NCBI GenBank assembly: GCA_031835245.2 | Contig: JAVKOQ020000102.1 | Span: 124,001-173,876, forward strand | Direction: 5' to 3' | Length of the DNA stretch: 49,876 bases | From: Balamuthia mandrillaris | Lineage: Eukaryota | Shown here: piece after piece, positions 1 through 49,876 of the stretch | Layout: each line of letters begins with the position of its first letter | Position numbering within the stretch: position 1 is the first letter of the stretch | Position numbers and translations under genes: made by a program | The notes under the pieces: generated by a model | The model's input: only the letters and a program-made list of their open reading frames with translations | Told to the model about the DNA's origin: nothing | The model's database searches: none

Positions 1-3000
1 CCAGAGGCCAAGGACACAGCCAGCGTGGTTCGGCGTCTAAAGCAAGGTGAGCCTGGTAAGAGCCCAGAGAAGGAGAAAGAGTTTTGGGCGGATCTCAAAA
101 CGGTAGTCGAGGAGGCCATCGAGCAATGGGAGCAGAAGCTGGAGATCCCCAAGGACCTGCATGTTATCATGGGAGTGTTGGAGGAGATTGTGCAAGGCAC
201 TAGCGGAGTGCAGTTTAGCGACCGGCACGTCAACATGGCTCGCAATTGGTTATTGATATTGAATCGACCGAGAAGACGAAGAAGAAGAGGAGAGCAGGAA
301 TCTTCTTCGTTGAGCTTACTGTCGGAGGAAAGCAACAAGAACCAAAGGAACAAGAGGAAGAGAACAAGCGAACGTAGTGCGAGCAGAAGTTCTAGACGTG
401 GTACGAAGCGCGGGGAGGATGCAGGCGAGGAGGAAGAAGCGGACACTTATTCTCTGGATGAGGACGAGGATGAAAGCGCTCTCTCTTCAGCGGATGACTT
501 TTCCGATGGCTCTCGGCGGCCCAACAAACGCGCCAGAGGAAGAGGAAACGAAAAACGCAAACCATGGAACATGAGCGAACGGAAACGAGCGCAAGAAGCC
601 ATTTTGGCTTTCGGTCGTCCTTGTTGGGAGGAGATCAAACAGTGCAAAGGATTGAACAGGCGAAGCACAGAGGATATCAAGGAATTTGCTCTAGCCTTTC
701 TTTGCCAGTGCTCTCTTGTTGCGCAGCAGTCGCTGCAGCAACAATCATCGGAGAAGAGTTCCAACTCTGCTTCTGGAAGTAATGCTGTGGATGAGGAAGA
801 TGTACAAGCGTTTGAGGAAGCGTTGGCTTTTTGTAGCAGCGCTGGTTCGAGGTACACTCGCTCGGCGGTGGCGGATCATTTGTTGGACGGCGAGGCATCC
901 TCTACATCTTCTTCTTCAACCAATGGCGCTGAATCTTCATCATCAACTGAACCACAAAACGCTTCTCCAACAGTATCAATCATGAGCCAAAAGGAGAAGA
1001 AGCAACGAGTAGATCGTCACAAAGTGTTACAGGACGAACAATACATCACAAATATCAAACGCAAAGCCAAGACATGGGCCAAACGTCTCCTCCTTCTTAA
1101 ACGTCTTAGAGAGGAAGTGGAGCACTTCCCCTCCTTGTCCGACTTTTGTTTGCCCTCTCTGTGGACTCCCAATCACAGCCAGAAGCAAAGCCCGGCACCG
1201 TGGTGGGGGATGGTAGAGGACAGGGACTTGCTTTTGGGCACCTACAAACATGGCTTTGGCTGCTTTGACACCATGATTGCGGATGAGGAGTTGAGCTTTG
1301 GTAAGACGTTGAAAGGAGAGGAACAGGGAAGTGGTGCTGGAGCTGCCTCTCCCTCTGCCTCTCTTGTCTCGAGGCTTCGTTCTTCTTCCAGACGACGTTC
1401 TTCACGCGGAGCAGCAAAAGACCACGACGAAGAGGAAAACCAAGACAAAGATAAAAATGTTGGTTCAACGAGGGGCTGGCCGGCAAAACGTTTGCTAAAC
1501 CTCCGAGTGAAGTCAGTGTTGGATTTGGTGGCGAAGTTGAAGAAAGCGGAAGCCAAACGCAAAGAACGAGAGGAACGACAGGAACAACGAGAGAAGCGTA
1601 AACGCTCCAAGCGAGAGCAACTCGAGAAAGAGAGAAACGAACGTGTTCAGCGACGGCAACAAAAACTGGCCGAAAAGGAGTTGAAAAGCCAGGAGAGAAA
1701 GAGGGAGTGGTCCAAGAGAGAACGTCAAGATTTTAGAGCGGCCATCATGGCGCATGGTCCTGGCGATTGGGCTCTCATCAAGGAAAAAGCCAATCTCACC
1801 AATAAGAGCGAAGAGGCCATTGCAAAGTGTTATGATGAGCTGATGGAACTCGCGCGACAAATGACGGCTGAGTTCCCTGATCCTTATATCTTTTTGAAGA
1901 AAAAGAACAAGCCCACCGACCGAAAAACAGAAGAAGACGGAGAGGATGACGAAGACAGAGAAGAAGAAGAAGAGGAGGAGGAGGAGGAGGAGGAGGAGGA
2001 AGTAGCAAAGATCGTCAAAGAAGAAGACGCAGACATGGAAGGCAGTGATGATGACGAACACAAAAAGAAGAAACAGAAACGAAGTAACAGCGAAAAGGGC
2101 AAATCGAATGTTGATGTGAACAAGGAAGGAGAAGAAGATGAAGAAGAGGAAGAGGAGGACGACGGCGAAACTGGAAAAGAAACCAAGGCAAAACGACCCT
2201 CCTCCCTCAAGCAAAAGAAAGAGAGAGCGATCGAAGTCTTCAAAGCCTCCACTCCACAACAACAAGAACTGCTGGACAATGTCTTCGGCATCTCTCCCAT
2301 TGTGGCTCGCCGCCTCCTCGAACGAGAGGAACTCTGGCACAAACTTCGTCAGCAGCTTTTGCCTCATCCTCATCTTATCTCTCGACTCGCCTATCGTTGC
2401 AACAACAAGAAGATGCCGCGATGGTGGTGCAGCCCGGAGCACGACGTCATTTTGCTTCGTGCTATCGACAAGTGTGGTATCGGCAATACGACAGGAGAGT
2501 GGGACAAGTTTTTATCGCAGAAGAAGAAGAGCAAGAAGAGAAGCGACTCTTCTTCAGGAGGAACCACACAACAAACAATCTTTTGTTGTCCCTTTTACAA
2601 GTCTATTGGCGCTGTTCAACGGATAATTCGAGAAGAAAGCGAATCTTCTTCAACTTCTTCGGAGCGAGGTGAAGAACAGGAATATGAACCGACGGAGGAA
2701 GATATAGCCGAGAAAGATAAACGCAACAAATCGGCTCCTAAGAAAGTCAAGGATGTATTCCTGCTCAAGTTTGTGGAAGACAAAGCCCCATTGCTTCAAC
2801 GGTTGAATCATTACTTTGATTTAGTTCTTGCGGAGGAAGAGGAGGAGAAAGCAAATGAAGAACAGGAATATAAGAAAACGAAGAATAAGAAAGACAAGAA
2901 GAAGCAAAAAGACAAGAAGAAAAAAGGAACCAAAAGAAAAGCAAGCAGCGAAGAAGAAGCAGAAGGAGATGCGATCTACGATCGTCAATATCGAACCGGT

Positions 3001-4278
3001 GGAATAGATCGAAAACGCAGAAAAGCGTCTTCCACTTCCTCTCCCGCTTCGTCCTCCGACATCGACCCTCCTTCTCCTTCCCTCTCTGGTCTGCGTAAAT
3101 CCACTCGCCACAAATCCTCTTCTGCCTCTCGTTCCTCCAAATCCTCGTCCTCGTCTACCTCTACTCTCTCATTCTCCTCCTCCTCGTCCCTTCCTACTGT
3201 CACCATCGAGCGCGACGCAGAAGGACACCCCATTCTCCCTCTCTCCGTCAAAGGAGCGACCATCCATTCCCTCGGTAACATCATTTGGAACCGTCCGGGC
3301 TTCCACAGCAAGAACTACTTGTGGCCTGCGGGCTTTCGCAGCACGCGACGACTTCCCAGCTTGAAAAATTCCAACAAGATGGCCACTTACATCAGCGAAA
3401 TCATTGACACGGGCGGCGATGCCCCTGAGTTTCGTGTCACCCCTTCAGAAGACGGCGAAGAGGAAGAAGGAAAAGCAGGAAGAGAGAAGAAAGCAGGAAA
3501 GAAGGGAGAGAAGAAAACGTTTTATTGGAAGCATCATACGTCGTCGGGAGTGTGGACGCAGGCCTTGAAGGCGATCAAGAGAAAGAGCAACGTGTCGGTA
3601 AGCGGACCGGAAATGTTTGGTTTCAGCTCGTCAGTGGTGAAGAAGCTATTTCAGGAATTGCCCAACGCAACCAAATGCAGAGACTATGTCTTTGTGGAGT
3701 TTGCAGAAGAGCCGCCTGTGCATTCTTCGTCCTCCTCTTCTACAATTTCTGCGTCGACTACAACAACAAAGAAAGAAGCAGAAAGAAAGCAGAGAAAGCA
3801 GGAGGAAGAGAAAGAAAGAGAGAAGGAAAAGTTGAGTGCGACGTTGACTTCGATTCGAGAAGAGTTGTTGGAGAGACAACAAGAAGAAGCAGAAGAAGGA
3901 GAAGGAGGAGGAAAGAAGAAACAAAGTTTACAAGAATTACAGGATGAAGTCAAACGGCTGAAAGCGCAATTGCAACAACAGTATGCTGAGATGACAAAAG
4001 AAAAGGAAGAAAAGGAGGACGAAAAAGAAGAGGAAGAAGAAGATGATGAAGGCGAAGAAAAGGAAGAAGAGGAACAAGAAGAAGAGCCAGAAAAAGAAGA
4101 AATGGAAATGGAAGAAGATGACGAAGATGATGAAGGCAAAGAAGAAGAAGAGGAACAAGAAGAAGAGGAAAATGATGAGGAAGAAGAAATAGAGGAGGTT
4201 GAAGAAGTCGAAAGCGACAGCAACAGCGACAGCGAAAGCGAAGAGGAAGACGAAGAGGATAGCAGTTCAACAGAATAA
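1..4278 (+). CDS. 3' part of CHD-family chromatin remodeler-like protein (two SANT-SLIDE-like modules, FYRN/FYRC domain, acidic tail); 5' end lies outside the window
   Basis: 1417-aa ORF. SANT-like WNMSERKRAQEAILAFG and WSKRERQDFRAAIMAHG; SLIDE-like PAPWWGMVEDRDLLLGTYKHGFG and MPRWWCSPEHDVILLRAIDKCGIG; FYR motifs IHSLGNII..RPGFHSKNYLWPAGFRSTR and VSGPEMFGFS. ATPase domain not in window. Confidence 0.7.
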   Translation, partial: PEAKDTASVVRRLKQGEPGKSPEKEKEFWADLKTVVEEAIEQWEQKLEIPKDLHVIMGVLEEIVQGTSGVQFSDRHVNMARNWLLILNRPRRRRRRGEQESSSLSLLSEESNKNQRNKRKRTSERSASRSSRRGTKRGEDAGEEEEADTYSLDEDEDESALSSADDFSDGSRRPNKRARGRGNEKRKPWNMSERKRAQEAILAFGRPCWEEIKQCKGLNRRSTEDIKEFALAFLCQCSLVAQQSLQQQSSEKSSNSASGSNAVDEEDVQAFEEALAFCSSAGSRYTRSAVADHLLDGEASSTSSSSTNGAESSSSTEPQNASPTVSIMSQKEKKQRVDRHKVLQDEQYITNIKRKAKTWAKRLLLLKRLREEVEHFPSLSDFCLPSLWTPNHSQKQSPAPWWGMVEDRDLLLGTYKHGFGCFDTMIADEELSFGKTLKGEEQGSGAGAASPSASLVSRLRSSSRRRSSRGAAKDHDEEENQDKDKNVGSTRGWPAKRLLNLRVKSVLDLVAKLKKAEAKRKEREERQEQREKRKRSKREQLEKERNERVQRRQQKLAEKELKSQERKREWSKRERQDFRAAIMAHGPGDWALIKEKANLTNKSEEAIAKCYDELMELARQMTAEFPDPYIFLKKKNKPTDRKTEEDGEDDEDREEEEEEEEEEEEEEVAKIVKEEDADMEGSDDDEHKKKKQKRSNSEKGKSNVDVNKEGEEDEEEEEEDDGETGKETKAKRPSSLKQKKERAIEVFKASTPQQQELLDNVFGISPIVARRLLEREELWHKLRQQLLPHPHLISRLAYRCNNKKMPRWWCSPEHDVILLRAIDKCGIGNTTGEWDKFLSQKKKSKKRSDSSSGGTTQQTIFCCPFYKSIGAVQRIIREESESSSTSSERGEEQEYEPTEEDIAEKDKRNKSAPKKVKDVFLLKFVEDKAPLLQRLNHYFDLVLAEEEEEKANEEQEYKKTKNKKDKKKQKDKKKKGTKRKASSEEEAEGDAIYDRQYRTGGIDRKRRKASSTSSPASSSDIDPPSPSLSGLRKSTRHKSSSASRSSKSSSSSTSTLSFSSSSSLPTVTIERDAEGHPILPLSVKGATIHSLGNIIWNRPGFHSKNYLWPAGFRSTRRLPSLKNSNKMATYISEIIDTGGDAPEFRVTPSEDGEEEEGKAGREKKAGKKGEKKTFYWKHHTSSGVWTQALKAIKRKSNVSVSGPEMFGFSSSVVKKLFQELPNATKCRDYVFVEFAEEPPVHSSSSSSTISASTTTTKKEAERKQRKQEEEKEREKEKLSATLTSIREELLERQQEEAEEGEGGGKKKQSLQELQDEVKRLKAQLQQQYAEMTKEKEEKEDEKEEEEEDDEGEEKEEEEQEEEPEKEEMEMEEDDEDDEGKEEEEEQEEEENDEEEEIEEVEEVESDSNSDSESEEEDEEDSSSTE

Positions 4279-4368
4279 ATAAGTTTTTTTTTCTTGTTTT
4301 TTCAAAAAAAAACCAAAGCCTTCCATTCCATGAACGTTGCAAAACTAACGAACCAAAAAAAGAGACGA

Positions 4369-5366
4369 TCAGTAGAACAAAACGCAGTGCATAAGACCTG
4401 GCCTATTGTGTTGCATCTGAAACTCTTCCAGAGTGCGCTCAAACGTTTGTTCCCAGTCGGGTGACTTCAGGATCTGTTTGTTCAGCAGAGAAAACGTTCA
4501 GAAGAGAGATAAGGGAGAGAAGGAGGAGGAGGAGGAGAAGAAGCAGAACAAGAAGAAGAAGAAGAATAGAGAGATTTACCTCTTTGCATAGTTTGAGAGT
4601 AAGTGAACCAGAAACGAGGGCTTCCTCGGCGTTATCTTTGGTGGGCAGGTTGATCAGGTGCATTGGCTCAAAGGTCTTGTTGCCTCTGCTGAACATATCT
4701 GCATTTGTTTGAGAAAAAGAACGAAGAGAGAGAGAGAGAAGTGAAGAGAAGAGAAACCGAGAAAAGAAAATGAGATACCAACGTCGAGAAGAAAAAGAGA
4801 GAGAAGAGCAAAAGAGAAGTCCAAACCATCCATAACAGCTTCGTAGACTCGATCCTCAAACGTTACCACAATGTTAAACCGGTGCCGCGTTTCCTTCTGC
4901 CACTGCTCCGGCGCTTCTTTGACCTTCATGTTCCGCTCCAACATTCTCAACACGCCGTTTTGTTTGTACCTTTTTTTTGTTAGAAAAAAATCCCAAAAAA
5001 TAAATAAATAAATAAATAACAAAAAATAAAAATAAAATGAATAAATCAAATAAAAAAAATAATCAAAAGCTAATAATAATCCAAAACGATGTACAGTTCA
5101 GGGTTTTGTGCTCGGAGGTCTTCAAACATCTGTCGATAAGGCGTGCCAAAGCTGTAGACGTTGGGTTTGTCGATGGCAGGGCCGGGCAGCTTCACGCTGG
5201 AGCTGGTGCCGTAGGAGTGGGCGTTGAAGCCATGCTTCTTCAGCCGAAAATGGGCCTCCATCGAGCGGTTGTTGTTGGAGGCGCACACCAGAGCTACTTT
5301 GACGGTACGCTGCCACTCCTCAAAGGGCGGCACCGCGCCATCGTTGCTGCTGCTGCTGCTCGCCAT
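4369..5366 (-). CDS. SSU72: RNA polymerase II CTD phosphatase Ssu72 (4 exons: 5366-5095, 4969-4827, 4698-4580, 4473-4369)
   Basis: Catalytic [36 protein letters not shown] and C-terminal ..VLFY*; GT-AG junctions keep the frame. Confidence 0.95.
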
Positions 5367-5619
5367 CCGCCTTTCTTCTTTGACCTTTTATCTTTTAAAA
5401 ATGAAATTGGAATGTGAAGAATGTGTCTACAAATACATTCCCTGTTTTATGAAAAAGGATTGGTTTGCTGATTTTCATTGTATGAATTTTTATTGGATTT
5501 ATGGATCTATTACTTTGAAAATTTATTGGATAATTAAATGAAATGACTCCTCATATCAGTTCATTTAATTTGTAACGCAAAAAAAATAATTGAAAGAAAA
5601 GAAATATATAAAAGACACT

Positions 5620-7071
5620 ATGGAGGACGAATTCGACGCATTGATCGCTTCGCTTGACTCAAACCCAACGCCTGCCGCACCGGCAAAGCAACACCAACCT
5701 GCACCCACCGGCGCGAGAGCTCCCTCGGTTTCCTTCAAAACAGCACCGCCGAAAAGGAAAGATGAGGACCTCGACAGCTTGGAGGATCTTATCAGTCAAT
5801 TGGAAACGTCCGATGGTCCCTCTTCTCAAAAGACGACTTCCGACATTCTCTCTGCTGCTCCACCGAAGAAAAGCGGCGTGGCGGAGGCCAGTCGCAGGGA
5901 CAGAGCCAGAAGAAAGAAAGCCAACGAAGACCTGGACGACCTTTTGAACGTTATCAAACCGGACGACTGGACCGACTCTTCTTCTTCTTCTTCTGTATCT
6001 TCTATTCCTTCTTCTTCTTCCATCCCTCCAAAGAAGAAAGAGGAACAACAACAAGCTGCTGCTCAACCGCCGCCCCTCGTAAAAAGAGAAGCTATCGACA
6101 GCAGGCCACCTCCGTCGCCGGAGGATCTGGAGCAGCTGTTCCTCAGCCTGGACTCTTCCTCCAAGAGGCCTGCTTATCAACCTCCGTCTTCTTCTCCTTC
6201 TTCCGCTTACACTTATTCTCCATCTATTCCTCCTCCTTCCCCTTCTGTCCCTTCCTATTCTTCTCCTTATTCTTCCTCTTCTTCGTTGCCTTCGTATACT
6301 TCTGCTTCTTCTTATTCTCAACAACAACCTCAACAACAACCTCAACAACAACGCTCACCAGTTTCCTATTCTTCTCCTTCAGGAGGAGTGATGAGCCCTT
6401 CGGAAGTGGAGAGCATGTTCAAAGAGTTGGAAGGTCTCGAAGGACGACGCAACGCACCTTCGTACCCTTCCTCTTATGCGCAACAACAGCCTCGTTATCC
6501 TGCTCCTTCGTATCCTTCACCTTCACCAGCTTATTCTGCTCCTTCTCCTGCTCGCGCTCCCTCCGTTGGAAGTGGCGGCGTTGCTGAAAGCCCTCTCAAC
6601 GACTATAACCTTTGCTATCAATGTTCGTATTGAGTGTATTGTTTCCTTTCTATTGAAAAGGCGTTAACATTTTTGTAACAATACGCAACAGGCCATCTTC
6701 CATTAACCACCGGAGAGAAGATAAAGGCACTTGGCCACTATTGGCATTTACGTAAGCATCCTTACCCTTTATTTGTAGTATTCTTTTCTTTGTAGTTTTT
6801 GTTTTTGGTGCTTTTCTTATCGTTTCTCGTTTCTCGTTTCTCGTTTCTCGTTTCTCGTTTCTCGTTTCTCGTTTCTCGGTTCTCTTTCTCTTTGTTTTGC
6901 TTTATTGTATGCATCTTGAAACGTTGTTTATTTCACCTCACTTACACCAAAAAAAAAAAAAAAAAAAAAAAAGAATGTTGGCGTTGTACTCGCTGCGGAG
7001 TGTTGTTCATGGAGCAAAAGGCCTTCTTGAAAGCCGGACAACCTTTTTGTGGCAACTGCTCTCGTTTCTAA
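5620..7071 (+). CDS. Paxillin-like protein: LD-like motifs, Pro/Ser-rich linker, single C-terminal LIM domain (3 exons)
   Basis: Spliced C-terminus reads CYQCHLPLTTGEKIKALGHYWHLQCWRCTRC...GQPFCGNC (LIM ligand spacing). N-terminal EFDALIASLD, LEDLISQLE, DLDDLLNVI, DLEQLFLSLD. Confidence 0.85.
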
Positions 7072-7183
7072 ACACTCCTATTTTTGTTTGTCTTGCATTC
7101 ACGCTTGTATTGTTTGTTTTCTTTAACATATCATCATTCCCTTAACTAACATTTCTTTTCTGTTTCTTCTTTCATTCTTTTTT

Positions 7184-8188
7184 TCACTCGTCTTTTGCGT
7201 CCTTTGACATCAAATCTTCTTCTTCATCGTCTTCGTTGTGTTCGCTTTGAGGAAAAGTCAGGTCGCTATCCGCCCATTCGTGGTACCATCCAACCATCAA
7301 CAGGAATGCGCTCAGGAAGAAGAGAACGTCTCCCCAAGAAGCCACCAGACGAATGCTTTTGATGTCGTCAGAGTATATCAAATCCTCTAACGAGTCAATA
7401 CAGTCTTCCTTGCTGGTGTTTTAGAAAAACGGTCAATAAGAAAGATGAAGCGACAAGAAGAAAGTGAAGCGTTACTCTGGGAGCATATTTTCGCAGTCTT
7501 GCTTGAGGTCATAGTAAAGCGCCAATCCAACAATGGTGGCCACCAAGTAAGCCAAACTCCCCAAAATGTTGGTCAAATGGGTCCAAAAGTAAATGTCCTT
7601 GGTTTCCTTGCTGACGTTCAGGAAGTAGTACCAACGCCACTGGGCGCCTTCTCCTTCCGCGTTGACAGACGGATAGAAACTATCGCCTTCCATTCCATTT
7701 CCTATATTGATATGCGTTATAGAACATATTTTGGCGTAAAAGTATGACGGAAGATGCGTACCGGGACTATACTTCATCAGCAGGGCATGAAGGTAGTACA
7801 TGATGCTGTCCACCACATAGACAAACATGCTCACCATCTGTATGATCTGTATCAGCTTCCAGGAGTCAAAGTCCGAGCGAAAGTAAGGGATGATGGCCGC
7901 CATCACATAGCCAAGGCTGCCCACGACGTTCCAAGCCTCCGCCTTGCGGCCGACCCACGAGATGGAGTGCCCGCGAGGGTAGTCCATCCCCTTGAGCGAC
8001 ACCTCAAAGGCCCACCAATAAAAGAAGCTGTCCACCAGAAAGAGCAACGCCAGGAAGAGATAGAGCGCGTTGCTCTGGTCCTCCGATAGAACGGCGTAGA
8101 TGCCGAGAATGTCTACCAGAAGGTAGCCGAAGGACGGGATGAGGTTGAGCAAGTTGCCCAAAAAGTAGAGGAACATAAGCAAGTTCAT
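7184..8188 (-). CDS. Multi-pass membrane protein of unknown function (possibly YrhK-like repeats), 2 exons
   Basis: Several hydrophobic segments with repeated NxxGSLxY and F/YxxDS motifs; in-frame GT-AG intron at about 7474-7413. Confidence 0.6.
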
Positions 8189-8460
8189 TTGTGTGTTCCT
8201 TGTTTCTCCTTCCGTTTGTGTTCTTTGATTTTTTTTCTTTGTGCTTACAGCCTCGTGCTCATTCGTTGTTTTTATTAATTAATGTGCAGATATGATTTTT
8301 GATTGGCTAAGTGATAAGGTGCATGTTCGTTAAAAGAGAAGTTCAGATGTATTACTTTTGTTCTGCAGAAGGGACAAATGCACTTCCAGAAACCAAGAGG
8401 TTGTGTCAAAGACGAGCTCTCTGTCTGTTTCTCTCTTCCTATCTCTTGCTGCAAATGTTT

Positions 8461-9882
8461 TTATTTTTTCCTATTTTGTTTTTTATTCGCTTTGTACTTG
8501 CCGTTTCTACCTCTCCTCGGGCAGCCATTCTTTTCGAGCCATTTCGCCACCTCCCAGTGTTTGTGCTGTTCCGCCCATGCCAACGTTTTGTAATTCCAAT
8601 TATTGCCTTTGGCTCTGGCCCATTTCAACACCTCAATATGTCCGCCCTTGGCTGCGTAGCCACAGATATCATAGTGCAAAGGAAAGCCGTTTGCAACTGC
8701 CCATTGCAGGACCTTCAACTGTCCGTTCTTGGCTGCGAAGGCAATAGTATTGCTGTCATAAGGACATCCGTTTGTTTTGAGCCATTGCAAGACCTCCAGA
8801 TGGCCGTTAAAAGCAGCATTGGCACAAGCATATCCATTCCAATCGCATCCATTCGCTCTGGCCCATTTCAGCACCTCCAACTGGCCATTCTTGGATGCAA
8901 AGGTACAAACTCTGTGGTCCCACGGGCATCCGTTCGCTCTGGCCCATTTCAACACCTCGAAATGAGCGTTCTTTGCAGCAAAGGCACAAGTGTCCTCGTT
9001 CCAAGGGCATCCATTCGCTCTGGCCCATTTCAACACCTCCAAATGGCCCTTGGACGCTGCAAAGACGCAAGTCCGGTCGTCCCAACAACAGCCATTGGCT
9101 CTGGCCCATTGCAAGACGTCCAAATGTCCACCTTTCCCAGCGAAAGCACAGGTTAATGCGCTCCACGGACAATCGTGCTGTCTAAGCCATTGAAGCACCC
9201 CCAAGTGGCCCTTCTTTGCCGCATTGGAGCAAGCCATTTCATCCCACGGGCATTCGTTTGCTCTTGCCCATTGTAACACATCCAAAAGTCCGTGCTTTGC
9301 GGCCAAGGAGCAAGCATATTCTCCAAAAGGACAGCCGGCGTCTCTGAGCCATTGTAAGACCTCCAAATGGCCATTCAAGGCAGCTTGGATTGAAGTCACT
9401 TCATTCCAATGACAACCGTTCTCTCTGGCCCATTTCAGCACTGTCAAATGTCCCTTCATGGCAGCGTTGATGGAGGTTCGTTCATCCCAACAGCACTTAT
9501 TCGCTCTGGCCCATTGCAAGACCTCCAGGTGGGCGTTCAAGGCAGCATTGGCGCAAGTCTCCTCGTTCCAAGGGCAGCCATTCCGTCTGGCCCATTGCAA
9601 TACATCCAAATGGCCCAGCTGCGCAGCCATGGCACAAACTTCCCAGTCCCAAGGACATCCATTAGCTTTGGCCCATTGCAGTGTCGGTACCGAGGAGCAA
9701 GCCCACCGCAGAAAGAACTTTCCTGATCGAAGGTGAGAGGGGCTGCAAGCAAACCAGCGACGGCAGGTAAGGGCTGCGGGTGCCACGTTATGCTCGGGAA
9801 GAACACCAAGTATTTCGCACAGCACCTCCTCAGGTAAGTCTTCTATCCTGGGTCCAGCGGTCTCTTGGGTCTGCTCTTCCAT
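8461..9882 (-). CDS. F-box + ankyrin-repeat protein of the giant-virus/amoeba type (WARANGCPW repeats); intronless
   Basis: N-terminal F-box (DLPEEVLCEILGVL...TCRRW) followed by about 15 tandem 25-aa repeats CaxAAxxGHLEVLQWARANGCPWD. Confidence 0.9.
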   Translation of the reverse strand: MEEQTQETAGPRIEDLPEEVLCEILGVLPEHNVAPAALTCRRWFACSPSHLRSGKFFLRWACSSVPTLQWAKANGCPWDWEVCAMAAQLGHLDVLQWARRNGCPWNEETCANAALNAHLEVLQWARANKCCWDERTSINAAMKGHLTVLKWARENGCHWNEVTSIQAALNGHLEVLQWLRDAGCPFGEYACSLAAKHGLLDVLQWARANECPWDEMACSNAAKKGHLGVLQWLRQHDCPWSALTCAFAGKGGHLDVLQWARANGCCWDDRTCVFAASKGHLEVLKWARANGCPWNEDTCAFAAKNAHFEVLKWARANGCPWDHRVCTFASKNGQLEVLKWARANGCDWNGYACANAAFNGHLEVLQWLKTNGCPYDSNTIAFAAKNGQLKVLQWAVANGFPLHYDICGYAAKGGHIEVLKWARAKGNNWNYKTLAWAEQHKHWEVAKWLEKNGCPRRGRNGKYKANKKQNRKK

Positions 9883-10075
9883 GCTCGCCAAGTCGGTGTC
9901 CAGGTGACTTGGCAAAAAGCAACGAGAATCCGACTGACCCGTCCTCTATTTTCTTTTTGTTTGTTTCTTACCTGCTTTTTGCCAAGATTAGCTCATAATA
10001 CTAATTAAAAATAGCAATTTAGGGCAACCACCCTGGTTGCTGCAAGTAATCGCAGATAAGAAAGATGCATCAGGT

Positions 10076-13000
10076 TTACAAGTGAATGTTGAGGTCCTCT
10101 AATTCTTTCTTCAAGCCAGCCGCCACTTGCTCCCTCTCCTCCCTCTCCAATCCGTTCAGGTACTCCCTCACCTTCCTCTCCCTCCTTCTCCTCTGCCCTT
10201 CCTCAAACTGCTCAAAACTGCCAAACACGTTCCCACCGGCAAGGTTGTGCGCGCACCCCCTCACGTGGCGATGGGCATTCTTGCCGCAGTCCTGAAGACA
10301 CCAAGCACAAAAGGCAGCATTGCATCGACTGCATGTCAGGGCGAAGCATCCATCAAAGTCCACAAAGGCTTGATGACAACGAGGACATTGCAAGGTCAGG
10401 ATGTCCTCCACCATGCAGCGACGATGCCTCTGGGCCGTGCTCTGCTTCTCCCACAGTTCTCGTTCCTGCGCCAAGCGTTGTTGGAAGGCTTGTTCGCTCA
10501 TGAACTCTGTGGCTCTGCTTCGCACCTCCAACAAGGCCTTCCTTCCCTCATCCTCCACATGAGCCATGAGTTGTTCCATGGGAAAGGGCTGGGCCGCACA
10601 GCCACTCACCAAACATGGAAGCTCTCTCTTCATCTTCGCCAACACCGCTGCTGGCATGTCCAACAAAGACACAGCCCATCCGTTCAAACATCCTCCACAC
10701 ACGAAATGAGGTTCTTCGCCTTGGCCAGCTTGCAACAATGGAGAGGAAGAAGGAGGGGGAAGGCATTGGAGGCCTTCATCCAGCCATTTCTCATCCATGC
10801 ACACCACGCAGGAGCGGCGATCCCTCTCCGCCACCCTGTGCTCCACCAGATGAGTCCAGAGGTAGGGGTGAGAGAGGCATTGGCTGGCCGTGGGTCTCTT
10901 CTTTGCATCCAACTGCAAGACCTGGTGCAGCAAGTCTCGAAGATGAGGGTTGGGATGGGGAGGGATGGTGACCTCTTGGCCTTTCACCATTTCCATCAAC
11001 GTTGGACGAGCTGGTCTCATCTCCCTTCCTCCTTCTCCCCTTGCCTCTTGTGCTTGTGCTTGCGCTTGGAGAGAAGGAACAGCAAAGTGGAGATCGAAGA
11101 GGAGCAGACCGCAGGAAAAGACATCCGCTGCTGGGCCGACCTCTCCACAGCACACCTCCGGAGCCATGTACGCCCAGGTGCCTCCTCCTTCACTCCCACT
11201 TCTTCCTCCTCCTCCTCCTCCACTCCCATCAGCAACCATGGTCATGGTCCCTGTGGCAGCGTGGCTGCTGATGTCAAAGTCCCCCAAGATGGCTCGTTGA
11301 CGCCCATGCTGTCCTCCGTTCCCTTCGTTCTCCTCTTCGTCATTCCCCATCTCTTTTCCTTCTTCCTCCACGAAGATGTTCTGAGGTTTGACATCCCGAT
11401 GAACGATGCCTTGACTGTGGATGTGTTGCAAGGCCAACAACACTCCTCTTCCCACCCTCTGCTTCTCCGCGTCGTTTCGATCTTCTCTTCCGTTCGTCAA
11501 CCATTCGCACAGGTTGCCCCCGCTGTAAAACGGCATATGGATGTATCCTTTGATTCTCCCATCCTCTTTCTGCACAAAGGCTGCTTCCACTTTGGCGATG
11601 TGTTCGTGCTGCAGTGATCTCAGCCTCTTCAGTTCGCGCATGAAGTGTTGGTGGTCTGTGGAGCTCAGATCAAACTCCTTCAATACGCAGGCTTGTCCTT
11701 GGTATTGGGCCTTCATGACACAGTGGTGACCAGTGGAGGAGAGCACTTGGATGTGGTCGTAGTGGTCCAGGCGGCGGTAGGGGCAGTCCACCGCCATCAA
11801 GTCCACTGCCTCCAAACCCAGTTCCTTCAAGAGGAAACGAGACTCTGGACAGTAGCTGTTGCTCAATTCCACCAACTGCAATGCTTCTCTCTGTTCATTG
11901 GTGGAATGTAAGAAGAAAAGCACAACACAAGCAACCAGAAGAAGAGAAAAGAACTAGAAAAAGAAAAGTGATAGTAACTCGAACCTCCAACAATAATGCT
12001 TGTTGCCTTAATTGCGTTTTGGCCTTTGCTAACATGACTTGGGCGGCTTCTCTTTCTTCGTCGTCATCTGCACCCTCCATCTCTGCTTTAGCCACTCTGA
12101 CTTTCACCAAAGACTTCTTGTTCGCCCTCTGTAAGTCTTTCAAAAGCTGGTAGTTAGGAGGATTGGCCATGACTCTCTTCACTTCCATTTTCTCCTTCAT
12201 CAATGTCATCAACATCACGTCTTTGTCTCGTTCCTCTTTACACATCTTTTGCAAATAGTTAATCACGCCCCGGATGCCTTGGGACAACGCGCGTAAGGGA
12301 GGACCATCGCCGACGCCACCCTTGAGGAAGTCTTGTTCCTTGTGGATGGCGTTTATGAGGGAGGCCATGTGGTTATCCTTCAACAACAGTTCTTCTTCTG
12401 TGGCGCTCTCGTTTGTGTCTACGAGTTTCAAAGACGGTTAGTGAATGGGTACATTAACGGAAGTGCAAGAGAAGAGCAAACCAGAAAAGGCAAACGCCAC
12501 TCGATGGAAGGCATTACTCACTTTTTGAGCGTGGCTCTCTGTTTCTGCCTCCATTACCTGTTGTTGTTCTGCGTGTATTTCTTGCCATTCTTGGAACTTT
12601 TTTAACGCCTCTGTTCCGCTTTGTAACTCATCCGCTGCTTCCTCTGTCTCTGTCTCCTTTTCCTTTTCCTTTTCTTTGAGATCTGCTTCCTTTCGCATGG
12701 TCCTGTCTTTGCCTACTTTTAGCAACACCTCCATCAACTGTTGACTCCAGTGCATACAGCGCTGCTGCACTGCAGCAGCCTCCTGTTCCCGCCACTCAGC
12801 AGCCACTCGTCGTACAGCTTCCACTAGTTTCCTTCTCGCCTGGTCTCTCCTCGTCAAGACCTCTTCATCCGGCCACGCTGTGCCTTCTCGGATGGTATTC
12901 TGCACCGCTTCTAACTCTTCTTTGGCAGCAAGCGCGGCTGCCATAGCTTTTCCTGGTGTTCTATCCAACTCACTGATATACCCCAACGCTTGTTGCAAGA

Positions 13001-13178
13001 GCTGTTGGGCATGGGTGTGGTCCAAGAATGAGGAGCGACGGGAGAGACGCACGGCTCGAAGGGCAGCCAAGGTGCTGCCCACCCTCTCTCCTTGCCATTG
13101 TTGTTGCTGTTCGTTCTGTAGTTTCTCTTGCTCTTCGCGTTGATGTTGTTCTATTATTCGTTCTTGTTCTTCTCTTTC

Positions 13179-13210
<32 letters not shown>

Positions 13211-16200
13211 CTTCTTCTTCTTCTTCTTCTTCTTCTTCTTCTTCTTCTTCTTCTTCTTCTTCTTCTTCTTCTTCTTCTTCTTTTCTTCTTCTTGTTCTTC
13301 TTCTTCTTCTTCTTCTTCTTCTTCTTCTTCTTCTTCTTCTTCTTCTTGTTTTCGCCATCGCTCTTCTTTCTCTGCTCTTTGCCTGCGTTCCGGCGCGGTT
13401 CTCACCAGCTCCTTTATCTCCTCCAGCAAGAGTTTTGGGATGCTGTTGAAGACTTGACCCTTGATGTTAGCCCACAGCAAAAGTGGTCCCACATGAACAA
13501 GTACATACAGCCAATGTTCAACCGTGTAAGGGTGGTGTTGTGCTCTACTGGCGAAATATTTGGGCGTATATCCAACAGATAAACGTGGGTATATCCGGCC
13601 GGATTTCCGGAGAATATACGCTGGATAAACGGTTGGCAAATATACGGCGAATATCCGCCAAATATACGCAGGGCCGTTTATACGGCAAATATCTGACAAA
13701 TATACGGAGGGCAAATATACGTCGTTTATACGACTTTTTTCTTTGAAAAGTGTTTCTATGAACCAAGTATATGATGCAAATGCTTCTATTGGAAGATCAC
13801 ATGGTATCTGATCAATAGATTACGATAAAAATCAAAATTATTATTATATATTTATTAAAAGCTCTCTCTTTCTTCCATCACTTCTTCACTATTCTTTTCT
13901 CCTTGTTGTTTATCATTTGTTGTTGCTGTAACTAGTTGATATGTTGGTAATTGTGATGGGTCGCCATCCATTCTGACAGATGGATAGTTCTATTACTAAG
14001 AGAGAGAGAGAGAGAGAAAAAAAGAAGCAATGTTACGCAGTGCGGTGTCTAACAATGAAAGAGGTAAACCAACCTGAAAACCCGTGTTACCTAAGAGCTG
14101 TTTGCACGTGGATAAAAAGGCACCAGCTCCTTTGGGAAGCTTGATAGTAGGATTTGTTGCAAATAAGGCATGAATTAAAAGAGATCTGGTGGAAGGTATC
14201 TCGTCAACTTCGGTTGGGTAAAGCGTATAAAGCAAAGTGCTGTAAAAAGCTTGGTTTAAGTGCGGCTCACACTCGCTGATAAGTGAGTCACGAGAAATGC
14301 CAGCTTGCAGTGGGTGTCTGACTTGCCTCATTTCTGCTGATTCTATATCCCATATAGGAATGAAAGCAAGTAATGCATGTTGGTACAGACGGTCCTCATT
14401 TTCCACCACTTTTACAGCTTGCTGAACAGCTGTGATCGAGGGGCTTTGCTCAGAAAGCTAGCAAAAGAAAAATAAAGAAATAAATAATATGCTTACAAAT
14501 AGAGAACGAACGAAATGAAAACGAAAGAGGGAGGAAGGACCGTTAACGAATTCCCTATCATTGATAAAAACACTTCACTATCTGAATCAGCTTCCAATAG
14601 CCATAAATGATAAAGAACAGCAATAAACAGCAACTTGAAGTGTTCCATGAGTTTTTCGACCGTGCATTTAATGTTTAGCTCAAGCTGTGCTTCAACTATC
14701 AACTTTTAGAGTGTTTATGGTGGGAAACAAATGAGAAAGCCACAAATATTTGAATGACAACAAGAACAAGAACAAGAACAAGCACGAGAACGAGAACAAG
14801 AATGAGAATGAGAACAACAACAAGAACGCGAATGAGAATGAGAACAAGAACGCGAACGAGAACGAGAACAAGAACAAGAAATACAAAAGAGAATGAAAAC
14901 GAGAACAAGAATGACAAAAGAGAAGTCAAAAGTAGAAACAGAAGAAAAGAAATGAAAGTGAACCAATGCAGGTGCCAGGCTTGTGTTCAAAGGGTAACAG
15001 TAATCTTTTATCCATTGCAAAAGGTATTCCTTGTTGTTGACTGTATCAACGGAAGCCCATAGGAGAGCCCTATCTTTCCTTGTTTGAGCAATTGAGAGTG
15101 TAAACTCTGACCATCTCACGTTTCGAGCTTTCCACTTTTGCAAAGACTCATATGCCTTGGCAAGTACCGTTGTATTCATTGGAGGGGGATTTGTAAAATA
15201 TTGTATTGCTTCATCTGTAATTGTGCTTCGAAACGCCTTTGAACAGTCTTCAACAAGAGACGTTCTACGCCTCTTGTTTTTGGGCTGTACCTGAGTGGCA
15301 CCTTATTATTTAGAAAATAATAGTTAACAAGAGAACAGAAGCAAGCAATACACAACTCACCTTTTTCCTTTGGATTCTGTTTCCTCTTTGCAAACTTATT
15401 ATAAGGTTCAAGGGTGATCCAGCTTTTTCGACTGGCTTTGACAGATCGTTTTGGGTTTCTTCGCAAACTCATTTTGTGAGCTGTTCTTCGACCGCCATCA
15501 CCTTCCTCTTGGTCAGCTATTTCCTCCGCGTCAGTTGCATAACTAGGCAAGGCGCTCATCATGTCTTCTATGTCTCTTGTTGCTTTCTCTTTTTCTTTAT
15601 CCTCAGTACTATATTCATCTTTGTCCTCCTGAGTCGGTGCAGGCCTCTTTCTGTTTGTAGTGTTAGAGGTTTGAACTTTAAAAGTTGTCAACGAAGAATG
15701 GGAGTAATCTCCCTCGACACCAGAAAGTGAAGATGGTTGCTCATCGTCGCTGTGCTGCAAAGTACTTTCACCTTCACCAAGCTGGTTGTTACCACAATGT
15801 GAGGTACATGAAACAAACAACTTAGTGAAACACTATGAATCACATAAAAACAAGTAAAATGAAAAACAACAACTTACTATTGAAGAGGATGGTCCAGCTG
15901 TTTCTTGGCCAGATTCGGTATCTGAATCACTTTTCACGTCAAAAGGTTGACCTTCATACAAAGCATGATTTAGTAAAACTGTATTCAAAACATAAACAAG
16001 AGTAACGAACCTGAAAGCAAGAACCTGGTCTTCATTCCAGTAAACATGACATACCATACATTCCCTTTTGTTTGTTTGTTTTAACAATTGAATGAGAATG
16101 TGAATGATGAACGATGAACCAGAATGAGAACGCGAACTAGAACGATGAACAAGAACGCGAACACAAATGATGAACAAAAACGCGAATGCAAACAAGAACG

Positions 16201-19200
16201 CAAGAATAATGAACAAGAACGTGAACGCAAACAGGAACGATGAACAAGAACACAAACAAGAACGCAAGAATTGTGAACAAGAACGCGAACGCAAACAGGA
16301 ACGCAAACCAGAACAATGAACAAGATTGTTAACGCAAACAAAAACGCCATAACGATGAACAAGAACGCGAACGCGAACAAGAACGCAAGAATGATGAACA
16401 AGAACGCAAACGCGAACAAGAACGCAAGAATGATGAACAAGAACGCAAACGCAAACAGGAACGCAAACCAGAACGATGAACAAGATCGTTAACGCGAACA
16501 AAAACGCCATAACAAAGAACAAGAACGCGAACGTGAACAAGAACGCAAGAATGATGAACAAGAACACAAACAAGAACGCAAGAATGATGAACAAGAACGC
16601 AAACGCAAACAGGAATGCAAACCAGAACGATGAACAAGATCGTTAACGCGAACAAAAACGCCATAACAATGAACAAGAATGCGAACGAGAACAAGAACGC
16701 AAGAATGATGAACAAGAATGCAAACAACAACGCGAACAAGAACGCAAGAATAATGAACAACAACGCGAACAAGAACGCAAGAACGATGAACAAGAACGCG
16801 AACGTGAACAAGAACGCAAACGCGAACAAGAACAAGAACAAGAACAAGAACAAGAACAAAGTCGCCAAAAACCAAAACAAAACAGAACCCGTTTTTGCAG
16901 TCATTTTTGTCTGTGTGGTAGATGATTTCGTTGCCACCGAAGTTGATAGCAACACAAGCCCAAGGGTAGAAGTCCAACTTGTTGGCAGCTTTTCCAGTCG
17001 CACGTTTGAGAGCTTCAGCGTAATGGTTGAAAATGAGAGGAAAGGTTTTCTGGAAGATTGCCGCACACTTCTCAACAATTGCTTTGTTGTCTTTGATCCA
17101 GCTCCGTGTTGGTAGGGAGTCGGTTCCTCTGCAAAGAGACGTTGCTTGTTGGCTTCGTCGCCAGTGGCCCACAACGGCTTGGCCATCACGGCCTCTATTG
17201 ATTTTGAGACGCTTCCATGCAGTCGCGAAGTTCTGTGATGATAGAAGTAACTGTTCGTTTTCTTCTAAAGACAGAAAACGTGGCCACAATCTAGCCACTG
17301 TGTCACCATAAATACTTCGCCACTCCAAATACCCACCTTCACAAAAGATGATACGCTTTGATGTTATGGCAAGCCTTCTACGATAAGCATCAGCATTAAA
17401 TCTAGCATAATCACCATAATAGATCTATTAACAAAAAGAGTTAAAACGCAGAGTGAAAACAGTAACAGCACGAGGACAAGGACGAGCACCAGCACCAGCA
17501 CCAGCACCAGCACCAGCACGAGCACCAGGACGAGCACCAGCACCAGCACCAGCACCAGCACCAGCACCAGCACCAGCACCAGCACCAGCACCAGCACCAG
17601 CACCAGCACCAGCACCAGCACCAAAACGAGCACAAGAACAAGAACGTGAACAAGAACACAAACAACAACGCGAACAAATAGGATAATAACGCTTCACCTG
17701 CTGATGGTTAAGAGGCAAGGCATGCTCTACAAAAAGTATTGAAGCATGTGTAAGTCTTGTTGAAGTAACATCTGTAGAACCACTAAAACACAACGATGGA
17801 TCAAACTAAGGAATTTAAACAGATTATCATTAGAAGATAGGATTAGACATCTCCAAAGAAAAAGTGAAATGCAAAAGAAAACGTTTAAATGTACCGCATT
17901 ATCAACAGCTGTCGTTTGTTCAGCCAACCGGACATTTGTAACTCTTGGTGATGGTTCAGAGTTTTGATATTTTTTTTATGACGATAAGCTAATCTTCTTC
18001 GGCGCTTGTGATTAAGTTCTTTCTTCTCCATACTCGGTTCCTGTTATGCGTGTTGTCAATCAATGAAATAAACAATTATCTTGAATGAGACTATTAAACC
18101 TTTTCAGCTCGCATTGTTGGTTTAGTGTTTTGGGGTGACGGATTGTTATCCACCATAGCACTATTTTTTGGCTTTTTGGCATGGTTACTATTGTCTCCTT
18201 TGTTTCCTACAGGCCTTTTCTTTGTGTTCCTACTTTCTGCATGAGCATCAGAAAAATATAAAACCTGTTAATAACTGAATGGTGAAATGGAGAGAAAGAC
18301 GTGTTTCCGTGGAGAGAGCACATAAGCAGCAAAGAGACTATTTATCCCCTGCACAACAACGCTAAAGCGATTGTTGCGCAAAAGGCCACCATCTCTCTGC
18401 ATATGTTAGCTGAGCTGATACAACAAAGAGACTATTTATCCCCTGCACAACAACGCTGAAGCGATTGTTGCGCAAAAGGCCACCGTCTCTCTGCATATGT
18501 CAGCTGATACAACAAAGAGACTATTTATCCCCTGCACAACAACGCTGAAGCGATTGTTGCGCAAAAGGCCACCGTCTCTCTGCATATGTCAGCTGATACA
18601 ACGAAGAGACCATTTATCCCCTGCACAACAACGCTGAAGCGATTGTTGCGCAAAAGGCCACCGTCTCTCTGTACCAACAACAAAGCATTTGTTGTGTGTG
18701 ATCTCGGTGAAGCGATAGCAATGACGTACCAGGTTGCAGCGAGACTTGAATTCCTTTGAGCAATGGCACCGTTGCAGGACCTTGTCCTGCTGGATGTTGC
18801 TGCAAGGATGGCCCCAGATCCTTGCAAGAATGGGTAGAGAATGGAAAAGAAAGGTGGGGGGAGGACCGTCGAGGAGAAGAACCCCGGGAAGAGCACTGCC
18901 GAGGAAGAGAACGCCTGGAGGACCATTGAGAAGGTGAACGCTGGGAAGAGCGCTGTCGAGGGTGAGAACGCTGGGGAGAGCGCTGTCGAGGGTGAGAACG
19001 CTGGGGAGAGCGCTGTTCAGAAGGAGAACGCTGGGAAGAGCGCTGTTCAGAAGGAGAAGACAGGGGAAAGCGCTGTCGAGATGGAGAACCGGGAGGGGAG
19101 CACTGCCCAGTTGAAGGTGAAAAACACAGGGGGGAAGTTGGCCAAGTTGAAGGAGGAGTAAAAGGAGAGTACTCCCTTGTCGAAGAACAAACGGAGGAGG

Positions 19201-20649
19201 TAGGTCCTGTAGTAGAAGGGGAAAACCCCTGCCAAGAAGGGGTAGAAGAACTCAAAGGAGAACGAAGCAAGGAGCGCTGAGGACCAACAAAAAAAAAGTA
19301 AGCAGATTAGCAAAAACAAAATTCTAAGCAATCTTTTTAACGAAAAGAAGGTTACCATGGGTGGACGATCAGAGAGCAGCCAACAGACCTGTTGTGCGGT
19401 GCGTGATCAGAAGTATTTTCTTTTTCTTTCCCCCCCAAAAGAAAATAATTTATGGCTGCAGTATTGCTGCTCGATTTGAGGTCGCTTATTCCTTCTGATT
19501 CTTCACTTCGTCTGCAGAATTTGTTCTCTAGAAAACACCAATGCGGGGGAAAAAAGAGAAAGCAGAGCAGGACCATGGAGGACGACTGGTTGGCTTTTCC
19601 TTCTCACACAGAAGAATGCAACAGCACTTCCATCAGCTGGGGTTCATTATTTGAAGATATTCAGATCAACAAAGAGTGTAGAGCCATCAAAAACAATGAG
19701 AGAAACGACATCGAAACTGTAGAGAGCGAAGATGACAGCTACGAACTCAGCAGTAATAACACAGACAACGAAAATAGCGCAGATGCAGATAGCAACAACG
19801 ACAGTGGTGATAGCGATGAGAGCGAAGACTGCAATGACATCGAAGCCAGCGAAGAGATCGAAGAGAGTGAAGAGAGCGAAGCCAGCGAAGAGAGCGAAGA
19901 GAGCGAAGAGAGCGAAGCCAGCGAAGAGAGCAAAGAGAGCGAAGCCAGCGAAGAGAGCAAAGAGAGCGAAGCCAGCGAAGAGAGCGAAGACAGCGAAGAG
20001 AGCGAAGCCAGTGAAGACAGCAAATCCAGCGAAGACAGTGAAGACAGCGAAGCCAGCAAAGACAGCAAAGACAGCGAAGAGAGCGAAGGCATCGAAGCCA
20101 GCGAAGACAGCGAAGAGAGCGAAGAGAGGGAAGAGAGCGAAGACAGCGAGGAGAGCGAGGAGCGCGAAGGCATTGATGACAGCAACAACTGTGACAACAA
20201 CGATGGCAACTATGATAGCAACGGCAATGATGACAGCAATGGCAACAATGATAGAGAAGATGACAGAGAGGATTGTGATATTAATGGTGACGATGACAGC
20301 GAATACTGTGATGACAGAGAAAGCTGTAATGACTGTGATGACGGAGAAGAGAGCATTGACTGCGATGACATAGAAGGCAGCGATGCCAGCAAAGACTTTG
20401 ATGACAGCGATGGCAATGATGACTGGGACTATGACGAAGGCTGGGATGACAACAGAGGCATTAACTACCTTGATTACGTTGCAGAGAGTGAAGATGACAG
20501 AGAAATACCAGGACTTGTACCGCAACACAAGCATCATACGTCTACACAAAGCAAAACAACACTAAAACGACTTGCACAACAGCAACTGAGAGCATATAGA
20601 AGAAAAAAAATGCTTCATTCAAATGAAGAAGAAGAAGAAGAAGAAGAAG

Positions 20650-20681
<32 letters not shown>

Positions 20682-23600
20682 GCGGCAGAAGAAGAAAACT
20701 TTGAAGACGAAGAAAACGAGAAGGAAGGAGACAGCGAAGAACAAGAAGAAGATGCAGAACAAAACGAACACAAAACTACAGGTTAGTGTCATACTTTTCT
20801 ATTGCAGTTTTTATTGAAGTCTTATGATTAACTGTCATGCGGTACTTAAATGTAGTCACCATAGAGCTCAAACAAAGATATGAAGGTTTTCTAACAGCAA
20901 TCGTTGATGCTGGAGGCACACCCGCACGTGTTGTTATTCCAAGTTTTCCTGTAGCCAAGCTGTACCTTAACAAAGTGGACTTGTATTTAGCTCAGTGGTT
21001 AGAGCGCAAGAGTCGTAATCGTTGGAGCCGAGCTGTTTTATTAGACGCGCTTAGACTTGCCCAGACAGAGAGCCCATTGCTGCAAACCGAAAAGTTGACA
21101 GAGTATCGTCTTAGAAAGCTGCAAAAGGTGGTGGATGCTCAACTAGGCGTATTAAAAGCTACGTCATCCACCTTCTATTTCAACACGCCAACTAACAAAT
21201 GCACAAGTACAACGGTAGCTTACATTCCTTGTGAATGGTTTCTTCGACAAGCCTTTGCACAGCCAACACTTGCCTTTGAGATGGAGAACTGGACCAACCA
21301 GCTTGAAGCTTCTGATATTTATCAGAAGAAGCGTTGGCAGCAACTGGTGACGGATGGGGAGCTTAACGAGCCTACAAATGTCATGCTCGGCCTGTATTTT
21401 GATGACTATGACCCTGCCAAGGTTGATTTTACTTTTATTTTATTTTATTTTTCCACATGCATTACTTTCTGTTTGCTTAATTGCTTTTTCTTATATCTTT
21501 GTTGCCTTTCTGTCTTTTTGTTTCTCTCTTTCTCTCTTTCTATCTCTTCTCCTTTTGTTTCTGTTCTTCACAGTTTTCCAACTATCCTCAATTAAAGCTA
21601 AGTGCTCTGAGATTAGTTCCATTAAATTATAGAAATAAGGTTGGATTTTCTTTGTCTTTGTCTTCATCTTTGTCTTACTTAGATTTACTTTTTATTTTTC
21701 TTCTTTCTCATCCTTTTGTTGTGGGCGGCTTTATTTATATATTTAGGTTCGATCTGATGTGTATAATTGGTGGACACCTGCTATATTTCCCACTTGTGTT
21801 CTCAAGCATTTTGATAGAGCAGCAATACTTGCTCCATTTTACCGAGAAATGCAGCACCTTGAAGAGGGAATTTTAATTTACAACTCATATCGAAGAGCAT
21901 ACATTACAGTTACATGCAGAGTTATTACAGTTATCGCTGATTTACCAGCAAAAGCTTTTTTAACTCACTCTCAATCAAGCTTCTCTTCAATGAAAGCATG
22001 GTGCGTTCGTTGTTATAGTAAGAGAAACGATCCCTTTATGCATAACAAGTTAAAAACTGCTCAACATTATCGAACACTTGGAGATTCTATCACCGCTCTA
22101 GAGCCTACAAGTTAGTATTGCAAAACTCTTATTGCAGAGACCAATATTACTGGCAAATCGCAGTTATTTAGTTTAAAAGGCTTGGTATTTTTTGTTATTC
22201 TCTCTTTTTTTTTTATTGTCTATCTTTCTTTTTTAAAAAAAATAACAATGTACCGTGTTTGTCTCTGCATGCTTTACCAGGAACCTAAACACATAGTGAA
22301 TGATCTAATGCATAATGAGCTTCAAAATGGGTGCTTAGTATGCAACATAATGGCTATGATCAAGGGTTTACGTGAGGGCAAGGCGTGGTCCAAAGAACAT
22401 GATTGAAAGCTAAATGATCTCTTTGAAATGGTTCGCTTGCCTTGCAAAATGAATAAACCGCAGGTTTGTGTTCGAACTTCTAGCTATCTTTATTTTTTGG
22501 TTTTATTGTATGCTGGGTTTGGAGTAATGCTTTCTTTTTGGGTTTAAAGGCCGACAATCTGTATCCTTCCAAAGCGACACATAAACTTAGCATACTCACA
22601 GCTATGATTTTAGTGTTACCAGCTCTTCAACAAGGCGTTCCTTGCTCATGCAGTGTTTCTCACAAAGTGACCCCGCGACATTTAGTGTCGGCGTTTCACT
22701 TACTCACAAACAAACATACAGCTTTAGATCACTATCTCTGTTGTAGAGCTTATCTTCTTATTGCTTCTCAATTATTCTGCAGAGAGCCACCCACTAACAC
22801 TGCGCAGTTGGAAAAGTCCATTCGCGCACACCAAGAGTACTTCCAGCATTTATATGGTTCCAAAATTAAGCCGAAAATGCATTACTTGAGCCACTACCCA
22901 GAAGATATCCAGTTGTGGGGCTCTCTTCGGCATCTGTGGTGCTTTCCAGGTGAGCGGCTTAATGGACTAGAGGGAAAGGAGCAAACAAACTGGCATCAAG
23001 ACGCTTCAAGCAGGCAGAATATGATTCAAAGGCAGCGCGCCTTTCGCCATCACAAGTTGGACTCAACAACTTACAACTTCACTATTATGGAAATGCCGAT
23101 TGGACAGGTTGCGATGACACCAGCTGCGGTTCAACTCTTTTTAGAATGGGTTTGCTTCTTTTGTTGTCTGGTTTTTTGTTTATATCAATCAATCTCGGCT
23201 AACTTGTTGTTATTCATTCATTCATCGTTTAAAGGCCAAAAGAATACAACCTCAGTCTGTTGGTGAAATTACGCAGTTCGTTATTACCTCCGACTTATCT
23301 TTGTTTCAACATCTTGTGCTACCTCATATGGAGCTGTATACTGGCGAAGTAGCTATTGTTAAAGGATCTCCCTTCTTGCTTGTTCCTCCTTTTGTTATGC
23401 CAAAAGTCATTGCTGTTAAAATACAGGACTTCTTTTCCTTTACTGCAACAGTTAATGGACAGCCAACTACTTACCATGGAGCAAGAATCTCTGCTGCTTA
23501 CAAGGCCGCTATTCAGAGATCTTATTTTTTTACACCTGTCGTTAACTTGCCTGCTGTGCATCTACTCTCTGATTCCTTTGCTCAAGAGTGCGTGTTCTCT

Positions 23601-24457
23601 TTGGAACAACTGCAACGGCCAGCAGTTGTTTCTCACTCAAATCTTTACGACCCTACTTCCTCTTTAGTTTTACTTGATTGTTTTTAATTTAAAGCAAGCG
23701 GTCTTTAATCTTTATAAACTTGGTAATATTGGGTGCATGCTCTTCTTGGTAATGGTAATGGACCGTATAAACGACTGTAGAAACGTCAAATTTGCCTCCG
23801 ACCGTATATCTGGCCGTTTATTTGAGCATTTTACCTAATATGGAGAAAGAAGGCGGATATCCGCCCGTATTTCCGCAAATTTGACCAGTAGAGTGGCGCA
23901 AGGCGTCTGCCATCGCTTTTCCTCCTGCTTCGCCCAAACGGTTCGCTACAGGTTCATAGCCTTGTTAATAAACGAAACATGTTTCTCTCTCCCCTACGCT
24001 TGTAACTCCTTGCGTTCTGGGTTACGTGCCATTAAGGTCCAACGCTGTGAGGGTGGTGTTGTGGCGCAACGCCTCAGCAATCGCTTTGCCCCCCTCTTCT
24101 CCAAGGTGGTTCGCTGAGAGAAACATAAGAAAGAGGTGAGAGCGGGTTCCACCATAAGCAAGAAACAGGATGTCATGTAAGAAGAAGTTTCATACTTGAA
24201 AGGTCCAACAAGGTGAGGGTGGTGTTGTTGCGCAAGGCCTCTGCCACTGCCGTTCCACCCGCTGGTCCCAACCTCCTCTCTGGCAGAAGAAGCATGAAGA
24301 GAGAGAGAGAGAGAGAGAGAGGAAGAAGTTAGTTCTGTTCGTTTCTCACGACAACAAACGCACTGTGCAAGTCCACTTGCGTAGCACCAGGCGGGATCAA
24401 CTCTTCCCAGCGGTGAGCCTTGGTGGCAGCAGCTCTGTCCGTAAACCAACCGAACAT
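10076..24457 (-). CDS. LRR - coiled coil - protein kinase - RING/Rcat (RBR-like) gene, copy 1, interrupted by the 10.35-kb transposon; probably inactivated
   Basis: Exons 24457-24364 (MFGWF..IPPGATQVDLH), 84-nt LRR exons 24279-24196 and 24113-24030, split LRR exon 23945-23894 + 13540-13509, coiled-coil exons ~13453-12482 and 12418-11985, last exon 11890-10076 with VLKEF, HRDVKPQN, DFD, YMAPE, RING CVVC..C..HFVCGGC..C..C and CPRC..FDGCFALTCSRC..FCAWC. One frameshift within the (GAA)n tract near 13283. Confidence 0.85.
13182..13347. repeat. (TTC)n/(GAA)n microsatellite encoding poly-Glu in the kinase-gene coiled-coil exon
   Basis: About 55 TTC units with rare interruptions. Confidence 0.95.
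13543..13735. repeat. Left TIR and subterminal repeats (AAATATACG/TTTATACG, about 7 copies)
   Basis: gaatatacgc, caaatatacggc, caaatatacgca, tttatacggc, caaatatacgga, caaatatacgtc, tttatacgac; motifs ggccgttta and atatccgcc shared with the right end. Confidence 0.8.
13914..15978 (-). CDS. Transposon-borne multi-exon ORF of unknown function (C-terminal part of the TET/JBP-like gene, or a separate TnpA-like accessory gene)
   Basis: Exons ~15978-15878, 15782-15361, 15301-14963, 14702-14541, 14457-14073 and a short terminal exon join in frame through GT-AG junctions (…GPSSSI|LGEGEST…NPKEK|GATQVQPK…LAPAL|LIVEAQ…NSLT|LSEQ…TGFQ). No family recognised. Confidence 0.55.
16090..16857. repeat. AAC/GAAC-rich low-complexity array with ~155-160-bp higher-order repeats, likely intronic
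   Basis: Block aacgcaaacagga..caaaccagaac..tgaacaagat..ttaacgc.aacaaaaacgccataac occurs three times (~16290, 16450, 16600). Confidence 0.85.
16858..17424 (-). CDS. TET/JBP-like 2OG-Fe(II) dioxygenase exon (189 aa); upstream exons extend toward ~19400
   Basis: In-frame exon with GHWRRSQQATSLCRGT, AAIFQKTFPLIFNHY and YPWACVAINFGGNEIIYHTDKNDCKNGFCFVLVFGDF (HxD at 16917-16909), matching the TET/JBP pattern PF..vaiN....HxDxxD..G....vfGdf. Candidate upstream exons 17783-17698, 18040-17895 and 18264-18100. Confidence 0.75.
17485..17622. repeat. (GCACCA)n hexamer microsatellite in an intron of the TET/JBP-like gene
   Basis: About 22 GCACCA units. Confidence 0.95.
18330..18672. repeat. 89-bp tandem repeat, about 3.8 copies, inside the transposon
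   Basis: Unit caaagagactatttatcccctgcacaacaacgctgaagcgattgttgcgcaaaaggccaccgtctctctgcatatgtcagctgatacaa starts at 18330 (94-bp variant), 18424, 18513 and 18602. Confidence 0.95.
18870..19140. repeat. 30-bp tandem repeat, about 9 degenerate copies, open on both strands (QRSPSEQRSP on -, ENAGESAVEG on +)
   Basis: Unit gagaacgctggggagagcgctgtcgagggt repeated; probably the Ser/Pro/Arg-rich N-terminus of the minus-strand gene. Confidence 0.8.
19575..23687 (+). pseudogene. CACTA/EnSpm-type (TnpD-like) transposase, multi-exon, long acidic N-terminus, in-frame stops
   Basis: Motifs in canonical order: VMLGLYFDDYD (~21393-21413), VITVIADLPAKA, WCVRC, HIVNDLMHNELQNG, KPKMHYLSHYPEDIQLWGSLRHLWCFPGERLNG (DUF4218-like). 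Frame continues through TAG 22113-22115 and TGA 22404-22406. Link to the acidic exon 19575-20781 is uncertain. Confidence 0.85.
23755..23893. repeat. Right subterminal repeats and TIR
   Basis: ccgtataaacg, ccgtatatc, ccgtatttcc (reverse complements of the left-end motif), ending atttgaCCAGTAGAG. Confidence 0.8.
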
Positions 24458-24708
24458 AATTTGGCGTTACTCTCCCGTTCTGTTTTAACCTCAAAGGCAA
24501 AACAACAACAAAGAAAAGCAGAGACCTCCTTCTTGGCCTGAAAGGCAAACAAAGGTGTAACAGCCATGGGTTGCAACACTACCGGTGCCCCATGGCAAAA
24601 AAACGACCAAAGCCATCACGGAGGACACCAGCATGCCCTCACGGTCTTCATACAAAGGCTGTTGGTTGGACGTCACATCCCACAGATAGTGGGATTTTGT
24701 TGACAGAA

Positions 24709-24780
24709 AGGCGCGTGGCCAAATGGAAAGGCGTCTGCCTACGGAGCAGAAGATTGTGGGTTCGATCCCCACCGTGCCTG
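24709..24780 (+). tRNA. tRNA-Arg (anticodon ACG)
   Basis: Acceptor stem AGGCGCG/CGTGCCT, anticodon arm TCTGC-CT ACG GA-GCAGA, T arm GTGGG-TTCGATC-CCCAC, downstream T-run Pol III terminator. Confidence 0.96.
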
Positions 24781-24886
24781 ATTTCTTTTTTTCTTTTTTT
24801 GTGCATAATACTGTGCACAACAACTTCACCAAAGGATGCCATTTGCTGGACAGATCTTGTGCGTAAGAAGCGAAGCCGAACGGAAG

Positions 24887-24981
24887 ATGGGAAGGACGCC
24901 ACCGCGGCTGGTGTGCGTTACCGGCGCCTCTGGCTTCATCGCCGGTCACATCGTGGCCCAACTCTTGGAACAAGGTTTCTT

Positions 24982-25019
<38 letters not shown>

Positions 25020-26636
25020 TTCTCTTTAGAGGCACTTATTTATTTTTTATTTCCCAAAGGCTTTCGCGTGAGAGGAACCATCCGCAAAGCGAGTTCTGAT
25101 GAACGCCAAAAGCTTGGTTTCCTGGAGGAGCTGAAGGAGAGCTTCTCCAACCGCTCGGCTGCTTCGTTGGAGCTGGTGGAAGCCGACCTGCTGGACCCTG
25201 CCAGCCTCCAGCGGGCCATCGACGGCTGCACTCACGTCGTCCACACGGCCTCTCCCTCCACTCACACCGCCAAAGACCCCCAACGGGACATCGTTGAGCC
25301 CATTCTAAGGGGCACCAAAGCCGTTTTGACCGCTTGTGCAAGAGCTAGCTCTGTCCAGGTTTCCTCCACTTTCCACTGCTTTTATGCTTCTCTGCCGCTT
25401 TGCTTCTCTCTCTTCTCTCATTCTTTTCTTGTTCCTTCGTTCGTTCGTTCTCTTAATTCTCTCATTCTCTCGTTCGCTCTTCTCTTCTCTTCTCTTCATC
25501 GTTCTCTTCTCTTCATCGTTCTCTTCTCTTCGCTGCTCTTTGCTTCTCTTTATGTATCTTTTTCTTTTGTTTACTTTCACCATAGTTGTTAGTGTTGACT
25601 TCTTCCATTTCGGCTGTTCGCAACCGTGGAACAGAAGACAAAGTCTTTGATGAGTCCGACTGGAACGATGAAGCCACGCCCAACGAAGAGCCTTACAACT
25701 ATGCAAAGACTTTAGGAGAGAAGATGGCTTGGCAAATGGTGAAAAACTTGGAAGAAGAAGGAGAACAAGAAGGAGGAGAAAGCAGAAACAAGTTCAAGTT
25801 GGTGACGTTCTGTCCGACGTTGGTGGTTGGTCCTTTGTTGTCGGAGAGAATGGCAGTCAGTAATAGCGTACTCCTGACAATTGCCTCGGGGCAGTACCCT
25901 TTCTTGCCAAAAGTCTGTGAGAATTGGGTTGATGTTCGCGATGTTGCTAGGTATCATCTTTCTCTCTCTCTACCTTCCTCTTTCTCTTTCGTCGTTTCTC
26001 TTTCATCATTTCTCTTTTCTCTTTTCTCTTTTCTCTTTCTCTTCCACAAACAAACAGAGCACACGTGTTAGCCATTCAAAAGGAGAACATCGCCCAAAAC
26101 CAGAGATACATCCTCAGTGGTGGGATGCTATGGTTCCGCGAAGCCGCTGAGCTCATTTTAACTTGGACAACCCAACAACAGCACGCAGCGAAGAGCAACA
26201 CAAAGTTCAAACACGCCTCCAGTTGCATCACCACCAAAGAGATGGCCAACTTTTGGATGTATTTTGTCGCACTTATAGAACCAAGGGTCACCTGGAAATG
26301 GTGCAAGAACAAGCTGGGGGTAAAGACGATCGTGAAGTCGGACAAGGTGTGCAGAGAGTTGGGATTGGAGTACACTCCGTTGGAAAAGACGTTTGCGGAT
26401 GGATGTACCAGTTTCATGGAACGCGGTTTTCTAAAGTATGTGTTCTTTCTATCTTATTTCGTTTCGTTCTTCGTTACTTTCTGTCTTTGTCCTCTGTTTA
26501 ACTTTTGTGTTTATTTATTAGTTGGGAAGAAAGAGCCAAAAAACAGCAACAAAAGAAGAAGAAAGCAGCGATTCTCTTCTTCTTCCTTCTCTCCATCCTC
26601 CTCTCTCTACTCTTTGCTCTCTTCTTTTCCTCCTAA
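24887..26636 (+). CDS. NAD(P)-dependent epimerase/dehydratase (DFR/CCR/aldehyde reductase-like extended SDR) with C-terminal membrane anchor; 5 exons
   Basis: VCVTGASGFIAGHIV, VVHTASP, VLTSSISAV, YNYAKTLGEK (YxxxK), VDVRDVA; last exon ends AAILFFFLLSILLSLLFALFFSS*. Confidence 0.9.
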
Positions 26637-26661
26637 ATGTAAAGAAAAGAAAAGGATCCAC

Positions 26662-27632
26662 TTACGAGAACCAAATGTTAGCAAGTCGCTTTCTTCCTTG
26701 CACCGTCAACTCGTTATCCTCTCCAAGAACCGTAAACACTTTGAACAACAGTTGACGAGCGGCATCCTCCTTCCAATACTTGTTCCTCTTCAGGATCTCC
26801 AATAACTGTTCGATAGCTTCCTCCGGTCTTCCGCCAACGAGGTACAAGGACGCCAAGTCGTAACGATCCTGAAACAGAGCATCCAGCGTAGACGTGTCCT
26901 CTGCATTGTTGTTTGCGTTTATCTTTTGGAGGAGGGCGTCTTCTTTTTGTTTAAAGTCGGAAGAAGAGAGACCCGAGGGAAACTTGCTGCGAAACTCGAG
27001 TTGAATGTCTACAGCGGAAACGGCTTTCTTGATGAGGGGTTCGGAGAGGCGAGAGGAGAACTTGCGTTTGAGGTTTTCGGTTAGGTCTTTGGCTGCTTCC
27101 AGGTTGCCTTCTTCCAATGCACAACGAGCTTTTGTTTAAAGGTTTGTTAGTTTGAGTAAGAGAAAAATAGAGAACGAGAGAAATAAAGAAAGGAAGAGAG
27201 CGCGCCTGAAAGAAAAGCAAAAGCAAACCTAATCCAGCAAGAGCCACAGGAACAGTCTCCTCCACGTTTTCCTTCAAGACCTGCCCATAGGCCTCCGCCG
27301 CCCCCGTGATATCTCCCTCTCTCAGCCTCTGCTCCGCCTCCTCAAAGAGCTCCTCCGCTGAGGCCAAATGGTCCAACTCTCCGGCGATGCCTCCCACCCT
27401 GTCCACCCACTTTCTCAACTGATCGGCTGGGAGAACGCCCATAAAGCTGTCCACCAGCTTGCCTTGATAGAGAGCAAAGACGGTCGGGAGGTTGGTCACG
27501 CCGAGCTGTTGGGCCAGGGCTTGGTTGTGGTCGGTGTTGAGCTTGGCCAGGAGCACGCGGCCGTTGAGGCGTTTGACCTCTTGCTCTAAGGCAGGCGTCA
27601 AGGTCTTGCATGGCGTACACCAACTAGATGGA

Positions 27633-27674
<42 letters not shown>

Positions 27675-28587
27675 AGATGTTAGGGAGAAGGAAGGAGGGA
27701 GAGAGACAGAAGAAGAAGAAGAAGAAGAAGAACAAGAACAAGAAGAACAAGAAGAAGCAGAAGCGAAAGCAGAAGCAGAAGCAGAAGCAAAAGCAGAAGC
27801 AGAAGCAGAAGCAGAAGCAGAAGCAGAAGCAGAAGCAGAAGCAGAAGCAGAAGCGAAAGCAGAAGCAGCAGCAGAAGCAGAAGCAGAAGCAGAAGCAGAA
27901 GCAGAAGCAGAAGGGAAGCAGAAGCAGAAGCAGAAGCAAGCAGAAGCAGAAGCAGAAGCAGAAGCAGAAGCAGAAGCAGAAGCAGAAGCAGAAGCAGAAG
28001 CAGAAGCAGAAGCAGAAGCAGAAGCAGAACGAGAAGAAGGAGGAGAGAGAGAGAGCAGCGAGAAGAGGAAGGAAAAGGAAGACTTACTCAGCGTAGCAAT
28101 CAACTATGACGGGGACTTGAGCGGAGGGAATGAGAACCTGAGCTTGGAACTGCTCTTGCGACGCTTCAAAGATGAGAGTACGATTGCTGCTCGCTCCAGC
28201 TTTGGTGGCGGCGGCGGGCGGGCCTTCCTTTGGCGAGAGCTCAGCGGTGGGAGAGATCTCATCCTTTCTTCTTTGGCTGGTGACAAAGGTTCGTTTCGTG
28301 AAGAAAGAAGCAGACGAAGGTGAAGCCAAAGAGGGCAGGAGACGATTCGGTTGAAAGCGTCGTCGCAGCGTGGAGAAGGATTGGGGTTGATTGTGATGTG
28401 TTCGAAGGCCACAAGTGGAAGCAGAAGCGGAGCGCGAGAGGAGAGGGGTTGTCGTGGCGAGGCATCGCTTCGTGAGAGTGGCCGTTGCAGCGAGCCTGCA
28501 CGGACGAACCGAAGAGAAAGCAGAAGGGGCAGGAAGCATGCTGGTGAACAAGGGAAGCCGAGCGGAGGCACTGGTGCTGCTTTGCAT
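26662..28587 (-). CDS. YbbN/CnoX-like thioredoxin-TPR chaperedoxin with probable mitochondrial transit peptide; 3 exons
   Basis: Arg/Ser-rich N-terminus; VPVIVDCYA|xWCTPCKTLTPALE; LAKLNTD; C-terminal ARQLLFKVFTVLG...GRKRLANIWFS. Confidence 0.9.
27757..28029. repeat. (GCAGAA)n intronic hexamer microsatellite
   Basis: About 45 units inside the first intron of the thioredoxin-TPR gene. Confidence 0.95.
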
Positions 28588-28841
28588 CGAACGAAAGCAA
28601 AACTTTTTTTTTTGCTTTGTCCACAAAAAAGTTTCCCAAACCAACGTCACGTTTACTTAAAATAGTAAACGATGACGTATTTGATCGTGATCTCCGCCAA
28701 CTTTCAGAAAACACGTCATACAATACTCAAGAAAGAATACGATGACGTAACACACAAATATTTATTTACTTTTTTCTTTTTTATTTCTATTATTTTTATT
28801 TTAAGTTTTTGTTGTATGTACAAAGCCGTGCTTGGGCCCAC

Positions 28842-29927
28842 TCAGGAAGGTTGGCGTTGATGCAGGAGTGCTTGTCTGAACTTTTGTAGGTCCTGCAAAG
28901 ATCTCTCGCAATACGACCAGTCAACGTGGATCGTTTTTATGTGCAGCCTTAACTATAATACCCATATAGAATACCAAGAGAATGTGTGTTGAAAGAAGAA
29001 GAAAATAAAACTACGCAATGGCTTATCATTACTTACCGATGGTGTCCGTCTTAAAGCTACGAGGTGGCAGTAATGTGCTCCGTAGAAATACATGAAGCAC
29101 TGTGCTTGTAGCGTTAAGCAGTCCTTCGCATCATTCTTCCGTGGCAGAGTGCTGCCGCTCTCTGCCACCAAAACGATGCCTTCTATATCCCCGTTGAACG
29201 GGTTCTGGAGGAACAAGTCTGGCGAGCCGTCCAACCAGTCGTACCCTTCCTTAACTCGCAGAGCCGTTGATAGCCTTTGTAAAAAAAAAACTTGTTGAAC
29301 AAGAAAGACAACACACAAAGAAAGAGAGACAAAACGAGTTACGCTGTAACGCCTAGCTCTCTGCACTCAGATAAAAAGGCAACTTGGGCCAGCTTCCTCG
29401 CAGCCGAGCGGTGCACCGGAGAGGAGGTTCTCCTCCCGTCGGACAGCTCTCTCCACAGCTGCCTGCTGGGCTTGGCGGCATCGAACCCGATGGCTGCACC
29501 CCATTCGGCTGGCGTGAGCTTGATGGAACGGAGCTTGTGGTATCGGAGCTCTTTTGGTTCCGTGTTTGGTGTGAGACCTGATAAGAAGATTACAGAAGCA
29601 GAAGATGGGAAAGAAGAAAAACTGAAAAAGAGAAGGTGGGGGGAGGAAAGAACGCTGACGCATCATACCTCTTTTGAAAACAGGTGCTGCTATCAACACC
29701 AGCACCAGAGCAGGCAATAATAATAACCACCAGCCCCACGACAGCGTGAGCCCTGCTCTCCTGGTTGCCCCCTTGATCAGCCCTTCAATTTCCTCAATGC
29801 CATGCCATCCTCCCCCTCTTCTTCCTCCTCTTCCTTTATCCCCACCAAAGCCCTCAACCACACCATCGTAGTGAGCTGAAGCCATGAGCCAACAAAGCAA
29901 CAGCAGCAGCGGTCTCACCCATGCCAT
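28842..29927 (-). CDS. Signal peptide + TM + YqaJ/lambda-exonuclease-like domain with degenerate catalytic motif; 4 exons
   Basis: Spliced product has YHKLRSIKLTPAEWGAAIGF, TALRVKEGYDWLDGSPD, IVLVAESG, LQAQCFMYFYGAHYCHLV and IHVDWSYCERSLQDLQKF, the order and spacing of YqaJ motifs; all junctions in frame. Confidence 0.7.
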
Positions 29928-31216
29928 CCTGCTCTCCTTCCTTCTTTTCGTTGTTTCGCCTGTTATAAGCAACGCATAATTATAACTGCATTACCAAAAA
30001 GAAAGGGAGTCCGTTGTGGTTGGTTAGCCTCCCCACCACGTGGGTGGTGCTCCTGGTTTTCTTGGGTTGTTCCAGTCGGTTTCTCTCAAGTTTTTCATCC
30101 GCCAACCACTCTTGGTTATCAGAACACAAACTTGTTCTACAAGGTATATAATGCTTGGCATAAATGTTGGTCCTCTTCCTCCCCTTGTGTTTTTGCTCTG
30201 TTCTGAAGCTTCTACATAACACCTCCTCTCCTTGTGTTTTTGCTCTGTGCAACTCCGCTTCGGATTCTCCTGCACTCACGCACATCCAAATGATGGCGGA
30301 GGCCGCGTTCTCATCCTTCAGTTGACATCACCACTGGTGAAGATGGAGCAGCACCAGTCGCACGCAAAGAGGGAACTCGGGGACGTTGTGGATGATTGCG
30401 GCGAGACGCGCAGAGGTGAGCAGGGCTTGATTTGCTTGCAGAGCCTTCGCTCACCTCCACATCATAAATTCGTTCCTTTCCTTTCTTATTCTTCCTCTTC
30501 CTTTTCTTCTTCAGTCTTTCTCTTTATCCTGTTTCCTTCTGTTGTGCAGAGGCTTGGAGGTTGCAATGCTGGACAGGTCTCTAGGCTTTCATCGATCGTC
30601 ACTTAGGCTGAACACCGGGACGAGCACAGCCTCCGGTTCCTGTTGAGCTTCACCCTGTTGCCTCTCTGCTTTGCGGTGGCGAGGCCCGAGATAATACGCA
30701 GCCTTGCGACACACCAACAACGGTGTCGTTTCGTTCTTGTTCTTTCTTCTCATGCAAGTACGTTGAACTTCTTGGTCTACAGTTTCTTTCTCTTGGGTGC
30801 CGGACCGGTAGGGTGGCTTGCGAGCGGGACAGCAAAACGTCAGCATTCCTCGCAGCAACCATACAAGGCAACGTTCTTCCTAAAACACAAAATGCACGTA
30901 ACGGGCTCATATAGCTGATGTACTCCATAGTAACCAATAGGAACATTATTATTGCATTTAATATACGGGCAGCATTGCTCCTATTGGCGGGCTGCTGTTA
31001 CGTAACGTTTTACGTTATACAAAAGCAACCGGAGCACGCTTTTTTCGCCAGCGGTCACTGGACACCGGGCTGGCTGGTTACGAAAACCAAGGCCAACTGA
31101 ACGTTGTTTTTCGGAGCTCTTTTTCAAACGGCCTAACAGAACAGAACACAACAACAGCTTACTTGTTTGTACTACAACAATTACCTTACTGTACTTTTTT
31201 TTGTATTGTAACAACA

Positions 31217-32866
31217 ATGGGCAAAGCCAGCTTTCTCTTTGCCTCACTGCTCCTCCTTGTGGTGTTCGGCAACTGCGTCTCTGCTCACCGCGCCAAGGTG
31301 GAGGACATTCGCCGCAACTACGACTTCATCGTCTTGGGCGGAGGCACCGCCGGCTGCGCCGTGGCCGCTCGCCTGGCTGAGAACCCCCACCACTCCGTTC
31401 TCTTGGTGGAGCGCGGAGAGGATGAGAGCGGAGACCCCACTGTGGTCGTGCCGACTGTCAACAGCGTCATCCCTGCTGTACCCACCGAGCTGCTCCCTGT
31501 GGAGCACTTCCACACCATCGAGACCTTGCTGGCCAGGCAGAGCACTCCCACGGTGGTGCCCCGCGCTCTTGGAGGAGGTCCTGCCGTCTCTGGCTCTTTC
31601 TGGGGCAGAGGAGGTCCTCAGCTTTACAACGAATGGGCAGAGCTGGTGGGAGACGATTCCCTTCGCTACGAAGCACTGTTGCCGTTCTTCAAGAAGAGCG
31701 AGCGTGTAAAGCCCGAGGACAGCTCCTCCCCTGACCGCGGAAGGGATGGACCCATCGATATTGTCATTCTGGACCCCAATGACACTGCCGTCGCTCCATT
31801 CGCTGCCAAGCAAGCTGAAATCTTTGGCGTAGAGCAAGGCGTGGACTATGCTACCTCAGAGCGCCAAGTGGGTATCTGGCCCATGCAACGTTCTTTGACC
31901 TGGGACGTTTGTGACGGTACCTCTGGCCCTTGCCAACGTCAAAGCACTTACACCGAGTACATCCAAAAGGGACCTTCTCGCCCCAACTTGGACGTGCTCC
32001 CCAAGACCACCGCCCTCAACCTCATCTATGGAAGGAGCAGGCAAGGAGAGAACGCCAAGGTGGTGGGTGCTCGCGTGCTGGTGGATGGGACCACCCTGCT
32101 GGAGATCAGGGCCAAGAAGGAAGTCATCGTCAGCTTGGGTCCTGTCAACTCCCCCAAGTTCTTGATGCTCTCCGGCATCGGTGATCCCTCCGCCCTGACC
32201 CCTCACGGCATCGAGCCCGTGGTCTCTCTTCCTGGCGTCGGCCAGAACCTCCAGGACCATGCCGTCATGAGCTTCGCCTACGTCGTGCCCTCTGCCCCTG
32301 CTCTGCCCGCCCCTAGCTCCGTCCGTGTGACCTTCTTGTCTTCCGGATACAACGGCGACCATGTTGATATCGAGGTGGCCTGGGGCCTTCTCCCTAACAA
32401 ACTGCTGGTGGGCTACATAGTCCAGCTTCGTGGAGCGCAAGTGGGAGAGATCAAGCTGCGCACCTCCGAGCCGACTGACCGCGTGGACATGAAGCTCAAC
32501 TTGGATGTGGACAACCTGGATCCCATGATCTGGGCCTTCAGGAAGGTGAGGGAATGGATGGCCTCTTTCGAGGCCTTCGAGGCCTCTCCTGGCTCTGCCA
32601 TTCCCCAGGGAGCCACGGATGCTCAGTTCCGCACCTGGTTGAGCTCCAACGTTGGAGCGTGGTACCACATGGCCGGAACCTGCAAGATGGGCGCCAACAC
32701 TGACGATCAGGCGGTAGTGGACTCGAGGTTCCGCGTGTTCGGTGTGGACAACCTGAGAGTGGTGGATTGCTCCGTCATGCCCGTCGTGGTGCCCACCCAC
32801 CCCTCTGGCACTGCCACCATGCTTGCCGAACGTTGTGCTGCTTTGATCAAGGAAGATCACCCCTAA
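31217..32866 (+). CDS. Secreted GMC (glucose-methanol-choline) oxidoreductase, intronless
   Basis: Signal peptide, YDFIVLGGGTAG, ALGGG, SPKFLMLSGIG, LPGVGQNLQDH, WYHMAGTCKMG, VFGVDNLRVVDCSVMP. Confidence 0.95.
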   Translation: MGKASFLFASLLLLVVFGNCVSAHRAKVEDIRRNYDFIVLGGGTAGCAVAARLAENPHHSVLLVERGEDESGDPTVVVPTVNSVIPAVPTELLPVEHFHTIETLLARQSTPTVVPRALGGGPAVSGSFWGRGGPQLYNEWAELVGDDSLRYEALLPFFKKSERVKPEDSSSPDRGRDGPIDIVILDPNDTAVAPFAAKQAEIFGVEQGVDYATSERQVGIWPMQRSLTWDVCDGTSGPCQRQSTYTEYIQKGPSRPNLDVLPKTTALNLIYGRSRQGENAKVVGARVLVDGTTLLEIRAKKEVIVSLGPVNSPKFLMLSGIGDPSALTPHGIEPVVSLPGVGQNLQDHAVMSFAYVVPSAPALPAPSSVRVTFLSSGYNGDHVDIEVAWGLLPNKLLVGYIVQLRGAQVGEIKLRTSEPTDRVDMKLNLDVDNLDPMIWAFRKVREWMASFEAFEASPGSAIPQGATDAQFRTWLSSNVGAWYHMAGTCKMGANTDDQAVVDSRFRVFGVDNLRVVDCSVMPVVVPTHPSGTATMLAERCAALIKEDHP

Positions 32867-33137
32867 AGTAGACACCTTCGAAAAAGAGTTTTGTTTTTTT
32901 GTTTTGTGCACAAAGTTTAAAAATAGACTGCGTATACCTTGTTTTTTTTCTCCCGCTTTTTCACTCTTTTCCACTGGGCCAGCACGCTTTCTTCTTCCGT
33001 CCTTCTTTCTTCTTTCCTTCTGTCTACAAAAATTACAGTTTTATTTAGATCTGTACAGTAAATTTCAAAGCCAATCACAAATCAAAAACTTAAGACTTAA
33101 GAGATCGTGTCGACAAAAATAGTACCGCTTGCTCCTT

Positions 33138-37545
<4,408 letters not shown>

Positions 37546-38027
37546 CTTCTTCTATGTGCGCCTTGGTTGGTGAAATGCTTTTTTGTTTGTTGGTTTGTGT
37601 GAGGCCTTAGAGAGCGAGAGAGAGAAAGAGTTGACTGCACACACTATTTTATGGTGGTGGCATTTGGAGTTTTCCTCTTGGCTGTGGCATTGTAGGACTG
37701 TAATTTCTACGAAATGTCAGGAATGATCTAGATTCCTCTCAGGTTTGAATTTTCGTTTGTCCAGAGATGGGAGTGTCTACAAAAATATGCAGAAGTTCGG
37801 ATGAAAATCGGCATAGTTTGGCCTTGGAAAAGGAGGAAATCTCGCGAAATGCACGTGCATAAACCAACAAAAAAAAAATTATATGCATTGCGAGTAGCCC
37901 TGTGTGTGTGGAGGATCCCCTCCAAACGATTTCCTCTTTGCTTCAAAAACAAAGCGCTTAAACACACAAGAAAGACTCCCTCTTCCCCTTAAAAAAACAA
38001 CAAACAAAACAAACAGGGATAAGAAGA

Positions 38028-38447
38028 ATGGAGCTCAAGCCAGGGACCTACCGAAAGACCTTCACCTCGCCAGCGGAGGAGCACTGGGCCGTGGGCACCG
38101 CACCAGCCAAGTACCAGGAGACCATTGCCCTGCGGGCGGACGGCTCCAGCCACGTTTGGTTCCACAAGGAAGAGCCTGGGGCAGAGGGCAGCAAGATAGA
38201 CTGGGAGGGAGAGTTTCAGTGGAAGGTGCTCAAAGAAGAGGGCCAAAAAGGGAGCAGAGGGAGGAAAGGGCAAGAGGAGCCAAGGTTGGAGTTCAGGGGC
38301 AGAAGAACGGGCTGCTCGGTGCCAAAGGGGTTTGGCGGGAGGGTGGAGAGGGAGTGGAGGGAGAGTCCGTACGGGTTCTCGTTCGGGTTGCAGGAGTTCA
38401 TGCAAGACTTTAGCTGGGTGGTTTCTGGCTCTGCTGAACAGGCATGA
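38028..38447 (+). CDS. Hypothetical protein, 139 aa
   Basis: Intronless GC-rich ORF with normal composition, preceded by an A-rich leader; no family recognised. Confidence 0.55.
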   Translation: MELKPGTYRKTFTSPAEEHWAVGTAPAKYQETIALRADGSSHVWFHKEEPGAEGSKIDWEGEFQWKVLKEEGQKGSRGRKGQEEPRLEFRGRRTGCSVPKGFGGRVEREWRESPYGFSFGLQEFMQDFSWVVSGSAEQA

Positions 38448-38580
38448 ACGCAAGGCATGCGACGAAGAAGAAGTGATGAAAGGAGAAAGAAGAGAAGATA
38501 TGTACAAAAGTGTTTGTAACTGCACACAAAAAAAAAAGATTCTTTTTTGACAACAGAGCACCTGGAAGAAGCTATAAAAC

Positions 38581-40269
38581 TCAGAAAGCAAACCAACAAG
38601 AAAGTGCAGCCACACCAAGAGAAGCCAGAACAAAGAGGGAGAAAGAGAAGGTACTGCTGCTTTTGGGTTGTTGTTTCTGACCGCGCAGCGCACGATAATG
38701 GTCAACCACCCTCTTCATGCCTTCTTCTGTTGTGATGAATGGACGATAGCCGAGCTCCGCCCGGGCTCTGTCCGGTTTGAAGTAGTGCGTGACGCTCACT
38801 TTGTAGACCTCTGCTCTTGTGAGAAGAGGCTGGAAGTTGTAGAAGCGACCGACGAGCCTTTTTGAGCAGAAGAAGAAGAAGAAGTATGCGTGAGGGCGAG
38901 AGAGAGCAGAAGAAAGAAACGACAGGAAAGAAAGGTTACCAATGAACAGTCTCGATAAACAAGGCAACGTAGTACATGAGCCAGGTGGGCAGGTTCAAGG
39001 ATGGATACCGAAAGCCCAATCCTTCCAACAACGGCCGAAAGAACTCAAAGTTGTTTATCGGTTCCCAGTCCGAAATGAAGTACGCCCTTCCTCCTATATC
39101 CTTCTCCTCTCCCTCCTTCTCCTCTTTCCTCTTATTTCGCTTCAACAGCTTCACTGCCGCCAAGATGTGGGCATGGACCAGGTTGTCCACATAGACAAAC
39201 TCCACCTTGGAATCGGCCCGGCCTATCGTGAAGCAGAACAACCCTTTGTCCATCATTTCCACAATCCGTGGCAGATGTCTCTCCTCTCCTTCTCCATAAA
39301 TACCTGCTGGTCGAATGGCACAAGTCTTAAGCGAAGAAGCAGGAGAAGAAGAAGCAGAATCGTTTGCTTGAAGGACCAGCTGTTCAGCAATGCACTTGGA
39401 GCGAGAGTAATAGTCGACGTGTCGGTCGAGAGGGAGGTAAGGAAGGCTCTCGTCCTGGTTGTGAAGCTCGTTGCCAGCAAAGACCACGTTGGTGGTACTG
39501 GTGTATACCAGAGCGGAGACGTTGCCCTCCTGGCATGCTTTGATGACGTGTTCGGTGCCACCTACATTGATGGCCACGATCCGTGCTTTGTCCAGTTGGT
39601 CTCTTTTTAAAGACATGTTAGAAAGAACTAAGAAGAAGAAGAACAAGAAGAACAAGAACAAGAAGAAGAAGAAGAAGAAGAAGAAGAAGAAGAAGAAGAA
39701 GAAGAAGAAGAAGAACAAGAAGAAGAAGCATAGAACGAGAGTAAGAAGAAAGAAGAAGCGAAAGAGGAGAGAGAGAGAGGGAGAGAGAGAGAGAGAGAGC
39801 AGAAAAGAAGCAGCGAAGGTCAAATACAAGAAGGCCAAGAAGAGAGAAGCAAAGGTTGACGCACTTGCCGCTCATGCCGAAAGAGGCGGCGTGAAATACA
39901 GCATCCATTCCTTCAGCCGCCGCTCTGACAGCTTTGAAGTCCCGCAGATCGCCCATCACAAACTTGAGTGGTTCTTTCTATTCTTTTTAGTTTGTTCTTG
40001 ACGTTAACACATTTAAAAAGAAGGAAGAAAGAATCGGAAAGAAGAAAGAAAAGAAGAACCTCTTCATCTTCATCTTTTCCTTCCGTGCGGTTGTGCCACG
40101 AAGTCGGCGGTCGAATGTCGAACAGGATTACAGCGGCAGCACCGCAGGCCACCAACTGCTTGCCCAGACGATGGCCAAAGTAACCCCCGCCGCCGGTGAT
40201 CAAAAACCGTTTGCCCACGAGCGCTCCGTCGTACTTGGGTTCCTCCTCCTTCGTCTCCTTCTTCTCCAT
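38581..40269 (-). CDS. 3-beta-hydroxysteroid dehydrogenase family extended SDR (SDR42E1-like) with C-terminal TM; 4 exons
   Basis: LITGGGGYFG, VFHAASFGMSG, LVYTSTTNVVF, YYSRSK, IRPAGIYGEGEERHLPRI, LLTRAEVYKVSVTHYF. Confidence 0.9.
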
Positions 40270-40752
40270 AAGATTATATTAGGCCTTGAGCAGCACCTTT
40301 TGTGGTCCATTGCAAGTCAATTAGAGCACATGTAGAGCTCCTTTTACCCATGTCAGGACAAATCGTGTAGAAAATGGTCTTGATTACTGCTGCTTGGGTA
40401 CCTCTGGAATTTATGTCGACCATGAGAGAATCTTTCGTTCGTTGTTAAAGTCTGAATGTTTCGTTGTTATGCAAGTAGGAATAAAAATAAAACAGGTTTT
40501 ACAAAAGATAAATATGGGAGTGCGTTGCTCGTGAGGCAAAAAATAAATATAAGTACAACCAACAGACTCCTCTCATTCAAGTGCTTGCGAGGAGGCACTC
40601 GAGAGAGGGAATCTATGCTACAGCTCAACTTCGCCGGCATCAAGGTCCATCCCAATGCTCACCATTCCTATCCACAGAAAAAAAAAAGAGCGTTAAGAAA
40701 ATAAACAAAACAAACAAACAAACAAACAAAGTGCAGCAGGACAAGCTTTTTT

Positions 40753-42290
40753 TTAAATAACGTTACCTTTGCCCTCTTTGGTAAGAAACTTGTTTGTGCG
40801 AATGGCCCTTATCTTACCGTTAAACACCACGCCTATAATGACTCCAATGGTGATGAGAACAACAACAACGACAGAGACAGTGACGGCAGCGATGAATCCA
40901 CCGCTGCTGCAACAGAAGCCATCATTGTCGTCTTTGCCTTCATCTTGGCCATCGTCTTGCGGTTGGCCCACTAAAACACTAAAGTCGGGATCGTAGACGA
41001 GAGCCTCAGTGAAGCGAGGAAAAGTTAACACCACTTGCACCTGGGAACCGTCGACCACTGTTTCAAGTTTAGTTCATTCAAAAGAGGAAAAAGTAACAAC
41101 GAAAGAGAGAAAAGAGATAACAAAGAAAGAGAACAAGAATAGGTTAAGCATTGAAGAACAAAAAGATGAACAGTTAGTTTACCTTCAATAACAGAAGATT
41201 CAACTTGTATAGGAACCAGTGCGCCATCCACCTCGGCTTCCTCCAAGAAACGAGAACGAATGCCAAAAATGCTTTCGCCCAGAGAAAAGTCCCCTCCGCC
41301 GTTCTCATCAACGCTGTCCACTGTTGAAGTGCCGTTGGTTCCAATGGCAACAAACGTCAAAGTAACCTTGTGTCACATTACCATAGTCGTTATTAAAAGA
41401 CAGAAAGTATGAACGAAGAAAGAAACAGCAAGAAGAAACTAGAAAGCAACACGAAGAAAGCAGAAAAAAAAGAAAAGACAGAAGAAAGAGGTGAGAAGAA
41501 CCTGAAGGCTGGTGTTAGGCTCCTCAGAGAACGTCCAGTTCCTCACGATGAAGTAGACCTTCGAGGTCAACGCCGGGATGGCGATGGTATCGTTGACCGT
41601 CTCTCCCAACGGCACGTTATCGTTCCCGTCCTCAAATATCACGTACTGTATGATAAAAGTGCCTCCTTTTCTCTCAAAGCCTTCCGATTCGCTATCACCG
41701 CTGTCTTCAACGACTTCCACCTCGAAACGAATCCAGTTCTCTTTGGTCAGCTTTAGCTCTCCGTTCACGCTCTTCTCTTCCTCGACGACCACCGGGCCGA
41801 CAACGGTGACGGGGACGTCTTCGTTCAAGTCAATGGGGCCAAACACAACCGTTGGCTCTTGGTCGTTGGTGACCTCTTGGAGGGAGCCGTATTTGAGGAC
41901 GAAGCGCTCGGTCGTTCGTTCGAGCTGTTCGTTGAGGAAGAAGATCTCAAAGTCGGGTTGAACGCCGGTGAAAGCCGTCAGGTTGGTTTGCGAGGCAAAA
42001 GGTTCGTCCAACACGCTGGTTTCCTCTCTGGTTTGTTGTGGTTGGTAAGAGCGACGTGAAGAAGCCGATTCGCGGAAGCCGACACCCCACAGTTGGTTTG
42101 CGGCAACCACGTCGACTGGGCTCGTGAAACGTTCTTCCTCGGCTTTCGCTTGTGTGGTAACGCCAAAGAAGAAGAGGAGGAGCAAAGCGAGAGGAAGCCT
42201 ATAGCCTTGAAAGGTGTTCAAAGAAGAAGAAGCAGTTGACAAGAAAGGCCTCCGAGTAGAGCAGCAGCGTGCGACGAGATTTGTCCGCAT
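40753..42290 (-). CDS. Type I membrane protein with ComC-supersandwich-like ectodomain; 3 exons
   Basis: Signal-like LPLALLLLFFFG; juxtamembrane FPRFTEALVYDPDFSVLV resembles the DPDFSVLL motif of amoebozoan surface proteins; TM followed by a basic tail. Confidence 0.65.
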
Positions 42291-42683
42291 GGTGGCTTTG
42301 TCTTTTCCTCCAAACAAAGAAAGAAAGAAAGAAAGAAAGAAGAGAGAACACGACGAACGGACAGAATTGGAAGAAAGAGAAACGTTCATTTCAGCCAAAT
42401 ATAAAAACAATTTGATCGGTCAGATCAGTGCAACCCCTTGATATTAATTTCCTTATATAGGCACAATGAACGTCATACTTTCCTTTTATATGGATATGTT
42501 GACGTCAACTTTACATGTTTGCTGTAGTTATGACGTCATGATCAGATTGATCGAATATTTTATGAAAAATGATACGTGAAGAATGTTAATTAAAGATAGA
42601 CGAATCATTTTGATTTGGGTATTGCTTTGATTTCCTATTGGTAAGCGTTATAGTTCAAAAGAAAAAAAACGGAAAAGAAAAAG

Positions 42684-44205
42684 ATGATGAACCGCAAAGG
42701 CAGTACGCCGCAATCATGGACCAAGCAAAGCAAGAAAGATCAACTCATCGCGGAGCACATCCACTCCTTGGCCCGCGAGGGCGATCTCATTAACCTCAAA
42801 AAGGCCCTCCGCTCCGGCGGTCGAGGCCCCGCCCTCTTTCTCTCCAACAAGACCGCGTTGAGCCACCGGAGACGCCTGATGAAGGACCAACAAGGCAACC
42901 TGTTGCTTCACTCGGCGGTCAAAGGGGGAAACCCGAGGGTGTGGCTGTACTTGTTGAAGGATAGGCGGTGTGTGGACCTTGTGGACGTGCCTAATGCTAA
43001 GGGTTTCTCTCCCTTTACCCTTGGTAACGCCGCCTCTTCATTTGCGTTGTCGTCGTTTTAGCTTTTTCTGCTTTTTCGTTCTTTCTTCCTTCTTACTGCG
43101 ATATGCTCTGATTTCGTTGTTTAGACTTACCGCTCTTTGTTTTTTCTCTTTTGCAGCGTGCTACTATGCGTGCAAGAAGCCTTCAGCAGATCGTCTCATG
43201 GTTAGTTCTTGTTTCTCTTATTTCTTTGTCTTGTCGTGTCTTCGTTTCTTTCTTGTCGAATCTCTCTCGTCGCTTCTTTCTTATCTCCTTCTCCATCTTC
43301 TTTGTTCGCGTTCTCGTTCTGCTTGTTCTTCCACTTCTCCGTCTTTTTTCTCCTTGTTGTTTTTCTTGTTCTTCCTCCGCTTCTTTCTTCTTCCGTCTTT
43401 CTTTCTTTTTTACTCCGCTACTACAAAACCAAACACAAGATGTTAGGGACAATGATTACGCTGAAACCATCCTTTTTCTTGACGAACAAACATGACCAAA
43501 ACGTGCTTCACTTTGCAGCACAATATGGATGTTTTCACATCATTCAAATCTTACAGCAGTTTGCTTCATCAGAAGCATGGAGAGAAGCCATCAAACAAGT
43601 GGACAAGAATGGGTATAATCTTCGTTCCTTCTGCTTGTTCTTCTTGGTCTTCTTCTGCTTCTGTCTATATTCCTGTTGGTTGTGCTGTTTCTTCAGTTGT
43701 TCTCGCTAAAACAAAACTCGATACAGGTGCACTCCATTGCATTTTGCAGTATCCCGTTCGCATCTCAGTCATCACGCGTTGAGCGTGATGATGATCGCTT
43801 TGAGCGATGGGGAAGACCTGTTGTTCAGTCGCGACTCTGCTGGCAACACACCGTTTCTTTATGCTTGCTCCGTGCCCAGTTTTGGAAAGAAAAACTTTGC
43901 AAAGCTGCTGCCAAGTGAGGCTGCCATCAAAGACAGAAACACCACATGGAATAACTTTTTTAAAGGTACCGGTTAAGTACACGAAAGAAGAAAGATGAAA
44001 ACGAAAGAACTGATAAACGATCTTTTTAAACAGTTGGTCGAAAGACAGCATTTCATAAAGCAGTGGAAGCAAAATGTGTGGACAACCTTAGTGCTTTGAC
44101 GGAGATTGCAGAGAGGTTGAATTTGCATTGGAAGGCGATGTTGCCACCAGTTGACCACATATCTTCCGATGCCATTCGTTACTTTCTTCATTCCGCCGAC
44201 CCTGG

Positions 44206-44247
<42 letters not shown>

Positions 44248-46122
44248 ATCAAAGTATTCTCTCTCTCTCCCTCTCTCTCTCTCTCCTCTCTTGCGATAAT
44301 TGTTCTTATCTGCTCGCTTTCCATTCTCCTTACATTCAACGCTGTTATTGCATTTCCATTCCAAGATTTATTTCCTGCCGTGGAGGATAATTGTCCAACT
44401 CCTCGACTGAGTTCCAAAGGAGTTCCCAGTTTCGTATTTTCTCCTTCTCCACCTTCTCTCGCTTTCTCATTTACTTTGATATTCTGTCCTCACCTCGCCA
44501 CACCACTCATAATAACAAACGCATGGTGTAGTTGTGAGGTTTTCAGACCTTCTGTTGCAAAAAAGACTTGGCGAAGGTCATTTCGGCTTGGTCAGAAAAG
44601 CTAGGTGGGGCAGTCGCAAAGTAGCCGTTAAAATGCCAAAAGAAAACGTGAACATGCAGTTCCTAAACATGCTGAAAGAGGAAGCAAACGTCATGATGTG
44701 CGTCTCGTCTTTGCCGTTCTTCTGTTCGTCTTTGCAAACAATCAATTCTTCCCATACAAAAGGCGATTAAAGCCTCACCCTAATGTTGTGGCTCTTGTCG
44801 GCGTCACCACAAAACCTTTTTCTATTGTGACTGGTTTGTTCTTTTTCTTGTTCTTCCTCCCCTTCTGCTTTTCTTTATATTTGTTTTTCTTCTTTCATCC
44901 AGAATACGTGGATGGAGGAAACCTTCGCACAAAGTTAGAACGGGAGCTTCTAGAAAGCAGTCGCTGCCTCTCCCTCACCGCCTCCGGAGAGCCACAACAA
45001 CTGCTGGACCCTCAACAGCAGAACGTCCGTCGCTTGGCCCAATACGCCCTTCACATCGCCCAAGGCATGCACCATCTCCACGAATCGTTGGAGGAGTGCG
45101 TCGTTCATCGGGACCTGGCACTTCGCAACATTCTCATCTCGAAGGAAGGGGTGTGCAAGGTGGCTGATTTCGGTCTTTCGCGAGTGACTCGGATGGAGGA
45201 GGACCGAACGTTGATGGACATGATTCCCTTTCGTTGTCTCGCGCCGGAAGTGTTTCACGTTTCGTATTCCTCGTCCTCTTCTTCGGCTTCCTCATCGTTT
45301 GTGTATTCGAAAAAGACGGATGTGTGGGACTTTGGCGTGACGTTTTGGGAGTTGTGGACGTTGAAAGATCCTCTTCCCACGCACCATCCCTTTGCCAACG
45401 GGAAAACGAAGAAGAAGGCGCCTCTGATAGTGCAGAACTATCATAGCATGACATCGCCAAAGGACAAGAAGAAGAAGAAGCAGCAAAAAAAGAAAACGAA
45501 AAAGGAGAAGAAAAAGATGAAAGCAAAGGAAGAGGAAGAAAAAGAAGAGGAGAAAGAGGAAGGAGAAGCAGAAGTAGGAGAAACAAAAGAACGGACACCA
45601 TTGGAACGACCAAACAATTGTCCGGATGTATTGTGGGAGTTGATGTGTTGGTGCTGGAAGGAGGAACCATCGCAAAGACCTTCTTTCGCAGATCTGGTGG
45701 AGCGGTTGTCAGCATTGCTGGAAGAAGAGTGCATTCCGATGGACGGCGTCATCAACATCAACGATGATGACGCCACCGTTTCATCCCCGCGAATGGGAGA
45801 AGAGGGAGAATACATCGACAGCAACGAGGACCTTTTGAGCCTGCTTCGAAGGCAAGGAGAAAAAGGAGAAAAAGAGAAAGAGAAAGAAAAAGAAGAAGAG
45901 ATTAAGTTGAGACAGAGGGCGACGACAATAACAACGCTGCAGAGGAGCGAAGAAGTTGAAAAAGAGAGGGAAGAGGATGAAGAAAAGAGCGGAGGGAGGA
46001 AAGGAAGAAGTGCCTCTGTTTCAGGCGCGTTGGATTGGTGCCAGCAGGCCCGACACCATCACCACGTGGTTCACACCAAAGACGTGGAAGAACAGCATCG
46101 CTGTGTTGCTGGTGAAGAATAA
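42684..46122 (+). CDS. Ankyrin-repeat tyrosine kinase-like protein, multi-exon
   Basis: Ankyrin motifs GNLLLHSAV, QNVLHFAA, GNTPFLYAC; kinase LGEGHFGLV, VAVK, HPNVV, HRDLALRN, DFGLSR, IPFRCLAPE, DVWDFGVTFWE, CWKEEPSQRPSF. Confidence 0.88.
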
Positions 46123-46477
46123 TGATTGCACTATAAAGGTACCCCCATGCATTCAACATTGTTTTTGTTGTCACGTGCTGACAAATAGCCATGTGGTAAC
46201 ACCCATCATTTTGGTTTTTCAGCCTCTTCTATATTGGTGTTCTCCACCACCATCCTAGTTGTGACATTTCGTTTGCTTTCCAATCCTACCTCGTGGTTTT
46301 TATCAGAAACCACCAGGCAGACAGACACATACACAGCTGCTTAGATTTTTTCTAGGAACACTTTTGGCCTTTTTTTTTGGTCCTCCACCTGGACGTACCC
46401 TCCTCCTGCTCCTCCTCCTCCATCCTGTTGGTGGTTGGTTTTGAGTACAGCCAGACTGGACCAGAGACAGAAACAAC

Positions 46478-49400
46478 ATGCATTCACGTAGCACTAAAGT
46501 GTTTATCCCGCCTGGCGTCACGGAGCTAAAGCTGCCTGGTATGTACGCCTACATGTGCGTGCTTGTTGCTTTGCTGTGGTGATGAATGTCCTGTCATGAA
46601 CATGTTGTTGTCTTATGTTGTTGTTGTTGTTTCTTGCAGGTAGATACTTGGGACCAGCGGATGGTAAAGCATTGGCGCAGGCCTTACGCCAGAACACCAC
46701 CCTCACCGTTTTGAACCTTGGACCTTTCCGGTAGGTACACCTGCGTGATTGAAGGAAGAAGGGAGGGAGGGAAGGAGATAACCAAAACGAACTCGTTTGT
46801 TTGGCTCATGCAGGCAACTGGTTGGGCAAAAAAGGAGGAAAAGCAGTGGCGAAGGCCTTACGCCAGAACACCACCCTCACCGTTTTGAACCTTGCGAGTA
46901 TGTAACTGTTTCGTGACCATCTAAAGTCGTACTAACATGTTGCTCTCTGTCGAATGGACCCGCTGCAGGGAACCAGTTAGAGGAGGAAGGAGGCAAAGCA
47001 GTGGCAGAGGCCTTGCGCTACAACACCACCCTCACCTCGTTAAACCTTTTGTGTATGTAACCGCAACTGCCTTTTAACGGAAGGAAGGGAGAGAGGTGGC
47101 GGTGCACCGGTGTGATGCTGACTGATATGCTGATATCTTTCTTTGGTTATGATATCTTCAGCCAACAAGTTGGGCGTGGGCACTGGAAAGGCGTTGGTGG
47201 AGGCCCTTCACCACAATGTCACGCTTACCACCCTGTGGCTTGGTGGCGGTATTCCGGAGCCCTTTAAGACGGAAATAGAGAAGCTCATGCAACCACGCAG
47301 ACAAAGACCACTAAGAGAACCGCTAAAACGGAAACGAGAAGCAGAGAAAGGGCACGGCGAGTCGGTTGGAACAGCCTTGGCCGCCCTTCAGGCTGTACGC
47401 CCCTCTCGAAGCTTCGCTTTATCCGGATCCGCCAAGCAGGTCTTACAGCAAGTCTGGAATTATGCGGCTGGCATGGACAACAAAGCTGGAACAGCCTTGG
47501 CCACCGCTCTTGCTGCCAAAGCTGAGCTGGAAGCCATGCAAAATGCTATAACAGAAGGCGAGGCATGGCCGGATGAAGAGCTGTTGGAAGAAAGGAATAA
47601 GGCTCAAATGACGCTGGTGGAGGCGGTGCAGCAGGCGCACATGGCGTGGGAGAAGCAGGCCGGGGTGCATCAGGACTGCACGCAATGGATACATCAGTTG
47701 AGAAGGATTTTCTCTCGAGAAGATGGAGAGAGAAACGGAAGGAAGCACAAGACAACAGAACCCGAGAGGAAGAAACGGAGAAAAACGGAAAAAGAAATCG
47801 AGAAAGAACGAGAGGGCAGCGACGGGCTGCTTCGAAGCGCAGAAGAAGCATTGAGAAGATTCCAAGAATGGCAAGCCAGGCATGCAGCACGTCAGAAGGA
47901 ACTTGAACAGGAAACGGAGAGACAAGCTACACGAGTTGGCGAAGCCTTGCAACGTCTTGGATCCGCCTTCTCTGGTTTTATCTTCTTCTTGGCGTTCCTT
48001 CTTTTTCCCATGAACTGACTTTGGTTGGCTTTGTTTTCTTGTTTTCAGGGTGTTCACCAGAGGAAGAACTGTTGGAAGACAACCATGCGGCCACTTTGGT
48101 GGAGGCCATCCACAATGAACAAGACTTTCTGCGCCGTGGCCTGGATGGTGTCTCTGCGCGTGAATTGTACCAAGGCATTGAGGACCTTATCGCCGGTTTG
48201 CAATGGGTGTGTGAAGAGCTCCAAGAACAAAGTGTGAAGATGAAGGGTTTGCTGTGGGAGAAGATGCAAGCGGAGCGAATCCTGGCCCATCCTCTCGACT
48301 ACCAACAGTTGAAGGACCTGCAGAGGGCCTGCAAGAAGGCCTGCAATAAGGTGCGATATGCCCAGGCTAGTGTGGATGCGGCCGAAGGTAAAGAAGAGCG
48401 AGCAAAAACAGAGGACATACTAGCCAAGGTAACAAAGCAATGGAACCAACAAGCGACCCTGTTAGAGGTTTGTGTGTTTGCTAGTATATTCTCCTGTAGT
48501 TCTTCTTTTTCTTCTTCGCTCATGCGCTTTGTTCATTAAAACAGAGCACAGCTTTGCAGTTCGTGAGCCTGAGCAACAGCAGCCGCCCAGAGCTTCGTTT
48601 CATCCTTAGGGAGTTGGGCCTGGAAGCATTTGACTTGATTGTAGTGGACCGCCGCCTGGACCACTACGACCACATCCAAGTGCTCTTCTCTGCTGGCCGC
48701 CATCGTGTCCTGAAGGCCCAGTTCCAAGGAGAGCCCTGCATGCTGAAGGAATTCGATTTGAACTTGGACCACCCACACTTCATGATGGAGCTAAAGAGGC
48801 TGGCATCCTTGCAACACGAACACATCGTCAAAGCGGAAGCGGCATTTGTTCAAAGTAGTAACGGTGGCACCAGAGGATGCATCCACATGCCGTTTTATAG
48901 CGGAGGCAACCTGTGTGAATGGTTGAAGAATGGAAGAGAAGGAGATAGAAGCGATGCAGAGAAGCAGAGGGTGGGAAGAGGAGTGTTGTTGGCCTTGCAA
49001 CACATTCACAGTCAGAACGTCGTTCATCGGGATGTCAAACCTCAAAGCATCTTCATACAGTCATACGCACAAGCGGTGAAAGAAGGTGAAGGAGATGAAG
49101 GTCAAGGTTACCAACAAGCCCTATTGGGAGACTTCGACATCAGCAGCAAGGCGGGCACAGCAGAGGCCGTGACCATGACTGATAGTTTGAGAAGAGGAAC
49201 ATGGCAATGCATGGCTCCAGAGGTGTGCAATGGAGAGGTTGGACCCGCGGCAGATGTATTTGCATGGGGGCTGCTCATGTTCGATCTTCATTTTGCTGTT
49301 CCTGCTCTTCGAGCGCAAGCGCAAGCGCCTACGGAAGAAGGAAGCGAACATCAATTGACCTCCACTCCTCATTATCTTCTGCCTTCGTCCACTCATATTA

Positions 49401-49876
49401 CTCGCTCTCTCGCCCAGACCGCCAAAGTTTCGCCACAACTAAGGTCCGACCTGAAACAGCTTTACCTGGACAAAGTACGATCGATGCAGAAGTATCAGCA
49501 GCCTTTGGTGGCTATATTGCACCGAATCGAAACGCTAACGGAAGGAACAGACCCAGTCAGTGCCAACAATCAAGGCGCGTTGAAGAACTTCCAACAAACA
49601 ATGGCCTACGTACTTTGGCTGTTACAGCATCCCTCTGCAAGTACCGATTATCTCAAACAGTACAACACCTTAGTGATTACTGAGAGTATTTTTATACACT
49701 GGATGAACCAGCCACAACGAAACCCTTCGGTTTCTTCGTCTGCTGCTACACAGCAAGGCCCAACGCCTCAAGCCTTATCTGGTCCTTCAACTACGACCGC
49801 TTCGTTACTTCAACTTGCGCAAGCACAAGAGGCAAGGGGAGAAGGGGGAAGGGAGATGAGACCAGCTCGTCCAACG
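46478..49876 (+). CDS. LRR - coiled coil - protein kinase gene, copy 2 (runs off the window end), with an in-frame insert in the kinase C-lobe
   Basis: Exons 46478-46538 (..IPPGVTELKLP), 46640-46730 (91 nt), 46814-46897 and 46969-47052 (84 nt each), 47162-~47974, ~48049-48467 and 48545-end (open to 49876; LKEFD, HRDVKPQS, GDFD, MAPE). Collinear with copy 1. Confidence 0.85.

Follow-up and report, generated by a model that had tools for sequence, protein, structure and literature searches.

Does a transposon of the amoebozoan Balamuthia mandrillaris carry a TET/JBP-type DNA dioxygenase of its own, and could such an enzyme act on the DNA of the element? The question is raised by the stretch analyzed here (49.9 kb at its full length, hereafter the window), in which the initial annotation had described a complete CACTA-like element with two head-to-head genes, one of them for a putative dioxygenase. 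Named B. mandrillaris proteins at 94–97% identity make this amoeba the most likely host.

Boundaries and insertion history of the element

The transposon spans ~10 kb (10,351 bp; positions 13543–23893) and ends in perfect 9-bp terminal inverted repeats (left, 13543–13551, plus strand; right, 23885–23893, minus strand), which are flanked on either side by TG as a 2-bp target-site duplication (TSD; 13541–13542 and 23894–23895, plus strand). Each 9-mer is unique in the window; a 9-bp inverted repeat with a 2-bp repeat is by itself a common combination, found as 81 pairs at spans of 2–20 kb in the window. The ends are trusted because an LRR-type exon without gaps results when the element is excised together with one TG, and because the corresponding empty site is present on one contig from run X11. 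The host exon that is cut in two (13509–23945, minus strand, composed of 13509–13542 and 23896–23945) can be aligned with its paralogs at 24034, 24200, and 46663–47059, and its flanking introns are spliced in X11. From the repeat pattern we take it to belong to an LRR-like gene; a Pfam match was not obtained. A second insertion elsewhere is seen in P0042, which continues through the same left end into a different flank. Subterminal repeats occupy 13543–13742 (ATATAC/AAATAT-type motifs) and 23694–23884. Motif matches number 24 within the left 200 bp and 7 at the right end, compared to a background mean of 0.46; in the background, a count of 7 was reached in 1 of 247 windows. The motif was itself picked from the ends of the element. 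The element is bounded and multi-copy and encloses a TET/JBP-derived gene, and the claim of a complete element with these repeats and a 2-bp TSD was borne out by the ends, the TG, and the empty site. The suggested gene layout was right as far as the divergent arrangement is concerned (predicted start codons at 19358 on the minus and 19452/19575 on the plus strand), but there are three genes instead of two, since ORF2 had been missed.

Transposase gene and class of the element

The plus strand carries a multi-exon gene for an EnSpm/CACTA-type DDE transposase with a long acidic N-terminus (19575–23687; start, with candidate ATGs at 19452/19575, and last exon predicted). Its motifs are located at 21401 (D), 21939 (D), 22002 [C(2)C], 22880–22892 [H(3)H], and 22952 (E), and the order D231, D324, C345xxC348, H577xxxH581, E601 is the same in P0041 and in the window. 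Which of the D/D/E residues are catalytic is our own putative assignment, made by motif order. The motif order behind it is given in sections 3.1.5-6 of PMC12730594, a source used here in excerpt.

In the Atlas comparison the top feature match of the transposase scored 0.95, its cluster consisting to 80% of PF02992 (Transposase_21), and structure rows gave TM values of 0.72–0.84 with PF02992 in 7 of 10 rows. Direct Pfam matches to Transposase_21 stayed under the cut-off (E 0.0013 and 0.023), and the same search of the transposase yielded no match to DUF4218. The C(2)C and H(3-4)H motifs located after the second D and before the E, together with a TSD in the range of 2–5 bp, place the element in the CMCT clade (EnSpm/CACTA-Mirage-Chapaev-Transib-Plavaka-ESTA). 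Within this clade, the Transposase_21-type catalytic domain (Atlas), the subterminal repeats, and a second ORF are EnSpm/CACTA features. The termini CTCTACTGG differ from CACTA by a single mismatch and lack the 5'-CAC(TA) start, and the TSD is not the 3-bp one of plant and fungal EnSpm/CACTA families. TSDs of 2 bp occur in non-plant EnSpm elements. A Plavaka element is not indicated either, as the termini are neither TGT nor CATCA (compared with section 3.2.2 of the excerpted PMC12730594). The Plavaka domain PF18759 gave no Pfam match at E 1 and appears in Atlas at rank 9 (score 0.93). The TA duplication of ESTA is replaced by TG. On these sequence features the element is an EnSpm/CACTA-like cut-and-paste DNA transposon in an amoebozoan host, and the CACTA-type transposase on the plus strand stood up by its Atlas assignment and its DDE, C(2)C, and H(3)H order. 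Although its ends are complete, the copy is non-autonomous, because its transposase frame contains premature stops at 22113 and 22404. Its recent move would have depended on a transposase from a sibling, e.g., the P0041 copy, in which the transposase is intact, or would have preceded its own stops.

A truncated TET/JBP gene and its transcripts

The TET/JBP-homologous coding stretch comprises 189 aa (16858–17424, minus strand; HxD at 16917–16909) and covers positions 62–208 of the 273-position family profile (E 8e-40), which also matches NgTET1 and CcTet (E 5e-10 to 8e-9). The exon alone gave no match in Pfam or in the PDB sequence search; the Pfam family Tet_JBP (PF12851) was matched by 31 of 32 homologues at E below 0.1, 11 of the 32 being above the curated cut-off, so the homology that had been read from the exon was recovered through its relatives. 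A word-index search over lengths of 103–331 aa returned none of 85 candidates. The HxD iron ligands H170 and D172 are invariant across 33 alignment rows, and in an alignment that includes the exon itself, the family's invariant columns in its range (three) and its near-invariant ones (nine) are all listed as conserved. An alignment-based model (pLDDT 79; a single-sequence fold with pLDDT 34 was discarded) found its top three fold matches in CcTet (7vpn, 7w5p, 8jkk), NgTET1 (4lt5, 5cg8), and human TET2 (9hxv), with Z 9.2/8.4/7.8 and rmsd 4.2/4.2/3.5 over 155/156/165 residues, respectively, at 10–13% identity; the matched chain ranges end just past the HxD region. Foldseek alone returned nothing with E below 0.001 for the model. 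By sequence and modelled fold, the exon is a true TET/JBP homologue.

The domain breaks off after FGDF, where an (AACAAG)n tract begins (AACAAG-based simple/compound repeat with higher-order units of 39–160 bp, 16090–16859), and the model has no strands beyond residue 161. Unlike in CcTet, NgTET1, and TET2, the distal His (third iron ligand) and the 2-oxoglutarate-binding Arg occur neither in the whole window nor in the spliced product. When a profile was built for the part that is missing, its scores stayed at or below -1.4 bits on the six frames and the spliced product, compared to 56 bits on the left-out relative P0001. Two look-alikes in the next exon, past the repeat tract, EDQVLAFR and LLNH/LLNHALYEG, scored as noise; a circular permutation was rejected because no C-terminal piece occurs anywhere in the 49.9 kb, upstream exons included, and intron retention was likewise tested and rejected.

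The spliced contigs of runs X6 and X11 were taken as cDNA because of their GT-AG joints. According to X6 record 26 and the X11 joints, the TET/JBP-remnant gene (15939–19358, minus strand; predicted ATG at 19358) encodes about 514 aa, in the order of a Ser/Pro/Arg-rich N-terminus, a basic stretch, two-thirds of a TET/JBP domain, and 23 out-of-family residues. Its exon leaves at the cryptic donor 16888, not at 16858 as annotated, and in spliced contigs of two studies this donor is joined straight to 16063, followed by a stop 23 codons on, which sits in the second exon of ORF2. The open 514-codon frame requires one extra base in the T-run at 17969, which is added by all four runs; the assembly thus carries at least one error. 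The five upstream exons (325 codons) have an uninterrupted frame that continues in phase into the TET exon, but their comparison with homologue N-termini gave no significant similarity, so that they are unproven as TET-gene exons. One of the introns (18237–18729) harbors an 89-bp tandem repeat of 3.8 copies (18330–18671). The raw RNA runs X13–X15 (about 1.9 Gb each), from which 28, 24, and 5 reads were placed, none of them 99% alike and none on the TET exon, are uninformative on expression. Runs X12 and X16–X18, which contained hardly any matching words, were left out of the read placement.

Because the third iron ligand and the Arg are absent and the transcript exits the exon early and then stops, the gene is predicted to encode no active dioxygenase; several barrel strands are missing as well, and the proposal that the element may modify or demethylate DNA is not supported for this product. 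It is highly improbable that a last exon escaped notice because the repeat tract collapsed in the assembly, or because a rare isoform uses it, and that the enzyme is active. None of the contigs listed spans 16783–16866, rare variants drop from contigs, and the error at 17969 shows that the assembly is fallible; however, besides the direct joint from 16888 to 16063, DNA contigs of two studies pass from the exon into masked repeat, and the window holds no C-terminal piece. It is improbable that the truncated product is retained for a role without catalysis, as a factor that binds chromatin or methyl-DNA, consists of a disordered RS-like arm and the N-part of TET, and helps the element in cis or trans. 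Such a role would agree with the open and spliced frame, with 0 differences in the exon among the contigs listed (four of four runs, four studies), and with the fact that in this copy two stops interrupt the transposase. The identity of the exon is, however, explained by a recent insertion, and a double-stranded beta-helix without its last strands would be unlikely to fold.

Moreover, siblings skip or delete the exon. In a B-type variant transcript the TET exon is skipped, whereas two upstream exons are kept that differ at 5 of 109 and at 3 of 148 positions, respectively; its joint 19277–19358 apparently removes the predicted start codon, which likewise argues against a retained binding factor. 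Neither A-type splicing (exon included) nor B-type splicing puts the upstream frame into that of ORF2, as expected if a deletion fused two genes. ORF2 itself (13996–16047, minus strand) has six exons and about 497 aa according to spliced contigs (introns 15952–16010, 15782–15877, 15302–15360, 14703–14963, and 14458–14540; at its uncertain 3' end another splice, at 14074, is likely). Its frame is open, its N-half is acidic/basic and of low complexity, and P0042 is 97% identical over its last exon. Neither Pfam nor Atlas gave a family match for ORF2, its C-half included, nor was there one that would indicate TnpA-type kinship; a SelB-wing_2 match (E 0.0035) was below the cut-off and was discounted.

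These data suggest that we are looking at a non-autonomous copy of a multi-copy EnSpm/CACTA-like transposon with a truncated, predictedly dead TET/JBP gene, which probably was an anti-methylation passenger before it decayed. The ancestor would have carried the transposase, a complete TET/JBP gene, and ORF2, the intact enzyme presumably oxidizing 5mC (or T) on the DNA of the element, whereby silencing was lifted or evaded. A deletion in or between simple-repeat introns may then have cost the TET gene its terminal part and joined its transcript to the exons of ORF2, from which we propose that the cryptic donor and the out-of-frame ending result.

Relatives, sibling copies, and known TET-carrying transposons

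The nearest relative of the exon is the B. mandrillaris hypothetical protein KAL6071598.1 (P0001; 33% identity over the exon, E 3e-18), which is its sister with an SH-aLRT of 95 in a quick tree of 28 rows that excluded five homologues under 170 aa. In contrast to the exon, P0001 has a complete domain with distal His and Arg. L003 (2.2 kb), the one informative relative for which flanking DNA is available, adjoins a hydrolase-like ORF instead of a transposase, which speaks against the passenger reading. The metagenome scan gave two short loci without transposase similarity. Among viral contigs query A2 found no relatives, and a weak 30-residue match of viral L001 to P0015 was not confirmed by the family profile at E 0.01.

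The exon was present in all four runs; in view of the skipping transcript and of one DNA contig that suggests a sibling deletion copy, variant copies may lack it, and co-occurrence, the check proposed in the initial annotation, came out only partly in favor. Siblings would have lost more than this copy, either the whole exon (skipped or absent) or 15932–18773 by deletion. No protein close to the TET exon is among the matches although the P0041/P0042 copy is annotated, and therefore the TET gene may be lacking from the copy whose transposase is intact. An intact TET-bearing copy is not among the copies seen, which is a point against the passenger reading. We regard it as rather unlikely that the exon is a one-off capture, i.e., a host TET/JBP fragment that entered one of the element's introns by transduplication, is opportunistically spliced, as in elements of the Tgm-Express type, and never served the element. 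This would account for the abrupt end at a simple repeat, the use of a cryptic donor, the B-type skipping, the position of L003 away from a transposase, and the finding that run X1 has variant contigs for the neighboring exon and none for the TET exon among the contigs listed. There is precedent in the soybean CACTA element Tgm-Express1, for which PMC1947982 describes captured gene fragments within CACTA-type ends that are alternatively spliced into chimeric transcripts. Tgm-Express1, however, holds five unrelated fragments (same source), whereas the single fragment here continues the frame of a long ORF upstream of it, and transposase and ORF2 are retained. A capture is further opposed by the lack of a close donor (the best match being 33% identical), by the phase of the exon with the 325-codon frame (a chance of 1 in 3), and by the exon-less form, which is also out of the frame of ORF2, unlike what is predicted for an ancestral state.

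Of the 25 unambiguous replacement transitions that separate this copy from P0041/P0042, 16 lie at CpG sites (expected 21%, P 4e-6), and because of this bias methylation by the host is likely, judged from the copy differences. In Acanthamoeba, young TEs are methylated at CG (PMC12344493, in excerpt); a published report of 5mC in Balamuthia was not found. The CpG o/e of the whole element (0.82) is not lower than that of its flanks (0.77 and 0.79), an observation that again speaks against the passenger reading.

According to the excerpted PMC12730594 (Kojima, 2025), TET-carrying EnSpm, ESTA, and Plavaka transposons are known in fungi. The fungal TET+ EnSpm, ESTA, and PlavakaB elements share with the present one a DDE transposase of the CMCT clade that has C(2)C and H(3)H, a short TSD, a TET/JBP gene within the ends, a third gene, and a proposed anti-silencing role. 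They differ in the host, the excerpted survey being one of fungal genomes only, in their termini (CAC, CATCA, or TGT instead of CTCTA), in the duplication (3 bp or TA instead of TG), and in that their TET genes are mostly undisrupted; with its HxD, the exon does not belong to the PE (HxE) type described there. In Chlamydomonas reinhardtii, TET genes including CMD1 are likewise polymorphic cargo of cut-and-paste transposons, and thus non-fungal, but host and TET lineage are different and the enzymes are intact (bioRxiv 10.64898/2026.10.09.758095, in excerpt); CMD1 matches the exon model with a Z of 4.0 only. As a relic, the element is new in its amoebozoan host only, because fungal EnSpm, ESTA, and Plavaka elements with TET genes were described in 2025 (PMC12730594, in excerpt).

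A wider proposal, which we put forward tentatively, is that the copy is the decayed offspring of the first amoebozoan TET-armed EnSpm-type lineage, with CTCTA ends and a compact TET/JBP gene recruited independently from an unannotated clade, and that intact masters or P0001-type relatives still oxidize methylcytosine against CpG silencing. If intact copies exist, the carriage of TET/JBP genes by transposons, published for fungi and a green alga, would also cover Amoebozoa and a further TET lineage. This would support the view that such enzymes were recruited repeatedly and convergently against DNA methylation, and the CpG-biased decay would be indirect evidence that Balamuthia methylates its own transposons. 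As a relic, the copy is of use chiefly because it leads to P0001, a paralogue with a complete domain, and to compact TET/JBP proteins that form a large unannotated family.

Insertion of the element and its transposase

The element (window 13543-23893) begins with the 9-mer CTCTACTGG at 13543 and ends with its reverse complement at 23893, each occurring once in the window, and TG is present on both sides. On its own this arrangement is not unusual, since the window contains 81 pairs of a 9-bp inverted repeat with a 2-bp direct repeat at a span of 2-20 kb. Insertion is proven by the empty site: when joined, the flanks read as a single clean repeat unit and align without gaps to the paralogous exons 24034-24115, 24200-24271, and 46663-47059, and a contig of sequencing run X11 lacks 13539-23893. 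Thus, the element is a real insertion, and the bounded transposon with 9-bp terminal inverted repeats and a 2-bp duplication that the initial annotation described is confirmed. The host gene (13509-13542 and 23896-24281, minus strand) carries one LRR-like repeat per exon; one of these exons is split by the insertion, and its uninterrupted spliced allele is found in X11. The acceptor and donor of intron 23946-24030 appear to be GC-AG. A second gene of LRR-like repeat exons (46663-47059, plus strand) lies 23 kb away on the opposite strand.

A second copy of the element exists. It is represented by two B. mandrillaris proteins: P0041, a transposase that matches the query exon at 94%, and P0042, which matches the last exon of the minus-strand frame ORF2 at 97%. 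Their locus tags differ by three, each protein lies on a contig of 47,551 bp, and the P0042 model crosses the left terminus of the element into a flank unlike that of the window. B. mandrillaris is therefore the most likely host, and the transposon family is mobile and polymorphic. The annotated P0042 model is chimeric; its residues 522-603 cross the terminus into a flank with what we take to be an integrase-like motif, for which a Pfam search gave no match. A retrotransposon may thus harbour the second copy.

Over five ungapped blocks, the plus-strand exons and P0041 agree at 85-96%. Transposase_21 was matched only below threshold in Pfam, whereas Atlas grouped P0041 with Transposase_21 clusters (features 0.95, structure TM 0.72-0.84) and placed Plavaka lower. 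The motifs follow the order D, D, C(2)C, H(3)H, E, as described for the CMCT clade (PMC12730594). Since the CTCTA termini and the 2-bp target site duplication (TSD) fit no definition of plant or fungal EnSpm, Plavaka, or ESTA elements, we file the element as EnSpm-like within the CMCT clade; the proposed CACTA-type transposase holds to this extent. In-frame stops at 22113 and 22404 appear to interrupt the transposase of the window copy, and P0041 reads through both. Variants in X11 at 21324 and 21326 encode P0041 residues, and the X11 variant, whose transcript skips the TET exon (see below), is therefore probably the copy with the unbroken transposase. The predicted start codons of the divergent genes are only about 95-220 bp apart (19358-19575), so that the promoter would have to be bidirectional and very compact, or else the 5' ends overlap.

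The TET/JBP exon and its transcripts

The minus-strand TET exon (17424-16858, 189 aa) alone matched nothing in Pfam or PDB, but an exhaustive search with it yielded 32 proteins, 31 of which match Tet_JBP. The profile of this family matches NgTET1 and CcTet, the iron-ligand motif HxD is invariant in its alignment, and an alignment-based model of the exon (pLDDT 79) has its best structural matches in CcTet (Z 9.2), NgTET1 (8.4), and TET2 (7.8), followed by 5.6. Family and HxD motif were thus read correctly at the outset; of the 273 positions in the profile, however, the exon covers only 62-208. The absent part contains the final strands of the barrel together with the third iron ligand and the arginine for 2-oxoglutarate, roles that follow from established 2OG-Fe(II) chemistry. 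The iron-ligand triad is also given in PMC12730594. A profile of the missing part, built from 26 of the 32 homologues with P0001 left out as a control, scored 56 bits on P0001 and at most -1.4 bits in the six frames of the window and the spliced product; beside these scores, a hidden exon completing the domain seems highly improbable. The TET coding sequence stops at FGDF, where a simple repeat starts. The TET gene is real but broken. In an X3 contig, the repeat tract at 16572 runs on into telomere-type TTAGGG repeats; either an AACAAG-type tract is also found beside the end of a chromosome, or this is where a copy broke and was healed.

X6 and X11 are contig sets, and their RNA status is deduced from GT-AG joints. 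X6 contig 26 (951 letters, 0 substitutions against the window) joins 18230-18099, 18039-17895, 17805-17698, 17424-16888, and 16063, and the 16888-16063 joint recurs in X11, a different study. Because all four runs compared have one extra T at 17969 (T-run 17969-17977), the frameshift of the window at this position is an assembly error. The corrected TET-remnant frame has about 514 aa and ends with HTDKNDCKNG-ECMVCHVYWNEDQVLAFRSTF-stop; the 16888 donor is cryptic and lies 31 bases within family-conserved sequence. The exons downstream of the joint form the separate frame ORF2 (about 497 aa), which has no family match in Pfam or Atlas. As the product ends before the third iron ligand, it is predicted to be unable to bind iron with three ligands, and the active dioxygenase suggested initially is not supported. 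A truncated product with a non-catalytic role is improbable.

We consider it fairly probable that the element once bore a complete TET/JBP passenger gene, and that a deletion at the repeat tract took its last part and fused the remnant transcript to ORF2. This history would account for the cryptic donor, for the long upstream frame that stays open, and for both splice forms being out of frame with ORF2. A one-off capture of a TET/JBP fragment by the element would agree with upstream exons that have no demonstrable homology to TET N-termini, and with the lack of an intact TET-bearing copy among the sequences compared, but we regard it as rather unlikely.

Variation among copies

Co-occurrence of the TET exon with the element is incomplete, as judged from three observations. 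A variant transcript in X11 splices 17697 directly to 16063 and skips the exon. In X1, the exon is a single invariant contig (depth 117), and a variant of the neighbouring exon reaches depth 47 versus 100 for the window type, contig depth being a weak measure. An X3 contig end (one contig, 36 letters) links 15931 to sequence at 18774, a possible deletion copy. Another X3 contig at 17699 shares the intron side and differs on the exon side; another gene or subfamily uses this intron start.

For the copy comparison, the DNA of the second copy was inferred from P0041 and P0042 over seven ungapped blocks, leaving out gapped and low-complexity parts. The 49 amino-acid differences comprise 25 unambiguous transitions, 20 transversions, and 4 multiple or ambiguous changes, and 16 of the 25 transitions are at CpG versus 21% expected (P 4e-6). 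Bulk CpG of the element is not depleted versus the flanks. Young transposable elements (TEs) of Acanthamoeba are methylated at CG (PMC12344493); for Balamuthia, no report on methylation was found in the literature searched.

Relatives and precedents

Fungi are known to have TET+ transposons of the EnSpm, ESTA, and Plavaka types (PMC12730594, in whose text the string "amoeb" has 0 occurrences); they share with the window element a TET gene within a transposon. The CTCTA termini and the TG duplication distinguish the latter. Chlamydomonas has transposons with TET cargo (bioRxiv 10.64898/2026.10.09.758095). Acanthamoeba is credited with one or few TET/JBP genes, the TE association being tied to fungi (PMC8889193). 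An amoebozoan TET-carrying transposon was not found in the literature searched, a scope outside which the Iyer papers fell.

P0001 (KAL6071598.1), a hypothetical protein by its annotation, is a TET/JBP protein of Balamuthia with the domain complete and with Gln-Leu-Tyr in place of the family xxD after HxD. The homologues P0002-P0032 and the metagenome loci L002 and L003 represent a large unannotated family of compact TET/JBP proteins (about 260-400 aa) that have a basic stretch at the N-terminus; most come from metagenome contigs of 1-4 kb. The L003 member is intronless and follows an ORF that we take to be alpha/beta-hydrolase-like.
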